The notes under the pieces: generated by a model
Database searches by the model: none
What the model was told of the DNA's origin: nothing
What the model saw: the letters and a program-made list of their open reading frames with translations, nothing else
Assembly (NCBI GenBank): GCA_965235115.1
Contig: OZ249447.1
Coordinates: forward strand, 6,324,001 to 6,388,000
Source: Laetmonice hystrix
Lineage: Eukaryota
Reading direction: 5' to 3'
DNA: 64,000 nucleotides
Position numbers and translations under genes: made by a program
Shown here: positions 1-64,000 of the stretch, piece after piece
How the letters are laid out: every line of letters begins with the position of its first letter
Numbering within the stretch: the stretch's first letter is position 1

Positions 1-907
1 AAAATGCAATTTTTTTCTCTATTAATAAAATATAAGATGAGGAACTTGTAATTAGACCGAACAATGGACGTTTATCTAAGTGAGCGCATAAAAGGGTTAT
101 AATATATATTGTCTCACACATACCAGTATATTATATAGATTTATGGGTCCAGTATCTGAGAACTGGACCGTATGAATTTAGAGTCACCAGGGCTGTGGGA
201 TGAAGTAATAACAGTGTGTTGTGTGAATGTGTGAATTACAGGGAGTGTCGGCAGTAAGTGACCCAGTAAGTTCTATTTGATGTGGCCTAGTTTGGGATGT
301 CGACAATATCAGTATGTTAACTCATGCGTCCCCTGATAACCAAATAGTGCTTGACTTGGGCCTGATTAAACCCAGCCGAGCGAACAATGAGCCACTGAAA
401 TGAAGAGATCAATTTACCAATTTTAGAAATTGAAATTAAACGGCGGAACAAGTGCACCAGTCAGGGGTGTGTTGACTGGTCTGCCTTTTTTTCTCATTCT
501 ATCTTCTCTATTTTTGTCTTTAAAGAGATGCATATTATTTGAGACGGATTGTTCCGGCTCAGACTAAGGGTCGGAGTGCATTAAAAAAAAACTTCAATCA
601 GTTGATATAATCTGGCAGTTATTTATGCACTAAAAAGGTCCCATTCACAAGTCAGGTGTACTGTTACACGGGAAAGCACTGTGGTTCCATTTAGACAAAG
701 GTTCAGCGCTGGCAGGGAATACAGTCTGGTTGCAAGGTGCCAGCAAAGTTTTTTAAGAGTGACACTTGAGGCAACTACCATCTAGGTTGTCTATCAACCG
801 TATATGGCCACCGGACGATTGGCTAGACGTCATGTTGGGAGAATGTTGCAATGTTGGGAGAAGTCTGGGAGATAAACTGGACATCAGAAATCATGTTCAA
901 CAATGTT

Positions 908-1887
908 TGAATCAGTAAGGATTCTGTGACCTAGGGCTGGGTCTCGGGTCTGAATCAGTAAAGGTTCGGAGACCTAGGCCTGGGTCTCGGGTCTGAATCG
1001 GTAAGAGTTCAGTGACCTAGGCCTGGGTCTCAGGTCTGAATCAGTAAAGGTTCGGAGACCTAGGCCTGGGTCTCGGGTCTGAATCAGTAAGGGTTTGAAC
1101 AGTGGTCTGAGTCTGGGTCTCAGGTCTGAATCAGTAAGGGTTCGGTGGCCTAGGGCTGGGTCTCGGGTCTGAATCAGTAAGGGTTCGGTGACCTAGGTCT
1201 GGGTCTCAGGTCTGAATCAGTAAGGGTTCGGTGGCCTAGGGCTGGGTCTCGGGTCTGAATCAGTAAGGGTTCGGTGACCTAGGGCTGGGTCTCAGGTCTG
1301 AATCAGTAAAGGTTCGGAGACCTGGGCCTGGGTCTCGGGTCTGAATCAGTAAGGATTCTGTGACCTGGGCCTGGGTCTCGGGTCTGAATCAGTAAGGGTT
1401 CGGTGACCTAGGCCTTGGTCTCAGGTCTGAATCAGTCAGGGTTCAATGACCTAGGGCTGGGTCTCGGGTCTGAATCAGTCAGGGTTCAGTGACCTAGGGC
1501 TGGGTCTCGGGTCTGAATCAGTAAGGATTCTGTGACCTGGGCCTGGGTCTCGGGTCTGAATCAGTAAGGGTTCGGTGACCTAGGGCTGGGTCTCGGGTCT
1601 GAATCAGTAAGGGTTCGGTGACCTAGGCCTGGGTCTCGGGTCTGAATCAGTAAGGGTTCGGAGACCTAGGCCTGGGTCTCAGGTCTGAATCAGTAAAGGT
1701 TCGGTGACCTAGGGCTGGGTCTCGGGTCCAGCTGAATCAGTAAGGGTTCAGTGACCTAGGCCTGGGTCTCGGGTCTGAATCAGTAAGGATTCAGTGACCT
1801 AGGCCTTGGTCTCAGGTCTGAATCAGTAAGGATTCTGTGACCTGGGCCTGGGCCTCATGCATGGGTCTCGGGTCTGAACTAGTAAGG
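908..1887. repeat. Minisatellite, ~43-bp unit, ~22 copies
   Basis: Unit TCTGAATCAGTAAGGGTTCGGTGACCTAGGGCTGGGTCTCGGG recurs with period 43 (e.g. TGAATCAGTA at 908 and 951), with point variants and no unique spacers. Confidence 0.95.
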
Positions 1888-2850
1888 CCTATGAAAGAAC
1901 TGACAAATTAATCGCTAAAAGTTGATAGAGAGAAGAGGCGATAAAACAAAGATCCATCAGTGGTTGATTTATCTACAACCCTTAATTGTTCCACCTGAGC
2001 GCACCTGAGCGCACTAAGAAGCAGGCTCCGGGTCTATTCAGTAAGGTCATGGTTAGTAACTGGATCGTAAAATCCTTGCCTTCATTGACATGTCGTTATC
2101 ATTGATAACGATGGGTTTGGTAAGACTGGCAGTCGGACCGTCATGTCGGCCTTTGTCTCAGGCCAAGTCCAGTCCCCAGTCTCCACTCCTTGTTCCCCCA
2201 CGCTATGCCTTCCCACGCCTGGTGACGACCCGGCCAAGGAATCAATTGTTTCCTGTTCTTCCTGCCACCAGTGACCGTCGATCAATGAAGTGTAATTGGG
2301 GCGGGGTGCTGGGGTTGAAGCACTCCCAGGGTCGGGGTGAGGTTGGGTTGGGGGGTTAGAGGGGAGGTTCTCCGTGTTGACCCATCGTGACAGGGAATCC
2401 CCGGCCCCGCCGCCGCTCCCGTCCGCTGGGATCCAGACCTGACCGAGATGACCCTGCTCAAGGTCACGTTCTTGTCTTGGCCACAGTTCTGACAGCCGCC
2501 AGCCACGTGAACCTGACCCGGCCGTGTGCAAGGATCCATCTGAGCGTCAAACGTCCAGCTTCTTTTTATTCTCTCCAGCGACAGATTTTTCTTTATCCCA
2601 AGTGAGCTAAAGCTACAGGAGGTCAAGTTGACGGGACGTTATTTTCCTCCGCCGTTTAGAATTGATGCACATATTTTCATTGTCCTACAAAACAGCTTTT
2701 TCATTCATTCGATTCGGGAATTTACAACCGCAATCAGAACCCCCTCCCCCTTTCACGATCAGCCAGTCCGATCGTATCAGCCTATGTCAGAAACTGACGG
2801 TAGTTAACGAGAGGAGGGATCCGGCGGGTCGGCGTCCCCATCACCGGTAT

Positions 2851-2864
2851 CGCCCCCTGGTGCC
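2851..2864 (-). promoter_or_regulatory. CTCF-like motif
   Basis: Reverse complement GGCACCAGGGGGCG is close to the bilaterian CTCF core CCACCAGGGGGCG. Motif match only. Confidence 0.3.
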
Positions 2865-3142
2865 TTGTCTTATCAACTCCTAATGACCTGTATATACAGT
2901 GAGAAAACAAATGGCTTTCTGCGAGTTTCCAACCTTGCCAAATGTTGGCAGACTGTAACTAACGCGAATGTGAGATTCTACTGCCAATCCAAAACAAACA
3001 CCCTGGCGTCACAAGTTTTGTCTGTTATCAGGAAATTATTTGAACCGTGGCTCTAGGTGCATTTTCTGGGTAGGTCAGTGTTAGCAAAGTTTTTTATTGT
3101 GCATGTTGGCAGCCAGGGATTCTTCCTGCAAAAGCACATTAA

Positions 3143-3349
3143 GGACCCTCGCACACTAAGCCGATTTACATCCGATCGGCCATCCGATTGATGATAAAAT
3201 GTATCTGATATTTGCGTCCGACGAAAAATATATATCTAATCTTTACAAATTAAATGTCCTTTAATGATTTGATGACACAAATTACCAATAATTTCAGAAG
3301 TTAAGAAAATCGGATGGCCGATCGGATGTAAATCGGCCCAGTGTGCCCA
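3143..3349. mobile_element. MITE, PIF/Harbinger-like non-autonomous element
   Basis: 39-bp inverted repeats at 3151-3189 and 3308-3346 (37/39 match) around an AT-rich non-coding core. TAA lies on both sides (3140-3142, 3350-3352), but the outermost bases of the ends do not match well. Confidence 0.7.
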
Positions 3350-6300
3350 TAACACAGTCATTGTGATTCAGCCTATGCCTCCGCTTCATTTTCTCATGAT
3401 ACTTTGAAGGGATGACATTGGTTCTATCGGCCTATTTGTAGTCAGTCTGGCCTTCTTCATTATACAATCTCATCACCACTGCTCTGTCTAATCTAGTGGA
3501 CTGAGTGCTCAATTTTCCCGGCGAGCGCTGTTTTGTTATTGATATTTTGTTTTGTTGAGATATTTACGAGGTTTTATGGACATATTGAAACAAGACGTGA
3601 CATTCCCAGAAGAAACACTTTAAGTGTTTTCTCCACTTGAGTAAGAGATTTTTGCTCCATTTCCGTCTTTCTGGGAAGTGTGGTTACTGCTCGTGAGAGC
3701 ATGCCTGTGTCACCAATATGCAAAAGATCATTTACACAAAATTAATATTAGATTCTTGTCACGTGACACTTGATGGTTTCTGACCTAGATCCTGGGGTTG
3801 TTTGACGCCCTTATCTTCCCGTTCAAAAAAAACGTACCACATTAATAATCTATAGCACGTAATTTAAAGCAACATCAATAATGACTGTGAGTCTCGGATT
3901 TCACCGGGCATGAGTTCCCAAATTGTACGGTTCCTTTGTTTTTGACATTTTTCAAGTGACAGAGATTTGTTGTATTGTCACGGCCTACGTCTGTCGTTGA
4001 CGGTTACATAATGGCCCCCATCTCTGCCCGAGCTGGTCGACCCCAAGGCCTAGGCAGATGATGACCGGGTATAGCTCTCACATAAACTAGGTCCGGTTTT
4101 TTGTTTATTTTACTAACCTTGTGCAGGCGTCAGCTATGTTGAGCTCAGCTAGAGCAGCACATTTCTTTTTGTTTTTTTTCTGAGATGAGCAAGCCTATGA
4201 AAACCCAAACCGGTCAACCAGCTCTTCACGTGAGCAACTGCTCATGTGAACAGAACAGTATACTCCTTAGCTCAGCTCAGCTCAGCTAAGCTCAGCTCAC
4301 GGTATACAGTAAAAAAAAGAAACAAACAAAAAAATAAAATAACAAAAATACCCCGGTAACATAAGGGCCCAGGCGTCACCCTGCAGGTCGATACTAGCAC
4401 TCTGTGTGTCCTATACCGTCAGCCAGATTTATTAACCCCCTGCCCCCACCCCCACCCCCTGCCCACATTGACGGAGCTCAAACCGTATGGTTGACGGGGC
4501 ACACGGCCTCAGGCCACGTATAGCACGTTCATTGCGTGTTGGTCTGGTGATCAGCCCGACATCAAACCTCCAGCCAACTTATTCCGCTTGTTGAATCAGA
4601 TCAATTTCTCCTCTGCTTGGCCTTAGTGCAGCCAGTAAAACTGTTTGATGAAACTGTTATTTATTGTGAAGATTTAGTGTTGGTGTATAGTTTTAACATT
4701 CCCCCGCGTGAAATAGTTGCTATCAACGTCGACGGTAAATTGCAGTAAGTTGTGAAAGGACGGGGACGAAGACTTCTGATAACCTTTTATTACGTGTTTC
4801 TTCTCATATAGTTTCTAGAAACCAACAATAAAAACATCTTCAGATTTGAAGAGATAGAAAATAACATGGCAGCTGACCTACATTGGTATTTCTAGGAAAA
4901 TAGTACTTTTAGTTGGTATTTCTAGGAAAATAGTACTTTTAGTTGATATATAATCTGACATGTTACATTGTGCACATGTTGATGTCGTTTGAACACCAGG
5001 CGAACGAGAAGAAAAGGGACAGCTAAAGTTCCTGGAATAAAACCCCTGTGCTGTCCACGTGACCGTACGAGTGCGGGTTGAAGGAGTGGCAACATTTCCC
5101 ATTGAGTTTGTGACCCGGAGCTGTGGACTGTCATGTTTGTGAAAGGTTTTACCAGAAACCTGACACCCGGTCCCGTGGGGCTGAGCTGGTCTTCACTTGT
5201 TGTTAGCAGCTTGAAAACTGCATGTTGTGAAGTTCAACTTGTGTGCTCTAGGGTCACCGAGAGAGGAGAACGGGTGGGGTGAAGACGATAGGATTCTCAG
5301 GGGGTTATAACCCCCAGGATTATCAACACTCACCCCCTGCGCATTGGCTCAGCTTGGCATTTTGTTTATCCCACTGTGTAGTGCCCCTGTTTAATTTAGG
5401 ATAATCTGTTTTCTACAAAATAGGGCAATGGGTTTAGCGAAACTTGAGCGTGGTTTTATCTGTAGGACGCCACTTCAGTTTGAGGTAGAGACGACCCTGA
5501 CTGTGTCAGGTCAGATACGTTTCATTACTCACCAGATTATATCTGTCGGACAAGACTGGAATTGTAACACAGACATTTACATTCAATAAGTGGAGAGAAT
5601 TAAATCTAATATTATGATGGACGGTTGGCGAGAAAGGTATGGGTCAGAATATAGGGTCAGTTTTGTCTTTACAAAATTGTAATATTTTAGAGTGTACTGA
5701 ACATAGTACATGTACAAATTTACCAAGCAGGTCAGGTGATTTGAAACGAAAGTGACTATAATTATTAGGAGTGTTAGAAAGGTGAGGTTAAGATTGTAGA
5801 TATGTAGAAAATACCACCCTTTCATAAAGTGATGATGATTCACAACTGTAATTTTTAGAATTGTAGCAACAGTAGAGTACTTAACATGCGAGTTATAGAT
5901 TATAAAGAGTGATAAACTCACGCTGAGTGATTGCTGTTGATGCAGCCCGTCTGATCATATCCATGTTGGATAGTTCCATGTTGATTAACATAATAAATTC
6001 CGTCCCAGGGTAAATCGTCCCCCCCCCCCCCATGTCGCTTCTGTCTCTAATTTGACTAATTTTTATTTTTCATTATGCTGTATTTACTTTCATATTCCAT
6101 TGATTGTTTTTTAGTTAAAGAGCCGTGCAGACTAACATTGACAAAAATGTGATTGGATAGGCATGTCTGTATATACATCGAGCCTTCTCTGTGGTGCGAA
6201 AATAAAACTAGGTGAAGATAGAAAGAACTGGCAATGATCACAGCCCTGCCGCCATCTGGTCGATCTGTGGGAAATAAAAATATTAATGGTGTAACAGCTA

Positions 6301-7614
6301 CTAAGTACCGCGGTGAGCCAGAGTACTTGTCCCTGACCTGGCAACAATTAAGTTATCTGACAACCTGCTCGAACCAGGCCCATTGTGTGCCTGTGGCATC
6401 GGGTCCGCCGACCCGCTGGGAGTTAGACCATTAGGTGGGTAGATTAGGAACATAGCCATCATTTCCAGTTAACCTCTCCCCCCCCCAAGGTGGGGTAGGG
6501 GGTGTTTGGGGGTTGTTTGAGACTCATGGAAGGTCAATGTGGATTCAGAAGGATCCATTTCAAAATATGTTGAATGTTTCATGGAGAGGCCAAGTTATCA
6601 GATAACCCGACGCTGGGACAGGGAGACAAAGGATTTGTGTGATAATAACTAAGTAAATATTGTTGGAGCGGCAGAGCTGAGCTAGGTACATTGGGCGTGG
6701 AGGGGTTTGATTGGTGGGTGGGAGGGTTTGTGATCAGTGGGCGTGTCCCATCACATCACAAACTCCACCCTCTCTCCCGGACATCAGAACAACTGCTGGC
6801 AATAGAGACGTCGTCTTGTGGATTACTCTGCTCTGACAGTTCCTGGGAACTTCTCCACGTCTGGTGCATTTCTCGGCAACTTCTGAGCTGTTTCTAGGAA
6901 CACAGGAATTGGCAGTGTCGTATTGTAGGATGTGGAGCGTGCGGCAGTGAATGATTGAACCCCCGCAGGTCGACATGAGGGACTTACCATACAAGACAAT
7001 CCCTGACTGGGGAGTCAGTCAGCTCAGGGAGTTCATGAGAGGCAGATTGAAGGAGTTCACTATGTATCCTCCTCCAAAATAGATGGACGTACATCAGTTA
7101 CTGACAGTGACAGAGGCAGTGGGCCTGGTCTCTACAACAAGTCTGGCGTTACCCCCTGACGGTTCCATGTCAGTCAGGGCAGTGCTTGCCAAGGTACGGA
7201 TCCCTGCCCCCTCACAGGTCGGGGAGGGGAGATTGTCTGAGGGCGGTCATCTGTTTCACTAGCTCAGGCGGTCTGCACTAGAAATCACCAAGGATTAATA
7301 ATAATACGATTATGACGTAATAAGAAGCTTGAGATGACCATGCACAGCATCCTTCACTAACTGTGATCAAAGACTAAGTAGTTTTCTTGTTATTGTATTT
7401 TGTAAAAGAGGGGTTTATTTCAGGTCTGTACCTCAGTGGCTGCAGCATGTCTACATGATTTGAAATGAGCCCCCCCCCCCCCCTCTCCCGTCATATCTCA
7501 TCCAAGATTGAATCTCATCATAGGCTTCAGTAAGGACTAAAACTCCTGTGAGTTGCTCCAGTGAGCAGGCCACGGCGCCTTGCCGACTGACCGGGGCCTG
7601 GGCGTTACATCACC

Positions 7615-8207
7615 ATGGAACGGGCCCTGTTCGCCCCCCGTCCGGCGGCGGCTGGCGCCCAGCCAAACCTTCACTCCTCCTCCCGCCTACCCCCACCGCC
7701 CTCCCGCCGGCTCTACCACTCCCTCAGTTTCACCGAACACATGAACCATATCTGTAAGTCGGCTGACATTGGCACTGCGCTGTCCGACACCACCGGCGCC
7801 GCCTCCAGTGTGACCACTACCGCCGGGAGAGCGGCCACTCGCAGTGCCGTGGCTGGATTATCGCTGCGGTCGGAGGACAAGGCCGGATTACTGGATGAAG
7901 GGGGTCTGTGCAGAGCCGGCGGATTACGCAGGAGTCTGTCTGCATGTGGTGCCAGGAGTAGGCCCCCTCCTCCTCCTCCTGCTGCTGGCGCTCTGCCTCC
8001 TTGTGTCCGTGGAGGAGATCGCTGGAGGAAGAGGTACGAGGCCAGGATGGAGAGTACCATGTACCCTGGAGCTTGCTCTTCATCATCAACTTCATCATCA
8101 CCATCATCATCATCATCATCGCCTTCCATGGGCAGACTGGTGCCTCCCCCCGACCGGAGCGTCTGTCTGACGGTCTACCTGCGCCGGTGGAGTACCTTCC
8201 ACAACAG
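7615..8207 (+). CDS. Candidate first coding exon of an unidentified host gene (low-complexity Ser/Pro-rich N-terminus)
   Basis: Strong Kozak context ACCATGG at 7615 and an open frame of 197 codons + 2 nt ending at a consensus donor CAG|GTGAGT (8207/8208). Contains poly-Pro and poly-Ser tracts and RRSLS/RRWST basic phospho-type motifs. No recognisable domain. Confidence 0.45.
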
Positions 8208-9277
8208 GTGAGTCCTCCACCCTCGTCATTGTCAGCGGCACTGATTACACTTGAGAGGATGTGTGGGCTGCCTGTCGTACACACCTGGTCACCGGTACTC
8301 TACCACCCAGTCCCCACATCAAATACCTACACATGCTTTCACAGATAGATGGAGAGCATATGGGATATGAGCTGTAGGATCGATACCAGGGACACATAGG
8401 TCCACAGTGGAATCATATGGTATTACTATACTACGGCTACTACGCGCCTTAGGCAAAAACGTCAGACAACGTTTTGTTCAAAGATTATAACGTTTATTAT
8501 ACTTTCTTTTCTAACTGGGTATTGTATACTGGTTATATATCAGAAAGAATCCTGTTCTGTTCGGAGATGAGCCCTCTCCCCTCGTGGCAGGCATTTGGTA
8601 GGTTCCAGTCGAACCCAGGTGCATGGAGTTAGGTTTATTGGTACCAGGTGACGTAATGTGGGATTCCGCCTTGTTTACCTGGGCCGTGTCTGGGTGCGTG
8701 GAGCCGTAGGATATTGAACTAAAGGGTGGGGTGGGGTGGGGGTTGTGACACAGACCGTTTGAAACCTCACACCTCCCGGCCTGGCTCTCAGTACCACGGT
8801 CAGGTAGGACATTAAATATTGATGACGATTGATGGCACTATTGTTGAGCGTGGGAGGCCCCCATACCCACCCCCTACCCCCATCTCCGATTTGATCAACG
8901 TCCGCACTGAAGGAGACTATAGTCGGCATGTACAAGCGATGATGGTCTGAACGCAGCCCAAGAATAAAATCAGCTGTTCCCGCAGGCCTGTTTTACTCCT
9001 CTAAATTTTTGGTAGTTTTTGTTCAAAATGCCTACCCCCCCCCCCCTCTCCCCCAGGTGAAATCATGCAGGAAACCCAGGCAACCCTTCCCAAAGAAGAA
9101 TGTTCAAATCGAATTATACGCGCACAGTAGCGTTCAGTTTCAGGTTGAATAACTAGGTGAATGGATATTAAATTATTATGAAGAATTAGGAAAGCGGCAT
9201 TGGTAGCAAATTAATAACGTATAACATAGACCTATAGTCAATAGTGAGTAAACTGTTGCTGTCGTAATTATGTTCTC

Positions 9278-9790
9278 AGAATAGGTGGCCAAACTGTTGA
9301 TGTCCTAACCATGTACCCGGAATGGTTGGCCAATCTGGTGATGTCCTAACAAAATGGTTGGCCAATCTGGTGATGTCCCAACAATTTGGCTAGAATGGTT
9401 GGCCAATCTGGTGATGTCCTAACAAAATGGTTGGCCAATCTGGTGATGTCCCAACAATCTGGCCAGAATGGTTGGCCAATCTGGTGATGTCCCAACAATT
9501 TGGCCAGAATGGTTGGCCAATCTGGTGATGTCTTGGCCAGAATGGTTGGCCAATGTGGTGATGTCCCAACAATTTGGCTAGAATGGTTGGCCAATCTGGT
9601 GATGTCCCAGTTATGTGTTCAGAATGGATTACCAAACTGTTGTATGTCCCAACCATTTGCCCAGAATGGATGGCCAATCTGTGGATGCAGGGCCTCATTT
9701 TGTTCGCTTTTTGTCCAACGTACTTTATCGTACAACTGTCACTGCGATGTAATACTAGGTGTCCAGAATGGTTGGCCAAACTGTCGATGT
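9278..9790. repeat. Minisatellite with mixed ~32-42-bp units
   Basis: Core AATGGTTGGCCAATCTGGTGATGTCC(C/T)AAC repeated about 12 times, degenerating at both ends. Confidence 0.9.
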
Positions 9791-9812
9791 CTCTATTAAG
9801 TATCTACTATAA

Positions 9813-10063
9813 CAGGGATTAAGCCAGGATTTTGAAAAAGAGGGACACCATGTCCCAATGCCCAGAATACTAGGGGACATTTTTAATATTTGGGGGACAA
9901 CTGCCTAATACTGTGTAGTGTATGTGTTGTTCTTGATTGGCATGCCTCTCTCTCGGTAGGCCCTCCAAGGCGGGACATTATGACGCAGCTAAGCTATAAT
10001 AAGGGGACATTTGGTTAATATTTTGCGCCAATGGCGCGTGGGCGCGCTCTAGCTAAATCCCTG
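9813..10063. mobile_element. MITE with CAGGG termini (hAT-like ends)
   Basis: Left end CAGGGATTAAGCCAG versus reverse complement of right end CAGGGATTTAGCTAG (13/15). Flanked by direct repeat CTATAA (9807-9812, 10064-10069), which is 6 bp rather than the 8 bp typical of hAT. Confidence 0.6.
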
Positions 10064-13000
10064 CTATAATAATTACAAGTCAGTCGGGCTGTTTGTCAGA
10101 TCAGTGCCGCAATCAAATACATCTAACTGCATTTAAGTTCACTTTGCATTCAGCCATTGTCGCTCAGGAAGATCGCCCCAGAAAATAAAATCCGCGGTAC
10201 ACAGATAAAGCACCATACTGGTGATGGTCTCATCACAATGTTGAGGCTGTAATGGTTACATGGGAATGATGTTAACGGCCTATAGTAAAACTTGGAAACG
10301 ATCACTTTACAATGCAACGCCTCACACAAAACGTTATAAAAACGTTTTATTAATGTAGGTAAACGTTTATTAAATGTTCCGTGGCACTTTGTAAACCACA
10401 GGCTGCCAGTAACCGACGGAGTATGGCGATAACCTGTGGATAGAGACAGCGTTCAGTAGAGTCGGTGGGTTTAGCTGGCATGCTGACACGATACAGGAGG
10501 AAGGACCCCTGTAGGACTTCTGATTGACAGAACCTGAGCCAGTGGAACTGTGTCAGCCTCATCAAAGTCAGGAATCTATACCTCAGTCTCAATGAGACCC
10601 CAATATCATTGAGACTGACCTACAAAACGTGCTACAAGACGGGGGGGGGGGGGGATGGTAGACCTCATTTTAAGCATGGCTTCACAAAGAGTGGTAGATT
10701 TCTTCTCTCTCTCACTCACTCCCACCCCACCCCACCTATTTACCCGTCTGGAAGGGTGGAAGTGATTTCCTCTCTGATATTTAGGTCAGTCAGGGATCTG
10801 AAGATGATAACAACGTTTATAGATCAAACCTCGGCCTGACAATCAATAGCGGTGGTTGGGTTGGAGGTGGGGTGTGATGGATCCTACTGCCCACAGCTGA
10901 CACCCCTAATAACATCACTCTCAGCCTAACATCCTACTCCATTTGGGTTTATATAGAGGCGGAGGGGGGGGGGGCTCCGAGTGTGTGGGGGATTTTCTAG
11001 AAAGAACTGTTGGCATGCACGCCATGTTTTAAATCGACCCGTAAAATTCATGCATGCCGTTTCCAGTAGACTTGATTAAAGCAGACATAACGTTAAGGTA
11101 AGGGTTTAAGGAGGCGCATCTGTTCGGTAAAATCTGAGACTGGGTGCAAGGTCTGGCTCTGGCGCAAGGTCTACAGACTGGCAAATTGAAACCAGGACAG
11201 GGCGCCGGTTAGTGCTGTTGATGTGTGATTGGAGGGGTTGAAGGAAATCTCCGTCGCTCAACTCCGCCGTTACGAAGGCATGTTGGCTATTGCTACATTG
11301 ACGTAACATAATCGAAGACCTCAATTATGCATAGGGCAAAGTCTGTGGCCGGGTGATCTGTCAATGGAAGTCCCTGGGTCTAGGCCTGGTTACAACCACA
11401 GGCGTCAACTCCAGGCGTCAGGGTGGTCGCCAGGTATTTCGCCATGGCGTATGATTCGTATATATGTTACATAAGGAAACGATATTGTACAATGCGCCTC
11501 TTATGTTTTACAAAACGTTTCGGCCACCATGACATTTCCGGGCGTTTGTCATTGGGACGGGATGAGTGGCGCAGGTCATGAACTGAGTTTAGTCGGTCGC
11601 TAAGTCTGTAGTTTATCAGACAGGAAAAGTAGAGTTCGGAGTGTATCAAGAGGTACTGACTGATGTGGGACTGAAAGTGATAATCCACATGACATGTGGG
11701 ATCTCTGGTGCTTGCAGAAACTTCTAGTAACCGTGCGTTTTAAGGAAACTTGCTGATCTAATTGCTAATGTTAAACTTATGGAAATAGAACATTGCTAGT
11801 TTTGAGCTGTTTGTCTTTCTCCTCAAAATCTGAGCTACATCAACAACAGCTGGTGTGATGTGGTTAACAGAATCAAATATTTGGTTTCCTCGTCCACTAT
11901 GGGTCGTTTTATGTGTCGCATTGCCATTTTCCCACGGCTTATAAAATCTCCCAGAGTGAAGAATGACTAATTAGAAGTTGACTGGTGTCGTAATCAGGCT
12001 CATTAACTCATACAGAAGCCCTAAACATTGGCGCAGTGAATCTAAATTAAGCCCACTGTTGGGCCCGACCTGGGATGTTTTTCTCGGCTTCTTTAATTGA
12101 CATGATGCTGGAACTCGTCATTAATATCCACAATTAGTATGGGTTTTACGGGCGTCAGGCCACCTTTGGTTTAGGGAGTTGTTGGGGTCGCACTTGACCG
12201 AACTGGGACCCTTGTCCAGGATGCTCAGAGTTACAGCTCTTTTAGAGTTCTGGTGGGCTAAAGTGTAAGTTCCTTCCTGGAGCTAAGCAAGAATTCCAAG
12301 CACGTATTTATTTATTAGTCCAAAATCTGATAATTAATAATTACGGATCTGTAACATGGTTCCAAAATTTGATTTCATGTACAATGTGATTGTTATGTTT
12401 GTTAGAAAAGAAAAAGTTGTTTCAGATAACTTTATGGCCGAGAAAACTGCAAGTGGATACAGTTTTATTAGGTCTCTGTTGGAACTTCAAGCTTAAAGAT
12501 GTTACAGTTGTTTTAGGTGAGACCTTTTAGTTTAAGCATAAAAGCCCGTTCAGATTGTTCAATGGTAAAGTTGAAATAATAAGATTTCATACGTATGTTA
12601 TTCGTTATTCATCAATTCAAGAGTTATTTGATGTAATTTATTAACAACGCTTTAAGTTGTACTGCATGCGTCGAATGGAAAGTCACTGGAATGAACATTG
12701 CATGCGACTGAGAGCACTTATGGGCGGGAATGTATTTGGAAAGTTTTTTCACCTGAGAATTCCTAGCATACAAGACGACCGTACACATACTGAGGTTTCC
12801 CTGTAGGTGTCCCCGTGAGCATGAAATGATGCCACGTCAGTAGGCTACATTATGTCAGTGGGATTCATACCGATTAGTGTCCAGACAGGCTCTGGAGGAG
12901 GGAGGAAGGGGGGAGGGTGTTGGGAGACATTGGTCTATATTTAGTAACACATAGATCGTGGACACTGAGGGTAAATTTGTTGCTATGGACAGGATCAATA

Positions 13001-13127
13001 ATGACGAGCGAGCTTGTTTGCGTGGTGATTTATTTATCTTGGTTATTCAGTAGGCCCCACCCACCCCCAGTCTGAAGGACGGCCCTCACCATCCCCTCCT
13101 CAAGGAGGCCCGCTACCCCTTCCACAG

Positions 13128-13299
13128 TCTCCCACCCCTTGATAAGGCCGACATGTGTAGCACACAGATTGTATGGAGGTACTACCACACACTGTACACC
13201 CTGTCTGCCGTGACCACAGACCGTGGAGACAGCTGCTTCACCATGGTCCGCCGTCACAACCCATCGGCTGTTGGTGCCATTACTGGAGGGATATTGTGA
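13128..13299 (+). CDS. Candidate terminal exon that would join 7615-8207 in phase (254 aa total)
   Basis: Acceptor CCCCTTCCACAG| at 13127. The phase-2 join gives ...STFHN-S-LPPLDKADMCSTQIVWRYYHTLYTLSAVTTDRGDSCFTMVRRHNPSAVGAITGGIL*. Supported only by splice signals and phase compatibility. Confidence 0.25.
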
Positions 13300-16200
13300 A
13301 TAGACCCCCCCCCCCCCACCCCCACCCCCACCCCCACGGAATGACCTTTCAAGGTTCTTCCAACTCTGTTCTGTCTCTCTTTAAAGAATTTGTCCCTGCC
13401 AGTATTTATCTCGGCGTGGTGAAATAGAGATCTAAAGGATCTCTAGGCCTCTATTGGTGAAGGTCATATAAAAATGATGTGATAAAATTGTAATTTTGAG
13501 ATTGTACCCGGATCTTAACGGTACAGGTAGAGGTCAAAATGTCAAAATCTCTTTAATCTCTTTTTCTCCCTTCTATTTGCTCCTTACCCCGGCAGAATAA
13601 CTAGTATTCCTTCCACCCAGCTCTTCTCCCCCTCCCTCTCGAAGTGAATAACTTTCTTATTATAACTCCATTTCTTCTCCTCCTGTCTCCTCCAGCCGAC
13701 GTGACTGAATCCCCTCCAGAGCTGACCCTCCAGGCCGTCCGGAGCTCGTGTGGGTCCTCCTCCTCCTCCTCCTCCTCCCCTCCTCCTCCTGTAACTCGTG
13801 CACCACTTACAGTGGAGAGAATTATTCATGGGACGGCCGAGTGTATAAGTAGTATATAAAGTGACAGTTTGTGCGCTTTTTATCGCACCCGGTCCCCATC
13901 CAGGCGGCCGGGCCCGGTACTGAAGGTCAACCACTCACCAGGTCCCTGCCGTGAAGGAGATTCTCCTACTAATGGGCGCCACCCAAAACTTGTAAATATG
14001 TTCTGTTGAAAGGTTGTTGAACAGGTCTTTCTTTTTTAGGTCTTGCCTTGTAGAGACTTGCTTAGAGTGCGAGTAATGCTGCAAGATTTAGGATTCGCTG
14101 TTTATGAGACATTATTTAGATGTTGTCAGCCTCTTGTTGTTGCCTTCCTCTCCGTTATAATTGTCTCTGTGCTAGAGATGGACCTCTATAAACATGGGAC
14201 GGTATCTGTAATATGATCAGGTTGTTTTCTACAGTCTCATTGTGCGACTCTCCGTGCAGCTTCGTGAGACGTCACATCAAAGAAATGTGACAGCTAATTA
14301 TAAACGTCTAATGGCCTTTGAGGACTGGGCAGACGGTTGCTAACCTCGTGTAAGGGACAACGGTTACTCTGACCATTGCTCTCATCTCTAACCCCACCCA
14401 GAATGGTCGTGTTTGGTTATTATCCCACCCAGCCTCCCCGTCTTGTGTTTGGGTCTTGTATATGATATTCTATTATTGGGACACCGATTGATTGGTAGGG
14501 TCGGTCTAGCGGCAAAACGGTTGAAACATAGATTTCAGGCAGGCCAGACACAAGAGATAGAATGCTCCTTAGTAATTCAGGATTCCAGTGGTTTTATATG
14601 GTCGATATTAAAATGAGTTGATGTGACCCCCCCCCCCCCCAAAAAAAAAAAAAAAAAATTGAATTTCCCCGTTTAAAAAGAAAAAGAAATTCATTGCAAA
14701 CATGTATATTCAGGATAATCGGGATCTCATATTTATTGAACAATATATTGTAGTAATTCTGTGAAATAGTGCATTACAGAACAGCTGTCTTTAAAAGGCA
14801 TGTGAAGACTTATAAGCGACTTAAGTATTGATTAGACGAGACCGTTTCACTAGAGAAATTGTTCTCGACCATTGTTAAGTTTCAGTACTCTTGTCGGAAA
14901 CAAAGGAAGCACTAGGTGACGAATGTCGGTGTCTGCCAGCAAACTGAGCCAGTGCATGGAGTCTTTCCAACTCCAGCTTCCACCTGCCACGTTTTACCTG
15001 TTTGTGTCTTCATCCCTTTCCTCCCCACACCCGCCCACCTGAGGGTGAATCACCCGTCTCCTATATACCAGACATCCCACCCTCCACCCTCTTCTGAAGC
15101 TGGCTGGTATGTTTTCATGTGGTCCTTGTTCCCACAATGAAAACAGTGCGGCGCTATTTTTATTGGGGCGGGAAGAAAGCAGAGGCCAAGAGCAATGAGA
15201 TATGGAAATGGTATCAATACCTGTATGGTATGTAGGGAATTCAGACTTCAGAAACTCCAGACTTATCTGAGAATATAAGAATATAAGATAGAGAATTAAA
15301 TAATTTCGTTTCTGTGACATGGACCTAGCTGTGTCTATTATACTGAGGTGACTGTCGTACTACAGACTTCGATGAGGGCCCTCCTCGCTATGCCTGTCGA
15401 TAACTCGTATTGGGGGGAGGGGTGGGGGGGTATAGAGGAGGCAGTGGGGTAATGCCATGGATTGGCCAGTTGAGCAGCCAGACACACCCAGAAACATGCA
15501 GAAGGCGTAGTATATCAGGATTTATTGTCGACTTCAACCATAATCCGATGGTCGGACCTGCCCACCGTAAGGGCCTTATGCCCAGCTTGTGCCGGGTCAC
15601 TCAGTATGGGAGATATGGACGGGGTCGTACTGTAGGTCGGGGGGATGGGGCCATGTGGTGGGTAGGGGGGGGGATCGATGGCCGGATTTCCGCAGGGAGG
15701 GAGCAATAAAAACTAATATTGAGGGAGTCCGAGGATGGTCACTGGTCCGTGCCCTACCCTCGCCATACCACACTCAGACACATCCTTCGTCCACGCAGAC
15801 TCCGACCATTACCAGCTGATAACTTGTGTAAGGTCTATCTTCTTCCATATCTCTGAGTCCCACTAGTCAGTAAGGTAGTTTCAGTCAGAAACATTTAGGA
15901 AAGAATGCTTGAAGCTCGTTTATTTGCTTCTGATTGGCCCAGCAGATCGTCATTAAAACGCTTCAAGCCGTGAAGGTCAAGCTTGATTCTCTGAGAAAGA
16001 CGTCGAAACGCCCATAAAAACAATATTAGTTATTCAAAGCACGAATTGAAATTGAACCCAGAAAACATTTGTAGTTATACATAGCTGCATTTTGATCCAA
16101 ACAAATATACTTTTAAAACAGATATCACTGACAGAGCCGATCGTTCCTTGGAAGGACACACGGTGCAGCCTGTAGCTTCCAGTGAGAACGACGTCAGTGT

Positions 16201-19200
16201 ATCTAATATTGCCACAAGTGTAGGCGGAAAGCAAGCACCTGAACTCTAGAAAAACAATCAACGAATTCTAACCTTTAGCTTGGACTTTTTGTTCGGGCAG
16301 CTGGTCTTATTATTAACAGCGGCGTACAAAGATAAGCTGGGACTAGACGGTGCGAAGTGTTTTACTGACACTGTGGTCTGCAGCAGCAAGTATTGTTCTG
16401 TAAACAAGTCTGTAAATTAGTGGGTTTACGGACAGCCATGCTGTAGACCAGGACAGGTCACGGAGGATAGTTCTAAAGGTCACCCAGGTATCCAGAAATA
16501 TAAGATTGATCATTCAGGGAACTTGTTTTCTCCAACCCAATCTCTCTCAATGTCTACCTCTCTGAATAGTAAAACACATTGTACATCTTTGTTTGACATT
16601 AATGCATGTTTGTGGGTGTGTCTGGTGAATGATAAGAGAACAGAATGGTCGTCTCATATGTATTGTGTTTATATGTATAGCGGTGGTGTATAATGTATGC
16701 AGATCATATCCAGGTGTATGTATATATTAGAGATGAGCTCAGGTGGTAGGGCGATCAGTCGGGGTGGCCGGGTAGGGTAGAGAAACAACGCCCCGCCCAA
16801 CGTTTGCACCCCTCCACTTCACCCTCAGCCCCGTCCGCAGTCCCCCAACAGTTAGTTCTACCCTCCCACACACCCCAATACTGGCGCTCGATCTTCTTGG
16901 CAAAGAGAAGGTGATTATGATGTTGGCAGGTTTGGGGTAGTGGTGTGGGTTGTTGGGGATGGGATGGGAGAGAACCATGAGGTCCGGGGCCGAGAGGGCG
17001 CCCACAGACATGTCACGATCTCTATTGATACGACCAGTTTCAATAGACCATGTTTCCTTCCAGCTGCAGTGCTTATTTATGTTGGATACAACCGTTAAGT
17101 TCATGCATTTATTAGTGAAATTTCCAACGCCATGTATAATTAATTACATGGTTTCCAGCTGTATTGGTAACTTACTCGTACTTTAGACGACGTTTATGAA
17201 TATCTCTAAGATGGGACATAACGATGGTGTCGTTCGTAGAATGCCATTCTCGTTATATCCATGGTGTTACCATGAACCACGATCAATTCGGGTGCTCCCC
17301 CGACTTCTGGATGTGTTTAGGGGGATGAAGAATTGTGCAGTGTGATCCAACATGGCTAAATTATGACCTCCCTGAGCATCTTTTTCCTGTGGTTATGATC
17401 TCGTAACTCATCCCGCACGAGCTAGCCAAGGTCAGAGTCCTGACCCACCGGGATGGGCCATGAAGGGTCACTAAGTACAGGGATCCAACCGTTTTTGGAT
17501 CGTTACCACGTGTCCCCAGCGTGGAGCCATGGCAACTGTTGCCATGGCATTGTTCCATCTCAGCGTGGCAGTTATGACAGCATTCTTCGGGGGCAGATCT
17601 TGGAGACTAGAATATTTTGGTGTTTATTTCAGCGGCATGCGATGGAACCCTCCCTTCCTCGTGAATGTTAATGAGGCACGAATTCTTGGAAGCGAATTCA
17701 TGAAATGGGCGGCAGTTCGCCAGGAAGGATTGGGCATATCTTCATCATTCTGTGGACGATGATAGTGAACATTTTCACCGACGTCCATTTCCCCAAGCCG
17801 CCAGTTGCTGTCAAGATTAACATAGAACACAACCTAACGTGTAACATTGGCTCAGTCTTCCTCAGGGTGCCACAACATGGGGTGCTGCATGGGTAACTAA
17901 ACCAGCAAAGAACGTTATTAAACGATTTACGAACGGTATATAATGTGTGAATAAACCGTTTCTATGACGTTTAGTTGTAGGCGAGTATATAAAACAGGTT
18001 CAGCGTCCCTGATAGGTCAAGACGGGTCACATCAGTTAACATTGTTCCTGTGACCCACATGATAGCGATGGAAACTGGCCCTGTTGTCACGTTCATGTCG
18101 TCCATATTTAATGAGGGTGTCGGCGACCCGCTGGGCCGTGGTCAGTGCCTGGGTTATTGTCTGCACATAGATTAACCATGGATCTCAGGTTCTCCGAGCT
18201 CTGGTCAGGCTAGATCAGATTAGTGAACACCAGGGCTAGGAATTAACGTGTGAATCCGATGATTTTATGTTGGCGTGAGTTGAACACACAATAGTTTTCT
18301 TGTCTGCTGCTTTTCATTAAAAGTAGGAAGACTAAGGTGGAAGCTTTCTACAGATGTATTTTCTCATTTCTACCAATTGATCACGATTATAACGATGGCG
18401 ACGTACGCACTTAGTACTTATCTCTAGATGTAGGTGACGATATTCCATCATGTTACTGGAGCTAAGATCATACTGATCGTTTTTTGTGTTTTGTTTTTGT
18501 GTTTTGTTTTTTGTGTTTTGTTTTCTGTCAGGCTCCGATCAGGATGACCATAAAGCAATCAGTCAGAATCAACCCTCAAAGAACTAAATACTTATACTAC
18601 ATTCACATCAGCAAGCAGGAGGACTGTGAACTTGAGATGGTTTAGGAACATCTACCAGGTGTGGGTATGGGTGTGTCCGGGGGGGAAGTCGTGGGGATAC
18701 TGAGGGATTATCTAGGTCGTTCTCACCCAGCCCCACCTAAATCCTAGTAAATGGTCATTATAAGCAGATAATCGGGAATCAATAATCCGATAAAACAAAT
18801 ACAATTAGTGGAGGTTACGGGGTAATAATGAACAGCGTGACGCTCCACGGGTTGTCGGTCGCGGACACAGGGGGTGGACACTGGACGTGGGGTTGGGGTA
18901 TTTAATGAAACAATACCAACCAGATGGCTCCTGTACCCTACCGCTCACCCCCAGGGTGTGCCCCTGGGAGGGGACCGAGGACTGGCCAATATATGACCTT
19001 CCCACTGACTGGTGATGATCTCATCACGATGGCTTGTTGCATGTAAGGTCTGCAAGAGAATTTTAAGGGATATATTAAGTTTTAGGTCTAAAAAAGGGGG
19101 GCAAACATGTCGGTGCCCCCCACAGTGGGGGGGGGGGGAGGGTCCTCCCCCTCCCACCCTCCCCCCGTTCAAACACAAGTGATACGGTAAGTCAGCTAAT

Positions 19201-20188
19201 ACGAGACGTGTTTCGAGTTTAAGCCCGTATAATTGATTCTATTCAATTCTTTTTTACGCACTCCTCTATAAGAATGTTCTGTAAGTTGTTTGTGCCTGGT
19301 GTTCGACAGGTATGTGACACTGACTGCCATATCTGCCCCTCTTAGATGCCTTGAGTAGGGAGGAGGTAGGTCTAAGGACCCACCCTAATGTTTAGGTTCC
19401 GTGTGAACATGTCATTAGAGGATTCTGTCTCAGACAATAAAGGAATGACGTGAATGGTGAAGGTGGAGACAGAATCTCTCAAGGTTACACATACAACTTC
19501 AGTCTGTACATTCCGTCATGACGGCGACCTCTAGCGCCGGGATACAAGTGGATTCCAAATGTAACTCGGCTCTTCAAATGTCTTACCTCTGGCATACCAG
19601 TGATTAGCAACAGGTCGGTGAAGATCAGGTAAATATTCATATCTTTAAAAATAGGTTTTATTCGTGTGTAATATTACATCTATTCCCAGGAAGGGAGGAA
19701 CCTGAATGAGGCGTTTTCCTCTGGTCGTGAGTTTCAGGCAGAATGTAAAGATTATAATGAGGGCATCATGTTGTAGCCAAAGCAGCAGGTGCAGCATGAC
19801 TTTTGGAACCATGTACTTGTGCTCATGCTATTGAAAACTGTCATCATGCTCAAATCAGAACCCATCGATATTTTATTCATGCAGTCTGATTTAACCCAGC
19901 AACGTGTACCGATTCCATGATCATGTATAGATGAGAACTGTTTCTAAATAGTTTTCATCCCGTGTTTTCTTATGTGACATGTTGTCTCATCTAGCACTGA
20001 TCATGATATCATTTCATTTGTGGGCAGTTATTAGTTACATTGGGCGTATCTATAAACTGAGTGGATTCTCGGCTTTCTGCGCCAATAGTTCGTGAAAAAC
20101 AATTCATGGCTATATAACGTCTTATACATGTATATCAAGTACACGTCTTTTGAAAGTCACGCGAGAGATATTATCTGTAATGGTGCTT

Positions 20189-20297
20189 GTGTGATTGTGA
20201 TGTTCGTTGTGTGATTATGATGTGCGCTGTGTGATTGTGATGTGCACTGTGTGATTGTGATGTGCGATGTGTGATTGCGATCGCGGGAGTGTGATTC
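20189..20297. repeat. Short tandem repeat, 20-bp unit, ~5 copies
   Basis: GTGTGATTGTGATGTGCGCT-like units with period 20. Confidence 0.85.
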
Positions 20298-20463
20298 CTA
20301 TGGGCAGTGAATTCCCCCGGTGACGTTCAGGAATCCATTAGTGACAGTAGGTGAGGTTGAGAAGGTTATTGGACCGGTGACGACTCACTGAGAACATTGT
20401 TTGAACCCGACCGCTGGCTTTGTCTCCGCTCGGTTAGATCCGACCTGAGGTGGGGAACGGTAA

Positions 20464-21033
20464 TTGGATGTGAATGACCACCCTGGGCCCTGGGGCTGGG
20501 AGAGTCATGATCAACCTGGCAACCTTCAAATAAAGTCAGGTTCTGATCAGGATGACCACCCTGGGGCTGGGGGCTGGGAGAGTCATGATCAACCTGGCAA
20601 CCTTCAAATAAAGTCAGGTTGTGATCAGGATGACCACCCTGGGGCTGGGGGCTGGGAGAGTCATGATCAACCTGGGAACCTTCAAATAAAGTCAGGTTCC
20701 GATCAGGATGACCACCCTGGGGCTGGGGGATGGGAGAGTCATGATCAACCTGGCAACCTTCAAATAAAGTCAGGTTCCGATCAGGATATATGTGAATGAC
20801 CACCCTGGGGCTGGGGGCTGGGAGAGTCATGATCAACCTGGGAACCTTCAAATAAAGTCAGGTTCCGATCAGGATGACCACCCTGGGGCTAGTGGCTGGG
20901 AGAGTCATGATCAACCTGGGAACCTTCAAATAAAGTCAGGCTCCGATCAGGATGACCACCCTGGGGCTGGGGGCTGGGAGAGTCATGATCAACCTGGGAA
21001 CCTTCAAATAAAGTCAGGCTCCGATCAGGATAT
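20464..21033. repeat. Minisatellite, 78-bp unit, 7 copies in two blocks (4+3)
   Basis: Period 78 (GATCAGGATG at 20545 and 20623). The unit reads DQDDHPGAGGWESHDQPGNLQIKSGS on +, and the frame changes at the block junction near 20790. Confidence 0.95.
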
Positions 21034-23714
21034 GTAATGTCAAATTGATGATAACTGTATCACTGATATAGAACTGCGGATATTTTTCAGGCCTATACAA
21101 ATCTAATGTACATCCGTCATAAAAATATTCACTAAATTGATATTAAAATACACAACAGGTGCATTTATTATGTTGCTATTTTAACGCTAAAGTAATACTT
21201 GATCTCCCTCCTTATCGAAAAAAGGAAGTAAATAAGTACTTTGAGAATTTCCAGTGATGTGTTTTTGTTGGATAGTCAAGAGTAACTACAGGGAAAAAGT
21301 CTCGATAAATTGGATAAGATGATGTTATTACATGCTATTAAAGATGATTTATGTATTCCAACGACCGCACGCAAGATAATATGCTTCATGAATAGATGTG
21401 ATCCCGTAATAAACATGACATTTTTTGTCTGGCCTTATTCGTATTTGGAGCGGATGGCCACCTATAGGGGAACCGATTAAGAATTTAAACTTTATCTCAG
21501 GCATTGGGTAATCAAAACCTGAGCTGATCCTCGTATTACATCCGTGTTCTTTAATTATTAATGATTTCATTATTAATATATTTTATTATATCAATTTTTT
21601 AATGACCCTTTTATTGAGTAATTGTAATTTTGTAACATTATTTTGTAACATCATTTTGTAACATAATATGGAATGCTAGGGAAGAAGATACCCTCTTTAC
21701 ACACCCCACCCTCAACTCGCCTCACCCTACCCAACCCCCCGGCCATACTGTTCCTACTGATTACCACATTTAGTGACATGTATAAAATTACGGACAGGAA
21801 TATTGAAACTGTGAGTCACCGAATCGCGTATGGTATGAATTATTGAAGAAGGGTTGGAAAGAGTAGTTACAGGTGTTCATTGTCATGACAACCAAATTAC
21901 ATGAAAAAGCCAGCTGGAATTGTTTTGACAAATGACTCGATCAATGTCGGCTGTAAATCATATTAATTATTGTATTGAAAATGAAGGCAGGAATTTATAA
22001 TAAAAAATGGTGAGACCTTCTTAAAGATGTTTCTTTTTAAACCTCGAAAATGGTAAGAATTAGCAGTATTATAGTGACTTGGACTGGCTAGTGTGATCAG
22101 ATTGGCACTCCCGATAGGGGGCGCTCATGTCAGGGACGCCGTCATGATTCGGTTGTCAAATAAGCTTTGTAAGAATCGTGTTAAACTTCTTTAGATAAAA
22201 TGATATATACTTGAAATATGTAGTCTGAGCTGCAACTTGGTAATGAGTGATTGTTTAATTAATAATAACACAGAATTAATGAAGATGATTCAGGTTGTAA
22301 TGATGATGAGAATGATGATGATTATTGAGGAGTGGGGTTGTATAGAGGTGGGGGAGAGAGAGGGAGGCGCTGCGGTAGCTTCCCTTGACCTCTACTTGAA
22401 GTGGTCTGTGGATCGGATACCCATCTGACATTTCAGAACAGGAAGAGCCACAGCGCCGTCTACCAACAGTCAGCGAACCACTCGGATCCGCCCGGATACT
22501 GTGGGCGTTAGGTTTAGAGCACTTACAGTTTATAAATGTCCTATTTCATCGTAAAAATATTACTTAGATCTGTTTTGTTTTGGATGGGATTTACTCTGGA
22601 CACCTGGTCTATTGTACAAGCTAATCCGAGGCGAGCACATCAATATTGCAATTTCACTAATAGGCGAACAGGGCCACCCTGTTTACCTTTCATATTTGAT
22701 ATCTGTCAAGAGCACCTCGGACACAATGCCACTCTCAAGGGTCACTGAGTGCATAATTTATGATCCCCATCCTACACGCTTGCTGAGTTTCTTTGTCTAA
22801 AGTTTATTATCGACATGTTTACTCAAGGATCGATCCGTGGGTGATTATAATTCATAAAAGCTGAGTTTACTTAGAAAAACTGTTTTTGTCCGAAGCTGAC
22901 ATCGGATCGTTGGGAAGCCCCGAGTGTGTGAGGGTGACTGTCAATCGGTAGAATTGTCTGTCAGACCAGGAACAAAGTGGGATTCTTCATGTCTTAATCA
23001 TCATCTTGTATTTCAATTTACATGTTACCGTAAAATCCGCATTTCCACACGGTATCTCATTTGAAATATAATATAAATGAGTTTAATCCCAAACCGAAGG
23101 GAATGCCACTGACTGAGATAGGATGTGTAATAGTGTAATGTTCAATTAGAGGTGAACAGTCTGCATACCAGCCACCCCCAACCCCCAAAAGTTATTGCTG
23201 TAATAATTCAATGGATGCTTAGCTTTTTGTGGTGGAGTGATTCACTTCGGGTTCGCCTTCACGATAAAGGGAAGTGATAAAGCTCAACAAAAGAACATAT
23301 TTTACTGAGTATAATTTTTCCCATTCTATTGTCTACAGATGTCGGTGATGGTAATGTTTAGTAAATAATTGTGCAATTATAGATCTAATCTACAATAGTC
23401 AGTACATGTATTCATGAGAGAACAATTGTATGGTTGATGAAGAGATTCACGAGTAAATTTAAAAATACTAAGAAATACAAACATCACTTAGCTTGATTAT
23501 AAACATATTCAAGTAAGTGGGACGTCTTTGCAGTAAAGTTCCAGACTATGAGACCTGAACAAGATGGGTATAATATAAACACACCTGATTTACCCAGCAG
23601 GGTATCAATCAATGATTGCTTGAAGTGACCATTGGCGGAATAGGCACTGTACGCGGCGGTAGGGCTGACTGGAGAGTTACCATCGAACTGGGTCGGTGGT
23701 CACGGTATGGGCCA

Positions 23715-24421
23715 TCACCTCAGCCGGCCCTGGGCCATCCACAGTCTGACCCACCTCAGTCGGCCCTGGGCCATCCACAGTCTGACCCACCCCAGCCGGC
23801 CCTGGGCCATCCACAGTCTGACCCACCTCAGCCGGCCCTGGGCCATCCACAGTCTGACCCACCTCAGCCGGCCCTGGGCCATCCACAGTCTGACCCACCT
23901 CAGCCGGCCCTGGGCCATCCACAGTCTGACCCACCTCAGCCGGCCCTGGGCCATCCACAGTCTGACCCACCTCAGCCGGCCCTGGGCCATCCACAGTCTG
24001 ACCCACCTCAGCCGGCCCTGGGCCATCCACAGTCTGGCCCACCTCAGCCGGCCCTGGGCATCCACAGTCTGACCCACCTCAGCCGGCCCTGGGCATCCAC
24101 AGTCTGACCCACCTCAGCCGGCCCTGGGCAATCCACAGTCTGGCCCACCTCAGCCGGCCCTGGGCATCCACAGTCTGACCCACCTCAGCCGGCCCTGGGC
24201 CATCCACAGTCTGGCCCACCTCAGCCGGCCCTGGGCATCCACAGTCTGACCCACCTCAGCCGGCCCTGGGCATCCACAGTCTGACCCACCTCAGCCGGCC
24301 ATCATGGCATGGGTCATCCACAGTCTGACCCACCTCAGCCGGCCCTGGGCCAGCCACAGCCTGACCCACCTCAGCCGGCCATGGGTCATCCACAGTCTGA
24401 CCCACCTCAGCCGGCCCTGGG
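23715..24421. repeat. Minisatellite, 36-bp unit, ~19 copies
   Basis: CACCTCAGCCGGCCCTGGGCCATCCACAGTCTGACC repeated. Several later units are 35 bp (GGGCATCC), which breaks the reading frames. Confidence 0.95.
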
Positions 24422-26530
24422 TCCCCAGTCCCTCCGTCCCCAACCTAACCTTACAGTGACTGACTCGATGGCAGGTACCGGAAGATTAATTCCTCCAGGG
24501 ATTGTTGAAGGGTGACAGAAGGCAGGGTCATGGTGTCTGGCCTGCCTCCTCCAGCGTCTGGGCATACAGCGTCCTCCAGTGCCCTCTAACAGTGTGCCCC
24601 CATTGATTGATGCCCTCCACCTCCTCCAGTCAGTAGATCAGTTGAACTGGAGCAGCCAACTGTGTCGCCTGACATTGATAGCGTTTTTACCCTTTCACCA
24701 AGGTTATCTGGTTCCCAACCTTCGGCTAGAACCGCCAATCGTTTCCCTTTGTCTGAAAGTGTAAACTCTTGATGTCTTGGAGACAAAATGGATGGCATCT
24801 TTAATATTTTTCATTTTTTGTTCCGCCATTAGTTTTTTTTGTTTTTTCATTATGACGGATAGACAGAAAGGGTGAAGCTGAACCTGCTGCTTTTCCCAAG
24901 CAGAGCACCTTTAATGTCAAATCGGGTCAACAGGGGGATTTACATAATTTACATAGGGTAACAAAATTTTACGGTAGATTCCAGATAAGGAAGAATGTTT
25001 GTTCTGAAAGTGAATGTGAAGATATATAAGATATTATGATAAATTTATAGGATCGACAGGGACACATTTCGAACGTCACTGAACGACAAAGCAATCCCTA
25101 AGTTATTTTGTTTCATTTTTACTCCGCCCATCCATACCCTTTTCTTCTAACTTGTACAAATCCGGAATCAGCCGATATACGATGTTCTGCCACATTGGTG
25201 TTAGCTAATGTCATAAGGTCCTCAAGTACGGTTTGCGATTCTGGCGACTGACTTGCATGCCCTCTGGTGAAGAAGGTTCGAACTAAAAGAAATTGTCTCC
25301 AAGACTATCGCTGTCACATCGGCAACGAAAATCTCGTATCTGGTGCGCCTAACAAGTGACATGCCTTTTTCAAATGTTAATTTTCTTTAATGATCCTGAA
25401 ATTCTGTTCATCATATCAATATGTTTATTTCAGTTATCTGTCTGTGTCTGTGTATTTGTAACGTAATAAATTCCCCACAAGTAGCGCAAGCCTAATAGTA
25501 ATATGACAACACACAATGCGGGTTTATGTTCAGTACACCATGCTTCATTTAGAGACGGTTAGAGGTGACAATAAAATCCGTATTTGAGCTACTCGGTATT
25601 GCCTCAAGTAATATTTAGCTAATTCTGAACCATCAAAACATGTCAAAGGTTACCCACTAAAATCAACCGCAAATCAGGGCATGGGAACCATTCCAGAAGG
25701 CCACAAAGACTCTTGGGACAGGCTCCATTCATGTCAGGGTATAAAATTGGTTTCATTATAAGACAGAGAGGTTGGGTTGTGAGAAGGTAAGTTTTTTTAA
25801 TTGTTGCCAAGTATCGGTGCGTGAGGAAGTGATCTGATTCGGTAATGAAGCGTACATAAAGGTGGAAGGTTAAGTCAGTGCAGAGGTCGCATTGGTGTGA
25901 CTCCACACAAACTAGGCTGTAAAAACTATAATTTGTATCAGGTGTAAACATGGGAGTGGCAGTAATTGGAGCTGAAGTAGAGGTTGAAATTTTGGCTCTG
26001 AAATGAATTTCATACCTGTTCTTGTTTTTGAATTGTTAGTACTGGGATAAGAGTCTTTCAGTACAAGCCATACTTTCATCCCATGTGCTGGACACAATAT
26101 GACAACTGTTACATTCCACCCCTATCGCCCCCATGTCCCGTGTTGTCCAAGTATGTGGTTGAGGCAATCATGGTGGCTCTGAGTATATCGTAGAAAAAGA
26201 TTTCCTGTGTGCTTCATTGTCTTTAGACTTGATTATGATAATTTTGTGCTGTACTTTATGTCCGCCATGACAGGTTGATGTGAGGGATCATGTCTGTAAA
26301 CTTCAGACAAACCAAAGATTGATTTTTTATACAAATAGCCTTTTTGAACGACATCTTGTTCCATACCTGACATAGAAAAAGCAGTAGTAGTCAAGCTATA
26401 CATTTTATAATATTCTTCTTTGTTTAAGTTACGATTGTTTGAGAAGAAAATGTTAAAGACTTTGTAAAAACTGATGTATGACAATACAATATGCTTTCCA
26501 TGGTAATAATGTTTTTTTCTGTTTTTTCAG

Positions 26531-26567
26531 GTAAGTTCGCTGCGTCGGCCATATCGTTTCCTGGGAG
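26531..26567 (+). other. Candidate 37-nt micro-exon / recursive splice site
   Basis: Long T-rich tract then CAG|GTAAGT at 26530/26531, followed 37 nt later by GAG|GTAAGA at 26567/26568. Confidence 0.35.
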
Positions 26568-26931
26568 GTAAGATTAATTGAGTCTTCTGTAGACATGAAA
26601 GGACATTTTCCTTTCCTTGTGTGGCTGTTTTTTTTATATCAGTCCTGACAAAACGATTGCCAACAGGGATATGGGAGTTTGTTTATATAAGGCAGAGACT
26701 TGCTGGTTTAGGCGTGTTTACCACATTGACGGTAGCCAAAACGTGGCCATCTGTTGTGGTGATGAGCAGCTGTTTCAGCCGTCCTCGGAAACATTTATTG
26801 CTGCTCCCACTTGGATCATCACTAGCTCTCTGTGGTCCTCAGTGTACGGAACATTAAACGAAAGCCGTATTTAATGGAGTCGGGTAATGGCGTTTTATTT
26901 GTCTGTCCTTCCGGCCTATTTCGTTATTGAT

Positions 26932-26945
26932 CCACCAGGGGGCAG
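26932..26945 (+). promoter_or_regulatory. CTCF-like motif
   Basis: CCACCAGGGGGCAG matches the CTCF core consensus. Motif match only. Confidence 0.35.
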
Positions 26946-29900
26946 TCAGCACATGTTGGCCGTCTGCTGCCGGCTGCTGTGTTCTGAGGTCGCTGTCGGA
27001 GGGGTTTCCAGCCCCATGTTATCTGCAATATAGGAAATGAACTGATAGATAAAGTATAGGAAATACTGTTTTAAATCTTATTACATTTCAGGTGACCCGT
27101 TTCTGACTCTAGAGGTTTGATTCTATCATGCTAAAAGTGTCGAATGTACGGAGAGAATCAGATAAATTCGAAAATGGAAAGCATGCCACATATAAATTTG
27201 AAAGGCTGACTTTCTATATTATAACCTTTCCTTTCCAGTTTCCATCAGATCCCCAGTTTGGCAATAATAGGCAGGAATTAAGTTAAATGACCCCAATACC
27301 TCCCCCGATTGGGTCGTATTTGAGTAGGATTGAATAGAACAGCAGTCCTAATTGATTAATGTTTCAATGATTGCTGCTTCTGCTTGGGGTCCCAGGGGTC
27401 ATGACCCGAGGTCATTCTAGGTTATAGCTCACTGGAAGGGGAATAATAGGTAATAGATGCTCAAAAGAAAAATAACCGCAAATTAGCCTAAACACAATTT
27501 TTTTTCTTTTTTTTTTTGCAGGGCAGTACAAGAGTTTCCTTACTCAGTATGATACACGGAAATAAATCCAGCCTTTTTTTCTTTTTGGATAATTGCATCA
27601 CCGTTAGCATAATTGGTATTTGCAATATTGGCACCGAACTGCAGTCAGTTGTCCTCCGTGTCGCACTATCTATAGATACGGAAAGTAGCACAGATTGTTT
27701 AAAAAGATAGGAATGCGTTGACAAGGGTTGTCATATTCTGATAATCATCGAGATAAACAAACCGTAGAGATAATAGAATGTTCACGCAACTCTCACCTAA
27801 TGTCCCGATAAGGAACTCAAAAATAACTCACAGCTAACATTTTGGTTACAGGTATTTTTTTCTAAGGCACTAGGAACATTAAGTCTGACGGGCAATTTGG
27901 AAAGAAATAATGAATGGGGAATGTTATGGCGAAATATTCTGAGTCAGTCAGGTTATTCAGTGCGGTAGCCTATAGTTTGAATTGCCTATTACAATATGAT
28001 CTATTACAAGTCCGTAATTTGGGCATGATCATCAGCATTTTATCGATAGTTTCACAGAAACTCCGGTCCGCCTCCTCCTCCCAGACCTCTCAATGAAACG
28101 TTTAACTTTCAAGTGCATGTCAAAAGGAGCAGAAGTAAAATTTGCTACACAAAAATCCTCTTGCTGTGAGAAATGAGAAATGTGCCGTTGTTTGACATTG
28201 AAGATTTCAGAAGTTGGGACTGGCCCTTCCACTCAATGACTGAAACTCTGTTGATTAGTCAGAGCCTGTGTTGGGTGGGGTGGGGTGTGGGAAGGGGTGG
28301 GGGGTATCGCAGGCGGGGCCGACCAGGTTATGAATGGCTGGGTCCAATGCACCGTGAACCGACCATTGTTGAAAGGTGGTGAAACCAGCGAAGTGTTTGA
28401 TGTGGATGGAGGTCATTGGTTGGTTGGCTCGATGGGACAAGGCAGGACGGCCGTACTACAACACGCTATCAAGGTAGCCTTGGTCGGTGACATCCAGGAT
28501 CCTCTTATGGATTCATCCAGGCAGTTTTTTAAAGAGTACAACTGAAAGTGAAAGAGCAGAATACAAATAAATTTATCCTCATGTAAAAGTCAAATGACAC
28601 TCTTGAATAGGTAGTCTCTCGTTGTAGGTAGAATCGTCGTTAATATCACCGATGCGCACTGGAGAAAAAAGTCAATAGTCAAGTGTCGGCTTTTAGGGTT
28701 TCTAACGATTCTTCATATACCATAACAGTAGGAACATAGTCAGTCCTTGGTGATTTGGATTAAGTTGTAGAATATGATCCAAGTTTATATGTTGGAGCCC
28801 CCGGACGATGAACACCCTGACCGCCATGTTAGAGCAATGATCCCTCTGCTCCTTTGTGGTTGTCTCTTGTGTGACATTTTGTGACATTTCAATAATCGAC
28901 GTGTGTCCCATTGAGAACACCCCCAGTGGGGTGTCGACCACCCCACAGGGACTGCACCACTACCCCGCCCTCCATTATCAACAATTAACACTACCCGTGC
29001 TAATGACATTAACGCCAACAAAAGCCCTCACTCGATCAGGGAGCACAAACCTGATGCAGTTATTATAAATCTTTTCCTTGCTTTCCCCCTTAGTAATCCT
29101 AATGTGCGAAAATTTCTAGGGGGCAGATTTGGTACAATTTACAATGGTTCCATGTGTTCAGTTTGGAGGGTTCTCTGTCGGGGGGGGGGGGGGGTGAGAG
29201 ACACCGCCAGCGGTGACAAAGCCACACAGGCTGGCCATATCGTATTGTTTCCCAGCTTGAACACAGGTGGCGCTACAAGTCACAGGGTGCCGATGTCGGG
29301 AGGTGACAGATTTTTTGCCACCTTGTTTTGAATAGAATAATTAATTATGTATGGTAATTATGTAGGTTAATTTTGTGGGATGGCTGAATCAAAAACTAGT
29401 GAAGTGGCTCATGATTGATGATATTTTAAAAAGGTTCATTTTCATGGCGGTGGAAAGAGAGAAATAGGTTTACTAAATGTTTTGAAATAATGGTCACAAC
29501 ACTGTGGACATCCAATCCGTTAAATGTAGGTTAAGGGCTGCAGCTAATATGTTGGGAAGCAGGGCAGAAATACAATAAAGAATACCTCAGTACAATTATT
29601 ATCATTTGGAGTGATGAGTAATGATTTCTTATTCAAGTTCCTTTGAATCTTAGCAAAGATTTTTTTTTTTATTGGAGAATTCAGAAAGACATGATCGGCA
29701 GAAGATCTTTGTCCAGCCTAAACGCCGGTGAAGGGTTTCAGGAAGTGTGATGTATTTCTGAAAAAATGTCTGATATTCACAGACTGTAGATTGAGAAATT
29801 CCCAACGGCCCTAACCTGACTGGGTTTTCTGTGGTTTGGTGCATGCCATAAAGAGTGGCGTTCATCAGCGCTGAGAGTCACTCGCTAAACATGACGACCG

Positions 29901-31640
29901 TGATTGATTGTTACTCGGTGTCACTCACTAAACATGCAGTAGTGTGATTGATCAGCGCTGGGAGGCGCTCCTGTCTCTCTGGCTGGATTCACGGGCGGTC
30001 AGAAAGGGGCGATAATTTTACTGATACTCTGTCTGGTCGGGTTCGTGCTAAACACTAAAACAGCTCCTGTAGCAATTGTATTCAGGCAGTAACCCGGTCT
30101 GAGTGGTCCGTGTGTAGAGTGTGTGCTTGTGAGCAGAACATCATGTTTCTAACCTTGTCAGCCGCGCATCCTTCACAACGGGCAGTCAGCAAGCCTGCAT
30201 CACGCAGTCAGCAGGCGCGCATGGCGGAGTCGGCTGAAAATGGTCCATAGCTCATCCTGGATGATGCAAGGCCAAGTACAACGTAAACTAATCAGCGGTT
30301 GTCTAACTGATCCATGTTGTTCAATAAAACATGGAAGTCTGGCCAGATAGGGCAACTTTATCAAACAACACGGAATTAAAGGTTTTAATGCACTCCAAGA
30401 AAGTGCCTTAGGCTATTATAATCTATGATTAATATAGACTAAAAGCAGCACATATTGAAGAAAAACCTTTAGGGAAGTATTCATTTCAAGAAATGGAGTA
30501 CAGAGAGGAAATCGTACTGACTAGCAGTGACATTTCGTGATGCAGTTACGCTTTTAGCATGATTAACTTCCAACCAGGTTAATTTTAAACATGATCTTCA
30601 AGAGGTATTTTTGTGGATTTCTGCATCACATGACTTTTACTAGAATTAGTTACATCACCTGCTGGCACTCTTGGAGTTCGTGTCGGATCCATACACTAGA
30701 TAACGTTAGAAGTTCAAAATCGCAGGTTTCTAAGACGCTGACACGCAGGAGTTCAACAATATGTGCATGACAACGTTCCACCCTCGGTCTGTTGGACGCC
30801 TTATAGTAATGAGAACTTCTGGAACTCTGGAATCTTCATCCAATGAATGGAAAGCAGATAAATTCAGGAGCTCGTAAAGAGGGTTTCAGAGTCCATGCAG
30901 AAAGCATGTTTTCATGTGCCCCCTGATGGTGCTCGTGTAGAGAATATATAAGCGGCATGCCCGTGGGATATTTCCATGACAATGAGGTGTAATGGCATGT
31001 CATTGTGGGCACCATCGTATCGATACAACCCTGGGAACGGCCCCAGACTCTGATGATCATTTGATGCTCTCTGCTCACCATAATGGTCCTTAAACCTCCC
31101 TCCTCGCCTCTCCATCCCACCCCACTCCACCCCCTACGTGATGGAGATTATAGGTAGCCCATTACCCTGGTACAGTTTGCCTGGGTGCCTGCCTGCCGTC
31201 AGTTCTGACCACCCGGGCCTGTGGTCATCTCCTCGCCATTGTCCAGGCCTCTGGTCATTAACCGATTTCAGAGACATGTGTATAGGAAACTTGGTGATAA
31301 ATTTTACAGATTGTCAGAAACAAAGGTCGCATGGAGATTAATTGAGTCCCAGATATTGGACAGTTGATGGGTTTGAGTGGGTTTACTGGAAACGGTTTAA
31401 ATATCGAGATTGTGAAAATCGGTGGCCGCACATTGCTGGTGGGACTTGGAAACAATGGTGCCAGGAGCTTCCGGTGGCAGGGGGATTGGGAACAGTTAGG
31501 TTCCGGGGCAGGTGGTTCGATAGTCAGTGCTGACCCCCTCCTCTCCCCTGTTGTCCACCGTATTTCCTTGTATAGTGTATACATGTAGTCGAAGGTGAAA
31601 GTGATGTCACCACTTGCCGCCCACTGTAAACCTGAGGGTG

Positions 31641-31657
31641 TCGCCCCCTGGTGGCAG
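31641..31657 (-). promoter_or_regulatory. CTCF-like motif
   Basis: Reverse complement CTGCCACCAGGGGGCGA is a near-perfect CTCF consensus, ~100 bp outside the left transposon end. Motif match only. Confidence 0.35.
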
Positions 31658-31753
31658 TCACCTGACGGTCGTAAAACCCCATCATCGTCACCTTGGGTCG
31701 TCACGCTGACAGCCCCAATCAGGCAGTCACTCATCTAGAGATATCTACACTAT

Positions 31754-31806
31754 AGGCCATTCTTAATATTCCGCGCGTAAATATCCAAAACGAGGCTAAC
31801 ACAGCA
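31754..31806 (+). repeat. Left TIR of the ISL2EU-type element
   Basis: AGGCCATTCTTAATATT...CAAAACGAGGCTAACACAGCA aligns with the reverse complement of 42575-42626. The inner 21 bp are identical. Confidence 0.85.
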
Positions 31807-31841
31807 CCGCGCCGACCGCTCAATCTGTTTATGCTGCAGAC

Positions 31842-31967
31842 ATGGCCAGCTCATTTGACGAGTCTAGGGATCTTTCGCTGGTTCCCTCGATTACGTTTGC
31901 TTTTGTTGAAAATTATTTGGCAGATTTAACCACCAGTAAAGGCAGCAAGGAGCTGAATAAAGGCTTT
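31842..31967 (+). pseudogene. N-terminal fragment of the transposon exonuclease (YqaJ-like) gene
   Basis: ATG 36 bp inside the left TIR, reading MASSFDESRDLSLVPSITFAFVENYLADLTTSKGSKELNKGF before the sequence becomes non-coding-like. The assignment is inferred from position and remembered family resemblance. Confidence 0.5.
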
Positions 31968-32236
31968 TCGGGGTCGGGCGAACCCCCTTTTGGCGTACGT
32001 GCACTGGGTGTCAAGTGTAGATCAAATCAAGTACTAGGCTACTACTAGTACTACTACTACTAGATAGTAGTAGGCCACTAGACTAGACTACTGCCCGATT
32101 TCTTTCTGAATAATTGTTCAATTGTTGTTTGTTGTAATACATTAACGTTTATCTCGATATCCACGACTGTCACTAGTGGATTTAGTCTAGATCTACCTGC
32201 CACTTGACTTGTGAAGTTGTTGACAGCTGAACAGTA

Positions 32237-32832
32237 CAGTCAAGTCAGACAGAGGCGTCGTTGCCGGGACGGGCAGATCGGATTGTCGGGGGGGGGGGGG
32301 GGGGAGATTGCTGTGACTTAGCCCCCCCCCCCCCTTAGCTTAGAGGCGCTTTCCCCCCTGTTCACTGGCATATCATTTAATCCTTCATTTTGCGCTCCAA
32401 AATGCAACAAATTTCGCCAAATTGCAAGTTAATTAAATTCCATTTTTTTCGGGGGTAGACTACCAGTACTGCCCGAGCAGGGCTTTGGCCTTTGCGCCTT
32501 TCGAGCCACCCCCTTGGCCATGAAAAAAAACCTACATCTGCGCTCTAGGCAGAACAGAGATAAGATTTTAGACTTGAAATAGGGGGGTTTCCAACCATAA
32601 TATTAGCCATTCTTTTATCTATTTTGGGGGGGGGGGGGGGGGGTCCTGGAAACTCGGAAACCCCCCTGGTTTGCCTTGGGGGGGGGGGCAGGTGTTAATG
32701 TTGGGGGGGGGGGGGGGGGCACCGGTCCTGGGCCGAACCCCGTTGGCCTAATAACTAATTTCCTGGAATAATTTGAAGGGAGTTTCTAACTTTTTGCAGG
32801 GAGGGGGGCGCCCCCCGTTGGATCCGCCACTG
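32237..32832. mobile_element. Possible G-run-rich non-autonomous insertion (composite MITE fragments) inside the exonuclease gene
   Basis: Ends in GGATCCGCCACTG, a MITE-type terminus, and begins with CAGT. Flanked by the 10-bp direct repeat CTGAACAGTA (32227-32236, 32833-32842) and contains multiple poly-G/poly-C runs. The left TIR is poorly matched. Confidence 0.35.
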
Positions 32833-33062
32833 CTGAACAGTAGTGAGCTTCAGTTATTTACATGGTACTGGTATGCCTGTGGGCCATGTTAAATGATAAC
32901 ACTTTCATGTTATAAAATAAATAAGAAATCAATCTGAAACTTTACCATATCTAGGCCTACTTTAACTTCAAGATTTGTTTGTGTGGTAAAACATCCAACA
33001 TTATTCTAGGATTCATTATTTGTTTTTGTCTGTGATTCTAAGTTAATATTACCTTATTCCAG

Positions 33063-33305
33063 TAACAAGATTAACAGAAGGATGCACAGTAACCGCAAAA
33101 TGCTGGCGATCACGATTGTGGTAAGTCCTACAGCTCCCTGGCTTGCTGCAAGCCCTGACAGAAAAGTGTACAACCCTGCAAAATGTCCCCCTTTTGGTTT
33201 GTTGGAAGTAAAGTGCCCACAGGTTGACACTGTCCTAAATGCCAAATGTTTGGAGAGGTCAAAGGATGGTTCACTCCGATTAAAGCAGAACCACATATAT
33301 CATTA
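33063..33305 (+). pseudogene. Middle fragment of the YqaJ-like (lambda exonuclease fold) gene, interrupted by the retrotransposon
   Basis: VVSPTAPWLAASPDRKV...FGLLEVKCP...LRLKQNHIYH(Y) carries the ASPD and E-x-K-C-P motifs of YqaJ-type PD-(D/E)xK nucleases. An upstream VTRLTEGCTVTAKCWRS segment lies in a different frame after acceptor TTCCAG| (33062). Confidence 0.8.
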
Positions 33306-33449
33306 CCGTAAAACACTCGTAGACAAGGCGAAGTTGGGAGTTAAAATTCTTTTAATCACATTAAAAGGATAAGATGTATAAAATTATGGCACCTGGCAAG
33401 TTGTAAAATATATGTATATATATATATAAAGGCACATTGTGTGGCGCCA
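33306..33449 (-). repeat. Split direct repeat B2 (144 bp)
   Basis: Identical by eye to 33732-33875, including the (TA)n tract length. Confidence 0.95.
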
Positions 33450-33532
33450 TATATACAGAGACACGGTATGGCGCATAAAAGACAAAAACATGTTAATACT
33501 GAGCCTTTAACTTGCAGGGTGGGTGGGTGGTA

Positions 33533-33731
33533 GTAAAAGTTGTGGTCTGGTCGAAGGTTGGTGTGGAACTGACCGGTGAGAAGTGGAGTGCAGGGAATAG
33601 CCGGAAATAGTGTGACGACAGAGAATTTGGTTAACAATAGAGAGCACAGAGTGTTGGGTTAGGGAGAGTTGACCACGAGTGCCGGCAATGATCCGTCTTG
33701 AGGTGACAAGCACCCCACCACTAAACCATTA
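33533..33731 (-). repeat. Split direct repeat A2 (199 bp)
   Basis: Identical by eye to 38252-38450. Confidence 0.95.
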
Positions 33732-33875
33732 CCGTAAAACACTCGTAGACAAGGCGAAGTTGGGAGTTAAAATTCTTTTAATCACATTAAAAGGATAAGA
33801 TGTATAAAATTATGGCACCTGGCAAGTTGTAAAATATATGTATATATATATATAAAGGCACATTGTGTGGCGCCA
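33732..33875 (-). repeat. Split direct repeat B1 (144 bp)
   Basis: Identical by eye to 33306-33449 and abuts A2, recreating the circle junction. Confidence 0.95.
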
Positions 33876-33958
33876 AACCTGCAAACTATATGTAGATAGA
33901 AAGGGAGAAAGAGAGAGGGGGGAGGGGGACACGACGCAATAACTCACAAATTGTAAAA

Positions 33959-34963
33959 TCAATGACTAATCGATCTGATAAGAGTCTGGTTTACGCGTGC
34001 ACTACTTGTCCTTATATATGCGCGGTGAGCCGCAGAACGCCATCCGCCAAACCGCTGAATTTCCACTTCTTGACATCCACCTAACAAGGCTTGTGTAGCA
34101 GCCGTCTTCCGTAGACTATGTAGGCTTAATGCTGTTGCATCGGCGCCAACTGCCTGAAGCGCGGACGTCCACACTTTTTTAACATAAGATGTGGGCATTG
34201 GGGAACGGGATTCTGGGAACATGAGCAGTGGTTCGTCGGGGCACCGAGTAGGGGTGTCCGCTATTACTTGAGAGAGTACTTTGACAGGGCAGAAAGTCGC
34301 TATAGATGCCGCTGCTAGTGTAACCTGCCTTGTCTGTCCATTCTTCTGCAAGTTTTTCCCATGGCGGAGGACGATGTCCAGGGAAGTTCTGCCCAAGCGA
34401 ATGTCGCCCCTCGTAAGACAAGCACTGCTTTTCCACTTGCGTACTGTAGGCGGAGCGATTTCGCTTTGGCGAAACGCCCCATAAAACATTAAGAGTATCG
34501 CTGCTCTGACCACCGTCCCGACTGGAGTACTGGGTATAGCCCGTATGGCCCGGCGGAGTACGTCTATGTTTATCGGGAGCTTGACCCGAGGGACATGCTG
34601 CTTTGTTCTGTCCATCGCATCTAACGCGCGTTTGACACGTGGGTGGTCGACTGGCGTGAGCGGGGATTCTGTTAGACGCAGGAATGTCCGGATATGAGAT
34701 GCGTGGTTCCTGACGGTCGCGGCTGCTGGGGCGTAACCGGCGATATACTCCAGATATGCGCATATGTGTTGGTGCATCGGCCGTCGTGGGTTGATGCGCA
34801 AGTGTCGGCAGAACGCTATGTATGTTCCTGCGACTGAGTGGTGGTTCCTGTTTGTGCCCGGCGCCCTTGCTGCCTGTTGCCGTTGCTTGGCTTGCTCGAG
34901 CAGTGATCGGAATGCCGGATCTGGAATGTAACGATGGCTTGAGCATGTCCAACACATAATCAT
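33959..34963 (-). CDS. Tyrosine recombinase (phage integrase family), 334 aa
   Basis: Complete catalytic set: FYGAF-R-QSE, HG-K-N, LH-SL-R-KTAAT (HxxR), RFGG-W-RS and RA-Y-IR. Uninterrupted ORF. Confidence 0.93.
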   Translation of the reverse strand: MIMCWTCSSHRYIPDPAFRSLLEQAKQRQQAARAPGTNRNHHSVAGTYIAFCRHLRINPRRPMHQHICAYLEYIAGYAPAAATVRNHASHIRTFLRLTESPLTPVDHPRVKRALDAMDRTKQHVPRVKLPINIDVLRRAIRAIPSTPVGTVVRAAILLMFYGAFRQSEIAPPTVRKWKSSACLTRGDIRLGRTSLDIVLRHGKNLQKNGQTRQVTLAAASIATFCPVKVLSQVIADTPTRCPDEPLLMFPESRSPMPTSYVKKVWTSALQAVGADATALSLHSLRKTAATQALLGGCQEVEIQRFGGWRSAAHRAYIRTSSARVNQTLIRSISH

Positions 34964-36896
34964 ATGGCATAACTAACTTAACGTCGCTAGACGAAATGTA
35001 TTCAGCGGCTTTATCATTATAGTGTTTTGAGAGATGGGCCCTGCTAAGGACGTCGGCCGTCGAGTTATCAGCTCCAGGTACATGGTCATAGGAGATGTCC
35101 ACGTTACATATGGCCTGGTGCATCCAGACCGCCCTCGCGCACTCCAGCAGAACCTTATTCCTGCCGCGCCCAGAGCGTAATACCTGAACAGTTGCCAAAT
35201 TGTCACAATAAACTTTAATGTGGGCGCCCCTGTCAGCAGGAGTTACAAAAGTATGAAGTGCAATAACTACATTCGCGGCTTCTAGTTCGGTAATATTTGC
35301 GGCCCCATCATCAGCTGGGCACACTTGGCCGCTATACGCATAGTGTCCGTCGGTGGCGCCTATACCTGAAAGACTCGCATCTACATGAATAACCCTGTTG
35401 GGGCGCCGTGCGGTGATGTAGGAGATACCGTTCCACTGCGCAGCAAACTCGTAGAACCACCTGAGGTCGTCACGCATATGAGCAGTAATGTTAATATAAT
35501 TTCCCGACATATTTCGTAGAGCATCGAGCAACTTGGACACAAACAGTCGCGCTGGTTTAATACACTTAGCTATATGTAGAAGCTTACCAATTAGACTTCT
35601 AAGCTGCCTTTTAGTCATGGAACGCTTTTTCAAACAAAGCTTCACCTGTGCGATGACTTCTGAGAGCCGATCCTGTGGTACAGAAAGCGTCATATTCACC
35701 GTATCGATATGTACACCTAGCCAAGTTAGTTGCTGTGAAGGCGGCTGAGCTTTCTCCAACGCTTCCGGTAGGCCCAATTCACGCAGTAGGTTCCGGGTAC
35801 ACTTAAAGTCTTTGTCAGCCTGAGGCCTACTTCCGGAAATATTAATTAGGTCATCCAGATACATTTTTCCGCACACGCCCTTATTCGTTAAAATATTAAC
35901 GATGTAGTTAGCCACCCTTTGCATGTGACATGAACTTGCGCGGGCTCCAAAAGGCATGGACACGTCACAATAATACTTATTATCCCACCTTATGACTTGG
36001 AGTGGCCAGTCGAGTGGGTCAGATTTGAAGTTTTTATATGCGCGACTGACGTCACAAGTGGAAAGAAATGCACCAGGGCCAACGCGAATAAGTTCCTCAA
36101 CCAAATCATCGATAGTAGGGAGAGTATGATCTCTTACATGACCAAACACAGTGTTTTTAAAAATATAGGCATTGACAGAGTTCTCCATAGGGAAGGTCAT
36201 ATCACTGATGACACGCCTATCCTGGGAGCCCCTCTTTTCGCGAGACATTAAGGGGGAGACATGGCACCATGGTTCGAAAGGTGGACGTGGAAAGGGACCA
36301 ATGATTCCACCTAGGCGTAGTTCTTTCTCGATAAACTTGTCAATGTGATCCGTATATTGCGTAGCGCTGGAGTGGTTATCAACGTCATGTGTATCACTAA
36401 TGGGCCCCATATAACCCAAGGGGAACCCAAAGCGAATAAAGTCTAACAGTTGTTTATCGTCTTCACTATCACTCTGATATTTCACCCAAGCATTTACATT
36501 TAAATCAGTCTGTAATTCCACCCGAGCACCAAGGGCGTTAGGCAAACCCGAGGCCTTAACAGCATCGTACACTCTAAGTAGCTGACCATCTGCACTCCCT
36601 AACATGGTTGGCCAATTTTTAATACGGTGCGCCTTGAACACATATGGTGTAAGGTCTAAGGTGTGATTAAATTCGACAGCTTCGCACATGTTCTTTATGG
36701 CTTCAAAATCAGGTACACGAGTTTTAAAATAAGAGGTTTGGTCGTGTGCAGTAGGCGATTTGAACTTTGTACTGGTGTCAGGAACCGTCGGTCGCGCCTG
36801 TGAGACACGAACACGTTCAGTGTGGGCGGGTACGCGGGCATGGGACGTGATACCGCAATGCTGAGTGTCGGGACATGTATTGGCGATCGACTGCAC
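34179..36896 (-). CDS. pol: Reverse transcriptase + RNase H polyprotein (DIRS/Ngaro type)
   Basis: RT motifs HVSPLMSREK, RRVISDMTFP, DVSRAYKNF, MPFGARASS, YLDD and WLGVHID. RNase H motifs VDAS, ITELEA, YCDN and HVPGADNSTADVLSR. The frame is open from 36998; the track start at 36896 is GTG and the first ATG is at 36689. Confidence 0.95.
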   Translation of the reverse strand: MQSIANTCPDTQHCGITSHARVPAHTERVRVSQARPTVPDTSTKFKSPTAHDQTSYFKTRVPDFEAIKNMCEAVEFNHTLDLTPYVFKAHRIKNWPTMLGSADGQLLRVYDAVKASGLPNALGARVELQTDLNVNAWVKYQSDSEDDKQLLDFIRFGFPLGYMGPISDTHDVDNHSSATQYTDHIDKFIEKELRLGGIIGPFPRPPFEPWCHVSPLMSREKRGSQDRRVISDMTFPMENSVNAYIFKNTVFGHVRDHTLPTIDDLVEELIRVGPGAFLSTCDVSRAYKNFKSDPLDWPLQVIRWDNKYYCDVSMPFGARASSCHMQRVANYIVNILTNKGVCGKMYLDDLINISGSRPQADKDFKCTRNLLRELGLPEALEKAQPPSQQLTWLGVHIDTVNMTLSVPQDRLSEVIAQVKLCLKKRSMTKRQLRSLIGKLLHIAKCIKPARLFVSKLLDALRNMSGNYINITAHMRDDLRWFYEFAAQWNGISYITARRPNRVIHVDASLSGIGATDGHYAYSGQVCPADDGAANITELEAANVVIALHTFVTPADRGAHIKVYCDNLATVQVLRSGRGRNKVLLECARAVWMHQAICNVDISYDHVPGADNSTADVLSRAHLSKHYNDKAAEYISSSDVKLVMPYDYVLDMLKPSLHSRSGIPITARASQATATGSKGAGHKQEPPLSRRNIHSVLPTLAHQPTTADAPTHMRISGVYRRLRPSSRDRQEPRISYPDIPASNRIPAHASRPPTCQTRVRCDGQNKAACPSGQAPDKHRRTPPGHTGYTQYSSRDGGQSSDTLNVLWGVSPKRNRSAYSTQVEKQCLSYEGRHSLGQNFPGHRPPPWEKLAEEWTDKAGYTSSGIYSDFLPCQSTLSSNSGHPYSVPRRTTAHVPRIPFPNAHILC

Positions 36897-36927
36897 CAGC
36901 TTGGATCCTTGCTTATCGTGACTGACT

Positions 36928-36977
36928 GGCGTACCGGAGCAGACTAAATCGGACGGTACGCCTCGCGCCCGTTTTTT
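36928..36977 (-). promoter_or_regulatory. Putative -1 programmed ribosomal frameshift signal (gag to pol)
   Basis: Slippery heptamer A AAA AAC (36977-36971) in gag phase, an 8-nt spacer, then a perfect 9-bp stem GGCGTACCG (36962-36954) / CGGTACGCC (36936-36928). pol is in the -1 frame. Confidence 0.7.
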
Positions 36978-38242
36978 GATGCTTGGTCCATTCTGTTGCT
37001 ATGTGAACGAGGCCAATCGTCGTTGTGATAGTGAATGGGGGCGGTGGCCACCTGTCTAGGAGTGGATTGGGTGCCATTGTGCAATTTGCGACGGCAGACT
37101 TGGAAAGAATGATTGCAACGACGTGCGCATGCGTCGCAATACGAGCAGAGGTGCGCGTACCGGATGTTTCCTCGTTCGTGAGCGGTGTTGTATCTGCAAC
37201 CAGCTGGGCTATTGAAGTCCCGGCACACCACCTCGTCGACCTTGTTGTGGGCGTCCATCGGTCGCTTGTCGTCTGCATCGTCAGAATGCATGCTGCTCAG
37301 AGTGCCGCCCGTCATAGCCAGACGCACGCGCTCATTTTGAATAAAAGTGTGGTCGCGCCACGTACATTTTTTGTTCTCAACACAGTCCCAGACATGCTGA
37401 CTCCATTTACGCACCCCTGGCCAAGGACGAGACATGGCATCTAAAGTCACTTCATATATGTGTTGGATGATATAATTAATGTCTGCACTATCAAACGCGC
37501 GGGAGTCTCCTAGAAGGGCCAACATTGCATTGGTATATTCGAGTATGGTCAAGCTTCCCCTAACATCAAGCTTTTGTTTGAGAGTTTGTAAACCGTCCCT
37601 ATCGACATACATATACGGCTTTGCAATCATCTTAGTTACAAAAATGTCAGAGGCAATTGATGCCTTACCGTCCGTATATAGAGGGCGCATTTCTTCCCGG
37701 GCTAGTTGTCCGTCGACGTAACCATCTCTGTTCGCCTCCGCCCTCAGGGTGCGTGGCGGGGGGAGGGCGGCATGTTCGTCATGCCGTGCGGCACTGTGCC
37801 GCCTGTGACGGGCTGTGGGTGCCTGCTCAACTTGGCGGGCTGGCGACATGTCTTGTGGGCCGGGGTCTGTACCTGTAGCGTTGAGTGACCGGTGAAGCGT
37901 AGTACCTGGTGACTGTGGGCGGCGTGGTGGAGTGCTACGTGCTGCCGGACCGTCCTGACTCAACGTGGCACTGAGCAACAGGTCTAGTTTATTGCTCATA
38001 TCAGATACTTGGTTTTTGACGCCGTCCATCTCGCGTTCGATGTCTTGAAGTCGGTTGACCGTGGACGTCTGGGGCGTGCGACCCTGCAAGTTCGAGCTCG
38101 AAGTGTGCAGGCAGTCGGCTTCGACACTATTGGCCAATGTGTCACTCTGCTGAGAAATGTTACCTTCTTCAGGGTGGGCGTTACGATTTTTCTTCTTTTT
38201 AGACTTCGTGCAGGCTCGGGTACGAGTTTTTGGTGGTGCCAT
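36944..38242 (-). CDS. gag: Gag-like ORF1 of the YR retrotransposon, 432 aa from ATG 38242
   Basis: First ATG 10 nt inside A1 (MAPPKTR...), a predicted coiled-coil segment (VNRLQDIEREMDGVKNQVSDMSNKLDLLL), a helical core (...DAMSRPWPGVRKWSQHVWDCVE...W.D...) and a C-terminal Cys/His cluster (CRDFN...C...H...H.CSYC...H...C). The track ORF from 38356 uses a non-ATG start within A1. Confidence 0.88.
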   Translation of the reverse strand: MAPPKTRTRACTKSKKKKNRNAHPEEGNISQQSDTLANSVEADCLHTSSSNLQGRTPQTSTVNRLQDIEREMDGVKNQVSDMSNKLDLLLSATLSQDGPAARSTPPRRPQSPGTTLHRSLNATGTDPGPQDMSPARQVEQAPTARHRRHSAARHDEHAALPPPRTLRAEANRDGYVDGQLAREEMRPLYTDGKASIASDIFVTKMIAKPYMYVDRDGLQTLKQKLDVRGSLTILEYTNAMLALLGDSRAFDSADINYIIQHIYEVTLDAMSRPWPGVRKWSQHVWDCVENKKCTWRDHTFIQNERVRLAMTGGTLSSMHSDDADDKRPMDAHNKVDEVVCRDFNSPAGCRYNTAHERGNIRYAHLCSYCDACARRCNHSFQVCRRKLHNGTQSTPRQVATAPIHYHNDDWPRSHSNRMDQASKNGREAYRPI

Positions 38243-38251
38243 AATGCAGTG

Positions 38252-38450
38252 GTAAAAGTTGTGGTCTGGTCGAAGGTTGGTGTGGAACTGACCGGTGAGA
38301 AGTGGAGTGCAGGGAATAGCCGGAAATAGTGTGACGACAGAGAATTTGGTTAACAATAGAGAGCACAGAGTGTTGGGTTAGGGAGAGTTGACCACGAGTG
38401 CCGGCAATGATCCGTCTTGAGGTGACAAGCACCCCACCACTAAACCATTA
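38252..38450 (-). repeat. Split direct repeat A1 (199 bp), 5' end of the retrotransposon
   Basis: Identical by eye to 33533-33731. Confidence 0.95.
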
Positions 38451-38610
38451 TCAAGTGCAAGCACAGCTTGCAGTCACAGGTTTACAATGGTGTGACTTCT
38501 ATGTATGGTGCCCAAATGATTACCATCTTGAATCAGTAGAGTTTGATAAGGCTTTTTGGAATTTGGTGAAAGACAGGCTGGATATTTTCTACTTTTGTTA
38601 CTTCATATAA
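38451..38610 (+). pseudogene. C-terminal fragment of the YqaJ-like exonuclease gene
   Basis: (Y)QVQAQLAVTGLQWCDFYVW...FDKAFW...RLDIFYF* carries the YQVQ.QL....WCDF motif and continues the 33082 frame exactly once 33306-38450 is removed. Confidence 0.88.
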
Positions 38611-38956
38611 ACTTAGCCTAGGTAGGGCAACATACATCTTGATAATTGCTTAGCCTAATCATATACCGGTATATTTCAAAACTTGCTTTATCTGACACTG
38701 ATCGTGATGTTGGGGAAAATACACGTCAGACAGATATCATGTTCTTATGTCAATTTATTGACTGTATCCCTGAATACAGGAGTAAGTTGTATTGAAATAT
38801 ATATTATATTGAACTGGACCATTCTTGTTTTACCATTATATTCACAGATGGTCGAACATAAACAATTTAAATTAGGGTCATTTTATTCATTCTTATTCCA
38901 ACTGCCTAATCACTTTCAGCATGACAATATTTATTTATTTTAAACATCAAAATTTA

Positions 38957-39384
38957 ATCATCAATGCTCGTGAGGATTGAGAAATGTGCAATACAACATA
39001 TTCATTCAAGTTCCTGCAATTAAGGGGCCTTGAAAGTTTGAAAGAACGTAAGTAATCGTCCAAATCTGATTTATTGACCCCAAAAGGGAAAGAGGGATAG
39101 GGGAATTATAAATGTGAAATTCTTTTATCCGTCGTATTGCACGTTCAACATGAATCCTCACCTTTGCTATTTCTTAAGTACGTGCAATTTCATCACTATT
39201 GAAACGACCATGGTGTAAAAATGGAGGAATGTTTAGATGGACACCTTTCTCAGCTAACAAGCTGCTGATAGTGAAACCTTTATCAGCCATTACTTCATCA
39301 CCAAACTCTAACAAATCAAGTAAACCACTCAATTTAGTTATTTCCACATCTGACATAGAACCACTGAAAAGCTGAGAAACAAAA
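38957..39384 (-). pseudogene. Tandem duplicate of the transposase 3' end and 3' flank (~428 bp)
   Basis: Copy of 39385-39819 with about four substitutions (one makes a stop at 39174-39176) and a ~7-bp indel. Confidence 0.9.
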
Positions 39385-39440
39385 ATCATCAATGCTCGTG
39401 AGGATTGAGGAATGTGCAATACAACTTACAAGATATTCAT

Positions 39441-41275
39441 TCAAGTTCCTGCAATTAAGGGGCCTTGAAAGTTTGAAAGAACGCAAGTAATCGTCCAAAT
39501 CTGATTTATTGACCCCAAAAGGGAAAGAGGGATAGGGGAATTATAAATGTGAAATTCTTTTATCCGTCGTATTGCACGTTCAACATGAATCCTCACCTTT
39601 GCTATTTCTTGAGTACGTGCAATTTCATCACTATTGAAACGACCATGGTGTAAAAATGGAGGAATGTTTAGATGGATACCTTTCTCAGCTAACAAGCTGC
39701 TGATAGTGAAACCTTTATCAGCCATTACTTCATCACCAAACTCTAACAAATCAAGTAAACCACACAATTTAGTTATTTCCACATCTGACATAGAACCACT
39801 GAAAAGCTGAGAAACAAAAGTAACAGAGCCATGAGGTGCAATGCCAACCAAAGCTTTAAGGGTGTGAGTGCTCTTGTAATTTGAATAAAGTTGACTAGAC
39901 AAGATGAGAGATGATGGGGTCTGGGTAAATATTTCAGTGCAGTCAATAATAACTCTAGTGTTGGGAAATGCATCTCTAAAAGTCTTGGGCAATTTTCGCA
40001 AAATAACATGTTTTGGTAGCCAAAGAGGCATGGCACCAAACAGAAAATATAGAAAGTTTGCCTAAGTTACTAATTTTCTACTAACTGTGGCCAAAGAGCA
40101 GTCGAACATATGAGCCAAAAACTTTTCTAACAAGCCGAGACGAATGCGAACCAAAAACATAAAAAATTCATCAAACAAAGTCATGCAGCGTTTCCTCCCT
40201 GCCATTGAAATAGTGTCACTGGCAACATAGTACATGCTTGCCATATTGTTGGCAGAACTCTTAATAAAACTGAAAAAGGTAACAAGCTGAACATATGATT
40301 GGAATCCAGTAAAGTATTTCACGGTAGAATCGTCTGTCCCAAGTCGCTCCAGACCAAACCTTTCAATCTTCATTTCCTTCAGTTGTTTGTTTTCTAACTC
40401 TAATTCGCGTATCTTTGATTGTAGTTCCGCTACTTCAGCGTCAGCATCTTCTTTACTTGTAGACTTATCACTGAAATGGAAAAATATTCTTAATTTCATG
40501 TAAGGTAAATGCTCCTACTGTCCAAATTCAGCAGTCTCACGTTTTATAATGTTTAAAACAAAATCTGTCTTTAACCGTTTTGTCAACAAATGTTATTTGA
40601 GAGTACAGGGTTTTATAGTTTTATATAGCCCATCTTTTATACACATACGTTTCAAGATTTTCTTCAATATCCATATCCTCCACATCACAAGGCGACGCAC
40701 GACTGGAATCATGTCGCTGCAGTACCCTTCGTTTTGCTCCCTGGGTCCAGCTGAATACACTTGGCACTGCCTCTGGCTTCAAAGTCCTCCGTACAGGCGT
40801 CCATTTGAAATCAGCGGGAAGAAAGTGCGCTGAACATACAACTGTTCCAGCAGTAACCTACAAATTGTATTCATGATTTATTCAATTTTCAAGATTTAAG
40901 CCAAGCTGAAAAATATGGATTCTCAAAATAACTTAAGAATTTGATAAAACAAGGATTAGAACTTTCAGAACCAATTTAAGCTTAATCCATACAATTAATC
41001 TTAATTTAATATTATATTATTAGAATTTTGTTCTTTATGCCTTTTTTATATTACATGGAAATATCTATTTTCTAAACTACCTTATTATTTTTCAAACCAC
41101 TCACCTGAAAGTGTTTTCCTTCGTCCCTTCTAATCTTCACCAGCCATACTTTTTTTGCTTTCTCATCCTTTGGGAAAGAATGAAATGATAAGCTTTGACC
41201 GCTTTGAAATCTTGAGTCATTGCTGCAGGTGGGAACACAACAATGACGAGAAACCTTGGAACCAGCTGTTGACAT
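39441..41275 (-). pseudogene. THAP-domain DDE transposase (Harbinger/ISL2EU family), 3 exons, one premature stop
   Basis: Exons 41275-41105, 40857-40649 and 40470-39441 have GT-AG introns in compatible phases (0, 2) and total 470 codons. THAP signature CCVPTC...FHSFP...W...C.AHF...AVPSVF; DDE motifs IIDCTE, MADKGF and IHVERAI. TAG at 40064-40062 sits where Trp is expected (VT*ANFLY). Confidence 0.9.
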
Positions 41276-41950
41276 GTCATTCTCCTTGACTGTAGGGCAT
41301 GAAGTCTAGTAGTAGTATTCTGAGTCTGTAGAAAAGATATTTCAATTACTTATATACTTATTATTGATAATTAAGTTTCATTCAAACATCAAATAATTTC
41401 TTAATATATAGATCTACTTTCGGACATTTTAATTATGATTGAAAGTGAAATGTAAAATGTAGACCCCCCACCCCCATCGGCCCAGTCACTGGCAGGGGCA
41501 CTCTAGACTACGACTCGTGCGAGGCTAAAGAAATGAAGCACTATACAGTATACTAGACGAGTATAGTCATACTCAAGTCATAGACTGTAAAAGTAAAAGT
41601 GAGTAGGCCTAAAGCACACGCAATCGTCAATGACAATGTCAATGTAATCTTTAACAAACTCCCCCACCTAGACCCTACAAATTGTAGTATTCCTACAATG
41701 ATCTACATTATCATACATGCCTAGATCTACATCGTCATGGTCATGGCCAGGCCCATGTCACGGCCATGATCATAGACCATGTAGAGTCTAGACATACTAG
41801 CTAATCATAGGCACCGGACCGGGCATGGGCAGCTATCTAGACCGACAAACACAGGCTCACAGCCCTTCCCCATTCCACTGACTCACTGAGGCCCCCACCC
41901 CCTCGTCTGGGTTGAAAATCACTCAAATTTAGGCCTACAAGTTAGCCTAA

Positions 41951-41983
41951 CCATAGATCAATGAGTTACTCATTGATCTATGG
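41951..41983. repeat. Perfect 33-bp palindrome (16-bp arms, 1-nt centre) within a larger imperfect hairpin
   Basis: CCATAGATCAATGAGT-T-ACTCATTGATCTATGG, with outer arms GGCCTA/TAGGCC and AGTTAG/CTAACT. Confidence 0.9.
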
Positions 41984-42574
41984 CCTAACTTAGGCCATGA
42001 TCATGGACCTGGCAAGGTAAAATGACTCAGTCTAACGTTCTACTTAGCGCCTACCCGTCCCAGTCCCAGTCCCACACTGGACGAATGTCGATAGACCTAA
42101 CGTTAGGGCGTTTTCATTCACTCGACATGGATTCTGTCGTTTTGCATAACAACTGATCAAGATTCAAGCCCATCACGTCGATGTTCACTTTTGCCAGTTT
42201 GGGGAGCTTTGCATAGGGTACATTAGCTGCCACGTTAGTCGTTAGTATAGTACATTAGTAATAGTAGGCCTACAACGTAAAGCCAGAGTCTAGTCGAGAG
42301 CAGTGTTGTTGACTGTTGACAGTGTTGACTGTTGTCGGCCTAACTACTGTCACGTACAGTACTGAGTAAGTAGAATCTCTAACGTTACTAAACACTAGTA
42401 ACAGAGCCTATACTACACATCTAGAATATATTTAAACATAAATTATAATAGAGTCTTAGTACACAGGAAATATAAAAAGGAATTGAAGACCTACCTACGA
42501 CTACGTCGTCGGCTCTCGGCCCTAGGCCTACGTCAAAGGACGGTGATGCCACGTGATGCCGTCCCCGCTCTGGT

Positions 42575-42626
42575 TGCTGTGTTAGCCTCGTTTTGAAATC
42601 GCGTGCATAAATATTGAGAACGGCCT
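42575..42626 (-). repeat. Right TIR of the ISL2EU-type element
   Basis: TGCTGTGTTAGCCTCGTTTTG...GAGAACGGCCT followed by AT. Confidence 0.85.
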
Positions 42627-43260
42627 ATCTTTTCAAATGATCGGGTTTAATTTCTAATGAAATCCTACTGAAGAGATAATTGCAGGATTGGAGGTTTTCA
42701 TAGAATGTCATGACTTTTGACTCCCGAAATTATCTAGTTGGTATTTCAGAGTAATATTTTCTGTGTGGCTAATGAGTCATGGATCTCTAGAATATAGGTT
42801 AAGGAGTTTTAGTCACGTCAATGTCAGTGTATCCATGCATAGCGTTCCAGTTGCGCCGAGCTGTTGACAGGGGAGGGGGCTCCTTAGCATTGACAAATGT
42901 CTTACTTGGTATCAAAGGGGTGATTGCGATTGTACCAGGGGACAAAACTTCCCCCAGGACCCCCGTATCAGGAGGGTTTCCGAGGAAATATTGCCATGGC
43001 AACAGGCCGCCATGTTTTGTTCCGACAGTTGAGAGGTCATGAGATGAATGGGTATTATAGTACTGGTCATGTAACTTGTAAGTACGTTGTGTTGTAGAGT
43101 TGGCATGTCTGTGTTGTTGTATCCCGCCAAATGTTGGTTGATACCGGCTCATGAAAAACGTCATTTAAAACGCTTTCTTCATACATTATAACGTCTTGAA
43201 ACTTTCAATTTATTAAACGTTCTTAGCAAGCCTAGCTTTACCCTGAAAGGAATCACTCTA

Positions 43261-45566
43261 TGGAACCAACGCGGCATCACTCAATACAACTCTTGGAACC
43301 AACGCGGCATCACTCAATACAACTCTTGGAACCAACGCGGCATCACTCAATACAACTCTTGGAACCAACGTGGCATCACTCAATACAACTCTTGGAACCA
43401 ACGCGGCATCACTCAATACAACTCTTGGAACCAACGCGGCATCACTCAATACAACTCTTGGAACCAACGCGGCATCACTCAATACAACTCTTGGAACCAA
43501 CGCGGCATCACTCAATACAACTATTGGAACCAACGTGGCATCACTCAATACAGCTCTTGGAACCAACGCGGCATCACTCAATACAACTCTTGGAACCAAC
43601 GCGGCATCACTCAATACAACTCTTGGAACCAACGCGGCATCACTCAATACAGCTCTTGGAACCAACGCGGCATCACTCAATACAACTCTTGGAACCAACG
43701 CGGCATCACTCAATACAACTCTTGGAACCAACGCGGCATCACTCAATACAGCTCTTGGAACCAACGCGGCATCACTCAATACAACTCTTGGAACCAACGC
43801 GGCATCACTCAATACAACTCTTGGAACCAACGCGGCATCACTCAATACAGCTCTTGGAACCAACGCGGCATCACTCAATACAACTCTTGGAACCAACGCG
43901 GCATCACTCAATACAGCTCTTGGAACCAACGCGGCATCACTCAATACAACTCTTGGAACCAACGCGGCATCACTCAATACAACTCTTGGAACCAACGCGG
44001 CATCACTCAATACAACTCTTGGAACCAACGCGGCATCACTCAATACAACTATTGGAACCAACGTGGCATCACTCAATACAGCTCTTGGAACCAACGCGGC
44101 ATCACTCAATACAACTCTTGGAACCAACGTGGCATCACTCAATACAACTCTTGGAACCAACGTGGCATCACTCAATACAACTCTTGGAACCAATGCGCCA
44201 TCATTCAATGCAACTCTTGGAACCAACGCGGCATCACTCAATACAACTATTGGAACCGACGTGGCATCACTCAATACAACTCTTGGAACCAACGTGGCAT
44301 CACTCAATACAACTCTTGGAACCAACGTGGCATCACTCAATACAACTATTGGAACCAACGCGGCATCACTCAATACAACTCTTGGAACCAAGGCGGCATC
44401 ACTCAATACAGCTCTTGGAACCAACGTGGCATCACTCAATACAACTCTTGGAACCAACGCGGCATCACTCAATACAACTCTTGGAACCAAGGCGGCATCA
44501 CTCAATACAGCTCTTGGAACCAACGCGGCATCACTCAATACAGCTCTTGGAACCAACGCGGCATCACTCAATACAACAACTCTTGGAACCAACGCGCCAT
44601 CACTCAATACAACTCTTGGAACCAACGCGGCATCACTCAATACAGCTCTTGGAACCAACGTGGCATCACTCAATACAGCTCTTGGAACCAACGCGGCATC
44701 ACTCAATACAACTCTTGGAACCAACGCGGCATCACTCAATACAGCTCTTGGAACCAACGTGGCATCACTCAATGCAACTATTGGAACCAACGCGGCATCA
44801 CTCAATCCAACTCTTGGAACCAACGCGGCATCACTCAATACAACTCTTGGAACCAACGCGGCATCACTCAATACAACTCTTGGAACCAACGCGGCATCAC
44901 TCAATACAACTCTTGGAACCAATGCGGCATCACTCAATACAGCTCTTGGAACCAACGCGGCATCACTCAATACAACTCTTGGAACCAACGCGGCATCACT
45001 CAATACAACTCTTGGAACCAACGCGGCATCACTCAATACAACTATTGGAACCAACGCGGCATCACTCAATACAGCTCTTGGAACCAACGCGGCATCACTC
45101 AATACAGCTCTTGGAACCAACGCGGCATCACTCAATACAACTCTTGGAACCAACGCGGCATCACTCAATACAGCTCTTGGAACCAACGCGGCATCACTCA
45201 ATACAGCTCTTGGAACCAACGCGGCATCACTCAATACAACTCTTGGAACCAACGCGGCATCACTCAATACAACTCTTGGAACCAACGCGGCATCACTCAA
45301 TACAACTCTTGGAACCAACGTGGCATCACTCAATACAACTATTGGAACCAACGTGGCATCACTCAATACAACTCTTGGAACCAACGCGGCATCACTCAAT
45401 ACAACTCTTGGAACCAACGCGGCATCACTCAATACAACTCTTGGAACCAACGCGGCATCACTCAATACAACTATTGGAACCAACGCGGCATCACTCAATA
45501 CAACTCTTGGAACCAACGCGGCATCACTCAATACAACTATTGGAACCAACGCGGCATCACTCAATA
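43261..45566. repeat. Large tandem array, 33-bp unit, ~70 copies
   Basis: GGAACCAACGCGGCATCACTCAATACAACTCTT repeated with few variants and one 3-bp insertion near 44577. Open in two + frames and one - frame. Confidence 0.97.
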
Positions 45567-48500
45567 TTATAAACTCTGAAGGACTTCGTCTGTCAGAAAT
45601 CTGTAGAAAGAGTTTTGAGATGAAAACAGAAAGAAGCAATTACTGATTCCTCTATGATGCATAAGGAGACTGTTTTGAACTGGATCCCGTTACTGGAGGT
45701 TGAAGTTAGCATTGAAACAGGACTCGGAAAGACGTTCCAGACTGTAGAATATCACACTACCGACTGCAGACGGTTGCTACAAACACTCGCCTTAGTGCAT
45801 CATTAGCCAGAAGACGTTGAGAGTCTCGCGAGTTATAATTTGGAATTTTACCCAACACATGAATTCGTCTCGTCAACCTTAACGAGCTCCGACCCCTACG
45901 ATAGCTTCGACCTCAGTATCGGGAATAAGTTTGGAAGTCTACCGCCAAGTTTTATTTACAAGTTTCTGTATACAGAGAGGAAGAAATTAACATGCAGCTG
46001 TGGTATCTGGTGTCTCTTGTCTCTTGATGCCATGGATGGAGAGTGGTTTTTATAAAAAGAAGACGCCCAGATCGCTTCACTCTGTTTTATGCTGGGAAGT
46101 ATCAGATATTTATAAAGGCCCGTCTGTCATACATTCTCCTAGATGTCATGTTGTAGCAGCTGGAGTAGAATTAAACGACATGAACCAGATGTAACTGGGT
46201 AGCAGTCATAATTACTTCAAAATAGTAATGTGGAAATTCATTGCTTCAGCTCAACCAAAGGTTCTCGCTGCTGAAAAAAAAAGTTTGAATGTTATGAATA
46301 ATCAAGGTTTTCTTTTTACTTTGTATTACCTAAACAAAGCACATAGATATCCCGGCTGGAGAAATGTATAAAACAACCAAAACTGGCTTCGGCATAAAGA
46401 ATATATTTTACTGACTCAAATTGTCCCTGACCCAGAACTGCCACTGCTGTGAGTATTCAACGTTGCCGTATTTGAGGTAACCTGTACGGGTGTTGGCAGC
46501 CCGGGGGCTGGGGTACGAGTAAAGGGGTGGGGGTAACTTACCCCACCAGGTGGCCTGCTGACGTCTGACCCGAGCTGACAGGGGTAGTATCTGTACCATG
46601 GCGGCGTGTGCCCAGCTCAGGGCGCACGTGGCGCCCGGGGGCCAGCTGATGACTGGGTACAAAGGGCACATTGTAACCGGCATCTTGTGTGAACCTCATC
46701 AGAAACACATTGATCATGGTTTGTTATGATATGTGGGAGTTCTGGGGGAAGCGTACAGGTTTCAGTGTGATATGTCATCTCAAATTACAGCTTACTTTAT
46801 ACTAAAACCATAATATCACTATATTATCAGGCCGATAAGCATTTAGAAACTGGTTTGCCTACAATTCTCCCCTATATTTAAGTTTTTCCGAATCCTTTGA
46901 AATTCGGGCGATAAATACCTAATGTAGGCAACACAAGTATAAAATTGTTGTAACGAAATTAACTTTCCAGCTGACTTAACTTGAATCACATGAGAAAGGT
47001 GGCATTGTTGATTTAATTTTCCATTCAGGCAACCACAGCTGTGGTTCGGCGTAAGGATGACATATCATTGGCTAACACCTGTGGGGCCCAGATAACGGTA
47101 CATGGCAGGTGACAGAAAATTCTAACAATCACGTATTGTCACAACTGTACAGACCGTCTCTCTCAGGTCTTCTCTATTTAATGCATTCATTTATTTATTT
47201 ACCGTTTAATGTTTTTTTAACTGGAGGACGTTTTATAATTGACGATGATGTAAGGAACAGATGTTGGACATAGCCCGGAGAGGCAAGGACCTGAGACAGC
47301 TGCCTGAACCAATGGACCAGGAGACGCAGGGCACTCCTTGTTTGATACAGAGTACTGCATGGATGGGGACACCCCCTCCAGCCACCTCCTTACAACATGG
47401 TGATGTCAGCAAAGTTCTACTCTTATCACCAATTCCATTTTTTAAAGGGGCTTCCTCCTTCGATATATAAAAGTACTATGTACATGGCACGGTATACATT
47501 TCACCATATTCTAAAGATTTCTTGGCCTGAAATACTTGTCAACATAGTTCATATGGTGCAATATTTCACTTGATGTGATTTAGGTGGTTTGGGTTGTGAA
47601 ACTACCTATACCTACCATTATTTATCGTAGTAAAGTCCAAGTCGCACATGTCCATACGACCAGCAAGTGGTGAAGTTAATTGGTGGTGATGTATGATTGT
47701 GACGCCAGGTGGCGGAGTGGATGTACCGTCTGGTTCTGGCCGTCACTCGGACCGCCCGGAGGTGATGACATCAAAGACGGGCTCCGGCTGGTTCCTTGAG
47801 GTCACAGACAGTTAGGTCTGATTCTGCCCCAAGGCCATCACAAGGACAGCAATCTCTGACCTAGCAATGGTTCGTCTGAGTTTGTTTATGTGGCTATAAA
47901 ATAGTAAAGACTTTGATATGAGTGGGAATGTCCCAGGGGACTGGAAGACTCTTCGTGGTCTTTGGTTAATCTTGAGTTTTTCCAGAAACCGGACCATGAT
48001 CTCTATCCATGAAGATCTTATCTTGTGATTTTTAGCATTTGCTTTATTCTTTTTATTTTTCTGTGGAACAGTGTTTATTTAAATATGGACGAAAAGGAAC
48101 CAATAAACCTTGTAGAAAGATTCTATTTATCAACAAACATATAATTTATAAAAGTTAGATGATATCAGAGAAAGTATATAATCGGCTGTAAAATGACTGG
48201 AGATACAAATGCCCTTACTTGCTACAGTACCATGGGTTCAGAATGTATTTATAAATGCCGGTGAAAGTTTCAATCGGAGAAAGTCGCAGGGTCCTTATAT
48301 TCAGGTTAAGGAAGTTATCATTTAAATACACAAACACAGCCACAACAACATTACATTCTCTTGAAAGTTTTGATGTGGACACTGAGGTGCTAGATTCGTA
48401 AAATTGTAGCACAAAATTGTAGTCTATACAATCGCAATGTCAGAACTACGTCACAGCTGACCCGAACACGTCACCAAGTAACTGTACGGAGAATTTAACA

Positions 48501-51344
48501 GTTAACAACATTTAACAACATTTCCGTTACAAAATGGTGAATACTGGTGAGACTGGTGTCGAGGGCCAGCTGGTGGTAGATATGCTGACATTATTAACAG
48601 TAAGTTGTGCCCTCGGGAGGTCCCGTTTATATTGTCGTCGCCTCCATCCACTCTAATGAAAACCTAACCAGATGACGGAAGATGAAAAGGAGGATGGTAT
48701 TATGTCATTAACATATTGTGACCTGGCCTCTGACCTAGTTCTGCGTCTGGTTGTGGTTCCCATGGATCAGATTCAGGCGACTTTCAAGAGGGTATAATTT
48801 TTGCAGTATGATCTATTCATGTTTCAAGGGTTATATCCAAAAATACGAACAAAATAAACAAAAAAAAGGAAATTGGTCATTGACGTTGTAACATAGACAA
48901 GAACAAAAGAAAGGTTTCATCAAGATTAGAGAAAATGGTCCAGAACAGTGAGGTCAGAAATAGAATTAGGTCAGGGTGACCCTGGGGGTTGGGAGTTTGG
49001 GGGTTCTGTCATAACCCTGATCTATGTGAGATCAACCCATGCCTCACCCATACCGCACCCGCCCAGTCGTTTGGCCCCGGGGCACGACCATAAATAGGTT
49101 ATTGAAGACGAAACAATTAAGTTGCCCAAAAGAGGTCATCGGCAATTGTTCCCGTGTCACCATAACTGTAGATTGAAAAGATCAGAAAAGTTATAGCTAC
49201 GCCCAGAGAAATTTGTACAGTTTTCTGTGTATTACGACGGTAAACCTTTAAAAGTATACTATTTAGGTCCACTTTACATTGTGAAACCAAGGCCGTTGCT
49301 GCTGAATTTCTTTGTTTAAAGTAAAACAATGGACGATTCTACGCTTCTGTTGTCCACAAAGGACATAAAGGGCAGCGCCTGGCGGTGAATGCAGCATTGT
49401 CCTTGGTCACACTCGTTGTACCATTGTAAAAGAAGTGGATCATGTGAAACCCTTGGCACTGACTGGGTTACACGTTATTACATCGAGAGGGTTGCCGCTA
49501 CACAAAACTAACTCACGGACCGAGCCACAGACAGTAGGGGCCTGGCCATCAGCTCGGCTCGGTTTTTCTAAACCTAAGTTCTTGCTTAAGTTAAGCTTAA
49601 CGCTTCCGATTGGCTGGTCTCCGGGGGAAAGAACGGAGCCAGGATTGTCGTATGGACATGGATCAAAACGGTCCCATCCAGTCAGTGCAATCATGAAGTC
49701 TGGAACTCAGGGTTACGGTGACATTCCCACGGAAGTGTGGTAGGGGTAAGGGGTACACGTATAGGCGTAAGCATTTTAGGGAGAAGTCAGGGCTATAATC
49801 ACCTTTTTTGACCTGTTTCATCACCTCTGGCTCTGGAGGTGTGGTTTATGTGCTATGAAACGGAGTAACTGTACCAACAAACGTCCATTAAAACCCTGTA
49901 TATGATGTATGGATCGAGTGCTGTAGGAACCCTTTCACCGGAGACTGTGTTTGCCGCCTGTCAGGGTGGCATGGATTCTGACCTGGAGGTCATTGAGTAC
50001 AGAACGACCCTCGGTGGGCCAGGTTAACGATTGCTTGGTTATGGTGGCGGAGCCGTTTGTTGTCTGTCAGGGTCGATCAGTCTCATCCTACGGTCTGAGT
50101 GACTGACCGGTGGTCAAGGGTGTCCAGTCTAGGTGGGTGGTGACCAAGGGTTCAGGATGTATTCAGATCTCAGAACGGTTCCTCTCCTCTTCCTTGACAT
50201 CCATTCTCACCCATGGCCAGGTTTATTGGGCTGCCATTATTCCAACATTACTCTGATTCGCCTCACCTCTACTTTAATACGCCAGGCTGGGGAAGTATAA
50301 TAGCCAGTAGGTGGGGCACGTCCTGTAACACAGGAAGGCACGTCGGAGTGCATGGCTCCAGGGTGTTGTGGTAGATAGGAACCGTGGTGACGTACTGCTC
50401 TCATCTGTGACGTCACATACGTCATGATTTCTATTTACGTCATGTCCTCGCCCTACGTTACGTCTTTAACGACAGACATTTAGGCCATGATGTTAGTGCC
50501 ACGTTTCCTGGGCACCGTCCGTGGATGAGCAAATGGAAATGATGCCATCTCAAGCAATCATGCTGACTAGATTGCTTTTATTTATATTTATTAATTATAA
50601 ATTTCTATATTTTTTATTTGACATATTTTTTTGGTGGCAGGGGACGTATTGAGTATGTTATTTTAGCACTAGATGTTTCGTTTCACCTGTCTAGTCAAGG
50701 AGAGGATCCACATGGCCCTCAATTTCGTTTGCTCCATCGATTCTTACTGAGAAACGAAACTGGTGCACTGCATACAGTCAGAGGCCAAGGATCCGACAGT
50801 AGACACACACATGTACCTGCCCTGCTGTCAGGAAACGACATAGAAAGTGAGATTAGAGATTCACCTTGTGTTGTAGGAACCTTGCCATTGTTTCAGTTCA
50901 GGCAGCTGTGGCTTGGAAAAACAGAAAATGAATAAATGCATTGGTAAGCGCACACCAATCTGTCAAGGAATAACAATATTTACAATGTCTGAGACAAAAC
51001 GATATTGAAGAGGCGGCCTCCCAGAGGGCTTTAACAACAGACCACCGTCCTGGGTGGCAGTTTCCCAGGCCTTGTCTGTTGGAAATCAACCCCAATGTTA
51101 GCAAAATATTACTCTTGTGGGGCAAGCAGTCAGACTGGCGGAGTCGTCACCAGGCGCGGTATTGTTATCCATTACAGTGACTGTTGGAGGAGCGATAGAA
51201 ATGGTTACGTACAGGCGTATTGCCCTTGTGAGACGGAATATTGTACTGTAACAGTGCGGCGTGTACGCCCCTTTATTAGATATGGACTCAGTTCTTTATA
51301 AAAACCTCTTCAGATCTTGGCTCGGCAAGATCTGTACACACCTG

Positions 51345-51520
51345 GCCCTGGTTTTTAGTTTGCAAACCAAATCTTAAGATTCAAATCTTAAGACTGAACT
51401 CTTGTTTCAGAGCTTCTGATTGGTCCTTCAAATGAAGTCAGCCAATGAGGGACCATAATACAAGTCGGTCTTAAAATTTCAGTCATAAGATTGGTAAAAT
51501 GACGAACTAAAAACCGGGGC
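51345..51520. mobile_element. MITE, Harbinger-like, 176 bp
   Basis: 18-bp TIRs GCCCTGGTTTTTAGTTTG / GCCCCGGTTTTTAGTTCG (16/18), a 3-bp TSD CTG (51342-51344, 51521-51523) and internal TCTTAAGA-type repeats. Confidence 0.75.
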
Positions 51521-52352
51521 CTGGGCCTAGAGTTTGCTACTTTCACTGCTGCTCCTACAGTTTTGGAGTTTAAAAATGTCGGAGATATGTGAGTGAGTGA
51601 TAAAGCAGTGAATACGTTACTGTCCCTGAACTTCGGGTTGTTACCGAGAGGGCAATCTCTGCCAAGGTTTTAAAGAATATATGAAAGCGGTCATAACATA
51701 GTCTCACCTGCAGAGTGGGTTTGGCCTGAATATAACGCACATACCAAGAAATGCTATGCACAAAGATAAATTGATCATGCAACAATTTTGTCACGTTTTT
51801 GTAAGATAACTTAGAATTTGATCTTCGAAAAAGTATTTGAGTTGGCACCACAGCCGCCCTGCCAGGTGAGGAAAGAAATCTTAGATCCTATAAAGCAGGA
51901 TCAAAAACACCTCGCGTAAAGGCACCTAAACACTACCCACATGACGCTAATTCGTTCAAACCCAGAAGATTTTTTTTCTTTCTTCTCCATCATTGGCATG
52001 TGTGATGTTCCCTTGGTGAGTTTACCTCTGGCCCGCTGCAGTCACGAGTCCGATAAAACCGGAGATAAGGACGGTTCACTCGCCAGGCGGCGCTGCTCAG
52101 AACTTGATCCGCTGGGATAGGGAGACGGACACGTAACAGCTGGCCAGCTGCTGGTAGTACAGCTGCTGATAAATCCGACCCAATCCTAGGGAGTTGGTTC
52201 TCCCGACAGATGCGTCCCTGACCCACTCGGTACAGAGCCGTGGGTATAAAGTGTTTTGTTGAATGACTCCGACTGGTCTCGACCCCCTGCCCGCCCCTCA
52301 GTTTCATCCAGGATGATTGGGATGGATCAGGATTCGTAAGACGCCGACCTGT

Positions 52353-52500
52353 AGTGCTGTCTATCAGTGGTCCAGTGTGCCCCAGTGTGACCGCTGACGG
52401 TGTATCAGAGTGCTGTCTATCAGTGGTCACATCACAGACTGTGCTCCAGTGTGACCGCTGACGGTGTATAGTGTGCCGTCTATCAGTGGTCACATCACTG
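52353..52500. repeat. Irregular tandem repeat, ~2.5 copies of a ~56-64-bp unit
   Basis: GTGC(T/C)GTCTATCAGTGGT occurs three times and CCAGTGTGACCGCTGACGGTGTAT twice. Confidence 0.75.
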
Positions 52501-55500
52501 GTGACCGGACAGACTGGTGACCGGGAACTGGGACGTTCAAGACGTTCATATACCAGCTCGGTGATGATGATGGTGGCGATGATGATGATGATATACGCCA
52601 GGTGTTAATCGATGCATGGAACTGTGTCTGCCAGCCAGTCGCCCTGCCGCCGGTGTGTGTAAGTATGTTAGCTTTAGCTTGATTGGATCGGTCTCCGCTC
52701 ACAATGTGTGGCTGCAACGTTTCTAGGTGAAGATGGGCCTGGAGAGAAAATGGCTGGTCTTGCAGGTAGGCATGAGGGGCGTGGTTGACTAGGGGAATCC
52801 TTGGTGACACGATTGACCTTGGTTGACCGTTACCTAAGTGGCATAGGCGACAAATACAGGTTCTAGCTGATAAGGTTGTCTTAAAAACATTTGCAAGTAT
52901 GTTCCCACCTTGAAATTTTGTTAAAATCTATTCTATTGGCGCGTTGCGTGGATTATTTCGTCGTGACTGAAACAGCCTCAGAGGTAAGTGTTACTTACCC
53001 CCGGGTAGGTCGGATGGGACACCCCTCAGCTCCAGGTAGAGGGAGGGGTATTCATCCCTGCCAGGTATGATCCATGGCGAGGGTAGATTGGGGTTGAGAG
53101 AAGGGTGCGTTAGGAAGGGTGCCCTGACACGGAATCTAATCTGTTACCAATCAACCAACCCGGCGGGGGCAGAGGCTGTCCCAACCCCCTACACTGGAGA
53201 AACACGGAAATTCCCCCCCCCCCTTAGAGAAGTTTTTTTTTCTTCCAAGGATAGTAACATTCAATCGTCATGAAGGATGGGACGGCTCATATAATTACCA
53301 TGAATCACCTGTAAAATATTTCCTGGAAAGTTTTTTTCCTCACTGGATTGTATCTATCACGTAGGGCAACCTTTCCCTCTTCATAAATAATGACCCATCG
53401 GTGATGTGTGAACCCAAGTCTTCATGTTGCTTCAACCCATGTCGGCTTTTTTTGTGTTGTTTGTTAAATAAATTCTTGTAGAGATCCATTTTTCCTTTGC
53501 GAACTGAACCCAGAAAAATACTTTCCAGTCTCTAGCAGAACGTTTCTAAGATACATAGGTGAGAGAGGTGAGGTGATGTGAGCGGGAAGGACGTGCAGTG
53601 TTCACATGTGGGTCCCAGGTGACCCACCGGTGGCCCACTAATTTGGAGATCATCTACAGAGTGATCCCTCATTCGGTTAACCTTCTCTAGCAGGCTATTG
53701 GCAACTGATTTATGGGGTTTGGATACCATTATACAGTTTCCATGGGCCTTGTCAGCACATTGCAGACTTTGCTAAACGTAGCATATGCAACTTATAGGAG
53801 CAAGATGTTTAAAGTATATCTAGGTTAATTACATGTGCGTCCTTCTCTAAGGAGAAAAATTTTCGAGTTGGAGGCAAACGAATACAAATAACATGATGCG
53901 CCCCAAAATAATGTTTGCTGCCCAGAAAGAGTCTGCAGAGATTAAAAAAGTCTCCGGGATGCCCTGAGTACTTTTCGTACATGTTTCTAAATGTGATTGA
54001 GCATACAGAATACTATCCCCAGCGACATGAAGTCATCTACTACCCGGGAGAGCAGAGAGAGTGTTTGCATGATACAGCAGGATCCAATTTGAGGGTGTGG
54101 TGATTGAATGAAGGACCGGAAACCACGTTTGAGGGTTTGGTGTTTTACCCCTACAGCCGGACCCCATCACGCGGGGTGTTCCAAGGCTGGCAGAGGGAGT
54201 GTTGGCGTGGGGGGATCATTAAATAGGCATAGTTGTAGCCAGAACCACCGGAGAGGATAGCATCACCCCTCAGTGCCCTGCTGCTGGTCCTCACCCCCAC
54301 CCCCCTCACCCCAGCCCTCCCTGAGGACTCCCTAATTTCGAAGGCCCACTTCTTCCATATGGCACCAATGGTGTGGAAGCAACCAGTTCTTGGGTACATG
54401 TGCTTGGGTTTGCTTGTTGCTGCAAGGTACAGCGCTCATGTTAGGATGTCGCCGCCCAGAGCAGTCTGACCCTTTAGTAAACGGGACGGACAGCCAAGAC
54501 TGACATGATGACGGTCTCTATGTATCGGAGATAAAGAGAACACCTGCCATGGTTTGTGTGGAGGACAGGAACCGACCAGCAGGGGACCAGAGACACTGAA
54601 AGCACCTCCGGCCGGCCACTACACTAGTCAGCAGGTGCGCGCTCACAGCCAACTTTGTCAAATCAAGCTGGTCGGCTTCTTCTTCCTCTTCTTTCTCATC
54701 CAAGTTTTCCTTTGTTGAAGTTGGACACTCCTGGAGTGCCGATCGTAACCCTGCTGGTCCATCTCGCCTTCAGGCTGCTGGCCGCAGCTGGAGCTGGAGC
54801 TGGAGCGGCCACCAGTATATCTCCAGAGAAGTCAGTGTATAACTTGTGCTGACTTCATCCAAAGAGCATGATCATCACATGGAGGTGCTGCTGAAGGCTC
54901 CAGACCAGTGTCGAGATGGGAATTCGGTGACCCCCCTCGTCCCAGGCGGCAGTGTTCGCGGCCAGGAGTCTGGATGGAATACCGCCGCTGGAGGTTGCTT
55001 GGATACATCATACCGGTGCAGGATATATACCAAACCACTTCCGTTACCCCAGGAACTCTGGAATTCCTCTCCAACGTTTTTTCTTCCAACTACCCATATT
55101 TCTCACGCCTCCATCGTTATGTAACATAAAAACTGAGCAAGAAGACATTATTTGGGCGATGCAAGGGAAGCTGGAACTCGGAAGGATTTGTTAGGGACTG
55201 AGAGAGTACATCAATAAGCTGGATACTGGCATTCAGAGCTTATTTGTAAAATAGCAATGGCACATGGGATTTGGATGTTGCTAGCATAGGAACCCACTTC
55301 CTGTATCCCTTGGGGAGGAAGATAAGGGCTGGCACCTATCCAAGTTATCAACTACTGGCTACCGACTGCTGCCACTTCTCTCAGCAAGTCCATCGCCCTC
55401 CAGCAGATAGTGACCGGGGTTGTCTGCGGGACGGCCGGTGGGGTTGGGTATTCGTGGGCGCGGTGGGCAGAAGGAGGGTTGAGGATTTGTGGGCTCCAAG

Positions 55501-56011
55501 TTCCCAACCCTGGAGGTCAGCGCAGACATTATCACCAATTTGTGCGTCAATTCTATCCGGCCTGGCTGCCCCGGCCGACCAATCTGAGCCAATCGGATAG
55601 ACCCGAACAGGACGTGACAGCAGGCACAGGCTGGGATTATCGATAACTAAGACTGAGAGATTCCACAGACTTGTCTATGTAATTGGGTTCGTGCACATGT
55701 AAACAATGTCATATAATTACCAGAAGAAAGTCGTGCATGTTGGAGCGAAACGCTAGGATACAGAGAGAGGGAGTAAGTGGGGAAGCGTCGCCCTAATTGA
55801 CCCAGCGCAGATATAATTGGATCCATCTTTTGCTGTCGTGTAGGAGGAGCATGGCTGCCTCTGATTTTATGGATGGGTATGAGAGCGTGGCCAGGACACG
55901 TTGGGTGAGGGATTGAATCCGCGTGTCTGGTAGGGCTACGGGTTTGCACGGTAGTTGTCCCAGGGTTCCATACTTAGGGTTTCATGGATTTTTCCTAGAC
56001 TGGCCCCACTT

Positions 56012-56379
56012 TGGCCAGGCCACTAGCTGACCGTTGTATGTATGTATCAACTATACCAACATGGCCGTGTCACAAGCTGACCGTTGTATGTATGTATCAA
56101 CTATACCAACATGGCCGTGTCACAAGCTGACCGTTGTATGTATGTATCAACTATACCAACATGGCCGTGTCACAAGCTGACCGTTGTATGTATGTATCAA
56201 CTATACCAACATGGCCAGGCCACTAGCTGACCGTTGTATGTATGTATCAACTATACCAACATGGCCAGGCCACTAGCTGACCGTTGTATGTATGTATCAA
56301 CTATACCAACATGGCCAGGCCACAAGCTGACCGTTGTATGTATGTATCAACTATACCAACATGGCCATGTCACAAGCCA
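56012..56379. repeat. Minisatellite, 50-bp unit, ~7 copies
   Basis: AGCTGACCGTTGTATGTATGTATCAACTATACCAACATGGCCGTGTCACA with period 50. Confidence 0.95.
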
Positions 56380-56523
56380 GCTAATAGCGGCTGGTAGAGG
56401 AAATTAACTGCCATATCATGGACTCATAAACTGTCTATGGTAACAGGCGCCCCCAGCTCCCCCAGATGTATTTGGCATATAAAAGTGGCCTCAGAGCTAT
56501 CATTCACTTGGGTGGTCGCATCT

Positions 56524-56635
56524 TAAACCTTACAACGGTTAGGTTAGCATGAACGTTTAATAAACCTTACAACGGTTAGGTTAGCATGAACGTTTAATAA
56601 ACCTTACAACGGTTAGGTTAGCATGAACGTTTAAT
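56524..56635. repeat. Tandem repeat, 37-bp unit, 3 copies
   Basis: TAAACCTTACAACGGTTAGGTTAGCATGAACGTTTAA x3. Confidence 0.9.
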
Positions 56636-57119
56636 ACACGTTTTAGAACTGTTGTAACGAAGGAGTGAAACGTGTGTATGACGTTTTATTTGCCGCGGGT
56701 AAAGTTATTTGTTTATTGAGAAGATAATTAGTTTTCTGGACTGAAGTGTGTTGGAGTAATAGTGACGGATAGGATCAGTGACATGTTAACCATGTCCTCA
56801 GGGTTTCCTAATTGGTTACTTCACGACAGGATTCAATCAATCCCGTATCAGGAGGAGTGGAACAGGATGGCGGGAAGCCGTGCTAATATGTCATTCTCAG
56901 ATTGGCGCTAGCCATGGAGTAAGCCATCTGAAAGTATTAATATGCCAGAACGGATCGCAGTGTAAATATAGTACCGTTACCAGTGTCAATATCCCGCCCG
57001 TTTACAGTGAAATGGTAATTTACTGTAGCTAGAAGGGTAGGAAGTGAGTAAGAAAATGAAAAGGAATCCCGAATATTCCTGGGGTCTCTTACTTTAGAAG
57101 TGAAAATGATGGACCTTTT

Positions 57120-57667
57120 TTAAAACAGGAAGCGGTGATTGAGTTTAAAGGAGTTCGTCTCTGCTCCATTCAGTAGTGGTGTGGTGTTAGATAGTGTGGT
57201 GTTAGATGATGTGGTGTTAGATGGTGTGGTGTTAGATGATGTGGTGTTAGATGATGTGTTAGATGGTGTGGTGCAGGAAGCCATGCTGATAGCGTCCAGG
57301 GCGGCTGGCTTCACACCGTTCAGATACGAGTCCATTATGAATACTCCTATACCTGTCGCTCCTGTCACGTTAGCTGAAGATTAATGTTAGGATTATCAAG
57401 CCCCACCTGTGCGGGGTGAGCCCAGTGGATGGTGGTGTATATAGATGGATTAATGGAGAAACTGTTCACACCAGGAGGGTGTGTGTTCTGGAGGCAGTGA
57501 CTAGTCCCTTGGCGGGAGGAGACAGGAGATCGACTCCAGGCAGTGACAGGCCAGTAATTTAGGTAATTTCTGTCCGCTTGCTGGTACTCCCTGGTCAAAC
57601 ATCGGGCTGGACAGTGGTCAAGCAGCACTAACTGCAGTAGCAGCAGCAGCAGGGGGCATTTGACCAT
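57120..57667 (-). CDS. Candidate two-exon small secreted protein (149 aa), exons 57667-57472 and 57373-57120
   Basis: MVKCPLLLLLLQLVLLDHCPARC resembles a signal peptide. A 98-nt GT-AG intron joins in phase 1 to a Ser/Thr/Asn-rich tail built from a 15-bp repeat. The donor (GTGTGA) is weak and no family is recognised. Confidence 0.25.
57177..57272. repeat. Short tandem repeat, 15-bp unit, ~6 copies
   Basis: GTGGTGTTAGAT(A/G)(G/A)T units, with one shortened by 3 bp. Confidence 0.85.
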
Positions 57668-58978
57668 TTGACGAGAGCACTCGGCCTGCCGCTTCTAAAA
57701 GGTCTAGATGGCCGCTGGTCAAGTGAGTCATTTTGTTCAAGTCAAAGTCAAGAACTGACCACAGGAGGCAGCATGGTCCGGAGCGGTCAGTCGTGTTGTG
57801 AGTGAAGCAGGCAATCAGAAGATGACCTACTGCCCACATGTCCCGCTCCAGAAGTGTGTCACTGAGCCAGGAGACCATTATTGTTAAAACGCCGACCACC
57901 TGGCGGCGGACGGTGGAAGCTGACGACGGTCTGCCCATTGACGAGGCGGGCTCAGATAGAAGGTAGACCCGCGCTGGGCCGGACGAGCACAGACACACTG
58001 CCGCCGCGCACTGCACGTTAAACCACCACCTGAGGACCGTACCACACGGAATGCACACAGACAGCGCCGTACACGTGCATGTGCACTTGGAAGAGAAAGG
58101 CAGCCACATGCATGTACATGCACCATGCATGCACGAACCCCTTCATTCATCCATTCTCTCCTTCTGTCGTTCATTCCACTCAGATCCTGCCGGGAAGCTG
58201 AGTCATCATCATCAGAGTGAGTGAGTGAGTGAGTCCGCAGCGTGCATCAGTCCCGCACGCACGCACGCACTCACACCCACTGACTGAGCGCTGGATTTGT
58301 CAACCTTAACGGCTCCTCCACCATTGTACGGCAATCATCAATGTTATTGCTCATCACCGTTGTGTCATAGCTTTGACTAAATGGAGACAGCAAGCACCGT
58401 CATCGTTCTGTCGAGGTTGAGTGCATTGTTCGGTTTGGATACGCTACACTTGATGGAGTCTACTAGTACAACTACCAGCAGCAGGATACGGCAGCCTGCC
58501 ATCCTTACCGTCCTTACAACTACCTCGGGCCTGGTTGATGGCTGCGCTAGTGGCACACGCTGTTTACATTGACGTTGGGGACTTCATGTCCGCGTGGGAA
58601 GTCGGCATGGCAGAGACAGGGGCCGGCGCGTTTTTATACAGGTTAGTTGTGGCAGACCACACCTTGATTACATTAAAGGGAAAAATATTTATGACTTAAT
58701 ACCACGCCCTGAGGGAAGTTGGTATGTTGGTGTAGTGGACTCACCTGGAGATGAGGATGAGGGGGGTGGAGATATAATGAGGCTTGCCAGGTGCTATATA
58801 CAGTGCACACCTGGGCTACCTTTTAGTGGGCCTAAGTGACGCCCGTCCCATTCAATTTCTCCCAGGCCGGTATGACACACTCTCCTGCAGGTTGAACAAC
58901 AGACAGCCGGCCTGACCCGTATATATGTATAATATGTAAATACCTACTGAAGATATTTAGATATCATAAACAATAGGG

Positions 58979-59221
58979 CATTCTTTATGTATAAACCTAC
59001 TTATACCGTACTGTATGATGCTTTAAAAAACGATATTAGCATTCTTTATGTTTGAACCTACTTATACCGTACCGTATGATGCTTTTAAAAACGATATTAG
59101 CATTCTTTATGTTTGAACCTACTTATACCGTACCGTATGATGCTTTAAAAAACGATATTAGCATTCTTTATGTTTGAACCTACTTATACCGTACCGTATG
59201 ATGCTATAAAAACGATATTAG
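58979..59221. repeat. Minisatellite, 61-bp unit, 4 copies
   Basis: GCATTCTTTATGTTTGAACCTACTTATACCGTACCGTATGATGCTTTAAAAAACGATATTA with period ~61. Confidence 0.93.
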
Positions 59222-62200
59222 TATACTGCTGACAGGCGGATTAATGCCAGCATTCAAAGGTTATCATTTCAATGCTGGTCATATCTTTGTTACTCGCCAT
59301 GTACTGGTGTATGATTTCTGTCCTTCTAGGCGGAGTAAAATATTGAGTTCACTACAGACCGCCGTAAACTGGCAAAATGTCACCATCATATTATACATTT
59401 CGTAAATTTACTATGAAAAAATTTAAAAGGTGCTCCTAAATTTCGTAAAAGGGGCTCCTAAATTTCGTAAAATGTCATTTAATGCCGCCTATTCACATCA
59501 CTCTATTACATGTGGCCAGTTTGGGGAAAACACCTCACGAAGTTCAAGGGCGTGTAAACATGCTAGGGTTTACACTGTGTGTCCTCGGAACGGGTCCCAG
59601 ATGTTGGCTTCATTATGTCTCCCTCGATATGACCAGCTTTTGTATTATTGGTCGGTTACTCGATTCCAACATACAACCTTTTTTTTAAAAAAAGGAGTAT
59701 TTTTAGGATAAGGGACAAATTAATTCTGCTGAGGATGTTGGATGAATAGAACCAATGAGATATCTGTACAAACCACCATCTATGTCATTTTGTGTTGCTG
59801 GAATCAATACGAATCCACAGTCAACTACAGCAGCAACAACAAACAACAACAACAAAAGCCACGCGGCCATTGTGCAGGCGATGAAGATGTGGGTATAGCC
59901 AGTTGGTAGCCGGCTCGGGACAGCTGTAAGAAGATGGGAGGGGCTGGCAGCTGGCCTCACACAACGACGGCACTTGATGGGAGGGATTCCGGGCAGAAAG
60001 AAAAGACCCCCGTCGGACCGAGCCGACTCCCGCCTGGTCCTCCACATGTTGCCAAGCTTTGATTTGTTAGAGGTGTCAGGGCTACTAAAATGGGTTGGGT
60101 TTGAGGGGGGTGCCTGTCTGGGGCAAATATCCATAGGGGTAGTTTCCATGGTAGGTGGATGAGGAGCTCAAGTATGTGGAGGGAGGGTCAGAGTTGCCCA
60201 CCCCCCACCCCCACCACCATGCACAACCACCACTACCCAGGCCACTATTGGTGGTCGGTCAGTGTGTCATGTTTTATGTGTCGTCTCTGACAAGTGGTCA
60301 AAATTATTACATGGGTAGCTTAGATATTTCTGCATTTATTTAAGTCACAATTTCAAACATTGCAAATTTTGATATGCTCAAAGTTCACAGGTTACTTAAT
60401 CTACGATATTTCTATCCTTTGATGTGGGATAATTTTAGAATTTTTCCAAGAATACTAAATTTGAAAGCCCAGTGTAAATTTAGTGGGTCAAAAATAGTGG
60501 TCACCCAGTTCTAACCAATGCACAATTAAGGGCAATGAATTCATAGTATCAACATTCTTTGGAGACGCGATCGGCCTGATTCGACTTTCATGTTTGCTGT
60601 ACACAATGGGCTTTATGCAGGATCTGCCGCTTTCTAAATAACGAATGTACATGCAGGTAGGTGGCATTTAATAAAGAAAGAATTTAATAAAGGCAGAAGT
60701 AGTGTCAGTGATGCTCCTTTATTGCCACTGATCATTGAATAAATAGGAATCTCAAAGTAGGCGACAACATTTATAACATTGGCATTTAGATTGGGGCGGA
60801 GAGATTTAAGGGTGTTTGTGATGTCCGTGTGGAAGACCTGTGCTGTGTGATTTGAGAAATCAAGTGAGTCGACAACAATAAGTGTGTATGGATCAGCACC
60901 ATGCCTGGTCGTAATGTGTGTGTGTGTAGGTTACATCTCATTCCGTGGCCAGCCCTGACTGGTACGACTGTCAGGGTAATGCCTCGATGAAATCCCTCTG
61001 GGTTCATTACACCAAACACTACCCCGACCCCATACCATCCATTCCCTTACCCCCTAACCTCTAAACCATAACCCCCCCCCCCCAATCAAAAAATAAAGAA
61101 GAGAAAAAAAACATGACTATTAATATTCAAGCGTCGGACACGTCTCCACTCCCCATTTCAGTCGCCTCAACCGTTATATGTCTCCATCAGTATTCATTGC
61201 TGCCCCTCACTGACCTGTCCCTACTTTCTCCGTGCCCATATTTTTCCTGCCCTCAGTCGGTCCATCATTTGTGCAGACCCCAGAACGTGCCAGACCTCCC
61301 ATCAACATGTTCTGTCCAAGTGCAGATTCCCCCACCGTTGGCAGGATCCCGTTTCCTAACCGAGGCACAACATGCAAACTTCTCATTGGGTTGAGCTCCT
61401 AGTGTTTCCCGGAGTAACCACATAGCACTGAGATGTTACATGTGGTCAATGCCAGAGCTGTGATGTTCTAAGTGGTTTTACACAGCCCGGAACGTCAGGT
61501 TTCATGAGGCCTTCCTGCAGGATCAAGTTGAGCTCACGGTAACACGACTGCCGCTGTAAAACATGAAAGACGATATTCACAAATGTAAACTTTTGAATCA
61601 GGCAGTTTTCTCTCAGTTTGGAGGGTCGAGAGAGCTTTTCATTTTGCAGTTTGTAGTTGGAAATTTGTAATTTAAATACAGATATCGGTGAGCCGTCATT
61701 GTTTCTATAATATTTTGGGAATTTGGAAAATATATCCCAGGTTCATTCTCGTAACCAATGCTCACAGAACGGCAATGTTTAGTGTAATGTGATCATGCAG
61801 CCATCATTGGTTTAATCTGATTCAATAGACATATATTTATCAAGTCGATTATTTATAAAGGACTTATAATTTAGCTGTGGAACCATTTCTCATCACACAC
61901 CAAGCTGTTATTTACAAATCTGTCAGATAATCCAACGTGAGTATTGGAAATTTAATCAATTGTAAACTTATGTCCCAGTCCCTCATAACCTCACCACACA
62001 TCAGGTGAGTTACTACTTCAATAGACATCAGGTGAGGTAGGAAAATGAAAACAGATTTTTTTCTACAAATACATACGTCGTTAGATATTTGCCCGGAGCA
62101 GAAACCACAAGAGAATCTGTCATACACGCCAAGCCTCAAGTTTGTCACGTGACACAGAATTTTTTCATCCGATTTCATTCTGTGTTAGTACACGGCGGCT

Positions 62201-62965
62201 CACGTTAAAAGCCTGCAGACAAATATTGGCCCCTACCTGTCACGCTACAGTGGCATCTAGTGGTGGAGCCACACTGTAACACATGTAAACATACCAGAAT
62301 GTCTTCCTGTGCCCGAAGGCTGGATGTTTATTGCGGTCTGGAGATGTATTTTGTGTCCTAAGATTTCTCTTTCATTGTACGTATCTTACCTTACCGTAAG
62401 TGTTAGTTCAATTTATCCTGAAAATATTGCCTTCTGGTACAGGTATTCTTCTTGAAAAGGCAGGTTAAGTTTCTCATCGGAAAGAATGTGGACTACATTC
62501 TATGAAATATATATAAAAATGTCTGTGAAACTAGAGTGTGGATTGTATGCTTTGTTTGTAGATAGCCTTTTGGGGAGAGGCCTGTTGTGCTGTTTTGGGG
62601 ATGATGAGGTCTTTCGTTGAAATTGATTGATAAACAAAGGGCGTAAGATTATCGCCATGTTCTGACCATGGCCAAGCAGAGATGGGAAGAAAGCGCGTGT
62701 TTTCTATATGCTGGTGTACACAATAAAATGACGTCACACACAGTTGTGGGGAATCATGGGACGGCCAGATGGCCTGCTTATATCAGAATATACCGAATCA
62801 ATCTTTTTTTCACTACATACGCCATGAAAGACGTCTGACAACCCGATATCACCAGTAAGAATTTATACTTAGGGTCGCTTTACCCTGTCAGATCAGAGAA
62901 AGGCCAATCCGTGCTAGACGAAATGTGCCTTTAATGTTCCCATAAAGGCTGTACGTCATCATCTC

Positions 62966-63325
62966 GTCATGTTCCCATCATGGTGACATACTACCTGTGG
63001 TCAGGTGACAAGAGATTTGACAATCATTTTGACAGTCATGTTCCCATCATGGTGACATACTACCTGTGGTCAGGTGACATGACAAGAGATTTGACAATCA
63101 TTTTGACAGTCATGTTCCCATCATGGTGACATACTACCTGTGGTCAGGTGAAATGACAAGAGATTTGACAATCATTTTGACAGTCATGTTCCCATCATGG
63201 TGACATACTACCTGTGGTCAGGTGACATGACAAGAGATTTGACAATCATTTTGACAGTCATGTTCCCATCATGGTGACATACTACCTGTGGTCAGGTGAC
63301 AAGAGATTTGACAATCATTTTGACA
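62966..63325. repeat. Minisatellite, 69/74-bp units, 5 copies
   Basis: GTCATGTTCCCATCATGGTGACATACTACCTGTGGTCAGGTGAC(ATGAC)AAGAGATTTGACAATCATTTTGACA. Confidence 0.93.
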
Positions 63326-64000
63326 GTGACACCAGGAGATCGACTGGAGGTTTTGTCGCGGGTGGAGCGTTCTTATTTCGGAATCACTTTATTTTGTTCA
63401 CGACGGGGCTCGGGTCACGATATAGAAAGGTATTTTGTGAATACGTGAGCTGTTGACAGTCGGTGGAGCTCTGGGAGATTGTATTGCTATCCGTGTATTT
63501 AAAGAGGACGGGGTGAGCCCGTTCCCTCCCCCCCCCCCCCACCCCGACCACACCTACCACACCTGTACGAGTCCCTCACTCCCCTCTGGCGGCTCATATT
63601 AAAGCGGTTGTTTTCAGGTTCTGACTGTCACCTGGGGTAGGGTTGAAGATTTTACCTGAAATTAAAGGTGTCTTATTCAGGGTCGTAGGATGCCAGGTAG
63701 GGAAGGTATGTATACCTGTGGTGTTTGTCACGTTCACTTGGATCCCGTCTTTATCGTGTATGACTATTAAAATTCATTTTTTAGGAAAAAAAGAGAAGCC
63801 ATCGGTAGACCATGATATTACATACTGACCTGGAAATTATTTGCAAAGGAAATGTTTGGCATTACCATGCGTCTTGGCTACTTCTATTATATGATCATAA
63901 TTAATATGTCAAACTTAAAAATGACAGCTATTCTGTACCGACGGCCCATCTATCAGCGACTTTTTGTTGACGTCTAGGACGAAGGTAGTCTCCTGAACAC

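Follow-up and report, generated by a model that had tools for sequence, protein, structure and literature searches.

The described systems closest to the locus reported here are Ngaro retrotransposons from Xenopus (DIRS-53_XT, PMC9210276), Cafeteria (types 1-4, PMC8547959) and amphioxus (Ngaro-like, PMC2632668), which share the arrangement A1-ORFs-B1-A2-B2 of split direct repeats, encode gag, RT/RNase H and a tyrosine recombinase (YR) and have no methyltransferase (MT) domain. In DIRS-53_XT the repeats measure 236/152 bp and are 100% identical in young copies (PMC9210276), and ORF overlaps, reported in PMC9210276, are usually short in Ngaro (PMC3266345). PAT-like elements likewise possess split direct repeats and, in Pat1-like members, a Gag zinc finger, but carry an MT domain (PMC4157794), and in VIPER elements, the hosts of which are kinetoplastids, the YR ORF precedes RT (PMC6681497). 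DIRS1-like elements are distinguished by inverted repeats combined with a complementary region in the interior and by an MT domain; about half of them show a long ORF overlap, and their circle-junction motif equals the target, one copy being found per end without target duplication, whereby the junction comprises 3 bp, often ATT (PMC3266345, PMC7192593). The idea that circle junction and target share a core, corresponding to attP and attB, is the published DIRS-order model (PMC3266345, PMC7192593). Against its circle step, DIRS-1 cDNA was reported to be mostly linear and inverse PCR for the circle junction failed, and according to the same 2020 paper YR specificity had not been examined experimentally (PMC7192593). 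The recombination reaction as such has already been demonstrated in eukaryotes by Cryptons (PMC9977147) and Starships (bioRxiv 10.64898/2026.09.21.753150), in that the YR of CryptonF-1_cRei matches the donor motif CACCG to the target CAYCG and that of Starships employs TTAC as donor and target motif. Both are DNA elements for which clean excision was demonstrated, for Starships also circle formation and plasmid integration, whereas the element described here is a retroelement known from sequence.

The element and its host transposon

The locus resides in a 64,000-nt window of the Laetmonice hystrix genome (GCA_965235115.1, OZ249447.1:6,324,001-6,388,000, forward strand), to which all coordinates refer. 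Very probably, it represents an intact, multi-copy, MT-less Ngaro-type retrotransposon that sits at a CATTA motif within a broken ISL2EU transposon and likely arrived there by tyrosine recombination of a DNA circle with a genomic core that matches it. The element comprises 5,150 nt on the minus strand, in the order A1-gag-RT/RNase H-YR-B1-A2-spacer-B2. Its 5' end is formed by A1 (38252-38450, 199 nt), which starts with the core (TAATG in sense-strand reading) and equals A2 (33533-33731, 199 nt) without a mismatch; B1 (33727-33875, 149 nt) equals B2 (33301-33449), the element's 3' end, which ends with the core, in the same manner. CATTA is found at the left end (33301-33305), in the B1/A2 overlap (33727-33731), which is the predicted, attP-like circle junction, and at the right end (38446-38450), where the five letters are ambiguous at a contig joint. 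A2 and B2 are separated by a single-copy spacer of 83 nt (33450-33532), the summed contig depth of which exceeds that of the element body; this spacer is absent from the preliminary description of the element. Where the spacer meets B2, a hairpin of 8 bp was discarded as not above chance (47/200 shuffles), and an Rfam search of 31000-43000 returned no match.

Flank and copy data were taken from public contigs of four runs (X1-X4), matched at 85% likeness. The paired repeats show no difference in 348 nt, and long contigs of run X1 deviate from the element by 6 other letters and 1 gap over about 4,330 nt, in line with the youth that the preliminary description had ascribed to it. As contigs span the continuity from the ORFs into B1 (33863-35592) and from A1 into the ORFs (35929-38278), the A and B repeats are unlikely to be an assembly artefact. 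The element is intact and multi-copy, and the three CATTA positions and the identity of both repeat pairs stand as first described; as to the extent of the element, given as 33301 to 38455, the left bound was retained and the right one moved to 38450.

By repeat layout and MT absence, the element fits Ngaro, and this earlier label was kept: split direct repeats in the order A1-ORFs-B1-A2-B2 are accompanied by gag, then RT/RNase H, then YR, all on one strand, with the internal repeats downstream of YR. No terminal inverted repeat pair of the DIRS1-like kind was found in the element, YR is the last ORF and not, as in VIPER, placed before RT, and no MT domain of the PAT type follows RNase H. Insertion into another mobile element and extra terminal-repeat units are further likenesses to Ngaro (repeats of 199/149 nt here), from the described members of which the element differs by having no SGNH hydrolase ORF, by its 83-nt spacer and by a pol frame that stays open across 261 YR codons.

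The host is an ISL2EU-type DNA transposon (31754-42626) with imperfect terminal inverted repeats (TIRs) of about 55 nt, the perfect part of which measures 21 nt (31786-31806 / 42575-42595) and which start with AGG instead of GG, flanked by an AT target duplication (31752-31753 / 42627-42628). Following the definition in PMC4482050, it combines TIRs and AT duplication with a THAP-HTH-DDE transposase and a YqaJ ORF. The exon of the YqaJ-like exonuclease (33062-38610, plus strand; PF09588, E 3e-04 to 7e-04, below the gathering score) is made up of 33062-33113, a deletion joint, 33116-33305, the Ngaro insertion and 38451-38610. At 33113/33116, 190 nt upstream of the insertion, public contigs part from the window on both sides and the deletion shifts the frame. 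The transposase exons (39441-41305, minus strand; THAP E 2.7e-09, HTH_Tnp_4, DDE_Tnp_4) contain an in-frame TAG (40061-40063), and the 3' end of this gene is duplicated in tandem (435 nt, 38956-39819). The host having thus been broken already, excision of the Ngaro element would not restore the host gene, and the proposal of a perfectly reversible gene disruption had to be abandoned.

Target core and integration

In-silico removal of 33306-38450 yields ...KQNHIYHYQVQAQLAVTGLQWCDF..., in frame to a stop, which reproduces the rejoined host frame described before. The empty site was also found as DNA, namely as a contig of 981 nt seen in three of the four runs, which joins 33300 to 38446 with five ambiguous letters, has no other deviating letter and possesses a single CATTA. 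Most likely it derives from paralogous copies of the host transposon and not from excision; as proof of excision it was dismissed, given that the contig is unbroken and as deep as the flank of the host transposon. Evidence for the filled allele comes from the window sequence, its junctions being absent among the contig pieces listed. That a given CATTA should stand at one host position by chance has a probability of about 0.0014.

Flanks of other insertions come from one sample, unpaired, among 22 loose ends listed. CATT is present in three of the four distinct other right ends among them, CATTA in two and CATT-G in one; the fourth passes from ...TAAAC straight into other DNA (3 runs), which speaks against the core model. 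The left ends listed (one flank in X1 and X2, two contigs in X3) fit the window from 33299, i.e., AT-CATTA. Both paired junctions and an empty form are thus at hand for one site only. The proposed core CATTA is supported insofar as junction and target share it, but not as an invariant 5-mer, and a suggested preference for ISL2EU genes found no backing, as none of the few other flanks listed continues into host sequence, a comparison limited by the likely loss of repeat-repeat junctions from such contigs. The DIRS-order trait of a junction motif equalling the target motif without variable target duplication is found here at one paired site, with CATT in three of four right ends. Inverted arms around the junction core were not detected (best 6/13). 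Relatives were searched for in viral contigs (none among 40 pattern matches) and in metagenome contigs, where 20 matches included two (L001 and L002), both lacking flanks that could be used. L001 closes on itself but was not read as circular, as a collapsed split-repeat assembly would look alike. The sequence of a circle junction equals the internal B1/A2 junction, and contigs cannot tell the two apart.

In the published model, reverse transcription would use the internal B1/A2 unit to rebuild both ends and to close a circle with one core. From the filled and empty sites it is suggested that the Cre-like YR would then recombine the circle junction with CATT(R) in the genome, a motif that AT probably precedes, whereby one core would be kept per end without variable duplication; the product seen is host-CATTA-B...A-CATTA-host. 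On paper only, the reverse of this reaction would give back the site. Of the former attP/attB reading, the shared core and the exact empty site remain, but not the novelty of the mechanism, the model being published already.

Another explanation for one core per end is a sequence-specific duplication of a 5-bp target by staggered cutting and fill-in, with CATTA not being a recombination core. Filled and empty sites at one locus look exactly like such a duplication; however, the element itself contains a CATTA where B1 and A2 meet, encodes neither a DDE integrase (none found within it by Pfam) nor an endonuclease, and its enzyme folds like Cre, which conserves DNA. As moreover one right end reads CATT-G, this explanation is considered extremely improbable. 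Less remote, albeit still rather unlikely, is the view that a shorter or looser match of about 3-4 nt suffices and that non-matching targets are tolerated, as with Tn916-like integrases, the 5-bp match then being partly luck. It would account for two of the four other right ends being without full CATTA, one of them without any core, agrees with the 3-bp junctions of DIRS1-like elements, the commonest of which, ATT (PMC3266345), is contained in CATT, and is in keeping with the lack of symmetric arms. The left ends listed, however, fit the seven letters AT-CATTA with a host-derived AT, which points to a preference that is wider instead of narrower, and the coreless end may reflect a later deletion or insertion. 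Recombination at a shared core remains the preferred reading.

Coding capacity and predicted expression

Expression would start from a single RNA running from within A1 to within B2, from which Gag is predicted to be made first, Gag-Pol by -1 frameshifting and the recombinase from an RNA in which splicing links gag codon 192 with the beginning of YR. ORF1 (36944-38242, minus strand as all features below) encodes a Gag-like protein of 432 aa with a coiled-coil-like N-terminal part, a conserved core and a Cys/His finger; five homologues share 35-67% identity, Pfam gave no match above cut-off and the ESM Atlas unnamed clusters only. In the gag frame lies the predicted slippery heptamer A_AAA_AAC (36971-36977), which recurs with the same frame in L001, and in the alignment x-K-N is found near the Gag end in all four database Gags reaching that point. 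A 9-bp hairpin (36928-36962), 8 nt past the heptamer, is a putative stimulator; by stability it ranks in the top 0.8% of the element's 45-nt windows, but is unremarkable over 86 nt (z only -1.1, 28/200 shuffles equally stable). In L002, gag and pol share one frame, thus the predicted frameshift at the conserved heptamer is not universal.

The pol frame (34179-36998, 939 open codons) encodes RT (PF00078, E 1.4e-10; D... and YLDD motifs, the latter near 35864), RNase H (35390-35063, with its D-E-D-D set) and a G/P/R/S-rich tail of 286 aa, which lies over the YR ORF and matches nothing in Pfam at E<=10. No MT was found in the element or in 10 long homologues. A hidden MT in the tail was discarded on the basis of the missing Pfam match, 21-35% identity to homologous tails and low-complexity composition. 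The Pfam Dam profile may miss a diverged MT; most relatives, however, end right after RNase H. Among 134 distant relatives, 37 are without the RNase H end motif, and 87 of the 97 others stop no more than 70 aa past RNase H; a DLFA-like motif was not found among the more distant relatives examined. The long pol/YR overlap occurs here and in 60/103 close relatives as compared to 9/97 more distant ones, and in L001 and L002 pol ends at the YR start.

The YR ORF (33959-34963, ATG at 34963; PF00589, E 7.4e-09) encodes 334 aa with the complete set R164, K202, H281, R284, W307 and Y315, a pattern that is also that of Cre. Its structure model (pLDDT 88.6, low confidence only for residues 1-9, helix 1 from residue 15) matches Cre best (PDB 4crx and others; E 1.8e-09, TM about 0.7, whole length) at 18% identity, and inverted arms of 13 bp, as in lox-type sites, are missing from the junction. 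The Cre-like nature of YR is thereby substantiated; complete catalytic motifs, claimed for all three ORFs, apply to YR and RT/RNase H but not to ORF1, the Cys/His finger of which is not catalytic. A 5' splice site ACG/GTAAGG (37663-37671; slash, exon border; first intron base 37668) is predicted at gag codon 192 and a 3' splice site ...TTACATTCCAG/A (34920-34942; first exon base 34920) where the folded YR begins. Both are of phase 1, and their joining is in frame and yields 511 aa. G-K occupies the donor column in 8/9 aligned Gags, and donor-like sites are of phase 1 in 3/3 cases in gag vs 0/6 in pol. L002 has both a phase-1 donor (AAG/GTAAGG) and a phase-1 acceptor; in L001 the acceptor is ambiguous and a donor-like site lies three codons off the aligned G. 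Relative to pol, YR is in the +1 frame here, in frame in L001 and in -1 in L002, and YR frames vary among elements (PMC3783388). This variation favours a splice, because a splice tolerates it and one frameshift does not. Speaking against a splice, run X4, of unspecified kind, contains no joint at the predicted position. An RNA fusing N-terminal Gag to the recombinase via these conserved-looking sites is predicted.

Two other readings concern the origin of the element and the expression of YR. That the element is of PAT-like origin and has lost its MT would agree with the shared repeat layout, the Cys/His finger of Gag, the long overlap, which is typical of DIRS1-like elements and unusual in Ngaro (PMC3266345), and an MT loss reported from a PAT lineage (PMC4157794). 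Yet relatives at large have no room for an MT (87/97), hence no recent loss, and pol of L001 and L002 ends at the YR start, so this origin is judged very unlikely. A more serious, though still doubtful, contender is expression of YR without splicing, either through a shorter RNA on which the ATG of YR is used or by frameshifting from pol, the splice-like sites being by-products of protein conservation. In-frame ATGs are present at 34963 and 34957, a Ngaro YR frameshift was proposed by Poulter and Butler 2015 (quoted in PMC13003380), and G-K and R are possibly conserved for protein reasons, readable DNA sequences numbering three. On the other hand, start codons vary in position across 39 YR homologues, the acceptor phase stays 1 while the pol/YR frame differs among the three elements, and at the acceptor column 81 of 103 pol tails carry R and 11 a stop. 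The spliced form is tentatively preferred, as part of a programme that can be called possible at somewhat less than even confidence: one RNA would give Gag, Gag-Pol by the A_AAA_AAC -1 frameshift and a 511-aa Gag-YR integrase crossing an asymmetric A-Y-CATT-R overlap that has no palindromic arms, the programme being fixed in this particular clade of Ngaro elements.

Meaning for Ngaro elements

The discovery is modest, as family, layout and core logic were already known; added here are the predicted Gag-Pol frameshift site and the predicted gag-YR splice sites. The founding Ngaro paper of Goodwin and Poulter from 2004 and the reviews of 2005 and 2015 reportedly discuss the similarity of junction and target. 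These aside, no prior report of the Ngaro core, the slippery site or the gag-YR splice was found in the literature searched. The integration step of YR retrotransposons is a long-standing model, for which the locus supplies a donor junction, an empty target, both hybrid ends and the intact Cre-like enzyme of a young family, and therefore all parts of a two-plasmid test are specified. Should the splice be true, the bare 334-aa ORF might be the wrong protein form for such an assay. A 511-aa Gag-YR chimera, if true, would explain the varied YR frames of Ngaro elements, and the link between ORF1 and the choice of target in Cafeteria could have the same cause. If the three-protein programme holds true, both enzyme and substrates would be defined for the first recombinase assay of an animal retrotransposon.

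Structure of the element and state of its host transposon

The retrotransposon (33301-38450, minus strand; 5,150 nt) is arranged in the order A1, ORF1, pol, YR, B1, A2, spacer and B2, and is a real, tidy and young Ngaro-type insertion. The CATTA core starts at 33301, at 33727 and again at 38446. Neither repeat pair contains a mismatch (149 nt for B, 199 nt for A); the two pairs share the core where they overlap internally, and 83 nt of spacer lie between A2 and B2, so that the preliminary description of CATTA at both ends and at the B1/A2 junction, flanked by identical repeat pairs, was borne out by the sequence. All coding regions locate to the minus strand: ORF1 (ATG at 38242) encodes 432 aa, pol comprises 939 open codons and the tyrosine recombinase (YR) 334 aa, whereby Pfam recognised RT and phage integrase domains. 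The YR residues R164, K202, H281, R284, W307 and Y315 were found to be present (alignment with 26 of 40 available sequences), and its structure model (pLDDT 88.6) identified Cre as best whole-length match (E 1.8e-09, TM ~0.7).

Ngaro elements are defined by split repeats and the lack of a methyltransferase in the available parts of PMC4157794, PMC9210276 and PMC13465315, which also caution that structure-based classification may mislead. The Ngaro-type label fits on both counts, the assignment being one by structure rather than by a tree with named references: Pfam, searched at E<=10, gave no match of any kind for the 293-aa end of pol, and a match to the methyltransferase profile Dam was absent from all 10 long homologues. 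In more distant relatives (134 examined) pol stops within 70 aa of the RNase H end in 87 of the 97 with a recognisable end. The RT profile matched 3,731 clusters at E<=1e-30, hence this kind of element is common.

The host transposon (31754-42626) possesses imperfect TIRs, an AT duplication, a THAP-HTH-DDE transposase gene (minus strand) and a YqaJ-like gene (plus strand), a gene set matching the ISL2EU definition in the part of PMC4482050 available. In silico removal of the element leaves an empty site open in frame, as described; the gene disruption is not perfectly reversible, as removal would restore the local sequence only. The host transposon is decayed: at 33113/33116 contigs diverge from the window on either side and two pieces of the YqaJ-like gene are out of frame, the transposase has a stop codon at 40061-40063, and 435 nt of the transposase end are duplicated. 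Within the host transposon, upstream of the THAP exon, the two arms of a perfect inverted repeat (41951-41983; 16 bp) are separated by a single nucleotide of loop. Beyond the host, a 33-nt unit repeated 70 times in tandem (43255-45566; 96% likeness among the copies, with several frames open) looks like a minisatellite, and further minisatellites with units of 43, 78 and 36 nt lie at 908-1856, 20474-21033 and 23716-24421.

Proposed integration core, empty site and further copies

Contigs of four public runs (X1-X4, all one sample) were aligned to the window at 85% likeness, and unpaired flanks were counted from at least 22 loose contig ends (those listed). Among these, four distinct new right-end flanks were identified: CATT followed by GCTTG (X1, X3), CATTA followed by CTCTG (X2), CATTA followed by TAATA (X4) and one which departs after TAAAC without the core, CATTA following 8 nt further on (X1-X3). 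As a consequence, the proposed shared core stands as CATT, kept in three of the four, but not as an invariant CATTA (two of four). At the left end, one flank seen in X1 and X2 and two contigs of X3 match from 33299, i.e., AT-CATTA as in the window. With AC-CATTA at the donor junction and AT-CATT(R) at the targets, these three or four unpaired flanks would fit a 7-nt A-Y-CATT-R overlap, the overlap of tyrosine recombinases usually being 6-8 nt; symmetric arms were not found around the window's core.

One core each is present at the empty site, the internal junction and either element end. In the published model, a circle with a junction equal to the internal one recombines with a short motif of the same sequence in the genome, and no duplication results (PMC3266345, PMC7192593), though excerpts of the latter report mostly linear cDNA and unsuccessful circle junction amplification. 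The reaction was demonstrated in other eukaryotic YR elements, namely CryptonF-1 (CACCG to CAYCG, clean excision; PMC9977147, in part) and Starships (circle and plasmid integration; bioRxiv 2026, in part). A related metagenome contig (L001, 1-5602) closes on itself by a 44-nt end repeat in the order RT-YR-noncoding-gag; near 3195 its non-coding part has GTAATGGT, matching the window junction in sense, a post hoc and possibly chance match.

The exact empty site predicted by the preliminary description was spanned in three of the four runs by one unbroken 981-nt contig with no other letters and five ambiguous bases. This contig and the host flank have similar depths (237, 197 and 108 versus 231, 157 and 77), for which reason it most likely stems from paralogous copies of the host rather than from excision. 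Among the contig pieces listed, none covers a filled junction of the copy in the window. Depth together with several distinct flanks shows the element to be a multi-copy family, with X1 depth, which does not equal copy number, at ~470-500 for the element body versus 37 for a divergent copy with an internal deletion. Compared with the window, long X1 contigs show 6 other letters and 1 gap over ~4,330 nt, and of four coding-region differences listed two alter an amino acid and none introduces a stop within the ORFs.

A relative that is ~9% divergent and internally deleted, present in three of four runs, joins the A repeat (33647/38366) to the RNase H region (35334), the two being separated by 17 other letters. 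Spacer and A2 (33450-33731) show summed contig depth well over the element body and variants of their own, which hints at non-autonomous derivatives or at B-spacer-A units standing alone. Most contig depth carries an additional A at 33362 and at 33788, whereas the window has the shorter run in B1 as well as in B2; such agreement would be expected if both were rebuilt from one template, a systematic homopolymer error being the possible alternative.

Predicted expression of pol and of the recombinase

The pol frame is -1 relative to gag, with which it shares 55 nt, and Gag-Pol is likely to be made by -1 frameshifting at a predicted slippery heptamer in the gag frame, A_AAA_AAC (36977-36971). Among the element's 45-nt windows, a 9-bp stem starting 8 nt past it ranks in the most stable 0.8%; the 86-nt hairpin region is unremarkable (28/200 shuffles). 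The heptamer recurs in L001 (36% identity in RT), likewise in the gag frame and followed by a hairpin. All four database Gags reaching the heptamer point end in x-K-N, a further homologue (P0164) being shorter; another (P0097) is an in-frame Gag-Pol fusion, and in L002, a second related metagenome element, gag and pol share one frame with a stop.

For YR, a gag-YR splice is the reading we lean towards: a phase-1 donor-like site predicted in codon 192 of gag and an acceptor-like site, also phase 1, where the folded YR begins would together yield an open 511-aa Gag-YR fusion. By a simple consensus count all three donor-like sites of gag and none of six in pol are phase 1, the donor column is G-K in 8 of 9 Gags, and matching sites of phase 1 are present in L002; in L001 the donor-like site lies three codons off the aligned column, and several acceptors are possible. 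Of 103 pol tails (those of 120 with the anchor motif), 81 have R and 11 a stop in the acceptor column. Relative to pol, YR lies in frame +1 in the window's element, 0 in L001 and -1 in L002. Against the splice, the YR ORF has ATGs of its own, a gag-YR RNA joint was not seen, and frameshifting is proposed by a review that PMC13003380 (in part) quotes. Over YR (34182-34964, minus) the pol frame has no stop in 261 codons (0 and 1/10,000 synonymous shuffles), and pol tails exceed 200 aa in 60/103 close versus 9/97 distant relatives, this tail being low-complexity and poorly conserved.

Novelty and meaning

The frameshift and splice signals are new additions to the first reading. A Ngaro core, slippery site or gag-YR splice was not found in the literature listings and excerpts searched; as these lacked the founding Ngaro paper, absence from print is not established. 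Excerpts of PMC8547959 already describe Ngaro within other mobile elements, isolated AB repeats and a link between ORF1 and target choice (for related elements see also PMC3783388, PMC6681497, PMC2632668 and bioRxiv 2022.06.16.496473). The value of the locus lies in fully specified substrates for the YR recombination reaction, YR specificity being stated as untested in the available part of PMC7192593, and further in a testable expression programme.

Follow-up and report, generated by a model that had tools for sequence, protein, structure and literature searches.

A putative -1 frameshift cassette between gag and pol and a candidate gag-to-recombinase splice in a Ngaro-type retrotransposon

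Ngaro elements are recognised by split direct repeats in the layout A1-ORFs-B1-A2-B2, with gag, reverse transcriptase (RT)/RNase H and tyrosine recombinase (YR) on one strand (available text of PMC8547959 and PMC9210276); PAT-like elements are grouped by split direct repeats together with a DIRS1-type pol (available text of PMC3266345 and PMC9210276). Ngaro elements usually have no ORF overlaps according to the accessible part of PMC3266345, and PMC13003380 quotes Poulter and Butler (2015) on Ngaros whose YR ORF lies over RT/RH in the -1 frame, programmed frameshifts being its probable mode of translation. For animal LTR elements, the accessible sections of PMC5009743 report pol at -1 in 28 of 51, many with classical heptamers, and also deal with PEG10; A_AAA_AAC is counted there as one of the heptamers at which mammalian ribosomes shift most readily, the usual spacer between heptamer and structure is given as 5-9 nt, and DIRS, Ngaro or tyrosine recombinase are not mentioned in those sections. 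A full-text literature search found neither a gag/pol slippery site nor a gag-to-YR splice described for Ngaro/DIRS elements, although Poulter and Butler (2015) and Goodwin and Poulter (2004) may say more; a preliminary description of this DNA, which knew of no good characterisation of such a cassette in these elements, agrees with the literature accessible to the search.

The element described here lies in a window of 64 kb (the whole stretch of DNA that was analysed) and has the following parts.

38450-33296, minus strand: retrotransposon, whole; 5155 nt, order A1-gag-pol-YR-B1-A2-B2.
38249..38450, minus strand: terminal repeat A1 (left); 202 nt, 100% identical to A2.
36944..38242, minus strand: ORF1, putative gag; 432 aa; a Cys/His cluster lies near the C-terminus, and the tail, which is variable, ends in S-K-N-G-(9 aa).
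34179..36998, minus strand: ORF2, pol; 939 codons, -1 to gag, first ATG at 36689.
33959..34972, minus strand: ORF3, tyrosine recombinase (YR); 337 codons, in gag's frame and +1 to pol.
33722..33875, minus strand: repeat B1; 154 nt, 99% identical to B2, bounds approximate.
33530..33731, minus strand: repeat A2, copy of A1.
33296..33449, minus strand: repeat B2, copy of B1.

The element starts with TAATG (38450-38446) and ends with TAATG (33300-33296), and the end of B1 overlaps the start of A2 at a TAATG junction. The split direct repeats follow the order A1-ORFs-B1-A2-B2, and gag, RT/RNase H and tyrosine recombinase are arranged in this order on one strand, gag being named by position alone: Pfam gave no significant match for ORF1, a putative gag. 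Pfam matches were found for RVT_1 in pol (E 1e-10) and for Phage_integrase in the YR ORF (E 7e-9); the RNase H-like RVT_3 reaches just E 0.13 in the window element, yet is found in 7 of 43 aligned members. The layout of pol comprises a linker of ~90 aa, RT (aa 280-431), an RNase H-like region and a tail that overlaps the YR ORF by 794 nt. The catalytic set of YR is presumably R168, H285-x-x-R288, W311 and Y319.

By its sequence organisation the element is a Ngaro-type retrotransposon (DIRS order). Two other assignments were considered. Its split direct repeats would also fit a PAT-like element. PAT elements carry a methyltransferase; none was detected by Pfam after RNase H (pol residues 700-939, no family at E<=1) or among the 43 alignment members, and the PAT-like assignment was rejected. 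DIRS1-like elements are marked by inverted terminal repeats and an internal complementary region; a DIRS1-like element was ruled out, as no inverted repeat of at least 20 nt bounds the element. With the Ngaro elements of Cafeteria (PMC8547959), Xenopus (DIRS-53_XT, PMC9210276) and fungi (PMC3783388), as far as they are described in the available text, it shares the plan A1-[gag, RT/RH, YR]-B1A2B2, the absence of a methyltransferase, overlapping ORFs and a short identical sequence at the end junctions; it differs from them in having no SGNH hydrolase ORF. Its 794-nt pol/YR overlap also contrasts with the general statement on Ngaro ORFs in the accessible part of PMC3266345. A search of the ESM Atlas returned eukaryotic clusters alone.

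The element is young. An empty-site allele is represented by a contig joint from 33300 to 38446 with 5 shared letters; no second copy was found within the 64-kb window. Contigs of four runs of one sample, possibly the window's own source, agree with the element almost base for base. One DNA contig (depth ~468, which is not a copy number) covers 35929-38278 with 3 differences and no gap; the contigs of two runs end near the cassette described below, and minor variants beyond those listed may exist at that place. The -1 overlap of gag and pol is no private mutation: a copy-specific indel or an assembly error behind it was ruled out by the gapless contig and by the family-wide stop of Gag after Lys-Asn (see below).

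The cassette at the end of gag consists of four parts.

36999..37001, minus strand: upstream TAG of the pol frame, which opens at 36998.
36971..36977, minus strand: slippery heptamer A AAA AAC; the gag codons here are TCA AAA AAC, which places it in the gag frame.
36963..36970, minus strand: spacer of 8 nt; the same spacing is implied in relatives.
36928..36962, minus strand: predicted stimulatory hairpin; perfect 9-bp stem (arms 36962-36954 and 36936-36928) with a 17-nt loop.

The loop holds the gag stop TAG (36946-36944), gag and pol overlap by 55 nt, and pol is -1 relative to gag. The heptamer thus has the X XXY YYZ phase in the zero frame, the -1 frame is open through it, and the predicted 9-bp stem follows at 8 nt, within the 5-9 nt range. 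The opening of pol, the 55-nt overlap, the heptamer, the spacer, the stem and loop and the first pol ATG at 36689 had all been given in the preliminary description and were exact on re-reading; the fusion of ~1354 aa proposed there amounts to 424+930 = 1354 aa, and its assignment to the classic signal type accords with the accessible sections of PMC5009743, in which A_AAA_AAC ranks as highly shift-prone and the 5-9 nt spacer as usual.

In folding of a 200-nt context all nine stem pairs have a probability of 0.96-1.0, and the predicted energy of the hairpin is -15.6 kcal/mol. Just two perfect stems of at least 9 bp with a loop of up to 30 nt occur in the 5155-nt element, one in the cassette and one in the terminal repeats; nine strict heptamers occur, and that of the cassette is the sole one with such a stem. 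With thresholds for heptamer, stem and spacer that were chosen after the site was seen, an in-frame strict heptamer is found by chance in 2.4% of random 18-codon gag stretches and 16 of 20000 shuffles have a stem of the cassette type at a spacer of 5-10. The folding energy of the whole region is ordinary (z -0.45 to -1.31). No Rfam family matches the cassette; one chance match (E 3.9) lies outside it. A pseudoknot, for which folding had been suggested as a check, was not found: in the 60 nt searched downstream, the best helix between loop and downstream sequence has 5 bp, below the shuffled mean of 6.4, and a stimulator of the MMTV/IBV type was rejected. In contrast to the MMTV-type pseudoknot, the predicted stimulator looks like a plain 9-bp hairpin. 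HTLV-2 gag-pro uses a plain-hairpin stimulator with the same heptamer.

With the gag-pol frameshifting of retroviruses and LTR elements (accessible sections of PMC5009743) the window element shares a gag-frame heptamer of the X XXY YYZ type, the spacer of 5-9 nt, the 3' structure, a short stretch at the end of gag that overlaps pol at -1, and a pol without its own start. It differs from these elements in having no LTRs, no protease and no DDE integrase, and in integrating by a tyrosine recombinase.

Conservation of the heptamer was read from proteins, as Lys-Asn (KN) in the gag frame. A profile search gave 1088 Gag relatives at E<=0.001; the best 150 of the 1088 and 5 from another search were used, giving 153 distinct proteins, of which 112 with the C-terminal Cys/His cluster were kept and 41 without it dropped. 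Absence of the heptamer from relatives had been named beforehand as evidence against the cassette; in the proteins, KN is present within the last 25 residues of 98 of the 112 Gags among the matches listed (shuffled tails: mean 11.5, maximum 22, 2000 trials) and, without the four members of the search profile, in 94 of 108 among the matches listed. One of the 98, P0183, probably has a chance KN in a truncated tail. The 112 Gags are 26-53% identical to the window Gag (median pairwise identity 34%), and the 20 residues preceding KN have a mean ungapped identity of 6% to the window. The stop follows KN within two codons in 73 of the 98 and after ten codons in the window; the overall range is 0-22. 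The residue before KN is P (50), S (32), A (12), T (2), I (1) or Q (1), each encodable by a codon ending in A; residues that are unable to end in A make up 30% of the tails and 0 of the 98 positions before KN.

The 14 Gags without KN comprise four with KK[R/L] (the pol frame), one with KKK, three with [Q/P]KT (the third frame) and six that are truncated or uninformative; the endings KK[R/L], KKK and [Q/P]KT are compatible with the same bases being read in other frames. In the pol frame the read-outs have the form KK[R/L]xxG. The gag-frame and pol-frame read-outs, which are mostly from different elements, together point to A AAA AAC. Both are displayed within one cluster, in which P0307 has the gag ending and P0310 the -1 frame running on into RT. 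Six in-frame Gag-Pol proteins (P0046, P0084, P0181, P0202, P0224, P0310) were rejected as proof of natural fusion ORFs, because P0310 and P0307 belong to one family and what separates them is a change of frame that precedes the site; the six were used just as pol-frame read-outs. As a protein footprint, the heptamer is strongly conserved across about a hundred diverged relatives, and in contrast to LTR elements a single heptamer seems to be fixed across the whole sampled clade.

For the stem, 9 of 12 hand-picked pol-frame peptides have Gly three residues past KK, against a background of 7% in the linker; in long Gag tails Ala occupies KN+4 in 22 of 25 and Pro KN+5 in 18 of 25. Gly at KK+3 and Ala/Pro at KN+4/+5 imply a GC-rich arm 8 nt past the heptamer, as in the window. 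By back-translation the complementarity of a 3' arm scored 66 against 55.5 +/- 3.2 (0 of 300 shuffles), in hand-picked peptides none of which is significant alone; the window, P0083, P0238 and P0260 were left out of this set, and P0310, P0037 and five long Gag tails were added. An earlier back-translation (48 vs 38.25, P 0.005) was dropped, as it included the window and the false junctions P0083, P0238 and P0260. A 3' stem arm in the relatives is weakly supported by these comparisons.

The YR ORF lies in the gag frame, +1 to pol, and is therefore out of reach of a -1 shift from pol. Two splice-like signals in the window suggest another route (a slash marks the predicted boundary).

37663..37671, minus strand: predicted 5' splice donor ACG/GTAAGG; exon ends at 37669, phase 1; encodes Gly192-Lys193.
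34921..34936, minus strand: predicted 3' splice acceptor CATCGTTACATTCCAG/; the next exon would start at 34920, in frame with YR.

The donor boundary (37669/37668, G/GTAAGG) is inside gag; the acceptor TTCCAG/ is at 34921/34920, where YR begins TTACATTCCAG/AT. Joining 37669 to 34920 would remove 2748 nt and leave an open frame of 511 aa, Gag(1-191)-YR. The acceptor tract has 10 pyrimidines in 14 positions, and no clear branch point consensus was found. Among 31 YR homologues (185-590 aa), most of them probably from DNA assemblies, no Gag(N)-YR fusion protein was found.

The donor codons read Gly-Lys in 101 of 113 Gags among the matches listed (shuffled mean 5.9, maximum 16) and G[K/R/N] in 112 of 113 among the matches listed; the distance from G[K/R/N] to the next motif is variable, 10-17 residues and once 25, and the base at donor position -3 is able to be A or C in 107 of 112. 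Gly-Lys could be conserved for protein reasons. At the acceptor, 108 of 120 pol homologues were anchorable; 85 run past the acceptor and 23 end at or before it, a few of the 23 being mis-anchored or truncated. Arg is present at the acceptor in the pol frame in 81 of the 85, and the residue before it (n=81) has only pyrimidine-ending codons in 23 cases, only purine-ending codons in one, and is Ser in 54. Conservation of YR begins at the acceptor, with a residue of G-initial codon in 10 of 10 aligned homologues, so that footprints of the acceptor are seen in both the pol and the YR frames.

Relatives' DNA was found at one locus in metagenome contigs and at none in viral or prokaryote genome contigs. 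This distant relative (L001) has 33% RT identity to the window and a weak Gag match (E 9e-5). It has no heptamer, and its gag is joined to pol by a single in-frame TGA; its YR sits in a different frame relative to pol than that of the window. A donor AAG/GTAAGG of phase 1 and an acceptor TTTCAG/AG in the YR frame are both present. A GT donor and a YAG acceptor of matching phase are thus seen on DNA in the window and in L001; their footprints recur in relatives, the donor's in 112 of 113 Gags and the acceptor's in 81 of 85 pols. Taken together, these signals make it fairly likely that the recombinase is encoded by a spliced RNA joining the gag donor to the YR acceptor, a splice not noticed in the preliminary description.

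The rival explanation that survives best concerns YR only, and would have it translated from its own ATG or by a shift out of pol. YR has in-frame ATGs at 34963 and 34957, which precede the acceptor by 12-14 codons and are consistent with an own start, and the called start lies upstream of the acceptor in 10 of 29 YR homologues; the other 19, some of them maybe truncated by contig ends, have no called start there, 70 ATGs precede the YR ATG, and in L001 YR has no Met until about residue 40. A shift from pol would make use of the 794-nt pol/YR overlap and follow the proposal of Poulter and Butler for other Ngaro elements, as quoted in PMC13003380; in those Ngaros YR is -1 to RT/RH, whereas in the window it is +1 to pol, beyond a -1 shift, and flanked by splice-like signals, and no pol-frame heptamer was found within the overlap. 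About 20 pol homologues end at the acceptor position, which also speaks against this rival. This explanation is doubtful but not negligible, and the spliced recombinase is preferred.

For pol, splicing has far less to recommend it. The donor at 37669/37668 could be joined to an acceptor at 36946-36944 or 36928-36926, and the heptamer would then be incidental. The element does have a strong donor; both acceptors are in the pol frame with this phase-1 donor, lie downstream of the pol-frame stop and are moderately pyrimidine-rich (9 of 14 upstream). Any TAG gag stop in a -1 overlap, however, automatically makes an in-frame acceptor, and the gag stop varies from 0 to 22 codons after KN. Splicing would also give a product without the conserved Gag core, and would leave unexplained why KN and a preceding codon able to end in A are kept in 98 of 112 hypervariable tails among the matches listed. 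We consider it very unlikely.

Slightly less probable still is that pol is translated from its own ATG at 36689, through a subgenomic RNA, reinitiation or internal entry, the hairpin serving packaging or RNA stability and Lys-Asn being a protein motif. A separate pol transcript starting near this ATG had been raised in the preliminary description, and the start was examined by alignment. The corresponding Met104 is M in 36 of 91 aligned homologues, and the linker that separates the heptamer from conserved pol varies both in sequence and in length (67-182 aa, ~90 aa in the window), both as might be expected of an own start. On the other hand, another residue or a gap is present in 55 of 91, most pol alignments already begin ~10 residues before Met104, ATG 36689 is preceded by 31 other ATGs, and the pol of L001 has no Met until past YLDD. 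KN is followed by 0-22 residues and is therefore not a fixed C-terminal motif, and the residue bias before it tracks codon endings. ATG 36689 is disfavoured as the start of pol, and on the sequence evidence pol is unlikely to start on its own.

The weakest rival, an A added by RNA polymerase II or reverse transcriptase in the A6 run, would conserve the A-run too and give the same fusion frame, but the run has just six A and the final C, the reading phase and the GC arm 8 nt downstream are kept as in ribosomal geometry (accessible sections of PMC5009743), and it is barely credible.

By analogy with known systems, -1 frameshifting at the cassette very probably gives Gag-Pol; the joint reading, in which a frameshifted Gag-Pol is combined with a spliced recombinase, is also probable, if a little less so. 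From the signals described above we infer slippage, splicing, product ratios and packaging roles as follows. The majority of ribosomes would terminate 10 codons past the heptamer and release Gag, while a minority would slip back one base at A AAA AAC and produce the 1354-aa Gag-RT-RNase H. As in retroviruses and LTR retrotransposons, tRNA-Lys and tRNA-Asn would slip in tandem with the hairpin at the mRNA entry channel, and slippage would set a high ratio of Gag to Gag-Pol. The phase-1 donor (37669/37668) would join the YR acceptor (34921/34920) to encode the 511-aa Gag(1-191)-YR, the intron of 2748 nt comprising the frameshift cassette, RT and RNase H. Unspliced RNA would serve as genome and as mRNA for Gag and Gag-Pol, spliced RNA as integrase mRNA.

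Spliced subgenomic RNAs are used by retroelements for retroviral and gypsy env, foamy-virus pol and Drosophila copia gag. Their common plan, which the window element would share, is balanced splicing of the genomic RNA for a downstream protein, while unspliced RNA stays the genome. It would differ from them in its predicted product, an integration enzyme that carries the first 191 residues of Gag at its N-terminus, and in its predicted intron, which holds the frameshift cassette, RT and RNase H. For a whole clade of Ngaro elements, probably animal ones, we lean slightly towards a retrovirus-like set of three products from one RNA, namely Gag by default, a Gag-Pol frameshifted at an invariant A AAA AAC with its hairpin, and a spliced Gag(N)-YR, the splice being common also to distant readthrough lineages such as L001.

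Frameshifting itself is a textbook mechanism; it is placed here in an element order in which its documentation was not found in the literature accessible to the search, and the splice model for the recombinase is new with respect to the same literature. In that literature, translation of the second and third ORFs of DIRS-order elements appears untested, with one passing proposal of a 'probable' frameshift; exact, family-wide and testable signals are now given for both the pol and the YR ORFs. If the reading is true, the range of -1 frameshifting would come to include a retroelement order that lacks LTRs and a DDE integrase, and the relatives would offer about a hundred natural variants of a single cassette. 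Annotation would be corrected as well: pol and YR, now called from an arbitrary Met, would be replaced by Gag-Pol and Gag(N)-YR as the real proteins, and a spliced Gag(N)-YR would take the place of the proposed pol-to-YR frameshift. The reported link of Gag to target choice might then be tied directly to the integrase.

The Ngaro-type retrotransposon (38450-33296, minus strand) is inserted within a DNA transposon-like unit of ~10.8 kb, which resembles ISL2EU/Harbinger-type elements and comprises the following features.

31786-42595, the whole unit, with terminal inverted repeats of 21 nt that match perfectly
39441-40514, DDE_Tnp_4 and HTH_Tnp_4 ORFs of this host unit
33010-33372, YqaJ-like ORF of this host unit (E 6e-4)

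The YqaJ-like ORF is disrupted by the insertion. The 3' end of the host DDE transposase carries a 435-nt tandem duplication, 96% identical (38971-39705). A minisatellite array of 33-nt units, 97-98% alike, occupies 43129-43989 and continues beyond.

TAATG is found at both ends of the retrotransposon (38450-38446 and 33300-33296) and at the junction of the direct repeats B1 and A2; a single TAATG is present in the empty-site allele. This pattern is consistent with insertion by the recombinase into a target site that has the same sequence as the circle junction.

In the window element, as in many homologues, the pol frame (RT/RNase H) remains open for ~245 codons into the ORF of the tyrosine recombinase, YR (34920-34179, minus strand); in ~20 homologues it ends at the position of the predicted 3' splice acceptor at the head of the YR ORF (34921/34920), and this pol tail looks dispensable. 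The interval from the YR stop to B1 (33947-33879, minus strand) contains GTGAGT, which resembles a splice donor, together with an extended pyrimidine tract and TTTGCAG; this set of signals has the appearance of an intron of ~69 nt or of another strong acceptor.

Over 35334-35958, some DNA contigs of the sample are ~90% identical to the element at roughly one-tenth of the depth (depth not being copy number), which indicates that the sample also contains a second, related family. In L001, a distant Ngaro-like relative from metagenome contigs (33% RT identity), gag and pol share one frame (503-3751) with one TGA between them (context TGA CTC), and the first Met of pol lies only downstream of the YLDD motif; this arrangement is suggestive either of readthrough at the stop codon or of a nonsense mutation carried by a single copy.
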